IMG/VR virus record: IMGVR_UViG_3300020216_000004
Direction: 5' to 3' (one strand)
Length of the DNA: 12,569 nucleotides
DNA from: a virus
A program made the position numbers and the translations under genes. Positions within the stretch are counted from its first letter, which is position 1. Each line of letters begins with the position of its first letter. The notes below the pieces were generated by a model. That model was given only the letters and a program-made list of their open reading frames with translations. It had not been told where the DNA came from and ran no database searches. Below, piece by piece: positions 1 through 12,569 of the stretch.

Positions 1-576
1 CCCCTATTGTAAATTGTCAGACAATTCCCCATAACACATTAGAATATGATGAGTCAATAGATATGAGAGTAATATTAGTCAACACTAATTAAAATATAAT
101 AATAGAAAGATATGCAGTGGAAATGTATATAGAATAACTCAACAATAATAACAACTATAAATAATAAACTAGAATACTATAACACCAGTTAATTAGATAA
201 CTACTAGAAACACGATAACAACAGGTATGATAGAATACTATAAATAATAATATATAAATTAAATAAACTAAATTAAATAATAATAAATAATAACTATTAT
301 AAGATATCTGATAATTGAATATATACGAATAAATAAACTATATGAATTAGAGATAATAGTAATTAGGAATAATAATAATAGAAATGAATTAGAAGTGTAT
401 AGGAGGTGTTTGAATAGACAAGGTGAAGACTTACCTATCAAAGGTATTGAAACACTCACAACAAGCTTATATAGACTGTGAGATGTAGTATGTGATATAG
501 GTGTATGTAGATATAATAAAAGAAGTTATCTATAGAATTAACTATAAATAACCTCTTGTAATTTTGTATGGTTTAT
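1..576. repeat. Left inverted terminal repeat (ITR), 576 bp
   Basis: I reverse-complemented 1..576 in 60-nt blocks against 11994..12569 and found no mismatch. Identity ends at 577 (t) versus 11993 (c). The repeat starts at window base 1, so this looks like a true genome terminus. Confidence 0.95.
12..26. promoter_or_regulatory. Terminal palindrome AATTGTC-A-GACAATT, a candidate origin or protein-binding site (mirror copy at 12544..12558)
   Basis: Perfect 7-bp arms around a single central base. It is bracketed by CCCC at 1..4 and 27..30, and ATTGT is directly repeated at 6..10 and 13..17. It lies 11 nt from the genome end, where protein-primed replication origins are located. Confidence 0.4.
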
Positions 577-3500
577 TTAATTACTACTCCACTAGCAAGT
601 AACTGTTCTATGATATCTTTTTCATCTTCTGAAGCTGATATATCTAAGAATACATCAGATACTTCTACATAACCGTCTACTTCATGTAGGGTTACATAGT
701 CATTGGATTGCTTACCAAAGTCTGAGTTAGATTCATAAGGTATGTTTCTAATAACCTCAATGAATGGAGTTTCTAACTCGTTATGAATGTATCTACCAAT
801 CTCAGTTATTAGTGTATCTTTAGAAGACCTCATGAATGGTATCTCATGTGTTAATGGTATATCAGTTCTTGATACTAGCTTATTGCCTATCTTGCTACTG
901 TACACATTAAGGGTAGCTGTAGCATTGTATAGGTCTAACGATAGGGTAAGCTTGATATCTTGGTTAATAACATAGTCAGGGTCTATATAGATAGGCTGTT
1001 CATTGTATGGTACATGAATGTTAGTCTCAGTCTCCATATAGTCATAAACGTTGTGGTGCTCCTCTTCAACACGAATAGTTCCTAGGTCGAATAGAACCTT
1101 GTTATCTAACATGTAGTTAGCTTCTGCGTTCGATGTCCTTTGACCTATATTGATAGGTACTACTGCGTTACTAATCATCTCTTCAGGTAACTTAACAGGT
1201 AATGAATATAGGTTGTAGAAATAGTCTCCATAGTCTACTGTCTCACCGTTTACCAGGTCACCAAATCTATCTACACTTAAGGTGTTCAGTATAGACTGGT
1301 TAACAGGGTAGATATTAACGAAATTAGATACAAAACCGTCATAGGTCTTTTCTGAAGCTACTGCTGTAACTATAATCAGGGTAGTACCTGTGAATCGGTC
1401 TTCCCAGTACTCACCAATATTAAGAGTAAATACTGTCTTGTCTTCGTTAAAGTTAGGGTCTTCATCAGGGTATAAGTTAATTAAGTCAGGTGAATTATTA
1501 TCAAAGGTTCTAATGTCTAACTCAATACCTTCGTTGAATACAAAGCCATTATCAGCTGTAATTACAATAGTGTCCTCCTGGTTAACACCTCTACCTTCTG
1601 GAATGTTAGAGCTAGCGTTAACTAATTCTGACCCGAATCTGGCTCTAGGATAGCCTGCTATAGCTTCTACATGAATAGACTCTACTGTATCGGTAACTAA
1701 GGTGCTGAAGTCTAAACTTAATACTGTACCCTCTTCATTAAACTCTCCAGGTACTTCATGGAGCTTGTAGGAGACTTCTGAGCCATCTCCAAGGGTAACG
1801 GTAACCTCATGTAACTCAAAGCCTTCTAAAGCTTCATAATTGACTACAGTGAAGTTTGATACCGTATCGCTCTCGATACTTGATACTACGTTCTCTAATT
1901 CTTCGGTATACCCTACCTCAATTAACTCAGCTGTTGTAACCTGAATCTCTAAGGTAGTTAAGCCTGGTTCAAAGTATTCAGCAGGAATGATTTCAATTAC
2001 AGATTTACCTTCTACATCAGTTAAGTTTACTGTTTCATCATCACCGATTAAGGTAACTGAGTTCAGTATATAACCTTCATCAGAAGTAACTGTAATAGCT
2101 TGGTCTGGTTCTACCTCGATACCCTCTACATCTGTACTAGCGTTCTCTAACTCTTCATAGTACCGAATAGGGAAAGACTCTACAATCTCTTCCTGAGTGA
2201 TTACTGATATAGCAATGGTTAGATGGTCACCGTCTTCGAAATAGTCACCCCACTCGAATTTAACGTTACCATTCTGACCATATACTGGTAAGCTTACTGT
2301 CTCATAGGTATCTGGTGTACCAGGTGAACCTCCGAAACCGTTCCGTGGTGGCTCTCCATCAGTTCTCATGATTAACTCGATAGACTCGAAAGCGTGCGTG
2401 CTATAGGTCAGAACATCTACTGTATCGTTCTCATAGAGTCGTGTTACCCCATAGTAAGGGTAGTTCTCCCAAAACCCGCTTGAGTCTCCATTTACAGGCA
2501 TATCCCAGGTTACAGATTTAGGTGGCTTGTCACCTCTTACCTCTATAGCTGTGACTGGTTCTACTAATACCTCTTCGTCTATAACTTCCCTAGATACCTC
2601 TATACCGTCTTCATAGGTAATTAGAATTGTTAGGTTAGCTAATCCATCTGAACCCTCTATGTATTCTGTATCACCAATTAGAATCGTATCGTCATAGACT
2701 ACCTCTTCATCGTGAGGAATAACCTCTTCTACTGTGATAGTTTCTGTGGTAACTTCAGGCTCATAGTTAGGGTCTGCATAGGTGTATACCAACGTATCGA
2801 AACCTTGAAGCTCTCCAGGGTTAGGATAACCTCTACCTGGTGCATAGGTAAATTCTGTTTGCTCATATACGTTGTCGTCATCGTTAGGTATCTCAGCGTC
2901 CTGTACATCTAGTAACCAACCATCGTTAACTGTCCAAACATCTACTGAAATTGTGTCGAACGTATAACCAGGGTTAGCTCTAATTGTGATTGGTTGAGCC
3001 CATTGGTAAGTATCAGGTTCTACTGTATATGTATCATCATTCCCCTGCTTACTGATTGGTACAGGGTCATACGTTGGTTCTAACGTACCTATTACCTGGA
3101 TAGCATTAACAGGTTCTAACACTACCTCATACCCTATAACTTCCCTAGATACTTCTACACCGTCTTCTAAGGTAATCTCATAGGTAATACTCATGATACC
3201 CTCAGTACCCTCTATAAGCTCTTCCTCACCTACAGGCATAGTATCGTCTTCTACGGTATCTGTTTCATACTCTATTGGTTCTTCTATCGTCTCTTCTTCT
3301 ACAGTTATTACAGGTTCAGTCTGTACAGGTGTTACATAGATGTCAATAATCGTTAAGTCCGGGTAATAAGTAGTGTTACCATCTCGTAACTCATGTACGA
3401 TATAAGAGTTTGTAGGCTCGAAATATACTGTGTTAGCTTCTCTATCTACTTGGATATATTGAGGATATTCTGCGTCTGTGTATTTACCTCTAGCGTTGGT

Positions 3501-3752
3501 AATGTACCCTGAACCTAAGTCTTCTTCTACCTCTACTCTATCAATCGTGTAATCTTGACTAACGGTTAATATGTAATCATGGTGCCAATTAAAGCTTGTA
3601 GAAACCGATTGTGTATTCTCAACATTTACAACGATATCGTCTACATCTGTAGAGCCATCAGTATTAAACACGTTAAACTCTACATATTTGTCTGTACTCG
3701 TTGCTATGGGTCTAGTAGACTCTTTTTCACCGAATCTAAATGCAAGTGCCAT
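573..3752 (-). CDS. Large modular tail protein (1059 aa): repeated beta-rich modules plus two G5 domains, fused to a phi29 gp9-like tail-knob C-terminal domain
   Basis: Start is preceded by AGGAGGTTAAATA-ATG, with the SD embedded in the last codons of the upstream ORF. The C-terminal ~255 aa (about nt 576..1346) end in ...GYVEVSDVFLDISASEDEKDIIEQLLASGVVIK, resembling the phi29 gp9 C-terminus ...[33 protein letters not shown] (recalled). It is the last gene of the structural block. Its TAA stop (573..575) lies just inside the ITR. Confidence 0.8.
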   Translation of the reverse strand: MALAFRFGEKESTRPIATSTDKYVEFNVFNTDGSTDVDDIVVNVENTQSVSTSFNWHHDYILTVSQDYTIDRVEVEEDLGSGYITNARGKYTDAEYPQYIQVDREANTVYFEPTNSYIVHELRDGNTTYYPDLTIIDIYVTPVQTEPVITVEEETIEEPIEYETDTVEDDTMPVGEEELIEGTEGIMSITYEITLEDGVEVSREVIGYEVVLEPVNAIQVIGTLEPTYDPVPISKQGNDDTYTVEPDTYQWAQPITIRANPGYTFDTISVDVWTVNDGWLLDVQDAEIPNDDDNVYEQTEFTYAPGRGYPNPGELQGFDTLVYTYADPNYEPEVTTETITVEEVIPHDEEVVYDDTILIGDTEYIEGSDGLANLTILITYEDGIEVSREVIDEEVLVEPVTAIEVRGDKPPKSVTWDMPVNGDSSGFWENYPYYGVTRLYENDTVDVLTYSTHAFESIELIMRTDGEPPRNGFGGSPGTPDTYETVSLPVYGQNGNVKFEWGDYFEDGDHLTIAISVITQEEIVESFPIRYYEELENASTDVEGIEVEPDQAITVTSDEGYILNSVTLIGDDETVNLTDVEGKSVIEIIPAEYFEPGLTTLEIQVTTAELIEVGYTEELENVVSSIESDTVSNFTVVNYEALEGFELHEVTVTLGDGSEVSYKLHEVPGEFNEEGTVLSLDFSTLVTDTVESIHVEAIAGYPRARFGSELVNASSNIPEGRGVNQEDTIVITADNGFVFNEGIELDIRTFDNNSPDLINLYPDEDPNFNEDKTVFTLNIGEYWEDRFTGTTLIIVTAVASEKTYDGFVSNFVNIYPVNQSILNTLSVDRFGDLVNGETVDYGDYFYNLYSLPVKLPEEMISNAVVPINIGQRTSNAEANYMLDNKVLFDLGTIRVEEEHHNVYDYMETETNIHVPYNEQPIYIDPDYVINQDIKLTLSLDLYNATATLNVYSSKIGNKLVSRTDIPLTHEIPFMRSSKDTLITEIGRYIHNELETPFIEVIRNIPYESNSDFGKQSNDYVTLHEVDGYVEVSDVFLDISASEDEKDIIEQLLASGVVIK
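2529..2741 (-). other. G5 domain 2 within the tail protein (aa ~338-408)
   Basis: TITVEEVIPHDEEVVYDDTILIGDTEYIEGSDGLANLTILITYEDGIEVSREVIDEEVLVEPVTAIEVRGD is a paralogue of domain 1. The DNA also matches: 2581..2621 versus 3136..3176 agree at 37 of 41 nt (ATAACTTCCCTAGATAC...). Confidence 0.75.
3084..3311 (-). other. G5 domain 1 within the tail protein (aa ~148-223)
   Basis: VITVEEETIEEPIEYETDTVEDDTMPVGEEELIEGTEGIMSITYEITLEDGVEVSREVIGYEVVLEPVNAIQVIGT fits the G5 pattern: I-x-[FY]-x-T-x(3)-D-x(2)-[LM]-x(2)-G, then EG-x-x-G, Y-E-[IV]-T, DG-x-E-V-x-R-E-V, P-V-x-x-I-x-V-x-G-T. Confidence 0.75.
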
Positions 3753-3755
3753 TAT

Positions 3756-4187
3756 TTAACCTCCTATCGTTACTAAAATAATATTCTCTTCAAACTCTAG
3801 TGTTACATCGCTATCGTATATATCGTGAGTCTTCCTAACCTCACTTGGATAGTCTCCACCGTTATAATATGGGTTATGTCCTAAGTGTTTAGATACAACA
3901 CCCTTACAAGCTAGTATCTCATCTTTGAAGCTTTCTAATACGTCTACCTCTAAGATTAATCTGGATAGATTATTTCTTTGAGCTATGATATCCTTAACGA
4001 AATAGAAGCGTTCGAAATCTGGGATATAAGCATAATTTTTACTGGTACGCTCTCCTTCTTTTAGGAGTATTTCAGGGTTTAATACATCAGCTTCACCTCT
4101 GAATTGAACTTCATAGGTAGCTTCATCAGATAACTCTTTATTGATAGTGTTATTGGAGCTGGTTGTGTTATACAACTTTATTTCCAT
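3756..4187 (-). CDS. 143-aa tail protein resembling the N-terminal domain of the phi29 gp9 tail knob / distal tube protein
   Basis: SD AAGGAGGG lies upstream of the ATG. NYAYIPDFERFYFVKDIIAQRNNLSRLILEVDVLESF...GVVSKH...IILVTIGG parallels recalled gp9 [42 protein letters not shown]...FIVREH...MFLVIISKS. The ORF stops 3 nt before the start of the 1059-aa ORF. Confidence 0.65.
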   Translation of the reverse strand: MEIKLYNTTSSNNTINKELSDEATYEVQFRGEADVLNPEILLKEGERTSKNYAYIPDFERFYFVKDIIAQRNNLSRLILEVDVLESFKDEILACKGVVSKHLGHNPYYNGGDYPSEVRKTHDIYDSDVTLEFEENIILVTIGG

Positions 4188-4208
4188 GTGGTGTTACCCT
4201 CCTTAGTT

Positions 4209-4245
4209 ATAAAAAAATAGAGGTAGAGTTCCCCAACTCCACCCC
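4209..4245 (-). terminator. Rho-independent terminator downstream of the major capsid gene
   Basis: Minus-strand RNA reads GGGGUGGAGUU-GGGG-AACUCUACCUC, an 11-bp stem with two G-U pairs and a GGGG loop. It is followed directly by UAUUUUUUUAU. Confidence 0.7.
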
Positions 4246-4283
4246 TACAGGTAATAAAGCATGGCATTGCTTTATTGATTCTT

Positions 4284-5444
4284 TTAAGCTACAAGGAACA
4301 CAAGGAAGTTTTCATTTAAGTCATTGAAGTATCCTGCGTCCATCTTGTAATAGTTCGTGAAGAACTCGGCTTTAGCATTATAGTTTGAAGTAACTCGTCG
4401 GTCTAAGTTAGCAACTCCTACCGCTTGGCTATCAAACATAACTCCTAAGATTCCGGAAGCTTCTATTTCTGTATTTTTAGTAGCTACGTTAATTTTAGAT
4501 ACTGATTCAAAGTCATATGTATCTCCTGAACCTTGCCAGTATGGTACTGTTTCGTAATTAGGTAGCTGAACCATTTCACTATTATATGTATCTGATTGTA
4601 AGAATGTTTTAGTAGCACTTGCAAAGTCAGATAATAGAACAATAGTAACTTCTGATTCTGGTGTAAATTTCTCTTTCCCACCAACGTTAAATAATGTAGA
4701 AATCTTACTCATACGGTCTTTATATAGGTTAACTAAGTATGAAGCAAAACGAATAAATTCAGGGTCTCTATAGCTTTCATCTGGTGTTAGAGCTTCACCT
4801 GATTTTTCGTTGTATAATGCAAGTAAGTTAATTGCTTTAACTCCTGTTTGAGTTAAATCTAAAGTACCTTCAGCATTGGTTAAGTCATCTGATAATGTTT
4901 CAGCAGTCATATTGTTGATTGCTCTCATTACCAATCCATCTAGTTTAATAGTCATAGATTTCTCTACACCATTGAAAATCATAGTTAAGAATCCATTTAA
5001 TTGTTCTGCGTTTGAGAATGATTCTTTAACTTGTAATTCAGTAAATGAAATTGGTACTTCAAATGTTACCTTAGAGTTAAAGAACTTAGCTGATACCTTA
5101 GGTTGATAGAACACATCTTGGATATAACGCTGTCCATCCTCTAGAGCCCAAGACTCGTTCTCGTGTGCTTCAGGAATATCAGAAGAAATCTTTTCTAAGA
5201 TAGAACCATATTCCCAACCGTCCATAATTACACTAGGAACGTTACCTGAATAAACTCTATCATCAAAGATTACCTTACCAATATGGTTAACTAGTTTCTT
5301 TACATAGTTATCAATGTTATCTGAATCAATGATTTCATTACCAACATCTACAATGTTAGATAAGTCTTCTTGTACAACGTCTTCACGTCCTAAGACTTGT
5401 TCTGTAGCTGTATTCATAATGTCATGTATTTGCGTTACTCTCAT
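4284..5444 (-). CDS. Major capsid protein (386 aa), phi29 gp8-like HK97 fold
   Basis: The N-terminal region ...NIDNYVKKLVNHIGKVIFDDRVY... parallels recalled gp8 ...[22 protein letters not shown].... Its size and position in the structural block fit, and it is flanked by its own extended -10 element and a terminator, as expected for the most abundant virion protein. Confidence 0.8.
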   Translation of the reverse strand: MRVTQIHDIMNTATEQVLGREDVVQEDLSNIVDVGNEIIDSDNIDNYVKKLVNHIGKVIFDDRVYSGNVPSVIMDGWEYGSILEKISSDIPEAHENESWALEDGQRYIQDVFYQPKVSAKFFNSKVTFEVPISFTELQVKESFSNAEQLNGFLTMIFNGVEKSMTIKLDGLVMRAINNMTAETLSDDLTNAEGTLDLTQTGVKAINLLALYNEKSGEALTPDESYRDPEFIRFASYLVNLYKDRMSKISTLFNVGGKEKFTPESEVTIVLLSDFASATKTFLQSDTYNSEMVQLPNYETVPYWQGSGDTYDFESVSKINVATKNTEIEASGILGVMFDSQAVGVANLDRRVTSNYNAKAEFFTNYYKMDAGYFNDLNENFLVFLVA

Positions 5445-5475
5445 TATTCATTTCCCCTTTTTCTATTTTATATAT

Positions 5476-6096
5476 TTAATATACCAACGTACCAACCGTT
5501 TGACTTACATCTTGGAATATATTTTCTACTAAAACTTTGTTATTTAGATATCTAACTGCTTTCTCTCGGTCGTCGATAGCGTTGGAAGTATTTCCCTTAG
5601 TTTCAGAAGTCCTTGTTTCATTACCGCTTGTTATCTCTGAGTTGTCTCCAGTATTAGTACTACTTTGAGTGTTCTCGTCAGAGTCAGCAAAGTCTTCTGA
5701 GTTGTACCCTGCAACTGAATTAGTTTGCTTGTCATTACTAGTGTTAGAGTAGTCAGTAATGTTACTACTATCTGACTCAGTTTTTTCAGTTGTGGTTAGG
5801 TTATATGTCTCTAGTGGTATCTCAGCCTTATAAACTTCTGCAAGCTTATTCCATTTGTCAGCGTACATACCATATAACATACTAGCTATTAATTTTAAGT
5901 CTTCCTCTTTAACATTCTCTTTCTCTCCAATTAAGTTATTAACTAGGGGAGAAACCTTCCTGCTACCGTGTTGACTCACGAATAGCAGGTCAGTAGTTGA
6001 GATGTCTTGGAAGTCATTTAGGAGTTCTATATCACCAATCTCATTGAGATAGTGAAACAGACCTTTACCTTCTTTGTATAAGTCTCTTATATTCAT
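5476..6096 (-). CDS. 206-aa structural protein of uncertain role (lower-collar/adaptor or scaffold candidate)
   Basis: A clean ORF between the portal and capsid genes. It has an N-terminal helical-looking ~100 aa, a central ~70-aa S/T/N/D/E-rich low-complexity tract (TTEKTESDSSNITDYSNTSNDKQTNS...TSGNETRTSETKGNTSN), and a short conserved-looking C-terminus. Its position after the portal matches gp11, and its position before the capsid matches gp7. Confidence 0.6.
   Translation of the reverse strand: MNIRDLYKEGKGLFHYLNEIGDIELLNDFQDISTTDLLFVSQHGSRKVSPLVNNLIGEKENVKEEDLKLIASMLYGMYADKWNKLAEVYKAEIPLETYNLTTTEKTESDSSNITDYSNTSNDKQTNSVAGYNSEDFADSDENTQSSTNTGDNSEITSGNETRTSETKGNTSNAIDDREKAVRYLNNKVLVENIFQDVSQTVGTLVY
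5478..5486 (-). promoter_or_regulatory. Extended -10 element TGGTATATT upstream of the capsid gene
   Basis: The minus strand reads TTGGTATATTAA and overlaps the last codons and stop of the 206-aa ORF. The capsid SD (AAGGGG) and ATG lie about 20-35 nt downstream. It is one of four TGnTATATT copies, all at gene junctions. Confidence 0.5.
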
Positions 6097-6118
6097 ACCC
6101 TTATTACTCCCTATCTAT

Positions 6119-6127
6119 AATATAGCA
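6119..6127 (-). promoter_or_regulatory. Extended -10 element TGCTATATT upstream of the 206-aa gene
   Basis: The minus strand reads TTGTGCTATATTATAGATAGGGAG in the 82-nt portal/206-aa intergenic gap, with the SD 7 nt downstream of the hexamer. No convincing -35 is present. Confidence 0.5.
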
Positions 6128-6178
6128 CAAAGGCTACTTTAAAATTTGATAGTAGAGGTGCGTTCTAACAACGCTAGA

Positions 6179-7525
6179 TTACTCTACTTCTACTTCTTCC
6201 TTGTCTTCTTCTTCCTCTTCTTCAGGTTCTTCTAGAATCTCTTCTAAGTCTTCTACTAAGTCCTCTTTGTCTTCCTCTTCAACTGGTTCATCAGTCTCTA
6301 AGGTTTCCTCTAAGTCCTCTTCAAAGTCTTCTACATCCTCTTTAAGCTCTACATCCTCAATATCTACAGTATCTTGTTCAGGTAACTCTTCTACTTCCTG
6401 CTCAGGTAGTTCTTCAGAAGTATCTTGAATAGGTAAGTCCTCTACTTCTTGTTCAGGTAGTTCTGAGTCGTATTCTAGGTCTAATATAACCTCTTCAGTT
6501 TCTTCTACAGGGTTAACTTCATCTTGCTCCTCAAACTCTTCAGAAGCCTCATAATCACCTTTTAAGAAACTGTCAGAAATCTCTCTAGCTTCATCTATAC
6601 TGATACCTTCATTACCTTCTTCGTTAAGCGTGTTAACCTCGTCTTGGTTCTCTCTATAGTCAGTCCATGAAGAGCTTAGCTTAACTGTAATGTTTTGGTC
6701 GAACATCTCGTTAACCTCTTCTATAGCTTCCTTACGATGGGATAACATATCATCAATTAGAGGGTATAAGCTTTCACTATTTACCTGTACTTCATCAGTA
6801 ATTAAACGCTCTTTCTTCATGTTGTTATTAGCATTTAAACCAATCTCGTTGTACATAGTAGCTTTAAGGTACTGTTGAAACTCTACAAGGTCACTAATAT
6901 TAGTTTTAGAACCTTCACCAACTGCGTTTGATTTCAAACTATCGAATAGCTTATTCTCAAAGATATATCCTAAGTTACCCTTTTCAATGTTATCTAAGTA
7001 CTCTTTAGCTGACTCAGCTGTATTATCATCAGCAACCGAAATCATGTTATTGATACGGTTATTGAATGTAGTTAACATCATAGTAATCTCATTTTCATTC
7101 ATGAAAGTACCATACTTAGAGTAGATAGGAACTAACCCCATAAGCATATAGTCATTTTTCATAAGTACTATGTCTTCACCAATTTTAAGGTTACCATTGT
7201 AGTTAAGGTAAGGGTTTGAGACTGTAAATAAAGTTGGTTTTCCATATACGTTAGGCTCTCCACCTAGTCCACCATAGAAGGCATATAGTTCTCCTTCTAC
7301 CTTAGTTAACCCCGCGTAACCGTTTGTCTGTAGCAGGCGTTCTAACTCTTTAGCAGGTAGTGAATCGGGTAACCCTTCATACTCAAACATCTGTAAAGAC
7401 CTGTTAAGCATGTAGTTTACATGGTTTCTTACGTTGATTTGCTTATCATCATACTGGTACTTAATACCTTTAATACCATTGTATAAGCCCCAATCATATC
7501 GCTCATTGTATTTGCTTTTACTCAT
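6179..7525 (-). CDS. Portal / upper collar connector (448 aa), phi29 gp10-like core plus a polyacidic C-terminal extension
   Basis: LQMFEYEGLPDSLP parallels recalled gp10 YQLFEWENLPPTINP, and NMKKERLITDEV parallels LEKKERMVTDEV. The start is AAGGAGCGTATAT-ATG, overlapping the ATPase stop. The homologous core ends near aa 285, and aa 291-448 are about half Asp/Glu. Confidence 0.9.
   Translation of the reverse strand: MSKSKYNERYDWGLYNGIKGIKYQYDDKQINVRNHVNYMLNRSLQMFEYEGLPDSLPAKELERLLQTNGYAGLTKVEGELYAFYGGLGGEPNVYGKPTLFTVSNPYLNYNGNLKIGEDIVLMKNDYMLMGLVPIYSKYGTFMNENEITMMLTTFNNRINNMISVADDNTAESAKEYLDNIEKGNLGYIFENKLFDSLKSNAVGEGSKTNISDLVEFQQYLKATMYNEIGLNANNNMKKERLITDEVQVNSESLYPLIDDMLSHRKEAIEEVNEMFDQNITVKLSSSWTDYRENQDEVNTLNEEGNEGISIDEAREISDSFLKGDYEASEEFEEQDEVNPVEETEEVILDLEYDSELPEQEVEDLPIQDTSEELPEQEVEELPEQDTVDIEDVELKEDVEDFEEDLEETLETDEPVEEEDKEDLVEDLEEILEEPEEEEEEDKEEVEVE
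6365..6466 (-). repeat. Tandem 2 x 51-nt (17-aa) repeat inside the acidic portal tail
   Basis: SELPEQEVEDLPIQDTS is followed by EELPEQEVEELPEQDTV (aa 354-387). On the plus strand, 6388..6413 and 6439..6464 match at 23 of 26 nt. Confidence 0.85.
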
Positions 7526-7536
7526 ATATACGCTCC

Positions 7537-8667
7537 TTATAGTTGTTTACTAACGTTTAAGTAGTTATTAACTGAATCTCCTACATCATTATCTTGATAG
7601 AACACTTTATCAGTATCAAAGAAATACTTAATGTTTTTACCTAGCTTGTTAACTGGTTTATGAATACTTCTTTGATAGTTGAACTTGTGACTGAACTCTA
7701 AGCTGTAAATGATGTCTTCGTCTTCATCCTTGATTGGTGTTGTCTTATCATGAATGAATGTAAACATCTCATTATCTACCTCTATGATTTCACATTGATA
7801 AATGAATCCATCAAACTTAATAAAGTAGGTTAGTAAGATATCTTTAGCTTTATATTTAACTGGTAAGTGAGGGTAGATATCTAATTCCCATGCACCATCT
7901 GTAATCATGTTTAACTTAGGGTTATCAAAGGCAAAGTAGAAGTTATTCTTTTTATTTTTTGATGTTGATTGTGCATACTCTACTGCTACCTTTAAGTTAG
8001 AATCCCCATATGTGTAGAGGTCTATAGTTCCCTGGTCTTGCTTATGGATATGCTTAAGCCCCATCTCGTTAAAGTAAGGGCTGTACTTATTAACCGTGTT
8101 ACCTAGCATGAATATCGTTACATCTTTACGTTGGCGTATAATCGTACTCAACGTATTCATGAAGAGTACAAACTCATCCTTTAAGTACATACCTCTGGTT
8201 AAGAACTCATCAAAGAGTATTGTCTTAATATTAGGGTAAGAGAATGATTTGTTATGTTCTGTATCTGACAAAGCAAACACATAGGCAAAGATATCACTAT
8301 CGCTGTATACCGCTCTACCTTCATCATCGTAGTTACAGAAGTAGAATCTACCTGAGTAATAGGTAATACCTTCAAACTTACCATCACTAATCTTATAGAT
8401 TTCATCGTTGGCAATTAGGGCACTAAAGATTTCACTAGCTCTTTTACCCTTAATGTCTTCTTGCCACCGTCTAAGGAGGGCTAACTGCCCGCCATTTTCA
8501 AAGTATACCTCTATAGCATGCTTCAGTACTGCGTATGTCTTACCATTGGAACGTTCCCCGAATATAACGTTATAAACTGCTTTTTTAGATAGAATAGCGT
8601 TCAGGTTATAGTAGCTATCCTGTTTATTTTTAGGTTTGTCTTTTTTGCTTGTATCTGTTTGTACCAT
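7537..8667 (-). CDS. DNA encapsidation ATPase, phi29 gp16-like (376 aa from the preferred start)
   Basis: Walker A is GERSNGKT (8536..8559). Walker B YPNIKTILFDEFL matches recalled gp16 YPNVSTIVFDEFI, and NKYSPYF matches VVNPYF. I prefer the ATG at 8665..8667 (GGAGGTTATCAG-ATG) over the ORF-track ATG at 8709. The 8709 start has no SD and lies upstream of the TGCTATATT element at 8690..8698. Confidence 0.9.
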   Translation of the reverse strand: MVQTDTSKKDKPKNKQDSYYNLNAILSKKAVYNVIFGERSNGKTYAVLKHAIEVYFENGGQLALLRRWQEDIKGKRASEIFSALIANDEIYKISDGKFEGITYYSGRFYFCNYDDEGRAVYSDSDIFAYVFALSDTEHNKSFSYPNIKTILFDEFLTRGMYLKDEFVLFMNTLSTIIRQRKDVTIFMLGNTVNKYSPYFNEMGLKHIHKQDQGTIDLYTYGDSNLKVAVEYAQSTSKNKKNNFYFAFDNPKLNMITDGAWELDIYPHLPVKYKAKDILLTYFIKFDGFIYQCEIIEVDNEMFTFIHDKTTPIKDEDEDIIYSLEFSHKFNYQRSIHKPVNKLGKNIKYFFDTDKVFYQDNDVGDSVNNYLNVSKQL

Positions 8668-8689
8668 CTGATAACCTCCATCACTATAT

Positions 8690-8698
8690 AATATAGCA
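8690..8698 (-). promoter_or_regulatory. Extended -10 element TGCTATATT upstream of the ATPase gene
   Basis: The minus strand reads CAGGTGCTATATTATATAGTGATGGAGG, between the polymerase stop (8724) and the ATPase SD (8675..8679). Confidence 0.5.
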
Positions 8699-8723
8699 CC
8701 TGAGTTCATCTAATCTGCTTAGA

Positions 8724-10865
8724 CTAGATAGCCCTTGTTAGTTTCTCACCTTCATAGATATACCCTTTACGGTATCTTTCAATCAATTGAGTTTGTTTCT
8801 CTAAAGGTGATAACGTAAATTCAGCATTCTCTAGGTGTATACCTGATTTAGTGTAGACTGCTTCTTTTACCCCTCTATAATCGGTTATCACAAACTGCTT
8901 AATGTCATCAATGTAAACGTGATTCATATTACCTGTATCTTCAGCAGGGATAGATAAGCTCTTATTAAAGTTGTTAAACACGTTCGTGTTGTCTCCAAAG
9001 GTTCTCTGAAGGTAAGATAAGCCCTTGTCCTTACTTAAGCCTGCTAAGGTCATTTCTAGGTCTCCTGTAGCCTTATCTTCAACTAGATACTGCTTAGCTC
9101 CTAGTGCTTTAAAACGGCTGTATTTACCGTCTAATTCCCATGTACCTATAAGTTTCTTTTCACCGTATTTGTTCTCGGGTCTAAGTCTCTCAAAGTCTAT
9201 CGTGAAAGACTCATCACTAACGGGTTTATTTAGGGTATCTACCATCTTCTTAAGCTTCATTTCAATCATCTTGTTATACTGTTCAAAGAAGCCTTCATGC
9301 TTCTCAGGTTCTTTAAGCTTAACTGCGTCTGTATCTGAGTAAACATAGTCATCTTTAAGGTTCAGGATAGCCACCCAAAGGTTTCTGCGGGCATAGGCTG
9401 TTGTCCATACACCCCAAGGGTAATATAAGAAGCGGGAGTGCTTGGTGTTGTATTTCTCAATCTGTTTATCAGGAGTCTCTTCTTCTATGTCCTCAGTCTC
9501 TTCAAAGTCAGGCTGTTTTCTAACTACATCTGTAACGGTCATACCGTATACTGAGTTAAGCATTTCCTTGCTTAGTAAATACTCAGTTTGTCGGTCAGGA
9601 ACGCCTTTATTGATTGTTTTTTTCTCATATAATGTTATAATAGACTTAATAAGGTTTCTAGGTAGATAGTCCTTTTTGAACCTATAAACATTGGCTATTT
9701 GCATAGATTCCCAATCATAGACTTTTTGAATAATCTCAAAGTCTACATCTGTAATTGTGGTTACCAGTTCATCAGCCGAAAACACTCTACCGTTATTTAC
9801 AATCGGTTTTTTAACAACATGGCATTTTGACTCTGATATGTAGTTCTCAAAATCAATCTTACTGATAAGGTCTTTGAATCTTACATCAAAGAGTAAGGCA
9901 TAGCCCTGCTTGATATAATGGTTTAAGTCCTTATCCTTTGTTAGCTTGGTACTGATTCCTTCACTCATAGGGAACTGTTCAGATAGCATAGCGGCAGGGT
10001 AAGAGCTTATCAGGTCATAACTGGCTACATCCTCAATTACCTCATTAGCATAGCTTGGATTAGCGTGTGTGAAACCACCCATAAATCCATCCTTGCTCTT
10101 TTCGTATACATCTCTAGTTAACTGAAGCTTAAGCATTAAGTTTCTATAGTCTGTACGTTTACCCCTACTCGTTTTCTTGTGGTCGGTATTCGTGTAATAA
10201 CAGTTGTGTCGAATGTAATTTCTAACTCTAGCTGTATTGGTTAACGGTATCTTGGATATATTCCCGTATATCCTTCTTTGTTCGTTAATGTAATACAGTA
10301 TAATTAGTACATCATTTCTCATGTACTCTAGCTCTTTAGTGAATAGTACTGTGTTCTGGTGTCTTACCTTAGTATAATCAAGTTCACCTTTGAGTTTCTT
10401 AATCTCATGGTGTACAAGGCTGTCAGCTACATCTGACAAGCTTTTACCGCTTAGTATATAACTATCACGAAACTCTATACCTGATTTAGTGGTGGCTGTG
10501 ATTGGTTTCCTGCTGTCAGTTCCGAAAACTTGCTTCCAGGTAAACCATTTTCTCATGAACTGAAATTCATAAGATAAGTTATGTATATAAACGATAAGCC
10601 TTCTATCTTCCTTTAAGTTGTAAAACTTTTGTAGATAGTTGACTAGTTCACGGAATTGCTTCCAAGTCCTTCCATGAACGATATTCTCATTATTCTTTAT
10701 TCCGAAAGTCCAGGCATACATGAAACCAACTTTTTCACCATCTACAATGGTAGAAGTTGTTTCAACATCGAATGCACATTCAATGTCTACATATGTAGCG
10801 TTGCCTTTTCTTTTGTTTGATTTTATTTCTTTGTGGTCTATGTCTTCCAAATTTAAACCATACAT
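8724..10865 (-). CDS. Protein-primed family-B DNA polymerase (713 aa), phi29 gp2-like
   Basis: Motifs seen: Exo I AFDVETT; Exo II IHNLSYEFQF; Exo III YMRNDVLII; motif A DLISSYPAAM; motif B KEMLNSVYG; motif C YSDTDA (9324..9341, checked at the DNA level); KxY GAKQYLV. Long inserts between motifs A-B and B-C sit where phi29 has TPR1 and TPR2. Confidence 0.95.
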   Translation of the reverse strand: MYGLNLEDIDHKEIKSNKRKGNATYVDIECAFDVETTSTIVDGEKVGFMYAWTFGIKNNENIVHGRTWKQFRELVNYLQKFYNLKEDRRLIVYIHNLSYEFQFMRKWFTWKQVFGTDSRKPITATTKSGIEFRDSYILSGKSLSDVADSLVHHEIKKLKGELDYTKVRHQNTVLFTKELEYMRNDVLIILYYINEQRRIYGNISKIPLTNTARVRNYIRHNCYYTNTDHKKTSRGKRTDYRNLMLKLQLTRDVYEKSKDGFMGGFTHANPSYANEVIEDVASYDLISSYPAAMLSEQFPMSEGISTKLTKDKDLNHYIKQGYALLFDVRFKDLISKIDFENYISESKCHVVKKPIVNNGRVFSADELVTTITDVDFEIIQKVYDWESMQIANVYRFKKDYLPRNLIKSIITLYEKKTINKGVPDRQTEYLLSKEMLNSVYGMTVTDVVRKQPDFEETEDIEEETPDKQIEKYNTKHSRFLYYPWGVWTTAYARRNLWVAILNLKDDYVYSDTDAVKLKEPEKHEGFFEQYNKMIEMKLKKMVDTLNKPVSDESFTIDFERLRPENKYGEKKLIGTWELDGKYSRFKALGAKQYLVEDKATGDLEMTLAGLSKDKGLSYLQRTFGDNTNVFNNFNKSLSIPAEDTGNMNHVYIDDIKQFVITDYRGVKEAVYTKSGIHLENAEFTLSPLEKQTQLIERYRKGYIYEGEKLTRAI

Positions 10866-10883
10866 TAAAGTCTCACCCCTAAC

Positions 10884-11453
10884 CTACATGTCGAACCAAT
10901 CCCAGGTATTAATTTCATTCTCAATGTTCACCTGGTCAGCTTTAGCTTCTTCTATAAGAGCTTCTAGGTGGTCGCTTAGTTCACCTATTTCCAATCCTTC
11001 TCGTTCAGCATAGTTATTGATAAGAGCCCATCTTTCCTGGTACTCCATATATGTTGAATCCGGGTCGTTCTTTTGGTACTGCTCTAGCTTAGAAGCTACA
11101 TCAGCTGTCTCTTTAATCTTATTAGGTAAGTCTCTAATAGAGTTATACTTAATACCCATTCTATCAGCGGTATCTTTAAGTACTCTATTTGCTCCCCTTA
11201 CAAGGCTTGTCTTGGAGTTTAAGAAGTTATCTACCCTGTTGAGTTCTTTTCTAAGTACGTTAACATCAGTTCCCGCTGATGAAAATCGTTCTCCTCCACG
11301 GTAGTTATTCTCATTACTCCAAGACCTGTAAGCAGGCAAGCCTGTTAAGTCATTCTCTTCCAATCGCTTTAACCGTTTATTGGCTTTAGACACCTTACCT
11401 CTTAGTTCATCGGTTAATCGTTTAGCTTCACCTTCCAGTTTTAGCTTCATCAT
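10884..11453 (-). CDS. Candidate terminal (priming) protein, 189 aa
   Basis: It lies immediately upstream of the protein-primed polymerase, as in phi29, Cp-1, PRD1 and Bam35. The start has a strong SD (AAGGAGGAGTTTAATGA-ATGATG). The N-terminus is basic (KVSKANKRLKRLEE) and the C-terminus is acidic and helical. Resemblance to recalled phi29 gp3 is only weak. Confidence 0.5.
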   Translation of the reverse strand: MMKLKLEGEAKRLTDELRGKVSKANKRLKRLEENDLTGLPAYRSWSNENNYRGGERFSSAGTDVNVLRKELNRVDNFLNSKTSLVRGANRVLKDTADRMGIKYNSIRDLPNKIKETADVASKLEQYQKNDPDSTYMEYQERWALINNYAEREGLEIGELSDHLEALIEEAKADQVNIENEINTWDWFDM

Positions 11454-11468
11454 TCATTAAACTCCTCC

Positions 11469-11735
11469 TTATATCTCGAATACATTACTGATAAAGACCT
11501 TCTTATTAAGACCTTTACTGAGGTTATAGTAATGATAGAGGTAATCTATACTGTTGGCATTTCCATGCTCGAAAGCTGATACACTCTTGATGTTAAGGTC
11601 AGTTAACTCTCCAAAATCAGTTAGAGATAACCTTAAGTAATCCTCTCGATACTTCTTACAGAACCTACCTATCTTCTTCATACGTTGTTTCTTATCGTAT
11701 TTACCTACATTCTCTTTAGTAAGTGTGTTATCCAT
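11469..11735 (-). CDS. XRE-like helix-turn-helix DNA-binding protein (88 aa)
   Basis: IGRFCKKYREDYLRLSLTDFGELTDLNIKSVSAFEHGNANS fits the HTH_3/Cro-C1 pattern (R-x(3)-L-S-x(3)-[FL]-x(4)-[VIL]-x(3)-[VIL]-S-x-[FIW]-E-x-G). The start is GGAGGATTAAC-ATG. It is the second gene of the early transcription unit. Confidence 0.6.
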   Translation of the reverse strand: MDNTLTKENVGKYDKKQRMKKIGRFCKKYREDYLRLSLTDFGELTDLNIKSVSAFEHGNANSIDYLYHYYNLSKGLNKKVFISNVFEI

Positions 11736-11745
11736 GTTAATCCTC

Positions 11746-11868
11746 CTATTTAATAGTTTCCCAGTATTCCATCAATTCTACATAAGCAAGTAATCCACCT
11801 GCTGTAAACTTCGCATTACTACGCTCACATAACTTCTTGTAGTCGAATATCATCTGTACGTTAACCAT
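11746..11868 (-). CDS. Small 40-aa ORF, first gene of the early unit (absent from the supplied ORF track)
   Basis: I translated it by hand as MVNVQMIFDYKKLCERSNAKFTAGGLLAYVELMEYWETIK. The start is AAGGAGGTATTGA-ATG. Its TAG stop abuts the SD of the HTH gene. No family was recognised. Confidence 0.45.
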   Translation of the reverse strand: MVNVQMIFDYKKLCERSNAKFTAGGLLAYVELMEYWETIK

Positions 11869-11901
11869 TCAATACCTCCTTGTCTATGACCTCTTATACC
11901 T

Positions 11902-11930
11902 AATATAGCATAACTACTCTAGTAATCTAA
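11902..11930 (-). promoter_or_regulatory. Candidate early promoter: TTAGAT, 17-nt spacer, (TGC)TATATT
   Basis: The minus strand reads TTCTTAGATTACTAGAGTAGTTATGCTATATTAGG, about 27 nt upstream of the SD of the first ORF. A consensus TTGACA also lies further upstream (11951..11956) but has no good -10 partner. Confidence 0.5.
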
Positions 11931-11993
11931 GAATAGGATAATTATTCTAATGTCAATAGAACACTGCGTACAGATATACAATTACAGTATACC

Positions 11994-12569
11994 ATAAACC
12001 ATACAAAATTACAAGAGGTTATTTATAGTTAATTCTATAGATAACTTCTTTTATTATATCTACATACACCTATATCACATACTACATCTCACAGTCTATA
12101 TAAGCTTGTTGTGAGTGTTTCAATACCTTTGATAGGTAAGTCTTCACCTTGTCTATTCAAACACCTCCTATACACTTCTAATTCATTTCTATTATTATTA
12201 TTCCTAATTACTATTATCTCTAATTCATATAGTTTATTTATTCGTATATATTCAATTATCAGATATCTTATAATAGTTATTATTTATTATTATTTAATTT
12301 AGTTTATTTAATTTATATATTATTATTTATAGTATTCTATCATACCTGTTGTTATCGTGTTTCTAGTAGTTATCTAATTAACTGGTGTTATAGTATTCTA
12401 GTTTATTATTTATAGTTGTTATTATTGTTGAGTTATTCTATATACATTTCCACTGCATATCTTTCTATTATTATATTTTAATTAGTGTTGACTAATATTA
12501 CTCTCATATCTATTGACTCATCATATTCTAATGTGTTATGGGGAATTGTCTGACAATTTACAATAGGGG
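11994..12569. repeat. Right inverted terminal repeat (ITR), 576 bp
   Basis: Exact reverse complement of 1..576 and ends at the last base of the window. The identical 63-aa ORF reported at 268..459(-) and 12111..12302(+) is a by-product of this repeat. Confidence 0.95.
12095..12123 (-). promoter_or_regulatory. Weak inward-facing promoter candidate inside the ITR: TTGAAA, 17-nt spacer, TATAGA (mirror copy 447..475 on the plus strand)
   Basis: Sequence match only. At the right end it would read toward the early genes. At the left end the mirror copy would read antisense into the 3' end of the tail gene. Confidence 0.25.

Follow-up and report, generated by a model that had tools for sequence, protein, structure and literature searches.

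The window analysed here, the whole 12,569-nt stretch of viral DNA, begins and ends with the same sequence in opposite orientations, and it raises the question of what so long an inverted terminal repeat (ITR) signifies. Bases 1–576 are the exact reverse complement of bases 11994–12569, with 100% identity, and the match stops abruptly at position 577. Together the two copies account for 1152 of 12569 nt, or 9.17% of the genome. The original prediction, that the first and last 576 nt are exact reverse complements making up about 9% of the genome, is upheld on recomputation. Since a perfect match over 576 nt cannot have arisen by chance, we conclude that the repeat is real. The left ITR (1–576, plus strand) and its inverse copy, the right ITR (11994–12569, minus strand), have a GC content of 23.4%, against 35.6% for the genome, and their inner boundaries enclose a core of 11,417 bp.

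The perfection of the repeat has to be read with some care. An ITR is a single node in the assembly graph, so that identical copies ending at the same base are expected from any assembler, and perfect identity and symmetry are thus no independent proof of identical copies or of true physical ends. The same appearance would be produced if one copy were an assembly artefact and the true molecule carried a single-ended repeat or were a circle or a concatemer. Artefacts of this kind exist, as in the relatives L019 and L055, whose 50-bp 'ITR' holds Nextera adapter sequence; the ITR of the window is not an adapter. Two further assemblies bear on the matter. The Logan contig SRR7698816_9080 (11477 bp) is 100% identical to positions 547–12023 of the window and consists of the core flanked on either side by exactly 30 nt of ITR (547–576 on the left and the inner 30 nt on the right), 30 nt being k-1 at k=31, which we take to be the Logan setting. 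The JGI scaffold Ga0116604_10136 (3300009048) is the same phage, with three mismatches to the window, and carries 300 nt of ITR (positions 277–576) past the tail gene and the inner 78 nt upstream of the early region. Only the assembly of the window itself covers the outermost 276 nt of the ITR. In the Logan contig as in the JGI scaffold, the two ends of the core run into the repeat in inverted orientation, which makes a repeat at one end only impossible, and the suspicion that one copy is an assembler duplication is not borne out. A circular form would require a perfect palindrome of 1152 bp, of which we know no case in the phi29-like group, and isolated relatives carry ITRs and the gene set is of the protein-primed linear phage type. 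We therefore regard an artefactual origin of the repeat as most improbable and infer that the genome is linear. The JGI scaffold does contain a chimeric junction, at ITR position 498/499. Because phage and Tetragenococcus genes are linked in a 30.8-kb JGI contig, chromosomal integration was considered. It was rejected, since the link consists of one N, placed at this ITR position and interrupting a transketolase open reading frame, and is a scaffolding chimera.

Each end of the window carries an origin-like motif, CCCC-N22-CCCC, at positions 1–30 (plus strand) and, mirrored, at 12540–12569, with the palindrome AATTGTCaGACAATT inside it at 13–27. The termini of relatives consist of GGG, about 7 nt, a C-run, 13–22 nt and CCCC; the layout of a C-run followed by CCCC is common to Phanie, DU_PP_III, Entb_47, L013 and L028, with GGG and about 7 nt before it. 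Because these termini extend outward of the C-run and the window begins at CCCC, terminal bases are likely to be absent. Judged from this alignment of motifs, the window probably starts inside the terminal C-run and probably lacks some 6–10 or more nt at each end, so that the claim that it starts and stops exactly at the ITRs does not establish the physical ends.

Ten genes, all on the minus strand, form a phi29-type set. The product of g1 (11746–11868, 40 residues), preceded by AAGGAGG, is of no known function and gave no match in family searches. That of g2 (11469–11735, 88 residues) is homologous to the product of the gene that comes first in Phanie, DU_PP_III and Entb_47 (BLASTP, 34–40% identity, E about 1e-4 to 1e-5); it has no Pfam match and, by eye, resembles a helix-turn-helix protein. 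Directly upstream of the polymerase gene, g3 (10884–11453, 189 residues) is a candidate for the terminal protein. It is homologous to Astrid ORF2 and Phanie gp2 (31–44% identity), is conserved throughout the clade, has 34 homologues of about 195 residues and gives an all-α AF2 model (pLDDT 71). Pfam, PDB sequence and profile searches, Foldseek with the AF2 model and hhalign (Cp-1 and asccphi28) revealed no sequence, profile or fold match to the terminal proteins of phi29, Cp-1 or asccphi28, and g3 is probably the terminal protein on the grounds of its position. The polymerase itself, g4 (8724–10865, 713 residues), is a protein-primed-type family B enzyme (PF03175, E = 4e-21; phrog_1907, E = 2.5e-72). 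Its only PDB match is phi29 DNA polymerase (1XHX/2EX3), in an alignment that spans motifs A, B and C and, on our reading against phi29 residue numbers, appears to include the TPR1 region and a TPR2-like insertion.

The packaging and structural genes follow. A gp16-type DNA packaging ATPase is encoded by g5 (7537–8709, 390 residues; PF05894, phrog_2150) and an upper collar connector by g6 (6179–7525, 448 residues), in which PF05352 and phrog_2038 match residues about 30–300 and are followed by an acidic, repeat-containing C-terminal extension of roughly 150 residues, with a 51-nt tandem repeat at 6368–6464. By position only, g7 (5476–6096, 206 residues; one weak PHROG match, of unknown function) fills the slot of the relatives' small lower-collar gene, the equivalent slot in Astrid-like phages being assigned to the lower collar (PMC11476376). 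The phi29-type major capsid protein (MCP) is g8 (4284–5444, 386 residues; PF25622, E = 1e-51). A minor, N-terminal-part tail-knob protein, g9 (3756–4187, 143 residues), shares 31–34% identity with Astrid ORF9 and Phanie gp9, and its role is assigned after PMC11476376, section 2.6. The major tail-knob protein, g10 (573–3752, 1059 residues), has two G5 domains (PF07501 twice), and its C-terminal 250 residues align at 26–30% identity with Astrid ORF10 and its homologues to their last residue. A lysin hidden in g10 was sought and rejected, no segment giving a lysin-domain Pfam match. The matches to PF05894, PF05352 and PF25622 all exceed the Pfam cut-offs, and the PHROG terminase, connector and major head families match too. 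The window thus shares with the broad phi29-like group a protein-primed-type polymerase, ITRs, a gp16 ATPase, a connector and a phi29-type MCP. Where the original prediction spoke of a terminal-protein-capped linear replicon, this gene set and synteny with isolated linear phages that have ITRs too support a linear replicon with ITRs at its ends and of protein-primed, phi29-like type; the protein cap is putative and is deduced from the position of g3.

The closest parallels are the Astrithr-like phages (Salmonella Astrid/astrithr/assan, Phanie, DU_PP_III, Enterobacter Entb_47 and Shigella vB_SHGBLB0004; MCP cluster 23 of PMC11476376), which likewise have linear genomes of 11–12 kb, with ITRs and C-run termini. 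The window shows the collinear gene order, split tail knob and genome size of about 11–14 kb described for that cluster (PMC11476376, section 2.6). Its gene order is syntenic with Salmonella Astrid, Acinetobacter Phanie and Pectobacterium DU_PP_III, running from a small gene through the terminal-protein candidate, polymerase, ATPase, connector, a gene of about 200 codons and MCP to a two-gene tail knob, and, g7 aside, all of g2–g10 have homologues in matching order in one or other of Astrid, Phanie, DU_PP_III, Entb_47 and the Shigella phage. Identity to these phages is 44–48% for the polymerase, 57–62% for the MCP and 58–62% for the ATPase. Megablast against 50,697 phage records gave no match and hence no nucleotide-level similarity, and no relative closer than about 49% protein identity was found in the collections searched. 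By convention an ICTV genus is delimited at about 70% intergenomic identity; with no megablast match and proteins 26–62% identical, the phage falls within the wider Astrithr-like cluster and outside the genus Astrithrvirus.

The window departs from this cluster in its ITR. The ITRs of Astrithr-like isolates are 60–219 bp long, against 576 bp here. Across a survey of about 90 records and contigs of relatives, isolates had ITRs of 84, 171, 219 and about 144 bp, and metagenomic relatives reached 374 bp, followed by 286 and 272 bp; 576 bp is the maximum for the clade and 9.2% the largest genome share measured. The ITR had been predicted to be long in both absolute and relative terms, by comparison with lengths of which 236 bp for Streptococcus phage Cp-1 and 350 bp for Mycoplasma phage P1 are correct. 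The absolute part of that statement is overstated in view of a phage that it leaves out, Lactococcus phage asccphi28 (Salasmaviridae, NC_010363), likewise phi29-like and protein-primed, whose ITR, annotated and recomputed, is a perfect 577 bp and so of essentially equal length. As this ITR has been on record since 2008, length alone is neither surprising nor unprecedented; what stands out is the genome share and the rank in length within the clade. The relative part holds, at 9.2% against 6.2% in asccphi28 and 6.0% in Mycoplasma phage P1. The two long repeats are otherwise dissimilar. The genome of asccphi28 is 18.8 kb, with 28 open reading frames in two convergent blocks; its ITR is richer in GC than its genome (38.6% versus 33.7%), whereas that of the window is poorer (23% versus 36%); its terminal protein is unrelated to g3; and we found no homology of the window ITR to that of asccphi28 or to other ITRs.

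The ITR appears to be non-coding. Its core, at 125–395 (plus strand), falls to 11% GC and holds short direct repeats, which across the ITR comprise ACTATAAATAA at 154, 237 and 541, TAGAATACTATAA at 170 and 231, and AATAAACTA at 163, 262 and 332. Allowing at most one mismatch on both strands, ACTATAAATAA has 8 matches where 1.6 are expected and 0 of 200 shuffles reach 8, an enrichment that is overstated for an AT-rich segment since the shuffles had whole-window composition. Analysis of helical phasing and intrinsic curvature in the AT-rich core gave no periodicity above shuffles, and a p6-type platform there was rejected on this ground.

Towards the inner boundary there are two elements of likely regulatory character. 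An intrinsic-terminator hairpin with a 16-bp stem and a U-rich tail is predicted at 520–557 (minus strand), mirrored at 12013–12050 (plus strand); it lies 15 nt downstream of the tail-gene stop and reads outward. The minus-strand RNA folds with −17.6 kcal/mol (z = −5.4, 0 of 200 shuffles), against only −11.7 (z = −1.3) for the plus strand. At the opposite end, a promoter-like site is predicted at 11986–12014 (minus strand), with −35 TTGTAA (12014–12009), a 17-nt spacer and a TGn-extended −10 TATACT (11991–11986), from a consensus scan that found 44 sites where 49 are expected in shuffled sequence and so shows no excess. The −35 and the spacer lie within the right ITR and the −10 lies outside it. 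The left copy has AATTAC at the −10 position, so that no inward promoter directed against the tail gene is predicted to be recreated there. As had been predicted, the left inner boundary falls on the tail-gene stop: the tail-knob stop codon (573–575, minus strand) and the last base of the final codon (576) lie inside the ITR. The right boundary had been placed just upstream of the early promoter region; the boundary is found within the promoter-like site.

Regulatory elements in long ITRs have precedents in Cp-1, Mycoplasma phage P1 and asccphi28. Cp-1 (Cepunavirus, NC_001825) also has an AT-rich ITR (26.7% GC versus 38.8% for the genome), with a −35 annotated within the perfect 236-bp repeat and the corresponding −10 beyond it, the layout that we propose here. 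Its genome is 19.3 kb long, its perfect ITR is shorter (352 bp at 97.7%), and it carries a complete lysis cassette along with early genes at either end. Mycoplasma phage P1 (Delislevirus, NC_002515), only distant kin, is likewise linear, at 11.7 kb with 350-bp ITRs, which contain annotated regulatory elements and whose boundary reaches the initial codon of a gene. Its genes form two convergent operons with a promoter in each ITR, whereas in the window there is one operon, for which the far-end copy would supply the terminator. The ITR of asccphi28 is annotated with putative promoters and a terminator and no genes.

Might the length of the ITR instead reflect an encoded product, a packaging RNA (pRNA) or a small protein for instance, that is required twice or at the genome ends? 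Classic phi29-like packaging motors require pRNA, which in phi29 is transcribed outward from a gene close to the left end. As a non-coding stretch, only the ITR could accommodate an RNA of 120–170 nt, the other gaps being 82–125 nt, and an outward promoter and terminator pair is annotated in the asccphi28 ITR. Nevertheless, Rfam gave no pRNA match at E ≤ 1, and z stayed above −1.3 for sliding 120-nt folds across the ITR, whichever strand was folded, the terminator hairpin being the sole exception; a pRNA or other structured RNA was rejected accordingly. As to protein, the ITR contains a hydrophobic open reading frame of 63 codons (268–459 minus, 12111–12302 plus) and AGGAGG at 402–407. The reading frame has a GTG start without a Shine–Dalgarno sequence and is accounted for by the T-rich strand, about 0.6 such frames being expected by chance on a back-of-envelope estimate; AGGAGG is followed by no start codon at a suitable spacing, and no protein of any relative matches the ITR. 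A protein-coding ITR was therefore rejected too, both this frame and others of 21–28 codons being without proper starts or ribosome-binding sites and without homologues. Taken together, a coding role for the ITR seems improbable to us. Because pRNAs diverge fast, the absence of one does not bar membership of the broad phi29-like group, and we know of no pRNA reported for Astrithr-like phages. Bacillus phage phi29 has homologous polymerase, ATPase, connector and capsid families. It also has a pRNA gene near its left end, the DNA-binding proteins p5 and p6 and a lysis cassette, none of which was detected in the window; its ITR is 6 bp (PMC11476376, PMC4974454).

Gene content differs from that of relatives as well. 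Astrithr-like phages have a holin gene between those for the ATPase and the connector, an endolysin gene past the tail knob and three or four small opposite-strand genes at the far end; the window is without all of these. No trace of the relatives' holin, endolysin or far-end genes was found by tblastn at E ≤ 10, nor any remnant of the endolysin or small genes inside the ITR at the same threshold. Thus, the claim that the genome is complete stands for the structure of the replicon and not for a gene content that lacks elements of all isolated relatives. As g10 is full length to its last residue, the ITR begins where relatives begin the endolysin gene, and among the clade members examined only here does an ITR adjoin the last structural gene.

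These observations also suit a second reading, in which the genome is real and non-autonomous, a satellite or defective phage that lost one end, with its lysis and far-end early genes, and was rescued by copying the other, whence the long ITR. In its favour are the missing homologues of the holin (phrog_4898), the endolysin and the small genes, the failure to find a candidate small membrane reading frame with a ribosome-binding site, the want of a lysin domain in g10 and the position of the ITR against the last structural gene. Helper dependence has, moreover, been reported for Phanie in a review (PMC11476376), and the occurrence of the same architecture in two datasets 3 SNPs apart indicates a propagating lineage. 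Against this, failure to recognise lysis genes says little in so divergent a phage, with ten genes of which g1, g2 and g7 lack an assigned function; an endolysin is still present in Phanie itself; no helper was identified; and a junction at the natural stop of an intact gene is compatible as well with an old, selected arrangement. We hold this reading to be possible and rather doubtful.

A fuller version of it, a reduced, helper-dependent Astrithr-like mini-phage of the Gram-positive halophile Tetragenococcus that shed its lysis and far-end genes and bears an end-copied ITR as a panhandle aid, we consider unlikely. The Astrithr-like hosts are Gram-negative, whereas the G5 domains of the window phage and its occurrence together with Tetragenococcus hint weakly at a Gram-positive one. 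A scan of the MCP against 185,579 species genomes found nothing, and oligonucleotide signatures are uninformative as to host, only GC content fitting Tetragenococcus. The early genes at the far end of relatives are said to include an SSB; if this version were true, a panhandle formed by the displaced single strand would recreate a duplex origin and partly replace the lost functions. Such recreation of a duplex origin is the adenovirus-style route. The ten genes would then be the smallest known set for a tailed phage, and the phage the first of its cluster outside Gram-negative or Bacteroidales hosts.

The explanation that we prefer, and hold with good though not full confidence, is that the window represents a miniature phi29-like podovirus in the Astrithrvirus-like cluster, whose linear dsDNA genome is nearly complete here and is protein-primed at both ends. 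On the replication model borrowed from phi29 (PMC4974454), the outer tip of each ITR would be one origin, marked by the C-run motif common to the relatives. A complex of the g4 polymerase and the terminal protein, probably g3, would start synthesis at the tip and displace the other strand, and the terminal protein would remain covalently attached at the ends. The extremely AT-rich stretch of the ITR would be easily unwound. At the left end, the putative terminator would close a single leftward operon of 11.3 kb, 15 nt past the tail-knob stop; at the right end, the copy of the same sequence lies just upstream of the operon's promoter-like site. With the −35 as the last part of the ITR and the −10 in unique sequence, the left copy would not drive transcription against the tail gene. 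In all likelihood the repeat grew during strand-displacement replication, when template switching or panhandle repair copied one end to the other, and the copied repeat probably replaced the endolysin and small opposite-strand genes that relatives carry there.

On this account, a deep-branching lineage, without a nucleotide match and with about 47% polymerase identity, is added to the smallest tailed phages known, and ITR length within one protein-primed clade ranges from under 100 bp to 576 bp. The layout offers a concrete, testable picture of how ITR growth may reshape genome ends, the repeat apparently carrying the operon's terminator and half of the promoter of the opposite end in place of the lysis and early genes of relatives. 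If the loss of lysis genes does mean helper dependence, the satellite lifestyle recently demonstrated for Phanie would be extended to this lineage.

The first 576 nt of the window (1–576) and the last (11994–12569) are exact reverse complements, as the original prediction held, and the identity ends sharply at base 577. The two copies of the inverted terminal repeat (ITR) together account for 9.17% of the 12,569 nt. Their GC content is 23.4%, falling to 11% in the core of the ITR, against 35.6% for the whole window. Ten credible genes, all on the minus strand, occupy positions 573–11868, and the left ITR includes the stop codon of the last of them (573–575) together with a single base of the codon before it; the left inner boundary had thus been correctly placed at the tail-gene stop.

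The ITR forms a single collapsed node in the assembly graph, so that identical copies and symmetric ends are what any assembler would produce and are uninformative on their own. Independent evidence comes from two other assemblies. The Logan contig SRR7698816_9080 (11,477 bp) corresponds to positions 547–12023 with 100% identity and consists of the 11,417-bp core flanked on both sides by precisely 30 nt of ITR. Such a shape is characteristic of a graph with k=31, which we take to be the Logan setting, branching where both core ends join one shared node. The JGI scaffold Ga0116604_10136 (3300009048) contains the phage as well, three substitutions apart from the window, and follows the ITR for 300 nt past the tail gene and for 78 nt upstream of the early region. 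Both inner junctions are thereby confirmed in two datasets, which answers the earlier concern that one copy might be an assembler duplication; the outer 276 nt of the ITR are present in the window assembly alone. We conclude that the repeat is real.

The JGI scaffold (30.8 kb) runs on from the phage into chromosomal genes of Tetragenococcus and could be mistaken for a prophage. At the join (scaffold position 2116, ITR position 498/499), one N cuts short a transketolase open reading frame. Integration into the Tetragenococcus chromosome is therefore rejected in favour of a scaffolding chimera.

Comparison of the termini with those of relatives suggests that the window stops slightly short of the true ends. 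A clade-wide layout of GGG plus about 7 nt, a C-run of 5–10, 13–22 nt and CCCC is seen at the termini of L003, L004, L005, L013 and L028. The individual termini read GGGTTATCCG-C6-N16-CCCC in Phanie, GGGATATCCG-C10-N13-CCCC in DU_PP_III, GGGACTCA-C6-TA-CCCC in L028 and CGTACT-C7-N16-CCCC in L013. The two ends of Entb_47 differ in length by 5 nt, and the shorter begins exactly at CCCC, suggesting that it was truncated at the C-run. Positions 1–30 of the window read CCCC-N22-CCCC; it probably begins within the first C-run and, contrary to the original prediction that its ends are those of the ITR, would lack some 6–10 or more nucleotides at each end. In that case the full repeat would somewhat exceed 576 bp. 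A second subgroup (L016, L020 and L050) begins with AAAGGTAC, similar to AAAGTA of phi29. In two human-gut relatives, L019 and L055, the 50-bp 'ITR' (positions 1–50 and the opposite ends) contains the Illumina Nextera adapter GTCTCGTGGGCTCGGAGATGTGTATAAGAGACAG and is thus an artefact, one that ITR-based completeness calls would accept.

Homology and synteny lend good support to the view that this is a protein-primed linear phage genome. Its products include a family B DNA polymerase (PolB; PF03175, phrog_1907), an ATPase (PF05894), a connector (PF05352) and a capsid protein (PF25622). The sole solved-structure match of PolB is phi29 DNA polymerase, in an alignment that extends over motifs A, B and C; as we read it, the TPR1 and TPR2 regions are covered too. 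In the ExoII region (10560–10590, residues about 93–101), the motif reads HNLSYEFQF, with glutamate at what we take to be the position of the phi29 catalytic Asp66; the carboxylate is retained, and the residue departs from the canonical motif. No nucleotide match to the window was found among 50,697 phage records. The nearest relatives at the protein level are the Astrithr-like mini-phages, namely Salmonella Astrid, astrithr and assan, Acinetobacter Phanie, Pectobacterium DU_PP_III, Enterobacter Entb_47, a Shigella phage and a Vibrio phage, with identities of 44–48% for PolB, 58–62% for the ATPase and 57–62% for the major capsid protein, and with gene order identical throughout. A 2024 review places this group in major capsid protein cluster 23, with genomes of 11–14 kb, a terminal-protein counterpart and a tail knob split between two genes, and helper dependence has been shown for Phanie (PMC11476376). 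For the phage described here, covalent attachment of a terminal protein, the precise position of the ends and the capacity to multiply alone are all inferred.

The terminal-protein candidate is g3 (189 aa), by gene position only: it lies directly upstream of the polymerase gene and is homologous to the equivalent gene in all cluster members. Its 34 homologues are about 195 aa long, and its AF2 model, of moderate confidence (pLDDT 71), consists entirely of helices. Comparisons by Pfam, PDB sequence, PDB profile, Foldseek and hhalign all failed to connect g3 with the terminal proteins of phi29, Cp-1 or asccphi28. Past its Pfam domain, the connector carries an extremely acidic, E/D-rich C-terminal extension of roughly 150 aa (6179–6650), which includes a 51-nt tandem repeat at 6368–6464 and is longer than in most relatives, with connectors of 316–425 aa. 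The tail-knob gene g10 (573–3752) encodes 1059 aa, nearly twice the length of the major tail-knob protein of Astrid. Two G5 domains in its acidic N-terminal 800 aa are encoded by a 90-nt repeat of 80% identity at 2532–2621 and 3087–3176; among 5.8 billion proteins it has just two homologues, both distant and confined to the G5 region.

Tetragenococcus is a weak candidate for the host. G5 domains are found chiefly in surface proteins of Gram-positive bacteria. The transketolase protein on the chimeric scaffold is 94% identical to that of T. muriaticus, and the phage core has the same GC content as the scaffold partner, 36.8%. Oligonucleotide signatures are uninformative on host, and no relative of the phage was found in species-representative genomes. 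Only one podophage of Tetragenococcus, phiWJ7, has been sequenced, and it is a member of another family (PMC9045211).

ITRs are the rule within the clade, measuring 84 bp in Astrid, 171 bp in Phanie, 219 bp in DU_PP_III and about 144 bp in Entb_47. Those of IMG/VR relatives measure 286, 286 and 272 bp, with a maximum of 374 bp, and those of 63 metagenome loci at most 270 bp. The 576-bp ITR is the clade maximum, yet it lies on a continuum. Three classic genomes were measured outside the clade. The perfect ITR is 236 bp in Cp-1 (352 bp at 97.7% identity; 2.4% of the genome) and 350 bp in Mycoplasma phage P1 (6.0%), the lengths given in the original prediction, and 577 bp in asccphi28 (6.2%), which had been missed. 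The ITRs of asccphi28 and the window differ in length by one base pair and are without sequence similarity. The claim of unusual absolute length therefore falls, whereas that of unusual relative length stands, the share of 9.2% being the highest of all genomes compared. The ITR is thus a clade record and the largest measured share, neither unprecedented nor mechanistically new. The RefSeq record of asccphi28 (NC_010363) is marked 'circular' despite its annotated 577-bp ITRs and terminal protein, apparently through a mistake in the public metadata.

Within the ITR we detect no convincing gene, and relatives' proteins have no match there. A 63-aa reading frame (268–459, minus strand) was rejected, as it starts with GTG, lacks a Shine–Dalgarno sequence and has the hydrophobic product expected of a T-rich strand; inward frames of 21–28 aa have no workable starts. 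No Rfam pRNA was found in the ITR, nor any helical phasing of curvature, and among 120-nt folding windows none beats shuffled sequences except around 520–557. Here a hairpin with a 16-bp stem and a U-rich tail (minus strand) begins 15 nt past the g10 stop codon. It is strong on the outward-reading strand alone, with a folding energy of −17.6 kcal/mol (z = −5.4) there and −11.7 kcal/mol (z = −1.3) on the other strand; its G·U pairs turn into A·C mismatches on the complement. We read it as the predicted terminator of a single leftward operon. A second terminator-like hairpin (4217–4248, minus strand), with 14 pairs followed by TTTTTTT, lies in the 96-nt gap directly past the capsid gene and may reduce read-through to the tail genes. 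A match to the Rfam family 'cow-rumen-4', which at 26 bits is below the gathering score of 48.5, overlaps this hairpin.

The right ITR boundary splits a promoter-like site: TTGTAA and the spacer belong to the ITR, and beyond it lie TATACT and the G of a TGn motif. The left copy has AATTAC at the −10 position and hence no inward promoter facing the tail gene. A second promoter candidate, TGcTATATT, lies in unique sequence at 11910–11902. A promoter scan of the window yielded 44 sites, no more than the 49 expected from shuffled sequence, and both promoter-like sites are accordingly hypothetical. The layout is comparable to the annotated records of Cp-1, with the −35 element within the ITR and the −10 outside, of P1, with a promoter in each ITR, and of asccphi28, whose ITR holds promoters and a terminator. 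The direct repeat ACTATAAATAA occurs three times in each ITR copy, exactly and in the same orientation, and is absent from the rest of the window.

The alignment of g10 reaches the final residue of every homologue, so that the ITR begins at the natural stop codon of this gene. In relatives, an endolysin gene starts exactly at the end of the tail knob and is followed by three or four small opposite-strand genes at the far end, and a 62-aa member of a holin family lies between the ATPase and connector genes (comparison loci in the relative L002: 4230–4418, 9709–10164 and 10190–11403). Here the ATPase–connector gap is 11 nt and the ITR directly adjoins the tail knob. The window holds no trace of the relatives' holin, endolysin or small opposite-strand genes and no small membrane reading frame with a ribosome-binding site, and no lysin domain is detectable in g10. 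In all other ITR-bearing relatives examined, further genes separate the far ITR from the tail or lysin genes. The same architecture occurs in two datasets three substitutions apart, and it therefore propagates, either on its own or, in the manner of Phanie, with a helper. What intrigues most in this genome is the absence of the lysis and early module. Its simplest reading is that template switching or panhandle repair, in the course of strand-displacement replication, replaced one genome end with a copy of the other, which would have both lengthened the ITR and removed the lysis and far-end module.

Follow-up and report, generated by a model that had tools for sequence, protein, structure and literature searches.

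How does a phage whose genome holds no recognisable lysis gene leave its host, and how does it enter? The question is raised by IMG/VR record IMGVR_UViG_3300020216_000004, a stretch of 12,569 nt (12.6 kb; here, the window).

A complete genome of ten genes

The window is a whole linear phage genome and not a fragment. Its ends are inverted terminal repeats (ITRs) of 576 nt that are 100% complementary, its termini read CCCC as in the cultured phage Entb_47 (and in L011 and L076), and the junction between tail gene and ITR recurs, 3 SNPs apart, in an independent JGI assembly. These AT-rich ITRs (28% GC) and the 748-nt pair of the sister genome L004 (76% identity in the major capsid protein, MCP) are the longest two found in the clade, the other relatives having 49 to 277 nt; the ITR of phi29 is only 6 bp.

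Repeats so far in excess of those of the relatives could signal misassembly or a defective deletion mutant, the real genome having lysis genes in place of the long ITR, and a JGI scaffold of this phage is plainly a chimera. However, the sub-clade keeps its lysis cassette inside the genome, flanked by the connector and 206-aa genes, and L005, L008 and L011 likewise end with the tail gene. Moreover, the tail protein is full-length through its conserved C-terminus, and L004 independently has the same architecture. With the repeated junction and the CCCC termini also against it, we regard an artefact as extremely improbable.

All ten ORFs lie on the minus strand within 573-11868, a block that is 97.5% coding, as expected from the initial annotation, which had described ten same-strand ORFs and a near-minimal gene set. 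The intergenic gaps measure 3, 96, 31, 82, 11, 14, 18, 15 and 10 nt, and GGAGG-type Shine-Dalgarno (SD) sequences are found at eight of the ten ORFs. All are intact under table 11, so TGA is not used as a sense codon. The features are:

1-576, unstranded: ITR at the tail-gene end, containing the tail-gene stop codon (573-575)
520-557, minus: terminator-like hairpin 3' of the tail gene, within the ITR (mirror copy at 12013-12050, plus)
573-3752, minus: 1059-aa tail protein, predicted adhesin array and knob C-part; no Cys, TM segment or enzymatic family match
3756-4187, minus: 143-aa tail-knob N-part (minor knob protein), homologs in all relatives
4217-4248, minus: strong terminator hairpin (predicted) 3' of the capsid gene
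4284-5444, minus: MCP, phi29 type (Phi29_MCP match and homologs)
5476-6096, minus: 206-aa clade core protein
6179-7525, minus: connector (upper collar; Phage_connector match and homologs)
7537-8709, minus: gp16-type DNA packaging ATPase (Podovirus_Gp16 match and homologs)
8724-10865, minus: protein-primed family B DNA polymerase, PolB (DNA_pol_B_2; 47% identity to astrithr)
10884-11453, minus: 189-aa terminal-protein candidate, homologous to astrithr gp02 and Phanie gp2 and encoded immediately 5' of PolB
11469-11735, minus: 88-aa conserved early protein (homologs in L004, L009, L011, L015, Entb_47 and Phanie)
11746-11868, minus: 40-aa ORF preceded by a strong SD; neither a homolog nor a TM segment found
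11869-11993, minus: early promoter region; TTGACA-containing element at about 11942-11991 conserved with Phanie and Entb_47
11994-12569, unstranded: ITR at the early-gene end, complementary to 1-576

Across Pfam, PHROGs and NCBIfam, the only families matched in the window were Phi29_MCP, Phage_connector, Podovirus_Gp16, DNA_pol_B_2 and two G5 domains; a sub-threshold Rfam match to cow-rumen-4 lies at 4194-4248. The profile of the 143-aa family, present in 56 of 56 related genomes, matches the major tail protein of phage C1 (4EO2, E 2e-4), Andhra 8EGS_Y (E 0.015) and phi29 gp9 (5FB4, E 0.035). The connector has a Glu/Asp-rich C-terminal extension of about 150 aa (about 6182-6628). No PDB relative was found for the 206-aa protein, a putative virion or assembly protein whose family occurs in 52 of the 56 genomes. 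The 88-aa protein is probably an XRE-type HTH regulator, judging from its sequence pattern. A p3-like terminal protein is listed for astrithr-like phages (PMC11476376).

An astrithr-like relative of phi29

On sequence comparison, the window is an astrithr-like, phi29-related mini-podovirus: nine of its ten ORFs are syntenic with, and 26-76% identical in protein sequence to, counterparts in astrithr, Phanie, Entb_47 and metagenomic relatives. The group, Astrithrvirus and its allies with Salmonella phages astrithr, Astrid and assan, Enterobacter Entb_47, Pectobacterium DU_PP_III and Acinetobacter Phanie, shares with it an 11-14 kb genome with ITRs, the conserved early promoter element, and the gene order: small early gene, terminal protein, PolB, gp16 ATPase, connector, ~200-aa protein, phi29-type MCP, ~145-aa knob N-part and a large knob C-part protein with Ig-like modules. 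Identities to the window are 46-47% for PolB, 57-59% for the MCP and 58-62% for the ATPase, and the window is far below genus-level identity to the cultured members. Unlike them, it lacks a YvrJ-like holin, an endolysin 3' of the knob gene and the right-end genes on the reverse strand; its ITRs are 576 nt rather than 144-171 nt, its tail protein has G5 domains, and its host is probably Gram-positive whereas theirs are Gram-negative. These phages form "cluster 23" of the phi29-related phages (PMC11476376).

With phi29 itself (Salasmaviridae), the window shares the MCP, connector, gp16 ATPase, protein-primed PolB and a knob homologous to gp9, but it lacks the gp12 appendages, gp13 tail lysin, gp14 holin, gp15 endolysin, gp5 and gp6. 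No pRNA was recognisable in the window by Rfam.

Lysis genes are absent from both syntenic slots

No holin, endolysin, tail lysin or SSB gene was found in the window by Pfam, PHROGs, NCBIfam, PDB sequence search, six-frame HMM searches or hydropathy scans. The initial annotation had reported the same for endolysin, holin, SSB/DBP and gp13-like hydrolase by eye, and its reading thus withstood sensitive searches for a canonical lysin, holin or virion hydrolase. None of the ten proteins has a TM-like segment, defined as 19 residues with a Kyte-Doolittle mean of at least 1.6, and among same-strand ORFs of at least 20 aa no such segment occurs outside the terminal repeats, embedded ORFs included, which does not support the earlier suggestion of an embedded lysis gene. 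Neither the clade holin-family HMM nor phmmer with ten lysins and holins of relatives matched the window in six frames. The accessory early proteins of relatives, including a PC4-type DNA-binding protein, were likewise not found in the window. The 206-aa protein, earlier proposed to conceal a lysin, and the 143-aa protein are poor candidates, as both core families also occur in genomes that carry separate lysins.

The relatives' repertoire pairs a conserved YvrJ-like one-TM holin with a CHAP, M15, GH24, GH25, Amidase_2, ELLD or NlpC/P60 lysin. In astrithr, gp05 belongs to the holin family, and there are also endolysins of CHAP or M15 type; close relatives have GH24, Holin_LLH, YvrJ, Phage_holin_4_1 and Amidase_2, and others ELLD, GH25 and NlpC/P60. 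The YvrJ-like holin is present in 35 of 56 near-complete genomes surveyed, and a recognised lysin in 22. Two syntenic slots for such genes are empty in the window:

6097-6178, unstranded: connector/206-aa junction, 82 nt non-coding
7526-7536, unstranded: ATPase/connector junction, site of a YvrJ-like holin gene in astrithr, Phanie, Entb_47 and L011

The absence of lysis genes at both is specific. Seven contigs of the sub-clade cover the connector/206-aa junction, and each encodes a holin at that site, in most cases accompanied by a GH24 lysozyme. The cassette comprises GH24 lysozyme with Holin_LLH-like and YvrJ-like proteins, or Phage_holin_4_1. The sister contigs L005, L008, L009, L018 and L019 (IMG/VR, ENA, JGI), with MCPs 69-73% identical to that of the window, keep the structural gene order with the tail gene last, but at the connector/206-aa junction they encode a GH24 lysozyme together with Holin_LLH-like and YvrJ-like proteins, and their tail proteins (379-384 aa) and connectors are short. 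The relatives' cassettes are movable, and the window specifically lacks them. L004 also has no lysis genes, so their loss is a lasting feature of the lineage rather than an isolated defect. Other minimal lysis-less genomes in the clade are L015, L046 and L060.

The tail protein and the small ORFs

The initial annotation saw neither tail fibre nor appendage. Nominally this stands, but the N-terminal ~800 aa of the 1059-aa protein form an adhesin-like array of G5 and Ig-like modules ahead of the knob domain:

576-1316, minus: residues 813-1059, conserved tail-knob C-part domain
1383-2162, minus: residues 531-790, three Ig-like repeat modules
2529-3299, minus: residues ~152-408, G5, X module, G5

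The knob domain has 36 homologs, including the C-termini of astrithr gp10, Entb_47 and Phanie gp10; its AF2 model (mean pLDDT 75) matched an Astrid protein in BFVD by Foldseek (E 2.7e-20). Phanie's corresponding part has been equated with the C-part of phi29 p9 (PMC11476376, section 2.6). The Ig-like modules, found by an iterated module HMM (i-E 1e-19 to 1e-28), also occur in the tail proteins of L004, L005, L008, L010, L011 and Phanie. The two G5 stretches (E 3.4e-29) are visible at the DNA level as a repeat (D4, 80% identity), and their nearest homologs are LPXTG-anchored or M23 proteins. The X module stands in tandem in the relative P0040, a repetition typical of a structural module. The only match to the whole protein in the PDB sequence search was weak (E 0.33, over the first G5 region). 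The protein's lack of cysteines excludes a CHAP or NlpC/P60 enzyme, and no M23 motif was seen on inspection of its sequence; with its repeated non-catalytic modules and conserved knob domain, it is disfavoured as the place of hidden wall-cutting activity that it was once suggested to be.

Could an autonomous phage nevertheless carry a lysis or wall-breaching function of an unrecognised kind? The candidates would be the 40-aa early ORF, small ORFs of the ITR, an undescribed fold within the first 530 aa of the tail protein, or inhibition of wall synthesis as a second activity of a structural protein, as with A2 of phage Q-beta. Indeed, in both lysis-less genomes, the window and L004, the first early gene is a short SD-preceded ORF (40 and 33 aa, respectively, at matching positions), two small ORFs, one of 23 aa with an SD and one of 63 aa that is hydrophobic, lie in the unusually long ITRs, the N-terminal part of the tail protein, an orphan sequence, was modelled poorly (pLDDT below 50), and G5 domains of bacteria often share a polypeptide with a wall hydrolase, M23 for instance. 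However, the 40-aa and 33-aa ORFs have no detectable homology and no TM segment, and every characterised lysis protein of the small, single-gene type known to us (phiX174 E, MS2 L, phage M LysM) is a membrane protein. The 63-aa ORF starts with GTG, has no SD, is not conserved in L004 and lies in chance-prone 28%-GC DNA. The tail protein has only G5 as a family match and no predicted helices before residue 590, beside its want of Cys and the tandem X module. On balance, we hold an unrecognised lysis function to be possible but doubtful.

The host

A walled Gram-positive host, as first proposed, is plausible, because SD sites are strong, the G5 homologs are LPXTG-anchored, and sister contigs have Firmicute-type holin families (Phage_holin_4_1, YvrJ, Holin_LLH). 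Release might then be left to host autolysins or programmed lysis, with no phage-encoded trigger, as in de-energised Gram-positive cells or mother-cell lysis. In Bacillus, autolysins are switched on when the proton motive force collapses, and LytA plays a part in the release of pneumococcal phages; a window with neither lysin nor holin would suit such an exit. We nonetheless think it unlikely. Close relatives, presumably on similar hosts, keep full cassettes, which suggests that autolysis alone is insufficient or uncompetitive, and the autolysin-aided cases known to us still use a phage holin as the trigger.

Lysis and wall-cutting genes would be needless in a wall-less host, such as Acholeplasma- or RF39-like Bacilli of gut, rumen or digester, as they are for Mycoplasma phage P1. 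Consistent with this, the window has no wall-active gene of any kind, and the closest MAG-binned relative, L044 (65% MCP identity), is in a 'Bacilli bacterium' rumen MAG and another, L069, in a 'Tenericutes' MAG, although MAG binning of small phage contigs is unreliable and L069 carries an ELLD lysin. The phi29-related Dybvigvirus infects Mycoplasma (PMC11476376). But the nearest G5 homologs belong to sortase-anchored proteins and M23 hydrolases of walled Gram-positives, the GGAGG sites are strong, and TGA is not read as sense, all of which make a wall-less host very unlikely.

Lysis possibly supplied by a helper

We tentatively favour, at somewhat under even chances, a putative co-infecting helper phage that supplies lysis, and perhaps also entry, in trans. 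The phage has its own genes for protein-primed replication (candidate terminal protein and PolB), for packaging ATPase, capsid and connector, and for a minimal tail, a knob split between the 143-aa N-part and the C-terminal domain of the 1059-aa protein, which also bears the G5/Ig-like adhesin array. Having lost its relatives' holin/endolysin cassette, and with no tail-tip wall hydrolase, it most likely would not lyse the host itself; it would exit, and perhaps enter, through helper functions, like a satellite.

Precedents exist within and beyond the family. Phanie, which likewise has a split knob and a long Ig-like array (gp10; PMC11476376) and encodes neither tail fibre nor spike nor tail-tip lysin, uses the tail of a helper myophage, and this dependence, only inferred for the window, is experimentally demonstrated according to the account in PMC11476376 (section 2.6, citing Pourcel et al. 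2024). Capsid-encoding satellites (P4; Streptomyces MiniFlayer, Mulchroom and Ando) resemble the window in their 11-13 kb genomes, own capsid genes and lack of lysis genes, Ando and similar satellites relying on helpers (PMC13587820). They differ in having no tail genes, and several are integrative or without autonomous replication; the window has protein-primed replication and a knob tail, and no integrase.

Several observations point away from a helper. Phanie keeps a CHAP+CW_7 endolysin and a holin-family gene, so entry by helper does not alone predict lysis-gene loss, and Salmonella Astrid is described as a non-satellite (bioRxiv 10.1101/2025.06.18.659913). The G5 domains resemble adhesins that bind the host wall or surface directly, which suggests autonomous adsorption; the poorly modelled tail N-terminus could harbour an enzymatic fold, and the 40-aa and small ITR ORFs may have functions of their own.

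The astrithr-like context, overlooked in the initial annotation, offers a more concrete explanation than a hidden lysin or host autolysins, because movable cassettes are specifically missing here and one relative is, as PMC11476376 recounts it, a proven helper-dependent satellite. This phage, then, probably needs a helper phage or its host for cell exit.

A complete ten-gene genome

The window holds a whole linear genome, a point the initial annotation left out: it is bounded by perfectly complementary inverted terminal repeats (ITRs) at 1-576 and 11994-12569. Both ends start with CCCC, as do those of the cultured Enterobacter phage Entb_47 and several metagenomic relatives. Between the ITRs lie ten ORFs, all on the minus strand and separated by 3, 96, 31, 82, 11, 14, 18, 15 and 10 nt, which bears out the earlier count of ten same-strand ORFs with largest gaps of about 80-95 nt (82 and 96 nt). 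Eight of the ten have a GGAGG-type ribosome-binding site. Seven end in TAA, three in TAG and none in TGA; genetic code 4 (Mollicutes) was rejected because every ORF is intact under table 11, and the lack of TGA among ten stops is not significant.

The same genome is present, with 3 mismatches (99.97% identical) and including the tail-gene/ITR junction, in JGI assembly Ga0116604_10136 (L014). This 30.8-kb scaffold (locus 1-1690) joins the phage to GC-rich bacterial DNA carrying a truncated transketolase gene. We rejected this junction as an integration site, prophage or host link, because the join is a single 'N' lying 499 nt inside the ITR and cuts the bacterial gene short. L014 is therefore regarded as chimeric, and as evidence of neither integration nor host.

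An Rfam search of the window found neither a pRNA nor any other family, only two sub-threshold matches. A terminator hairpin with a 14-bp stem follows the capsid gene (4194-4248, minus strand), where Rfam cow-rumen-4 aligns at full length and below threshold (26 bits versus a gathering score of 48.5). Just inside the ITR, at about 11942-11991 (minus strand), is an element of about 50 nt containing TTCTATTGACATTAGAA. It is 80% identical at the equivalent position of Acinetobacter phage Phanie and is partially conserved in Entb_47 (L003, 188-236; L002, about 11395). The element is probably a conserved early promoter or operator common to very different hosts.

Membership in the astrithr-like clade

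Pfam, PHROGs and NCBIfam recognize five things in the window: a phi29-type major capsid protein (MCP), a connector, a gp16-type packaging ATPase, a protein-primed family B polymerase (PolB) and two G5 domains. The Pfam scores for the first three are 9.7e-52 (PF25622), 2.4e-21 (PF05352) and 4.9e-20 (PF05894), with PHROGs concordant. As expected of a clade member, the polymerase gene (PF03175) is accompanied by an upstream terminal-protein gene (encoding a 189-aa homolog of astrithr gp02) and by ITRs, here of 576 nt, and the tail knob is split between a protein of about 145 aa, corresponding to the N-part, and a large protein carrying the C-part at its C-terminus. A review of phi29-like phages describes the group as phages of 11-14 kb with just such a knob, formed by a small p9 N-part-like protein and the C-terminus of a large protein with extra Ig-like domains (PMC11476376, section 2.6). 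In tblastn searches the polymerase is 46-48% identical to those of the cultured phages astrithr, Astrid and assan (Salmonella), Phanie (Acinetobacter), DU_PP_III (Pectobacterium) and Entb_47 (Enterobacter). The annotated genomes of these cultured relatives are collinear with the window, and nine of its ten ORFs have homologs among cultured phages and IMG/VR relatives. Phages of this kind, at roughly 12 kb, are to our knowledge the smallest tailed phages.

On these sequence comparisons the window is assigned to the astrithr-like clade of phi29-related mini-podoviruses. It is placed outside the genus Astrithrvirus, which is delimited by at least about 70% genome-wide nucleotide similarity to A. 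astrithr, because its similarity to that phage is at the protein level only (PolB 47%, MCP 59%). The gene set is a mosaic. Its structural genes are nearest those of the sister genome L004, whereas PolB is closer to that of L009/L011 (52-53%, versus 50% with L004), as is the terminal protein (37-38%, versus 26%); these split affinities imply exchange of the replication module.

Several features set the window apart from all cultured members. It lacks both lysis genes and the reverse-strand genes at the right end, has 576-nt ITRs and G5 domains in its tail protein, and probably has a Gram-positive host. The absence of a holin-family gene and an endolysin, which all cultured members possess, is a point of difference and not a phylogenetic, clade-defining feature. 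We rate the element as a variant of the established astrithr-like type, without lysis genes.

The lysis loci of relatives are empty in the window

In cultured members, a 62-70-aa protein with a single transmembrane (TM) segment (PHROG 'holin'; YvrJ-like) is encoded between the ATPase and connector genes, and an endolysin gene, of the CHAP type in astrithr and Phanie and the M15 type in Entb_47, directly follows that of the knob. Contigs of the window's own sub-clade (L005, L008 and L009; MCP 69-73% identical) instead carry a GH24 phage lysozyme, a Holin_LLH-like and a YvrJ-like protein between the connector gene and that of the 206-aa protein. L007 has Phage_holin_4_1 at this junction, and at least a holin is present there in all seven partial sub-clade contigs that span it. 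L011 and L012 encode Amidase_2 lysins. In the window both syntenic slots are empty (ATPase/connector, 11 nt, 7526-7536; connector/206-aa gene, 82 nt, 6097-6178), and the knob gene runs directly into the ITR.

Metagenome and GTDB scans fetched about 100 related contigs, many in gut, rumen and faecal MAGs and one from a fermentation metagenome. A genome-contig scan with a single MCP query gave no match, whereas the alignment-based scan did; a look-up of contigs encoding the MCP had nothing on record, and the MAG bin names of matched contigs are too heterogeneous for host assignment. Among the 56 near-complete clade genomes obtained from these scans, 35 encode the YvrJ-like family and 22 a recognized lysin (CHAP, M15, GH25, Amidase_2, ELLD+CW_7 or NlpC/P60); GH24 was seen only on shorter sub-clade contigs outside this set. 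Neither type of gene was found in 20 of the 56. Most of those 20 retain unassigned ORFs of at least 90 aa; in the window and L004 there is not one. Further genomes that are minimal and apparently lysis-less lie on separate branches (L015, L046 and L060).

An HK97-gp10-like/Neck1 'tail completion' protein, of the type found in long-tailed phages, is encoded by L015 (8925-9314) and L046 (8729-9118) and may be a sign that these phages attach to a foreign long tail; a PC4-like DNA-binding protein is also present in L015. Differing astrithr-like capsid genes, 46-61% identical to that of the window, occur on at least nine short scaffolds in the isolate assembly of Herbiconiux daphne CPCC 203386 (L065, L073, L075, L096, L097, L099, L104, L106 and L107). 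These look like mixed-sample contamination, with no host link.

The initial annotation had found no recognizable lysis, SSB/DBP or tail-hydrolase genes, and this held under Pfam, PHROGs, NCBIfam and PDB searches and a 19-mer hydropathy scan. No lysin, holin, SSB or DBP family was detected in the window ORFs (Pfam, PHROGs, NCBIfam), and none of the ten proteins, nor any same-strand ORF of at least 20 aa outside the ITRs, contains a hydrophobic 19-mer; we take the absence as confirmed because of these two results. Hydrophobic same-strand ORFs are confined to the ITRs and have no Shine-Dalgarno (SD) sequence. No peptidoglycan hydrolase domain was found in any ORF by Pfam, PHROGs, NCBIfam or PDB searches, residues 1-530 of the tail protein being unmodelled, and no gp13-type tail-tip hydrolase (lysozyme and/or M23 in a virion protein) by Pfam, PHROGs, NCBIfam or sequence inspection. 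The CHAP, M15, GH24 and Amidase_2 proteins of relatives had no phmmer match in the six frames of the window, and a holin-family HMM together with ten lysins and holins from relatives gave zero matches in the six frames of the window and L004. Also not found in the window were the accessory early proteins of relatives: the astrithr/Phanie reverse-strand genes, the 117-123-aa family and the PC4-type DNA-binding protein. Release through host autolysis, to which such a gene set might point, we consider distinctly unlikely.

A modular tail protein with G5 domains

From N- to C-terminus, the 1059-aa tail protein comprises a beta-rich region, a G5 domain, a segment we call the X module, a second G5 domain, a further module, three Ig-like repeats and the knob domain. 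The repeats, also present in the tail proteins of L004, L005, L008, L010, L011 and Phanie, are:

Residues 531-602, 1059-aa protein: first Ig-like repeat
Residues 615-694, 1059-aa protein: second Ig-like repeat
Residues 706-790, 1059-aa protein: third Ig-like repeat

The tail fibre reported missing is indeed absent as a gene, while its role is covered functionally by the N-terminal 800 or so residues of this protein. The C-terminal 250 residues align with the C-termini of astrithr gp10, Entb_47 and Phanie gp10. A model of this domain (mean pLDDT 75) matched the predicted structure of an Astrid protein in BFVD by Foldseek (E 2.7e-20); only BFVD relatives were matched, and the search against the PDB did not recover phi29 gp9. 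Its equivalence to the C-part of gp9 is for that reason drawn from the literature and from its 143-aa partner, whose family profile matches major tail (knob) proteins from three phages: C1 (4EO2, E 2e-4), Andhra (8EGS) and phi29 (gp9, 5FB4, E 0.035). The 206-aa family profile had no relative among PDB sequences.

Could the tail protein conceal a wall-cutting enzyme, as had been proposed? Several features argue against this. It has no cysteine, which excludes CHAP and NlpC/P60 catalysis; sequence inspection found no M23 motif (HxH or HxxxD); and the first helix in its AlphaFold2 model does not occur before residue 590. In P0040, whose tail protein is the nearest homolog (41% identity across 456 residues), the X module occurs twice in tandem, as is typical of structural modules. 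A HMMER search with residues 224-530 against 1.84 billion representatives returned almost exclusively G5-only matches and one informative relative, P0040. In the PDB sequence search the sole match was weak (E 0.33) and covered the first G5 region, and Foldseek of the full-length model against the PDB gave only non-significant beta-sandwich matches. For residues 1-530, a novel hydrolase fold is incompletely excluded on structural grounds, because AlphaFold2, run on the full protein with a shallow 30-sequence alignment, failed over residues 1-800 (pLDDT < 50).

The nearest relatives of the G5 domains are found in Gram-positive bacteria, in LPXTG-anchored surface proteins and in M23 wall hydrolases. 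A wall-less host, which would need no lysin, is very improbable: these LPXTG-type homologs speak against it, as do strong SD sites and a standard genetic code. The G5 region (2529-3299, minus strand) is most like LPXTG-anchored G5 repeat proteins. In the staphylococcal proteins Aap and SasG, G5-E repeats associate with one another by way of Zn2+. By analogy, adsorption of the phage might depend on homophilic binding between its own G5 domains and a G5 protein on the host surface.

A lysis-less sister genome with long ITRs

L004 is the closest structural relative (identity: MCP 76%, ATPase 74%, connector 68%, 143-aa protein 60%) and shares the ten-gene layout without a lysis gene. Its ITRs are 748 nt long; elsewhere in the clade, detectable ITRs measure 20-277 nt, nearly all 49-277 nt, so the window and L004 (576 and 748 nt) have by far the longest. 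The L004 ITRs (1-748, 11329-12076) take in the last 68 nt of the tail gene and contain an internal duplication of about 200 nt, with a 15-nt unit, GTGAGAAGTCAACAA, at 2 versus 7 copies; the outermost part may have been over-extended by the assembler.

In both genomes, too, the tail gene is enlarged and the connector ends in a long acidic tail, while total size is still near 12-12.5 kb. In the window (6182-6628, minus strand) the connector extension comprises about 150 Glu/Asp-rich residues in imperfect repeats (ELPEQEVE-D/E-LP...); that of L004 is similar, and sister contigs with a lysis cassette have merely about 15-25 acidic residues. One reading is that the extra non-coding and tail sequence offsets a lost cassette of about 1.2 kb, so that the capsid would stay full, with the ITRs as stuffer.

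An artefact or a defective genome could in principle explain the missing genes, and is barely credible here: the cassette of the sub-clade is internal and the knob gene is last anyway, the tail protein extends in full to the conserved C-terminus, the junction is the same in two assemblies and L004 is an independent example.

The remaining small ORFs are as follows:

11746-11868, minus strand: 40-aa ORF, first early gene of the window
888-989, plus strand, in L004: 33-aa ORF, first early gene of L004
12089-12160, minus strand, with mirror at 410-481, plus strand: 23-aa ITR ORF, TTG start after AGGAGG, directed inward
268-459, minus strand, and mirror: 63-aa ITR ORF, hydrophobic, GTG start with no SD sequence, directed outward

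The two ITR ORFs are each present twice per genome, and neither is conserved in L004. As holin candidates they were rejected; for the 63-aa ORF, its start, its missing SD sequence, its non-conservation and the AT-rich DNA all count against it. It had been suggested that the 40-aa ORF or an embedded ORF might encode a lysis protein. As a canonical lysis protein neither survives: the 40-aa product is hydrophilic, no lysin or holin domain appears by profile, and no embedded same-strand TM ORF of at least 20 aa (amurin-type; phiX174 E, MS2 L or LysM) was found. The 40-aa and 33-aa ORFs are both SD-preceded and hydrophilic and have one Cys each, at residue 14; the similarity between them is not significant. 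In relatives this position is taken by a 117-123-aa gene or by a zinc-ribbon ORF. An unrecognized lysis factor could nonetheless lie in the 40-aa ORF, for which the positional counterpart in L004 speaks, in the small ITR ORFs, in the tail N-terminus or in a moonlighting structural protein; we hold this to be rather unlikely. Narrower still is the proposal of an autonomous dsDNA tailed phage that enters and lyses a walled Gram-positive host without holin, endolysin or virion hydrolase, by means of a new effector (the 33-40-aa non-membrane first early protein, or a moonlighting structural 'protein antibiotic'), which appears improbable. We know of 'protein antibiotic' lysis only in ssRNA and ssDNA phages.

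Possible dependence on a helper phage

The window thus has genes for autonomous protein-primed replication, packaging, head and knob tail, and none for lysis or wall cutting. The explanation that we tentatively put first, at somewhat less than an even chance, is that exit, and possibly entry, would depend on a co-infecting helper phage that provides the necessary functions in trans. We infer this because of three parallels. Phanie, itself a member of this family, is helper-dependent by experiment, its virions infecting only if they are joined to the contractile tail of myophage Aci01-1, in the account given by PMC11476376 (citing Pourcel et al., J Virol 2024). The capsid-encoding satellites Ando, Mulchroom and P4 characteristically lack lysis genes (PMC13587820), a trait that the window shares. 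Its architecture is likewise Phanie-like: the knob protein bears many Ig-like modules, and the phage lacks a fibre, spike or tail-tip lysin of its own (compare PMC11476376, section 2.6). Unlike classical satellites, the window encodes its own replication machinery and tail knob. Against a helper stand the lysin and holin-family gene that Phanie itself retains, the description of Astrid as a non-satellite (bioRxiv 10.1101/2025.06.18.659913) and the resemblance of the G5 domains to direct host adhesins.

The lack of lysis genes is a genuine oddity, and one that can be tested, in a lineage that has genes for replication, packaging, a head and a knob tail and none for lysis or for penetrating the wall. 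If it is helper-dependent, the recently discovered Phanie-type 'hitch-hiker' satellite lifestyle extends to Gram-positive hosts and to the lysis step; alternatively, a new lysis mechanism would be hidden in a genome small enough for gene-by-gene testing. Sister contigs that keep the GH24/holin cassette form with the window a natural gain- and loss-of-function pair, and either way the ten-gene genome can be synthesized and tested directly.

Follow-up and report, generated by a model that had tools for sequence, protein, structure and literature searches.

A phi29-like podophage whose tail knob is probably built from two gene products, the distal one carrying an 805-residue arm

Tail knobs of the gp9 type, such as those of phi29 (gp9; 5FB4, 5FB5), C1 (gp12; 4EO2), Andhra (8EGS) and P68, consist of one polypeptide of 574-599 amino acids that has an N-terminal tube-fold domain, a conserved C-terminal motif block and no lateral modules, and their gene adjoins the capsid gene. 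The long hydrophobic loop of gp9 reportedly forms the membrane pore (Xu et al. 2016). A different arrangement, in which two genes encode the knob and Ig-like domains are inserted, was described for Phanie, Astrid and DU_PP_III (Pourcel et al. J Virol 2024, as cited in PMC11476376). AF3 models with 6+6 copies place these Ig-like domains laterally in the knobs of Astrid, DU_PP_III and Phanie (Evseev et al. 2024, PMC11476376), and it has been proposed that the two-gene-knob phages are restricted to Gram-negative hosts (PMC11476376). By the account in PMC11476376, the two-gene knob architecture was published in 2024 for cultured relatives and is not in itself new, and the locus examined in this study is an unusually elaborate further example of it. 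The knob examined here shares with the gp9-type knobs the N-terminal tube-fold domain, probably the C-terminal motif block, the position next to the capsid gene and, through fused relatives, probable homology. It differs from them in comprising two polypeptides (143 and 1059 amino acids), in having arm modules and in having no long hydrophobic loop.

The window is the whole 12,569-nucleotide stretch analysed, IMG/VR record IMGVR_UViG_3300020216_000004. Its ITRs of 576 bp indicate a complete 12.6-kb linear genome, and it belongs to a phi29-like podophage of an Astrithrvirus-like lineage. Pfam and PHROG scans showed that it encodes a phi29-type MCP, portal, gp16 ATPase and PolB. The genes follow the Astrithrvirus-type order of the 11-13-kb protein-primed class (PolB, gp16 ATPase, portal, MCP, knob), and the genome is syntenic with those of astrithr and Phanie; a megablast of the whole window against phages returned no match. 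All 9-10 ORFs of the complete genome are accounted for and none is a fibre or appendage gene, as the first-pass annotation of the DNA had supposed. No cell-wall hydrolase or lysin gene was found in the complete genome either, and only the ITR lies 3' of the large knob gene. In astrithr, Phanie and most relatives, by contrast, a hydrolase gene follows the large gene; nine of the ten downstream ORFs that were scanned in relatives encode CHAP, amidase, M15 or glucosaminidase enzymes, and L003 and L004 resemble the window in this respect. With no fibre and no lysin, the genome has the barest tail set so far in its group, which prompts the question of how the phage enters and leaves the cell and which helper, if any, it relies on. 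The features of the knob locus are collected in Table 1.

Table 1. Knob genes, their junction and the domains of their predicted products in the window
Feature	Position	Strand	Basis or remark
Proximal knob fragment gene, 143 aa	3756-4187	minus	ORF; putative counterpart of about the first 180-205 gp9 residues (tail-tube-fold domain)
Junction	3750-3765	minus	SD AGGAGG 3765-3760, t, stop TAA 3758-3756, ATA, start ATG 3752-3750; read from sequence
Large knob gene, 1059 aa	573-3752	minus	ORF
Arm module A, aa 1-145	3318-3752	minus	No Pfam match; unique, N-terminal, presumably distal
G5 domain 1, aa ~146-226	3075-3317	minus	Pfam PF07501; internal repeat z=21
Arm module B, aa 227-336, 'GY.F' motif	2745-3074	minus	Weakly similar to module D, z 4.4
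G5 domain 2, aa ~337-410	2523-2744	minus	Pfam PF07501; internal repeat z=21
Arm module C, aa 411-520	2193-2522	minus	Unique; no Pfam match
Arm modules D, E, F, ~90 aa each, aa 521-805	1338-2192	minus	Adjoin knob domain; pairwise z 6.6-8.4
C-terminal knob domain, aa 806/811-1059, ~250 aa	576-1337	minus	Relatives, hhalign, AF2
Site of missing loop, aa 971-1008	729-842	minus	Alignment with fused relatives

The locus resembles those of astrithr and Phanie in several ways. The gene order and the genome size class are the same, a protein of ~145 aa precedes a large protein with homologous last ~250 aa, variable beta-domain modules stand ahead of the knob domain, a short polar segment takes the place of the hydrophobic loop, and fibre genes are absent (PMC11476376). 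The window differs in its 576-bp ITRs and in its insert, which contains two G5 domains, has no detectable similarity to theirs and, at 805 aa, is the longest seen (~320 in astrithr, ~595 in Phanie, a median of 381 in 41 relatives).

Direct reading of the sequence upheld the coordinates of the two ORFs, their 3-nt spacing and the presence of a separate SD for the second. This strong SD, AGGAGG, lies 7 nt upstream of the ATG of the 1059-aa ORF and within the last codons of the 143-aa ORF, with which the 1059-aa ORF is in frame. The two knob genes would be translated separately, the second from its own SD after the TAA stop, and their expression is probably coupled. Since both ORFs share a frame and are separated only by TAA-ATA, they could also be taken for an artefact or a recent pseudogene, that is, for a single long knob gene interrupted by an error of sequencing or assembly or by a new nonsense mutation, and L058, a relative with 102+329 aa, indeed has the appearance of a fused gene disrupted by a frameshift. 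This explanation is hardly credible and is effectively refuted by the relatives, the SD and the independent assembly. The family of the 143-aa protein comprises 106 clusters of stand-alone proteins that are 139-163 aa long. A small gene followed by a large gene with the same ~250-aa C-terminal domain was found on 41 IMG/VR contigs and on about 17 genome-bin contigs. The split form therefore cannot be put down to a frameshift, as more than 50 independent contigs carry it with the break at the same place, and the spacing at the junctions of these relatives ranges from -41 to +12 nt, with the two ORFs in most of them overlapping or in different frames, so they do not stem from one shared sequencing error. 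In addition, the SD of the 1059-aa ORF is perfect, cultured relatives are split likewise, and an independent JGI assembly of the same phage has the same two genes and is identical at the junction. The view of the first-pass annotation, that the fission is real and not a sequencing frameshift, thus held.

The start of the 1059-aa ORF in frame and only 3 nt past the TAA would also suit readthrough or recoding at this stop, giving a functional fused knob of ~1204 aa, alone or beside the separate products. We consider this very improbable. TAA is the usual stop of the window genome, ending 7 of its 10 ORFs, and the 1059-aa ORF has its own SD and ATG. The relatives' junctions are mostly out of frame or overlapping, and therefore the in-frame arrangement is not conserved. 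Two separate products remain the preferred reading of the locus, and the data support a stable, real gene fission with an insertion in the knob gene.

Relatives were checked for fused and split versions, as the first-pass annotation had proposed, and both were found among the relatives recovered, which comprise about 125 loci. The single-ORF (fused) relatives encode proteins of 438-540 aa, in which the N and C halves directly abut, and belong to uncultured podophages of ~12-14 kb (for example, L041-L082 and P0109-P0228). Their N domain matches residues 1-93/138 of the 143-aa protein, and their C domain matches aa 806-1059 of the 1059-aa protein. They resemble the window in these two domains and in their kind of genome; they differ from it in having one ORF, no insert and a retained loop of 66-95 aa, where the window has two ORFs, an insert and no loop. 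The fused proteins bridge both halves to gp9. In hhalign, the fused family aligned with gp9 at Prob 96.5% and P 9e-10 (fused 17-438 against gp9 45-583, relaxed MAC), and a second run gave Prob 94.8% over 382 columns. An hmmsearch of PDB sequences with the fused-family profile found no knob.

The resemblance of the 143-aa protein itself to the N-terminal part of gp9, which had been proposed from the sequence, is better than chance but remote. When its family profile was searched against the PDB (177,635 sequences), the top two matches were the C1 and phi29 knobs in the same region, with E values of 0.03 and 0.17. Alignment of the family with the gp9 N-terminal domain by hhalign gave Prob 76-80% and P about 1e-5. 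The AF2 model of the protein (pLDDT 78) matched 5fb4/5fb5 (phi29), 4eo2 (C1) and 8egs (Andhra) in Foldseek with prob 1.00, 0.99 and 0.93, respectively, and E about 0.03. However, the single best Foldseek match was the SaPI1 neck protein (E 0.011), a siphophage stopper-terminator also scored, and the modelled fold is the generic tail-tube/terminator fold. In tblastn, the 143-aa protein was 30-35% identical to Astrithr gp09 and Phanie gp9 over 99-100% of the query (E 1e-11 to 3e-18). Direct phmmer searches of both ORFs against PDB sequences gave nothing relevant. No match to the 143-aa protein was obtained from Pfam at E<=0.1 or from PHROG at E<=0.01, including PF16838 Caud_tail_N and PHROG 2248. 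The curated Pfam and PHROG models for gp9-type knobs detect neither window ORF, whereas phi29 gp9 and C1 gp12 match the Caud_tail_N/phi29_gp9_C and PHROG 2248 models strongly. Astrithr gp09 alone touches phrog_2248, at E 0.027.

The last ~255 aa of the 1059-aa ORF had likewise been assigned to the remainder of gp9, and profile comparison agreed, placing the domain in the last ~250 aa. Used alone as a query, the C domain recovered only two homologues, while searching with the alignment worked. The domain is 25-30% identical to the C-termini of Astrithr gp10 and Phanie gp10 (aa 813-1059, E 1e-8 to 4e-21), matches the last ~280 aa of the fused relatives with E 1e-17 to 5e-7 at the first iteration, and stands at the extreme C-terminus in every relative. 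In hhalign, it aligned with the gp9 family at Prob 93% and E 3e-7, confined to the last ~90 columns. Its profile did not match phi29 gp9 or C1 gp12 significantly in hmmsearch, and the 1059-aa protein matched neither PF20934 phi29_gp9_C nor a PHROG. Foldseek of the AF2 model (pLDDT 82) returned only its own family from BFVD, with an Astrid protein on top (E 8e-22), and no gp9 or other knob structure from the PDB. Because gp9 was not recovered by Foldseek, the case for the C-terminal half is weaker than that for the N-terminal half. As neither this search nor that with the fused-family HMM found a knob in the PDB, the proposed direct link of the C-terminal half to gp9 rests on the profile-profile alignment of these last ~90 columns and on transitivity through the fused family.

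The SaPI1 and stopper-terminator matches, the failure of the C-domain model to find a gp9 structure and the missing Pfam or PHROG knob match would be expected if neither product were a gp9-type fragment, the 143-aa protein being an independent neck, adaptor or tail-terminator-like protein and the 1059-aa protein a fibre or spike with a new anchor. Such an origin is improbable. In the single-ORF relatives, precisely these two domains make up one protein of 438-540 aa, which can be aligned with the gp9 family along almost its full length (Prob 95-96%). The phi29, C1 and Andhra knobs match the N model with prob 0.93-1.00, the C profile matches the gp9 C-terminus, and the gene directly follows the capsid gene, which is also the place of gp9 in phi29. 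We therefore retain the reading of the two ORFs as parts of one gp9-type knob.

The long Gly/Ala/Ser-rich loop of gp9 had appeared by eye to be missing, and comparison with the fused relatives and gp9 bore this out. At the loop site, the 1059-aa protein has a polar segment of 38 aa (11% G/A/S, 26% charged), where the fused relatives have a hydrophobic, Gly/Ala/Ser-rich segment of 66-95 aa (30-43% G/A/S) that aligns with gp9 residues ~438-500. Every fused relative and some of the split ones have this hydrophobic loop; in the clade of the window, the polar 38-residue segment replaces it. Fission, insertion and loss of the loop can be told apart as events: among the relatives, L076 and L142 are split but have no insert, L146 and L149 are fused yet contain one, and L017-L038 are split and keep the loop. 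The metagenomic relatives thus supply forms absent from the published picture, namely fused, split without insert, fused with insert, and split with insert either with or without the loop, and the order of fission, module capture and membrane-loop loss can now be tested on a tree. The direct value of the finding is modest, since it confirms a published architecture.

The ~800 aa of adhesin-type modules proposed to precede the C-terminal half amount to 805 aa, with two G5 domains and six other modules. G5 (PF07501) was the sole Pfam or PHROG match in either ORF, covering two stretches with E 3.4e-29 and 101.3 bits against a gathering cut-off of 23; Pfam searches with four separate arm segments at E<=10 found nothing. 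Internal repeats were scored by Smith-Waterman alignment with shuffled controls, and self-BLAST of the arm reported nothing. The earlier description of the insert as repeat modules proved partly right: the two G5 domains are clear repeats and modules D, E and F are weakly alike, but aa 1-145 and 411-520 contain no detectable repeat. Among cellular proteins, the G5 domains match best, with about 38% identity, those of Streptococcus suis and Fundicoccus that are G5 proteins as well. The arm resembles such Gram-positive surface proteins in having two G5 domains; it differs in that these lie in a predicted virion protein and alternate with unrelated modules. Module B and G5 domain 2 together are shared with the metagenomic split-knob protein P0231, and homologues of modules D-F stand just before the knob domain in the split-knob proteins P0246, P0247, P0256 and P0271. 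Against the inserts of 37 relatives, neither the arm nor module A showed detectable similarity. The relatives' inserts (15-575 aa, some with InlB-B-repeat domains) are unrelated to one another, and this variability is the pattern expected of a swappable host-range module. The GC and GC3 of the window insert revealed no foreign composition. Among relatives, the large proteins show no conservation at their N-termini, which makes the C-terminal domain the anchor, and a search for a hidden knob strand at these N-termini found none. From the annotation of G5 proteins, the G5 and other modules may be predicted to bind a receptor.

Taken together, we infer a knob with 6+6 stoichiometry and lateral arms, and consider it quite likely that this gp9 homologue is made from two gene products with the 805-aa arm on the distal one. 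Six copies of the 143-aa protein would form a proximal ring of tail-tube fold docked under the collar, and six copies of the C-terminal ~250 aa of the 1059-aa protein would form the distal part. The break would fall in a linker between two beta-strands, where '...ILVTIGG' ends the 143-aa ORF and 'VSNFVNIY...' begins the C domain; in fused relatives, the strands flanking this point are only about 10 residues apart. The break would give the distal fragment a free N-terminus that could carry the chain of small beta modules (A, G5, B, G5, C, D-E-F), which may project sideways as six monomeric arms and bind glycans or the cell wall. Because the genome has no fibre or appendage gene, these arms would be the only adhesin or receptor-binding device of the phage. 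Because the gp9-type membrane-inserting loop was lost in this clade, DNA delivery would have to take a route different from that of phi29.

The described two-gene-knob phages have Gram-negative hosts, whereas the nearest cellular G5 matches of the window are from Lactobacillales. In addition, the lysins of close relatives carry CW_7, and the MAG bins that hold relatives are mostly Clostridia. These hints point weakly to Firmicutes and suggest that, contrary to the proposal, the split knob may not be limited to phages of Gram-negative bacteria. A more speculative and rather unlikely extension is that the phage is a helper-dependent 'satellite' podophage like Phanie in a Firmicute-type setting. 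With neither the membrane-inserting loop nor any gene for lysis or cell-wall hydrolysis left, it may be incapable of penetrating or lysing a cell unaided, and its six 805-aa G5 arms could grip the tail of a helper phage or keep the virion on the wall until the helper acts. In that case, a satellite way of life that has gone largely unnoticed would be widespread among the smallest tailed phages, with the split, loop-less knob as its mark.

The contig of one relative lies in a Herbiconiux isolate assembly. Its GC content is 45%, presumably unlike that of the genus, and it is a weak host clue.

The first-pass annotation had proposed that the gp9-like tail knob gene is split in two, with adhesin-type modules inserted before its C-terminal half; the observation was confirmed and the interpretation is supported. 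The ORFs, a small one (ORF1) and a large one (ORF2), lie as claimed, 3 nt apart, and the junction reads AGGAGG-t-TAA-ATA-ATG, with the Shine-Dalgarno-type AGGAGG within the final ORF1 codons and 7 nt ahead of the ORF2 start. The two ORFs share a reading frame (TAA ATA ATG at 3750-3758), a point that the first-pass annotation does not mention, and readthrough of the TAA, which is the normal stop of this genome (7 of 10 ORFs), would yield a fusion of ~1204 aa. A sequencing frameshift had been considered as the alternative to a real fission. The same two genes are present in an independent JGI assembly at 99.97% identity, more than 50 independent contigs have the split with varied junctions, and cultured phages have it too. 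Thus, the two-ORF state is a fission and not an error. At the junctions, the two ORFs may overlap by as much as 41 nt or lie up to 12 nt apart, mostly out of frame, so readthrough of the in-frame TAA is not a conserved feature.

Coordinates of features in the window
Feature	Position	Strand	Remarks
Inverted terminal repeats	1-576 and 11994-12569		576 bp, perfect; long for a phi29-like genome
ORF1	3756-4187	-	143 aa
ORF2	573-3752	-	1059 aa; stop codon 573-575
Polar segment replacing loop	ORF2 aa 971-1008		11% Gly/Ala/Ser, 26% charged
206-aa ORF	5476-6096	-	between portal and capsid genes
Portal C-terminal extension	6179-6650	-	~150 aa, extremely acidic
63-aa ORF, left repeat	268-459	-	hydrophobic, GTG start
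63-aa ORF, right repeat	12111-12302	+	hydrophobic, GTG start

Direct searches of Pfam, PHROGs and PDB sequences with the 143-aa protein found no knob. Its family comprises 106 clusters, all of 97-234 aa and nearly all of 139-152 aa. When a profile of 60 members was compared with 177,635 PDB sequences, the top two matches were the knobs of C1 (E 0.032) and phi29 (E 0.17), in both cases through one and the same N-terminal motif, ...YxFV...(D)V(L).... Profile-profile comparison with the gp9-family alignment placed residues 45-102 on gp9 70-132 (Prob 76-80%, P ~1e-5). In addition, an AF2 model (pLDDT 78) returned the phi29, C1 and Andhra knobs in Foldseek with a probability of 0.93-1.00 and a modest E of ~0.03, together with neck and terminator proteins of the same tail-tube fold. 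These remote profile and fold matches uphold the proposed likeness to the first ~190 residues of gp9, and the break position, which maps to gp9 residues ~180-205, agrees with it.

ORF2 aa 813-1059 match the C-termini of gp10 from astrithr and Phanie, two cultured phages with a two-gene knob (E 1e-8 to 4e-21). In all 41 IMG/VR loci where a small-protein homologue is followed by a large ORF, this ~250-aa domain forms the very C-terminus of the large protein, and 15-575 unrelated residues precede it. A profile of split forms only matched gp9 over the last ~70 residues (P 7e-4 to 3e-3). With fused relatives included, which are single ORFs holding both knob halves, the match covered the last ~90 columns (Prob 93%, E 3e-7) and aligned window aa ~983-1059 to gp9 residues ~486-584. 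When an AF2 model of this domain (pLDDT 82) was searched with Foldseek, the PDB gave no knob structure and BFVD gave only the domain's own family. The suggestion that the last ~255 residues represent the rest of gp9 therefore has support from profile comparison but not from fold search, and the gp9 link is weaker for the C half than for the N half.

Both fused and split forms are present among the relatives. The single-ORF form was found at 40 further IMG/VR loci and on ~20 genome-bin contigs, mostly with 438-546 aa. The 143-aa protein corresponds to its first ~100-140 residues, its last ~280 residues are matched by the split-only C-domain profile in the first iteration (E 1e-17 to 5e-7), and the two parts abut (N part to ~150, C part from ~155). 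The fused family also matches the gp9 family by profile-profile comparison (Prob 96.5%, P 9e-10), with residues 17-438 aligned to gp9 45-583 under a relaxed alignment threshold; a second comparison gave Prob 94.8% over 382 columns. Since each window half resembles its counterpart in the fused proteins, and these resemble gp9, both halves are tied to gp9. The relationship is remote and strongest through the fused family.

Fission, insertion and loop loss are separable changes. For example, L076 (152+311 aa, own Shine-Dalgarno sequence; 5929-7333) and L142 (159+318 aa) are split loci without an insert, with ~25-32% mutual identity, and L146 (874 aa) and L149 (825 aa) are single ORFs in which additional sequence flanks the C domain on both sides. 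L058 (102+329 aa) looks like a fused gene that has simply undergone a frameshift. All fused relatives carry the hydrophobic loop of gp9 as a 66-95-residue segment (30-43% Gly/Ala/Ser, few charges) between conserved QIGVPIQL and GRPLC blocks, aligned to gp9 residues ~438-500, and the loop is kept in some split relatives (L017-L038, L025/L031 and L076). In the window, astrithr, Phanie and close kin, a polar segment of 35-43 residues (38 positions in the window) replaces it, which bears out the absence of the loop first noted by eye. Loop loss is clade-specific and is not tied to the split.

The 805-residue insert of ORF2 contains two G5 domains (Pfam, E 3e-29) with clear mutual similarity (z=21). 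Weak mutual similarity (z 6.6-8.4) links modules D, E and F (aa 521-805), and module B (aa 227-336) is faintly like D. The earlier description of the insert as repeat modules thus holds for the G5 pair and, weakly, for D-F, but not for aa 1-145 and 411-520, where no relative and no repeat was detected. No foreign composition of the insert was seen. Compared with the equivalent region of proteins from ~125 relative loci (IMG/VR and genome bins), it gave no match at E<=1, and in a Pfam scan of 37 inserts G5 was found in the window's only and InlB-B-repeat-type domains in five. A search of 1.84 billion representatives identified 642 proteins at E<=0.001, mostly via G5, and the top cellular matches were G5 proteins of Streptococcus suis and Fundicoccus. 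Seven matches were other split-knob proteins; G5 and module B are shared with P0231, P0317 and P0351, and the knob-proximal modules D-F with P0246, P0247, P0256 and P0271. These features are compatible with a swappable arm that may act as an adhesin or determine host range. The N-termini of the large proteins show no conservation and no hidden knob strand, which argues that the C-terminal domain is the anchor and the N-terminus the free end.

The split-knob idea is correct and already published for relatives, because PMC11476376 describes the same two-gene architecture. According to that review, which cites Pourcel et al. 2024, the knob of Phanie, Astrid, DU_PP_III and a gut MAG is the product of two genes. 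One of the proteins is similar to the N-terminal region of phi29 p9 and the other ends in a counterpart of the C-terminal region, with a variable number of Ig-like domains between them that AF3 6+6 models put laterally. The review also describes Phanie as infectious only when attached to the tail of a helper myophage. It proposes that the phi29-like phages of Gram-negative bacteria inherited the split from their ancestor (PMC11476376). CW_7 lysins in relatives, genome bins and the cellular G5 matches give weak hints that the split form may not be confined to Gram-negative hosts. The window adds a new split-knob member with the longest arm, G5 domains and no lysin gene, and its metagenomic relatives add a range of intermediate forms, fused and split, as well as evidence for separate loop loss.

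The window is 12,569 bp long with a G+C content of 35.6%, and all sizeable ORFs are on the minus strand. Pfam and PHROGs identified a phi29-type major capsid protein, portal ("upper collar connector"), gp16-type packaging ATPase and protein-primed family-B DNA polymerase; these genes and the inverted terminal repeats show that the window is the whole genome of a phi29-like podophage. No GenBank phage is near-identical. The closest cultured relatives at the protein level are astrithr, Astrid and assan (Salmonella), DU_PP_III (Pectobacterium), Entb_47 (Enterobacter) and Phanie (Acinetobacter), whose 11-12-kb genomes have the same gene order. The ORF2 gene runs into the left repeat. The 63-aa ORF in each repeat has very AT-rich surroundings and is probably spurious, though it may be a small membrane or lysis protein. 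The metagenomic contig L126 (JGI 3300009048, Ga0116604_10136, 30,772 nt; locus 1-2117) holds window 277-12071 at 99.97% identity and, 78 nt into the right repeat, continues instead with a truncated transketolase gene and a cyclase gene. This junction may be a real linkage; a chimeric assembly join at the repeat is most likely. A fused-type relative, L143, lies at 23817-36116 of a Christensenella sp. MAG contig (CAJUGI010000002.1, 327,727 nt). It could be an integrated or co-assembled phage copy, and integration would be unusual for protein-primed linear phages.

Pfam and PHROGs searches of the ORFs of the complete genome found no fibre, appendage or spike gene, as the first-pass annotation had held, and no gene for a peptidoglycan hydrolase, endolysin or holin, nor any recognisable lysis gene. 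L003 and L004, the two closest relatives, likewise have no lysin gene. In most split relatives the large knob gene is followed directly by a gene for a CHAP, amidase, M15 or glucosaminidase enzyme, several with CW_7 repeats. At this position L007 (10417-11313) and L009 have a 298-aa ORF that weakly matches sigma-70 region 2 (E 4e-4). Phages of this group are described in the literature as having a shortened lower-collar protein, and the only candidate is the 206-aa ORF, which has no Pfam family and a weak match to a PHROG of unknown function. No separate scaffold gene is evident in the window. The acidic extension of the 448-aa portal lies beyond the Pfam connector domain (aa 31-284), contains near-repeats such as ELPEQEVE(D/E)LP.QDT and Glu runs, and possibly has a scaffold-like or DNA-mimic role.

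Follow-up and report, generated by a model that had tools for sequence, protein, structure and literature searches.

The genome of a small phi29-like virus encodes a tail protein of 1059 amino acids that carries two G5 domains (Pfam PF07501) in its N-terminal part, and G5 recurs in five related tail proteins of sister phages (P0014, P0015, P0020, P0060 and P0074). The Pfam profile matches the open reading frame (ORF) twice (E = 3.4e-29, 101.3 bits in the whole-protein profile search; gathering cut-off, 23 bits). Each copy is also recovered on its own: the fragment of residues 140-229 scores E = 4.6e-18 and 65.7 bits over positions 1-74 of the 75-position profile (copy 1), and the fragment of residues 330-416 scores E = 3.2e-16 and 59.7 bits over positions 1-75 (copy 2). 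The initial annotation, made from the letters of the sequence, had placed two G5 domains within a phage tail protein at 2529-3311, an interval that corresponds to residues 148-408 of ORF 573-3752 on the minus strand. The Pfam check bears out both domains, since each copy alone lies far over the threshold.

Genome organisation and phage relatives

The window, that is, the whole 12,569-bp stretch of DNA that was analysed, is a complete linear genome of nine genes of the protein-primed phi29-like type, as indicated by its perfect 576-nt inverted terminal repeats. An independent JGI assembly reproduces part of both genome ends. The genome encodes PolB, the gp16 ATPase, the connector and Phi29_MCP, and together with its terminal inverted repeats it is syntenic with Astrithrvirus-like phages. 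The features of the genome ends and the tail region are as follows.

1-576, no strand: left inverted terminal repeat, pairing perfectly with 11994-12569
520-557, minus strand: terminator-like hairpin just past the stop codon of the large gene, within the terminal repeat
573-3752, minus strand: gene of the large tail protein, 1059 aa (ORF, synteny), putative large half of a split tail knob
3756-4187, minus strand: gene of the 143-aa protein, upstream of the large gene, putative small half of the split tail knob
4217-4248, minus strand: terminator-like hairpin (14-bp stem and U run; fold z-score -3.2) separating the capsid gene from the pair of tail genes
11994-12569, no strand: right inverted terminal repeat, 576 nt

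Searches of the window for an Rfam packaging RNA and for tRNAs found none, and megablast of the entire window against 50,697 phage records returned no match. The major capsid protein (MCP) is 59% identical to that of the ~11.5-kb Astrithrvirus-like phages, with matching gene order, and the core proteins are 45-65% identical to those of Salmonella phage astrithr and Acinetobacter phage Phanie, again in the same order (57% for the Phanie MCP). The terminal repeats differ in length, with 576 nt in the window and 171 nt in Phanie.

The 143-aa protein is 31-49% identical to the ORF at the same position in all relatives examined. Its family aligns with that of phi29 gp9 (hhalign; probability 77.5%, E = 1.9e-5), residues 1-105 corresponding to gp9 residues 19-135. 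Neither this family nor that of the 206-aa protein matched the phi29 lower collar protein gp11.

The large protein occupies the same place in its genome as the large proteins of Astrithrvirus-like phages (astrithr and Astrid gp10, Phanie gp10, and the DU_PP_III protein) in their syntenic genomes of ~11-12 kb, namely immediately behind a partner gene of ~145 aa. Only its C-terminus matches their large ORF (tblastn to astrithr, Astrid, assan, Phanie, DU_PP_III and others; E = 4e-21 to 4e-4). This homologous domain of ~250 aa shows 25-30% identity, and its model superimposes on the 568-aa protein of Salmonella phage Astrid (Foldseek E = 8e-22, TM 0.71). Judged by position and C-terminal homology at the sequence level, the protein is the large tail-knob protein of the Astrithrvirus-like group, in agreement with its first description as a phage tail protein. 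The C-terminal domain defines a family of at least 693 clusters (phmmer; cluster representatives at E<=1e-3), in which it always lies at the C-terminus. Total lengths in the family range from 202 to 1316 aa, and the 1059-aa protein is among the three longest of the 154 members compared. Ahead of the domain, the present protein and its Astrithrvirus-like counterparts all have a variable array of small beta domains; at the same arm position, Flg_new, InlB B-repeat and aBig_2 domains are found in other members of the family. A split knob with a variable number of lateral Ig-like domains has been described for Astrid, DU_PP_III and Phanie (PMC11476376, section 2.6). The isolated Astrithrvirus-like phages lack G5, whereas the protein of the window has two.

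A match between the C-terminal domain and phi29 gp9 was not reproduced. In hhalign only the last 34 residues aligned, to gp9 552-585 (E = 0.016, probability 2.8%), a weak similarity that falls at the same end of both proteins, and neither Foldseek against the PDB nor a profile search of PDB sequences gave a significant match for the domain. The knob assignment therefore rests on synteny, on the match of the 143-aa protein and on published modelling, from which the equivalence of the large protein and gp9 has been claimed (PMC11476376). The phi29 knob protein is the product of one gene, in contrast to the two genes of the window, and gp9 has neither a lateral domain array nor G5.

With a bacterial G5 as query, GenBank phages yielded nine records. 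The three that were checked lack the core genes of this family, and a fourth match coincides with a protein annotated as cell-wall-anchored, where a prophage record ends; these matches were rejected.

Modules of the large tail protein

The large tail protein is extremely acidic (pI 4.05; D+E 20%, K+R 4.4%) and contains no Cys. It starts with MALAFRFGEKE, and no signal peptide, LPXTG motif or A-domain is evident in its sequence. Adaptation to a halophilic lifestyle was considered as the source of the acidity and rejected, because only the virion proteins are acidic while the polymerase has a pI of 8.3. The modules are listed from the N-terminus to the C-terminus.

3312-3752, minus strand: N1, aa 1-147, module at the N-terminus, presumably the distal tip of the arm
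3084-3311, minus strand: G5 copy 1, aa 148-223 (Pfam PF07501)
2748-3083, minus strand: X2, aa 224-335, a module of 112 aa between the G5 copies
2526-2747, minus strand: G5 copy 2, aa 336-409 (Pfam PF07501; three strands in the model)
2532-2621, minus strand: C-terminal half of G5 copy 2 at the DNA level, 80% identical to 3087-3176 in copy 1
1335-2525, minus strand: X3-X6, aa 410-806 (internal similarity, AlphaFold2, Foldseek)
576-1334, minus strand: conserved C-terminal domain, aa 807-1059, family-defining, presumed to form the knob and to anchor the protein on the virion

Thus ordered, the modules ahead of the C-terminal domain read N1-G5-X2-G5-X3-X4-X5-X6 over ~800 aa. N1 has no homologue among 158 collected proteins, nor was one found by a word-indexed search. 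The X2 region matches the related tail protein P0014 (phmmer; aa 99-203, E = 5e-19; aa 6-83, E = 3e-7). X4-X6 form a set of three related beads, each a beta-sandwich (Ig/FN3-like) of about 90-100 aa; they are similar among themselves (z 5.8-10.8) and are matched by Foldseek to FN3, Ig and sushi arrays; X6-like modules are present in many family members. In the full-length AlphaFold2 model, pLDDT reaches 85-95 from about residue 525 on, a stretch that covers these beads; for the C-terminal domain AlphaFold2 gives pLDDT 85.9. The N-terminal 523 residues are poorly modelled, with N1, G5 copy 1, X2 and X3 at pLDDT <50 and an alignment that is too shallow. Copy 2 nevertheless shows three long strands (334-345, 370-381 and 384-397) at pLDDT 62-78.

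The best stretch of copy 1 in the Pfam search of the whole ORF is aa 152-223, and copy 2 was placed at about aa 336-409 from its stand-alone fragment score. Both copies were aligned with 19 other G5 segments, which include P0002, P0003, P0011 and P0012 as well as phage relatives. Column for column, bacterial G5 domains align with the family motif (I/V)TYEDGVEVSREV, and the core (I/V)TYEDG(V/I)EVSREV with a terminal G is common to the two copies and the 19 other segments. The matches could in principle be compositional artefacts of a very acidic, E/V/T-rich sequence without true homology, given that the large protein is the most acidic among the 154 family members compared and that tblastn of copy 1 against GenBank phages was empty (possibly through low-complexity masking); however, each copy alone spans the profile at about 60-66 bits, the equally acidic remainder (aa 1-147, 230-329 and 409-1059, scored as separate fragments) matches no Pfam family, and the sole PDB sequence match to the G5 region, weak as it is (E = 0.33), is the G5 chain 4fzq_A at the same residues, so that the single-copy profile scores and the alignment with bacterial G5 effectively refute this explanation as far as sequence evidence goes.

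Duplication and origin of the G5 pair

The two copies are 50% identical in protein sequence (38/76 aligned positions), and each is the other's best match, with a local alignment score at z = 21 against shuffles. At the DNA level, 2532-2621 and 3087-3176 are 80% identical over 90 nt. The best 41-nt segment within this region has exactly 37 identities (2579-2619 versus 3134-3174), which confirms on recomputation a stretch reported in the initial annotation. Where the C-terminal halves have identical residues, the same codon is used at 17/22 positions against 9.2 expected (P = 6e-4); in the N-terminal halves the figures are 8/16 and 6.8. Because the excess of shared synonymous codons is found only in the C-terminal halves, these comparisons indicate an old duplication followed by partial gene conversion. 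The 41-nt stretch had been taken to imply a fairly recent duplication or ongoing recombination: the protein identity of 50% speaks against a recent duplication, and the codon excess favours recombination.

The closest bacterial G5 domain found is 43% identical to those of the phage protein. A search of a collection of 5.8 billion proteins returned only four multi-G5 or RpfB-like proteins, all at <=43% identity. The G5 copies in tail proteins of sister phages are 41-42% identical, as close as or closer than bacterial G5, and the X2+G5 block (aa 230-410) is 37% identical over 183 aa to the corresponding region of the nearest relative, L011 (tblastn). Since this block is common to the nearest relative, the module was already present in this phage lineage, and its occurrence in the five related tail proteins likewise marks G5 as a family module. 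A recent capture from the surface-protein repertoire of the host, as first suggested, is at odds with these observations.

The domains had also been expected to hint at the identity of the host. With no bacterial homologue above 43% identity, they give no specific host clue and point at most loosely to a Gram-positive bacterium; the usable clue that had been the main hope of the initial annotation was thus not delivered. The isolated Astrithrvirus-like relatives infect Gram-negative bacteria, which counts against a Gram-positive host.

Two other sources of host information were rejected. JGI scaffold Ga0116604_10136 links the phage to genes for a transketolase and a cyclase, but the join contains an 'n' and falls 78 nt into the terminal repeat, so the flank was discarded as a scaffolding chimera. 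The 57 related loci in metagenome bins (MAGs) carry the labels Bacilli, Clostridia, Bacteroidales, Treponema, Melainabacteria and Methanobrevibacter, and these assignments were regarded as binning noise.

Possible roles of the G5 domains

We read the virus, with moderate confidence, as a phi29-like mini-podovirus with a split knob, in which arms formed by the N-terminal part of the large protein would adsorb to the host and the G5 domains would act as spacers. The tail-knob protein of phi29 would here be divided over two genes, the 143-aa protein representing its N-terminal part and the 1059-aa protein the remainder. The conserved C-terminal ~250 aa would form the knob and keep the large protein on the virion, and the ~800 N-terminal residues would extend laterally, forming an arm that consists of eight small beta-rich modules. 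There would be six such arms if the knob is hexameric like that of phi29 gp9. Because a search of the window found no separate gene for a fibre or appendage, nor any other gene from which a fibre could be made, the arms are taken as the probable adsorption organ of the phage, with the unique N1 tip as the likeliest receptor-binding part. The G5 pair, situated in the outer half of the arm, may provide elongated, mechanically strong spacers that lengthen and stiffen it, perhaps enough to cross a thick Gram-positive wall or a capsule layer.

The staphylococcal proteins SasG and Aap offer the nearest precedent for such spacers. In SasG, G5 is a rigid, single-layer, triple-stranded beta module of 78 residues that unfolds only at about 420 pN (PMC4458895). 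In these proteins, as in the phage protein, G5 modules are arranged in series within an elongated extracellular protein. However, SasG/Aap has five or more tandem G5 domains, against two in the phage protein, and separates them by E domains of ~50 aa, whereas the module between the phage copies, X2, is 112 aa long and unrelated to G5. The stiffness of SasG depends on the alternation of G5 and E domains, an arrangement absent here, so its rigidity may not transfer. SasG/Aap is also anchored in the wall, whereas the phage protein has no LPXTG motif, ends in a phage tail domain and is encoded in a phage structural operon. The rigid stalk put forward in the initial annotation is still the most plausible reading, as it would fit the position of G5 in a chain of beta modules.

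An unlikely alternative, also raised in the initial annotation, is that the G5 domains bind carbohydrate or the cell wall, so that the virion would be held reversibly on the peptidoglycan, or on a glycopolymer of the wall, of a Gram-positive host. Wall-active proteins of bacteria contain G5, among them peptidoglycan hydrolases in which it lies between LysM and M23 domains (PMC9662197). P0012, among the closest bacterial matches, has the DUF348-G5-3D architecture of RpfB/YabE-type proteins, which contain a single G5 of comparable sequence (32% identity to P0012 by BLAST, 38% in the domain alignment); neither DUF348, 3D or Rpf nor any other catalytic domain is detectable in the phage protein. 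That X2 and G5 are conserved together in the nearest relative might be the mark of a functional binding unit. The GlcNAc binding invoked in the initial annotation was indeed what was first proposed for G5 (Bateman et al. 2005, cited by the review PMC9662197), but the same review reports that the assumption was contradicted by later work (Paukovich et al. 2019). In SasG, G5 is described as structural (PMC4458895). In the phage protein the domains are internal to the arm, off its tip, and, being extremely acidic (net charge -22 and -19), they are less likely to bind anionic teichoic acids or peptidoglycan.

It is improbable that the phage is a helper-dependent satellite whose G5 arms dock the virion on the tail of a hypothetical helper or otherwise exploit that helper. 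Phanie, which belongs to the same group and has the similar MCP noted above, is reportedly infectious only when attached to the contractile tail of myophage Aci01-1 (Pourcel et al. 2024, according to PMC11476376). The window has no recognisable endolysin or holin; the G5-bearing L012 lacks them as well, and none was found on the partial contig L011. Astrithr, Phanie and L007, in contrast, carry an endolysin directly after the large gene, where the window has none. However, small unannotated ORFs could encode lysis functions, and since Phanie itself encodes an amidase, the satellite phenotype as it is known does not include a loss of lysis genes. A more specific version, rated lower again, would make the virus a Gram-positive counterpart of Phanie, dependent on a helper, with G5 arms that grip the helper tail or hold the particle at a wall breached by the helper. 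If this were true, G5 would serve in docking, virus to virus or virus to wall, instead of being a passive spacer.

On the preferred reading of G5 as an arm spacer, the novelty is circumscribed. The display of Ig-like and other bacterial surface-protein domains on phage structural proteins is a general phenomenon, in which a small beta domain is likewise inserted in an exposed part of a virion protein. A literature search found no description of G5 on phage structural proteins. With the split knob and its lateral array of beta domains already known, G5 in the tail arm of a mini-phage is a modest new twist, by which G5 joins the cell-surface domains recruited by phages.

G5 counts as a hallmark of the surface proteins and wall-active proteins of Gram-positive bacteria, and whether it serves as a spacer, in zinc-dependent adhesion or in glycan binding is debated. 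Its repetition in the putatively exposed arm of a minimal phage tail protein presents the same module in an independent setting, where length and stiffness may be readable directly as adsorption and host range. The carrier is a tailed phage of 12.6 kb with nine genes, none of them recognisable as a lysis gene. Its group is large and for the most part uncharacterised, with one isolated member that is helper-dependent, and the phage would be well suited as a minimal system in which to ask how few proteins suffice for a tail.

Genome and relatives

The two ends of the window (1-576 and 11994-12569) are perfect 576-nt inverted repeats, which mark it as a complete linear genome of 12,569 bp; the genome is phi29-like and protein-primed. 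Its left end begins CCCC. At 28% GC the repeats are AT-rich, and a motif like ACTATAAATAATAA recurs in them in many imperfect copies; Acinetobacter phage Phanie has repeats of 171 nt and metagenomic locus L012 of 55 nt. Parts of both repeats were recovered in an independent JGI assembly (99.975% identical). JGI 3300009048 scaffold Ga0116604_10136 (30.8 kb), whose phage part covers window positions 277-12071 at 99.975% identity, joins the phage to bacterial-looking genes for transketolase and cyclase (L003:1560-1760). The join sits 78 nt into the terminal repeat and contains an 'n'; a scaffolding chimera is the probable explanation, not an integration.

Gene order and terminator-like hairpins, all on the minus strand
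40-aa ORF
88-aa protein
189-aa protein, in the terminal-protein position
Family-B DNA polymerase
gp16-type packaging ATPase
6179-7525, connector
5476-6096, 206-aa protein
Phi29_MCP capsid protein
4217-4248, strong terminator-like hairpin (14-bp stem and U run), after the capsid gene and before the two tail genes
143-aa protein
573-3752, 1059-aa protein
520-557, second terminator-like hairpin, after the large gene and inside the terminal repeat

No DNA-level relative was found among GenBank phages. The proteins are 45-65% identical to those of the ~11.5-kb Astrithrvirus-like phages, with conserved gene order; identity to Salmonella phage astrithr is 59% for the capsid protein, 61% for the ATPase and 47.5% for the polymerase. 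Phanie, Pectobacterium phage DU_PP_III, Entb_47 and a Vibrio phage are also related, and metagenomic relatives are numerous. Fifty-seven genome-bin loci (L025-L081; GTDB), with capsid identities of 46-65% and many on contigs of ~11-13 kb, were binned in MAGs of very different phyla, Methanobrevibacter among them, and such bin labels are unreliable as hosts. Related loci also occur on several scaffolds of a Herbiconiux daphne isolate assembly, and the group is widespread in gut and rumen data. In the two closest G5-bearing relatives (metagenomic loci L011 and L012, independent assemblies), the replication-packaging block (small gene, terminal-protein-like gene, polymerase, ATPase and connector) is inverted relative to the capsid-tail block, giving two divergent operons where the window has a single direction.

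No endolysin, holin or tail-associated hydrolase was recognisable in the whole genome with Pfam, PHROGs or NCBIfam. In astrithr, Phanie and locus L007 an endolysin gene lies immediately downstream of the large tail gene, whereas the window genome lacks it; L012 and the truncated contig L011 end right after the large tail gene. The absence may reflect helper dependence or an unrecognised lysis mechanism. A very hydrophobic 63-codon ORF, reading outward in each terminal repeat (268-459, minus strand, mirrored at 12111-12302, plus strand), is the only membrane-protein-like ORF in this holin-less genome, and is probably an artefact of AT-rich sequence.

Although a gp16-type ATPase is present, Rfam gave no match to the phi29 packaging RNA; any packaging RNA of the group would be a new family. 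The genome also has no tRNA gene. A weak Rfam hit to the cow-rumen-4 RNA motif, at 26.4 bits below the gathering score of 48.5, overlaps the hairpin at 4217-4248. The connector (pI 4.05, D+E 27%) has a hyper-acidic C-terminal tail of ~150 aa (aa ~300-448) with repeats such as ELPEQEVE(D/E)LP, outside its Phage_connector Pfam match (aa 31-284). The 206-aa protein, conserved throughout the group, gave no match to the phi29 lower collar gp11 or to any library family; it may be a scaffold or a small lower collar.

The large tail protein and its G5 domains

The initial annotation had placed two G5 domains in a phage tail protein at 2529-3311, a span that corresponds to residues 148-408 of the 1059-aa protein, whose single ORF holds both copies. 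Pfam bears this out: G5 (PF07501) is the sole family matched, in two stretches (E 3.4e-29), and each copy scored separately spans the full 75-position profile (copy 1, E 4.6e-18; copy 2, E 3.2e-16), while three non-G5 fragments gave no Pfam match. The core motif, (I/V)TYEDGVEVSREV, aligns with bacterial G5 domains. A compositional artefact was excluded because neighbouring segments are just as acidic and give no match, and because of this alignment. Residues 1-523 modelled poorly because homologues are lacking; within them, copy 2 alone has three long strands, at moderate confidence.

Modules of the 1059-aa protein (X, unnamed modules)
aa 1-147, N1
aa 148-223, G5 copy 1
aa 224-335, X2
about aa 336-409, G5 copy 2
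aa 410-~523, X3
aa ~524-806, X4, X5 and X6
about aa 807-1059, conserved C-terminal domain

Resemblance to proteins of isolated phages is confined to the C-terminal ~250 residues (about 807-1059), whose counterpart is the large ORF found directly after a ~145-aa ORF in every Astrithrvirus-like genome. A HMMER scan with aa 409-1059 against 1.84 billion cluster representatives (E<=1e-3) found this domain in at least 693 clusters, always at the extreme C-terminus of proteins of 202-1316 aa; the family thus combines a fixed C-terminus with a freely variable N-terminal extension. The 1059-aa protein shows all four of the defining features tested and is a member of this large tail-knob family. Synteny and its partner gene give good support to its role as a tail protein, as does elimination: none of the other genes could form a tail.

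A review (PMC11476376, section 2.6) describes the phi29 tail knob gp9 as divided between two proteins in Salmonella phage Astrid, DU_PP_III and Phanie: a small one for its N-terminal part and a large one whose C-terminus corresponds to that of gp9, with Ig-like domains, variable in number and placed laterally, ahead of it. Consistent with this, hhalign places the 143-aa family on gp9 residues 19-135 (probability 77.5%, E 1.9e-5) and gave no alignment with gp11. The C-terminal domain model (pLDDT 85.9) matches the Astrid protein (E 8e-22, TM 0.71) and no solved structure; against the gp9 family profile, only its last 34 residues align by hhalign, collinearly and not significantly (E 0.016). Following PMC11476376, this domain would be the counterpart of the gp9 C-terminal part. 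X4-X6 are mutually related (z 5.8-10.8), were modelled as separate beta-sandwich beads (pLDDT 85-95), and match FN3, Ig and sushi arrays in Foldseek. The protein has no cysteine and is the most acidic of 154 compared family members (pI 4.05, D+E 20%, K+R 4.4%); acidity is limited to the virion proteins of the phage.

Origin of the two G5 copies

The two copies are mutual best relatives (50% identity), and their DNA repeat is 80% identical over 90 nt. Its best 41-nt window has 37 identities (2579-2619 against 3134-3174), as had been noticed and read as a fairly recent duplication or ongoing recombination. Identical residues use the same codon at 17 of 22 positions in the C-terminal half (9.2 expected from the genome's own codon usage; P = 6e-4) and at 8 of 16 in the N-terminal half (6.8 expected). 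Recent duplication would give shared codons along the whole copy and so loses ground; the mosaic fits an old duplication whose C-terminal halves may later have been homogenised by gene conversion, which retains the recombination part of that proposal.

Pfam detects G5 in five of 47 long family members, this one included, others carrying Flg_new, divergent InlB B-repeat or aBig_2 domains. A local profile found it in the related tail proteins P0014, P0015, P0020 (a tandem pair), P0060 and P0074; ranked by C-terminal domain, three of these fall within the ten closest relatives. P0014, encoded by the nearest relative by capsid identity (L011, 68%), has a contiguous X2+G5 block in common with the 1059-aa protein (37% identity over 183 aa). 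G5 was found in none of 44 knob ORFs of genome-bin relatives and in no isolated phage of the family. Judged from these sequences, G5 is a module that recurs, though uncommonly, within one sub-lineage, where it was inherited rather than freshly captured.

The suggestion that the domains came from the host surface-protein repertoire and hint at host identity is not supported for any specific host, since bacterial G5 domains are at most 43% identical to the phage copies and those of sister phages 41-42%. G5 has a Gram-positive distribution, and one relative encodes a CHAP plus CW_7 endolysin; together these give a coarse hint of a Gram-positive host.

Possible roles of the G5 arm

The best-supported reading, which we consider somewhat probable, is a knob with lateral arms in which G5 provides stiff spacers. 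The C-terminal domains and the 143-aa protein would build the knob at the tail tip, and the N-terminal 800 residues would stick out sideways; since no gene for a fibre or appendage is present, these arms would have to serve adsorption. The unique N1 module would be the likeliest receptor-binding tip, and the two G5 domains, in the arm's outer half, would serve as long, stiff spacers that resist force. Oligomeric state, outward orientation and spacer role are what we infer. In SasG, G5 is a rigid, 78-residue, single-layer triple-stranded beta module that resists about 420 pN (PMC4458895); from those figures each copy would measure about 7 nm, and two would add ~14 nm of reach. The SasG/Aap adhesins differ in having E domains, a tandem array and a wall anchor, all absent here.

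Direct binding of wall or glycan by G5 is unlikely: although RpfB/YabE-like and LysM-M23 wall enzymes contain G5, its GlcNAc binding was contradicted in later work (cited in review PMC9662197), and the phage domains lie inside the arm and are strongly acidic. Docking of the arms to a helper phage tail is more doubtful still, even though Phanie reportedly depends on a myophage and no lysis gene is recognisable in the window genome, in G5-bearing L012 or in truncated L011.

The literature searched has no description of G5 in a phage tail protein, and annotated phage records of the Astrithrvirus-like family lack it. Phages are well known to take up cell-surface beta domains into exposed proteins, and G5 adds to that set. 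The carrier of the G5 arm is more unusual: a complete tailed phage of nine genes, with terminal repeats of 576 nt and no recognisable lysis gene.

Follow-up and report, generated by a model that had tools for sequence, protein, structure and literature searches.

A hyper-acidic C-terminal tail on the portal protein of a minimal phi29-like phage belongs to a trait of its whole portal lineage

The portal protein encoded by the phage genome analyzed here (the window, the full 12,569-nucleotide stretch of IMG/VR record IMGVR_UViG_3300020216_000004) is a phi29-type connector of 448 residues. It very probably ends in a genuine, translated C-terminal extension, in which a short helical stalk (residues 285 to 321), which prolongs the crown of the connector, is followed by about 125 predicted disordered, polyanionic residues, and such an extension is a trait of the whole, largely uncultured portal lineage, comprising the Astrithrvirus-like phages and related phi29-like podoviruses of 10 to 13 kb. 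We tentatively read the tail, at somewhat less than even chances, as a portal-anchored polyanionic brush, that is, as a covalently tethered analogue of an acidic core located next to the portal. The phi29-type connector is a well-known protein; the acidic tails occur lineage-wide, and their role is undescribed in the literature that we searched. Capsid assembly nucleates at the portal, which is also the conduit through which DNA enters and exits, and phi29-like phages are the main model of the packaging motor. Here, a very abundant, minimal phi29-like lineage, represented by thousands of metagenomic sequences and by isolates known on Salmonella, Acinetobacter, Vibrio, and Pectobacterium, appears to place a long polyanion where that conduit opens into the capsid.

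The identity of the protein as a portal, which the first-pass annotation had claimed from the letters of the DNA, is borne out by profile, sequence, and structure comparisons. The protein matches PF05352 with 76.8 bits (cutoff, 25.6) over residues 31 to 284 and the PHROG profile phrog_2038 with an E value of 6e-37, and phmmer aligns its residues 33 to 288 with residues 25 to 285 of phi29 gp10 (PDB 1h5w; E value, 9e-19). The top Foldseek match of the portal model, whose core has the connector fold of wing, stem, and clip domains, is likewise the phi29 connector 1h5w (E value, 4e-16; target TM score, 0.73), and other top matches are the portals of GA1, phiCPV4, P68, and Andhra. Homology to phi29 gp10 (PF05352; PDB 1h5w, 1fou, and 6qyj) is therefore clear in both sequence and fold across residues ~30 to 288, and the end points of the Pfam and phmmer alignments (residues 284 and 288) agree with the earlier estimate that the likeness stops near residue 285. 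In the AF2 model, built on an 81-sequence alignment, pLDDT is mostly above 90 over residues 21 to 290, and W287 is invariant in the 81 portal homologues. The core (residues 1 to 290) has a net charge of -13. As a separate observation, the core contains an in-frame ATG at Met274 with GAGGT 7 nt upstream, which may mark a nested gene; Met274 is not conserved, and the consensus residue at this position is Lys.

The genomic setting is that of a protein-primed, phi29-like podovirus. The genome, of 9 to 10 genes, is complete at 12.6 kb, has 576-bp inverted terminal repeats (ITRs), and contains only 9 open reading frames (ORFs) of at least 50 aa, tiled on one strand. It has in common with phi29 a gp16-type ATPase, a protein-primed family B DNA polymerase (DNA_pol_B_2), and a phi29-type capsid protein (Phi29_MCP), and a search with Rfam detected no pRNA in the window. 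With the Astrithrvirus-like phages it shares the gene order ATPase, portal, short lower collar, capsid protein, and split tail knob, and the core of its portal is 40 to 48% identical to those of the isolates (Salmonella phage astrithr gp06, Acinetobacter phage Phanie gp6, Vibrio phage K58 g2, and Pectobacterium DU_PP_III). These isolates infect Gram-negative bacteria, whereas the tail protein of the window phage carries G5 domains, which hint at a Gram-positive host; a scan of genome contigs hit nothing but MAG bins whose taxonomy was mixed, and hence gave no reliable host. Coordinates of the portal gene, its parts, and its neighbors are collected in Table 1.

Table 1. Positions of the portal gene, its subregions, and adjacent genes in the window
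Feature	Coordinates	Strand	Basis
Major capsid protein, phi29-type, net charge -28	4284..5444	-	PF25622, E value 1e-51
206-aa gene between portal and capsid genes, probable short lower collar (tail tube) protein	5476..6096	-	Homology
Portal (upper collar/connector) gene, 448 codons plus stop	6179..7525	-	ORF list; stop codon at 6179-6181
C-terminal 17 residues, EEPEEEEEEDKEEVEVE	6182..6232	-	Translation
Hyper-acidic, predicted intrinsically disordered region, residues 322-448	6182..6562	-	AF2, charge composition
Tandem duplication, 51 bp x 1.9 = 2 x 17 aa (ELPEQEVE...)	6368..6464	-	TRF
Proximal tail, residues 285-321, two modelled helices	6563..6673	-	AF2 secondary structure
Conserved phi29-type connector core, residues 1-284	6674..7525	-	Pfam match, AF2 pLDDT, invariant W287
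gp16-type packaging ATPase, immediately upstream of portal gene	7537..8709	-	PF05894, E value 5e-20; phrog_2150

The gene that separates the portal from the capsid protein bears on what else this genome may encode for assembly. Its 206-aa product is homologous to astrithr gp07, Phanie gp7, and K58g2 gp4, with which it has the motifs VS(A/G)(F/Y)NS(D/E) and a C-terminal D-V...(I/V)Y in common, and a short lower collar has been assigned to Astrithrvirus-like phages in a review, in a statement based on HHpred (PMC11476376). Our own comparison with phi29 gp11 by hhalign was not significant (E value, 0.12), and the AF2 model is of low confidence (mean pLDDT, 51.6); neither phmmer and profile searches against PDB sequences nor a Foldseek search with this low-confidence model returned a match. 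Because our profile and structure searches gave nothing, the assignment depends on the homologues in astrithr and Phanie and on the review, and we regard the gene as probably encoding the short lower collar and not a scaffold.

Positions 6182 to 6655 correspond exactly to portal residues 291 to 448. This stretch contains 78 acidic residues (58 Glu and 20 Asp) and 6 Lys/Arg, just as had been counted by hand beforehand, and so has a net charge of -72; 49% of its residues are Asp or Glu, charged residues make up a fraction of 0.53, and the net charge amounts to -0.46 per residue. Measured against the remaining proteome of the phage (16.7% Asp/Glu and 9.9% Lys/Arg), the acidic excess has a binomial probability of 3e-21 and the basic deficit one of 0.004. 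A dodecamer would carry 12 x 72 = 864 net negative charges, close to the ~850 proposed earlier. The tandem repeat of two 17-residue units described in the first-pass annotation was recovered by TRF (84% matches; score, 145), and its copies, ELPEQEVEDLPIQDTSE and ELPEQEVEELPEQDTVD, are identical at 13 of 17 positions. A period-3/15 low-complexity array, also found by TRF (positions 6183 to 6223), underlies the poly-Glu end, where the translation reads ...EEPEEEEEEDKEEVEVE, as had been stated. Glu and Asp in the tail use mixed codons, as they do in other genes, which speaks against a simple triplet expansion as the origin of the tail; Lys is avoided, with only 4 codons compared with the 58 for Glu, although AAR codons abound in the rest of this genome of 36% GC.

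Two parts of the tail can be distinguished in the AF2 model. The proximal part contains helices at residues 285 to 304 and 310 to 321 (pLDDT of about 65 to 77), the first of which matches residues 286 to 301 of phi29 gp10 in position, and it is semiconserved in close homologues, with the motif WDYRxNQGE. From about residue 322 to the end, pLDDT is below 50 and no secondary structure is predicted, in a model of the monomer that leaves room for folding upon oligomerization. The tail searched by itself against Pfam and the PHROGs, a check akin to the BLASTp or HHpred search that had been suggested for residues 286 to 448, matched no family at E values up to 10.

Purine-rich, low-complexity DNA of this kind is error prone in sequencing, and the JGI scaffolds that bear the window phage are chimeric, which raises the question of whether the tail arose through a missed stop codon, a frameshift near codon 290, or misassembly. 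We consider the chance of such an artifact to be negligible. The same 448-aa product is obtained from two independent sources, JGI and Logan; the acidic tail is open and in the same frame in all homologues, with length differences that are all in frame; and the scaffold joins fall in the ITRs, at a distance from the portal gene. In the JGI scaffolds, the window phage and its relative of 70% identity lie beside bacterial genes. Integration was rejected as the explanation, and we regard these arrangements as scaffolding artifacts because each junction contains an 'n' and sits inside an ITR.

Whether the tail is unusual, as the first-pass annotation held, depends on the company in which it is viewed. 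The description is apt only in relation to the Salasmaviridae, in which the phi29 tail has 24 residues and a net charge of -3, compared with ~160 residues and -72 in the window; within its own clade, acidic tails are universal. When portals of the lineage were clustered at 50% identity, all 150 representatives had a tail, of 20 to 339 aa (a 17-fold span; median, 85 aa) and with net charges of -2 to -136. It comprised at least 30 aa in 143 of them and at least 100 aa in 61, so that the survey of portal lengths suggested earlier finds long acidic tails to be widespread. By net charge, the window tail ranks 7th of the 150. Among the 120 closest homologues (60 to 70% core identity), the tails range from 92 to 215 aa and consist of 34 to 52% Asp/Glu, and a net-negative tail is present in each of the ~80 retrieved loci in which the portal ORF is complete. 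Cultivated members have such tails as well, namely, astrithr (portal of 425 aa), Phanie (361 aa), and Vibrio K58 g2 (358 aa). The acidic, low-complexity character of the C terminus is common to these Astrithrvirus-like isolates and the window portal; the isolates' tails have net charges of -17 to -30 and are richer in Asn, Gln, Gly, and Ser, and the window tail is among the most acidic. The earlier claim was to fall if acidic tails turned out to be both common and already characterized in close homologues. Common they are; in the literature searched, we found no paper that characterizes them and no discussion of the function of Astrithrvirus-like portal tails.

Length is far from uniform, even at short evolutionary distances. 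Close relatives with 54 to 61% core identity have tails of just 21 to 30 aa, and since these phages manage with so few residues, a long tail appears to be dispensable. Furthermore, the 17-fold range implies that any function of the tail must tolerate large changes in dose. The tail evolves approximately 4 times faster than the core, by in-frame indels and independent repeat expansions: portal pairs with 93 to 99% core identity have only 53 to 82% tail identity and differ by indels, and the repeats vary by lineage (PEPEPE, TEETDD, DEAPA, EQESGT, and DGPE). In 25 related IMG/VR portals, dN/dS was 0.07 for the core and 0.27 for the distal tail, with Asp-Glu exchange in either direction as the most common replacement; these values come from a sub-lineage other than that of the window and are based on a low-complexity alignment and nonindependent pairs. 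They indicate that the distal tail is subject to purifying selection in this related lineage, as judged from substitution patterns. Given an unconserved sequence that is nevertheless under purifying selection, with changes that are mostly Asp-Glu swaps, it is the charge that is selected and not the sequence.

These same features can be given a nonadaptive explanation, which we think rather unlikely. Replication slippage might keep lengthening a terminus that is free inside the capsid while selection did nothing other than remove basic or sticky residues, leaving acidic ones behind. The spread of tail lengths, with big differences among close relatives, would fit such a process, as would the existence of relatives with short tails and the tandem repeats that arose independently in many lineages, the 51-bp duplication of the window among them. 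However, the tails are costly in what are the smallest tailed-phage genomes (10 to 13 kb), where ~250 nt goes into the median tail and ~470 nt, a 3.8% share of the total, into that of the window. Complete loss of the acidic tail was seen in 0 of the 150 representatives, and in the large group of portals of 375 or 376 aa, the tail is constant at 95 aa. The distal-tail dN/dS and the prevalence of Asp-Glu exchange also argue against unselected growth. If the tail were nonetheless mostly tolerated junk, it would offer a clean natural case of composition-only selection acting on a disordered region that is confined beside DNA.

The C terminus of phi29 gp10 is flexible and comes out at the inner opening of the channel (PMC6542822). 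The earlier statement that connector C termini point into the capsid is supported by the phi29 structures, and by analogy the window tail would sit inside the capsid. We suggest that the 12 tails leave the rim of the portal channel's inner mouth and together would form a self-repelling, swollen brush of ~860 negative charges, which would act by bulk negative charge and would need no specific fold or motif. In the empty procapsid, this brush would fill the space above the portal; in the filled head, it may prevent the packaged DNA from adhering to the crown or jamming it, and may keep the genome end centered in the channel. Its position would be that at which other phi29-like phages have many copies of a small acidic protein, namely, gp7 in phi29 and gp20 and gp22 in Andhra and P68, respectively. 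The brush, DNA-exclusion, and core-analogue roles are what we infer from charge and likely location.

The comparison with these proteins is instructive in both directions. The phi29 protein gp7 binds to the connector; in Andhra, gp20 is present in 72 copies per capsid, with only residues 42 to 64 ordered, atop the portal (PMC9710869). Like the tail, gp7 (98 aa; net charge, -10), Andhra gp20 (107 aa; net charge, -24), and P68 gp22, the latter two from staphylococcal picoviruses, are acidic; they are small, are mostly disordered except for one helix, and lie on or are bound to the inner face of the portal, the place in the particle that the window tail would also occupy. Unlike the tail, which is covalently attached and present in 12 copies, they are separate gene products with ~72 to 180 copies, and the distal 125 residues in the window are predicted to lack even the helix of these core and scaffold proteins. 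With composition correction, the tail has no similarity to the portal-proximal core protein (phrog_34730), and it matches no PHROG. The analogy is one of charge and position only, because BLASTP matches of the tail to gp7, to Andhra gp20, and to free acidic ORFs in two relatives (L007 and L012) vanish with composition correction and were rejected as homology. In these two relatives, a free-standing acidic protein (110 and 113 aa; net charges, -34 and -33) is encoded directly after a shorter-tailed portal gene, which suggests that portal-adjacent acidic material can also be supplied in trans. A different kind of extension is found in P22 and Sf6, whose portals have a C-terminal helical barrel that follows the channel axis into the capsid interior and is thought to organize the DNA. 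The P22 barrel, of roughly 120 residues, is an ordered coiled-coil tube, whereas in the monomer AF2 model of the window portal only ~37 residues of the tail are helical and the distal 125 are disordered.

The tail may instead be a built-in scaffold or nucleation domain that recruits the capsid protein and ensures exactly one portal per isometric shell, an option raised in the first-pass annotation to which we give a minor share of the probability. That no separate scaffold gene is evident holds up: phi29 has its own scaffold, gp7, and this positive control matches the scaffold profiles with an E value of 2e-51, whereas not one of the 9 ORFs of this complete genome matches the phi29 scaffold families (PF11418 and phrog_10439). 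For phages of this type, a review lists the capsid, collar, knob, polymerase, terminal protein, and SSB, with the scaffold absent (PMC11476376). In phi29, assembly is nucleated by the connector, which gp7 binds and links to the capsid (PMC5529062; PMC9710869), and the free acidic ORFs that adjoin the portal in L007 and L012 would also suit a scaffold. On the other hand, relatives with tails of 21 to 30 aa have no acidic ORF between the portal and capsid genes, a region occupied by a lysozyme gene and holin-like genes. A tail would provide 12 copies per capsid, compared with about 110 to 180 of gp7 in phi29 (PMC6542822); residues ~323 to 448 are predicted to be unstructured, whereas scaffolds are helical; and similarity to gp7 or Andhra gp20 is absent after composition correction. 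The capsid protein is itself net negative (-28), so that simple electrostatic recruitment of its subunits is not obvious, and the phi29 capsid protein can make isometric T=3 shells without a scaffold (PMC11476376). Of these points, the short-tailed relatives, the lack of predicted helices in the distal tail, and the absent similarity to gp7 weaken the option. Helical ORFs of 163 to 173 aa beside the portal in five other relatives (L020, L024, L035, L038, and L039) were considered as scaffolds, but no convincing family match was found for them; they co-occur with tails of 49 to 122 aa, which indicates no clear trade-off.

A combined version, to which we would likewise assign a low probability, is that scaffold and inner core functions have been fused onto the portal. 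The tail would then act as a cis chaperone that nucleates a T=3 shell around one portal and is kept as a DNA-excluding core, and L007 and L012 would represent the split state. Should the tail be functional, whether as the brush that we favor or otherwise, it would bear on how a tailed phage of ~10 genes assembles without a recognizable scaffold and on how jamming of the DNA at the portal is avoided. Such a function would be relevant, too, to the engineering of phi29-type connectors as nanopores or as anchors for capsid display, in that the C terminus evidently tolerates more than 300 extra residues.

Two further roles put forward in the first-pass annotation fared less well. In one, the tails modulate packaging density or pressure, as filler or extra polyanion that tunes pressure or termination to a short genome. 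Packaging termination in phi29 has been proposed to depend on pressure on the connector (PMC6542822), and the tails would adjoin the DNA, if their location is as in phi29. However, the Spearman coefficients of tail length and charge with genome or contig span were -0.005 and 0.02 (n = 44), and among 27 loci with ITRs the coefficient was 0.19. By our calculation, twelve tails (864 charges; ~210 kDa) would be equivalent to ~0.3 to 0.45 kb of DNA, a share of only about 3% of the genome, also in terms of charge. We therefore dropped the idea of filler or pressure compensation, for want of a correlation with genome length, and regard it as very unlikely.

Least probable of the proposed functions, in our estimation scarcely credible, is release of the tail by cleavage and its delivery to the host, where it would serve as a DNA mimic or anti-restriction module. 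Polyanionic character is the sole point in its favor. Ocr and ArdA, which are known DNA mimics, are folded and bear patterned charges, with carboxylates on the surface that imitate the phosphate pattern of B-DNA, whereas the tail is predicted to be disordered and has no Pfam or PHROG family match. No protease gene was found in the genome by inspection of the ORF list or with Pfam or PHROG profiles, and the tail is tethered to a protein that remains with the capsid outside the cell. The sequence of the tail, moreover, is unconstrained among relatives.

The C-terminal extension of the 448-aa portal protein is both real and extraordinarily acidic. Residues 291 to 448 (the tail) contain 78 Asp/Glu and only 6 Lys/Arg, for a net charge of -72, compared with -13 for the 290-residue core. 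The counts and position reported in the first-pass annotation proved exact. Its other descriptive claims also hold: homology to gp10 (the phi29 connector) stops at about residues 285 to 288, near the residue 285 originally proposed, and the 2 x 17-aa tandem repeat corresponds to a 51-bp duplication (1.9 copies, 84% DNA matches) in which 13 of 17 encoded residues are identical. Against the rest of the phage proteome (16.7% D/E and 9.9% K/R), the binomial probability of the D/E excess is 3e-21 and that of the K/R deficit is 0.004. Glu and Asp codons are mixed, in proportions seen in other genes of the phage, so the tail is not a pure triplet expansion; it has 4 Lys codons to 58 Glu codons, although AAR codons are frequent in the rest of this AT-rich genome. 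The identical portal is recorded from two sources and its reading frame is open in every homologue, which for practical purposes excludes a frameshift, which the annotation had named as one way to refute its observation; an artefact has essentially no support and is barely conceivable. An in-frame ATG at Met274, with GAGGT 7 nt upstream, could yield a 175-aa product (the last strand plus the tail), but this Met is not conserved among homologues and the start signal is therefore probably due to chance. A 75-aa poly-Ser ORF on the plus strand is not a gene; it results from reading the GAA/GAG-rich tail sequence in antisense.

The tail had been thought unusual for a connector of this type. Instead, it is a trait of the whole lineage and is not peculiar to this phage. 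When 1.84 billion cluster representatives were searched exhaustively with HMMER, 639 proteins matched at E below 1e-30, and among the best 150 of these all tails were net negative (-2 to -136), with lengths running continuously from 20 to 339 aa (median, 85 aa; at least 100 aa in 61 of 150). The window phage is among the more extreme cases, ranking seventh by tail charge in that set. The 120 best homologues (60 to 70% core identity) are 369 to 498 aa long, with tails of 92 to 215 aa and 34 to 52% D/E. Isolates have acidic tails as well, on portals of 425 aa in astrithr, 361 aa in Phanie and 358 aa in K58 g2 (the last tail containing a (PE)n run), whereas the gp10 tail is only 24 residues long, with a net charge of -3. 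The annotation had allowed that such tails might prove common and already characterised; they are common, but we found no characterisation of them. A 2024 review of phi29-like phages (PMC11476376) does not use the word "acidic" and leaves portal length without comment, and none of the other literature searched treats such tails. Long, polyanionic, disordered tails on phi29-type connectors are so far undescribed, yet common in this lineage. As a separate observation, 13 of the 150 tails contain an alternating hydrophobic/polar heptad with the pattern of an amphipathic beta-strand (VEVNVEV or IDITIDI, for example), compared with 3.2 +/- 1.65 in shuffled tails, mostly 60 to 80% of the way along (portal cluster representatives P0138, P0147, P0183, P0194, P0198, P0261 and others; also P0002, P0017 and P0081). 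The window tail lacks it, save for a vestigial ...EEVEVE at its end.

In an AF2 model built with an 81-sequence alignment, the core superposes on the phi29, GA1 and phiCPV4 connectors (Foldseek best E 4e-16, TM 0.73). The tail begins with helices at residues 285 to 304 and 310 to 321 (pLDDT, ~65 to 77), beyond which the chain has no secondary structure to the C terminus (pLDDT, <50). The first helix matches gp10 residues 286 to 301 by position; given this correspondence and the phi29 structures (Xu et al.), the tail would exit at the inner mouth of the DNA channel, directed into the capsid. Charged residues make up a fraction of 0.53 of the tail, which has a net charge of -0.46 per residue. 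In the polymer physics of disordered proteins, a chain of such charge is a strong polyelectrolyte, and on this basis the tail should be a swollen coil.

Portal pairs with 93 to 99% core identity share only 53 to 82% identity in the tail, with indel differences, and the internal repeats vary by lineage (TEETDD, DEAPA, EQESGT, DGPE, PE), so slippage expansion has occurred many times. The variable length of the tails would suit a mostly non-adaptive expansion filtered for acidity. We consider this unlikely, however, as the tail is universally retained in the smallest tailed-phage genomes, and purifying selection on the tail fits poorly with such a process: pooled dN/dS over 25 related IMG/VR portals was 0.27 in the distal tail, against 0.07 in the core (values from non-independent pairs in a low-complexity alignment of a sub-lineage other than that of the window). 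D<->E was the commonest replacement in these portals. Judging from such comparisons, the tail is not free to drift, and is most simply explained by selection that favours net negative charge and disfavours basic residues, with order and length little constrained. We hold this description of the tail (that it exists, is disordered, occurs across the lineage and is selected for charge) with high confidence.

Other phi29-like phages have a small acidic, mostly disordered protein in many copies at the inner face of the portal (PMC9710869). The phi29 scaffold, gp7 (98 aa, net -10), attaches to the connector and links it to the capsid; the portal-proximal core proteins Andhra gp20 and P68 gp22 (107 aa, net -24, 72 copies per capsid) are kept in the virion, where only a 23-residue helix atop the portal is ordered (PMC9710869; charges computed here). 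Judging from the phi29 structures, the tail of this portal must occupy the same place. This shared location leads us to favour, tentatively, a portal-anchored polyanionic brush that would be a tethered counterpart of the portal-proximal core. Through its charge, the brush would hold DNA away from the connector crown and keep the genome end central; in the procapsid, it would possibly also fill the portal and orient it. The interpretation offered in the annotation is supported in part. A pressure filler is very improbable, given that tail length shows no correlation with genome length (Spearman ~0, n = 44) and that the tails amount to only ~3% of the genome's charge; a DNA mimic released by cleavage has essentially no support and is more improbable still.

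A strict cis-scaffold, with the tail standing in for a separate protein, draws on the lack of a scaffold gene in the window. No window ORF matched the phi29 scaffold families (the gp7 positive control did), and the tightly tiled coding strand has no room for another gene of that size; the earlier remark that none is evident stands as absence of evidence. Nevertheless, we doubt this explanation: there are just 12 tail copies per capsid, predicted helices are lacking, the capsid protein is itself net acidic, and short-tailed relatives exist. In the last of these (relative loci L013, L016-L018 and L021; 54 to 61% core identity), tails of only 21 to 30 residues are still acidic, and lysis genes, with no acidic ORF, lie behind the portal. 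The usual order in ~80 loci with a complete portal ORF is portal, lower-collar-like gene, capsid gene; astrithr gp07 and Phanie gp7, which the review counts as short lower collars (PMC11476376), are homologues of the window's 206-aa protein. Our own comparisons of this protein gave an hhalign E of 0.12 against phi29 gp11, no match to PDB sequences in a profile search, an AF2 model with a mean pLDDT of 51.6 and no Foldseek match. In several loci, the slot behind the portal holds an unidentifiable 163- to 173-aa helical ORF. In L007 (a Staphylococcus xylosus assembly) and L012, portals with tails of 95 to 116 aa are directly followed by a separate acidic protein (110/113 aa, net -34/-33), which could represent either a split form of the tail module or a small protein of scaffold or core type. 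It opens with MNIRDL, the same six residues that begin the window's 206-aa protein.

Coordinates of features in the window and, where a locus is named, in relatives
Feature	Coordinates	Strand	Description
Inverted terminal repeats	1-576, 11994-12569		perfect, 576 bp
Region within pRNA search	11736-12010	-	
Unannotated ORF	11746-11868	-	40 aa, MVNVQMIFDYKKLCERSNAKF...
Gene 1		-	88-aa protein
Gene 2		-	189-aa protein, probable terminal protein
Gene 3		-	protein-primed family-B DNA polymerase
Gene 4		-	gp16-type packaging ATPase
Gene 5	6179-7525	-	portal, 448 aa
Portal Met274 codon	6704-6706	-	
Portal tail	6182-6655	-	exactly residues 291-448
Tandem duplication	6368-6464	-	
Poly-Ser ORF (rejected)	6201-6428	+	75 aa
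Gene 6		-	206-aa protein
Gene 7		-	phi29-type major capsid protein
Hairpin	4217-4248	-	14 pairs, then T-run
Rfam "cow-rumen-4" match	4194-4248		sub-threshold
Gene 8		-	143-aa protein
Gene 9	573-3752	-	1059-aa protein, two G5 domains (Pfam E 3e-29)
Free acidic protein	L007:5759-6091, L012:5927-6268		helical N terminus, then hyper-acidic disordered region
Lysis genes compared	L008:11388-11603 (holin), L018:2015-3202, L001:9644-10099		
Scaffold junctions	L004:5455, L006:5440, L006:16411		

At 12,569 bp, the window spans the complete linear genome of a protein-primed phage, with all substantial ORFs on one strand; with its terminal repeats and only nine ORFs of at least 50 aa, its gene set is among the most minimal of tailed phages. 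The nearest isolates are Astrithrvirus-like phages of 10 to 12 kb (Salmonella astrithr/assan/Astrid, Enterobacter Entb_47, Acinetobacter Phanie, Pectobacterium DU_PP_III and Vibrio K58 g2), to which portal core identity is 40 to 48%, against 29% to phi29. These isolates have Gram-negative hosts, whereas the G5 domains of the 1059-aa tail protein suggest a Gram-positive one. That protein is itself extremely acidic (net -167; 20% D/E, 4.4% K/R). No holin or endolysin is recognisable among the window genes; of the relatives, L008 has a holin, L018 and L021 have a lysozyme together with membrane proteins resembling holins, and astrithr and Phanie have an endolysin. Two explanations present themselves: the 1059-aa protein conceals a function in lysis or cell-wall entry, or the phage relies on a helper, a dependence reported for Phanie (PMC11476376). 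Despite the gp16-type ATPase, the window gave no Rfam match to pRNA, and folding of its left-end non-coding region is not unusual (z = -1.24); any packaging RNA is either too diverged for detection or absent. Two JGI scaffolds (sample 3300009048) fuse this phage or its 70%-identity relative to bacterial genes, but each junction is marked by a single "n" lying 73 to 78 bp inside the repeat (319 bp at one junction), and we reject prophage integration in favour of scaffolding artefacts. A strong terminator-like hairpin just after the capsid gene, with which the sub-threshold Rfam match coincides, probably attenuates transcription between the capsid and tail genes. Finally, the unannotated 40-aa ORF upstream of the 88-aa gene has a strong AAGGAGG ribosome-binding site, and L006 has a 33-aa ORF at the matching position.
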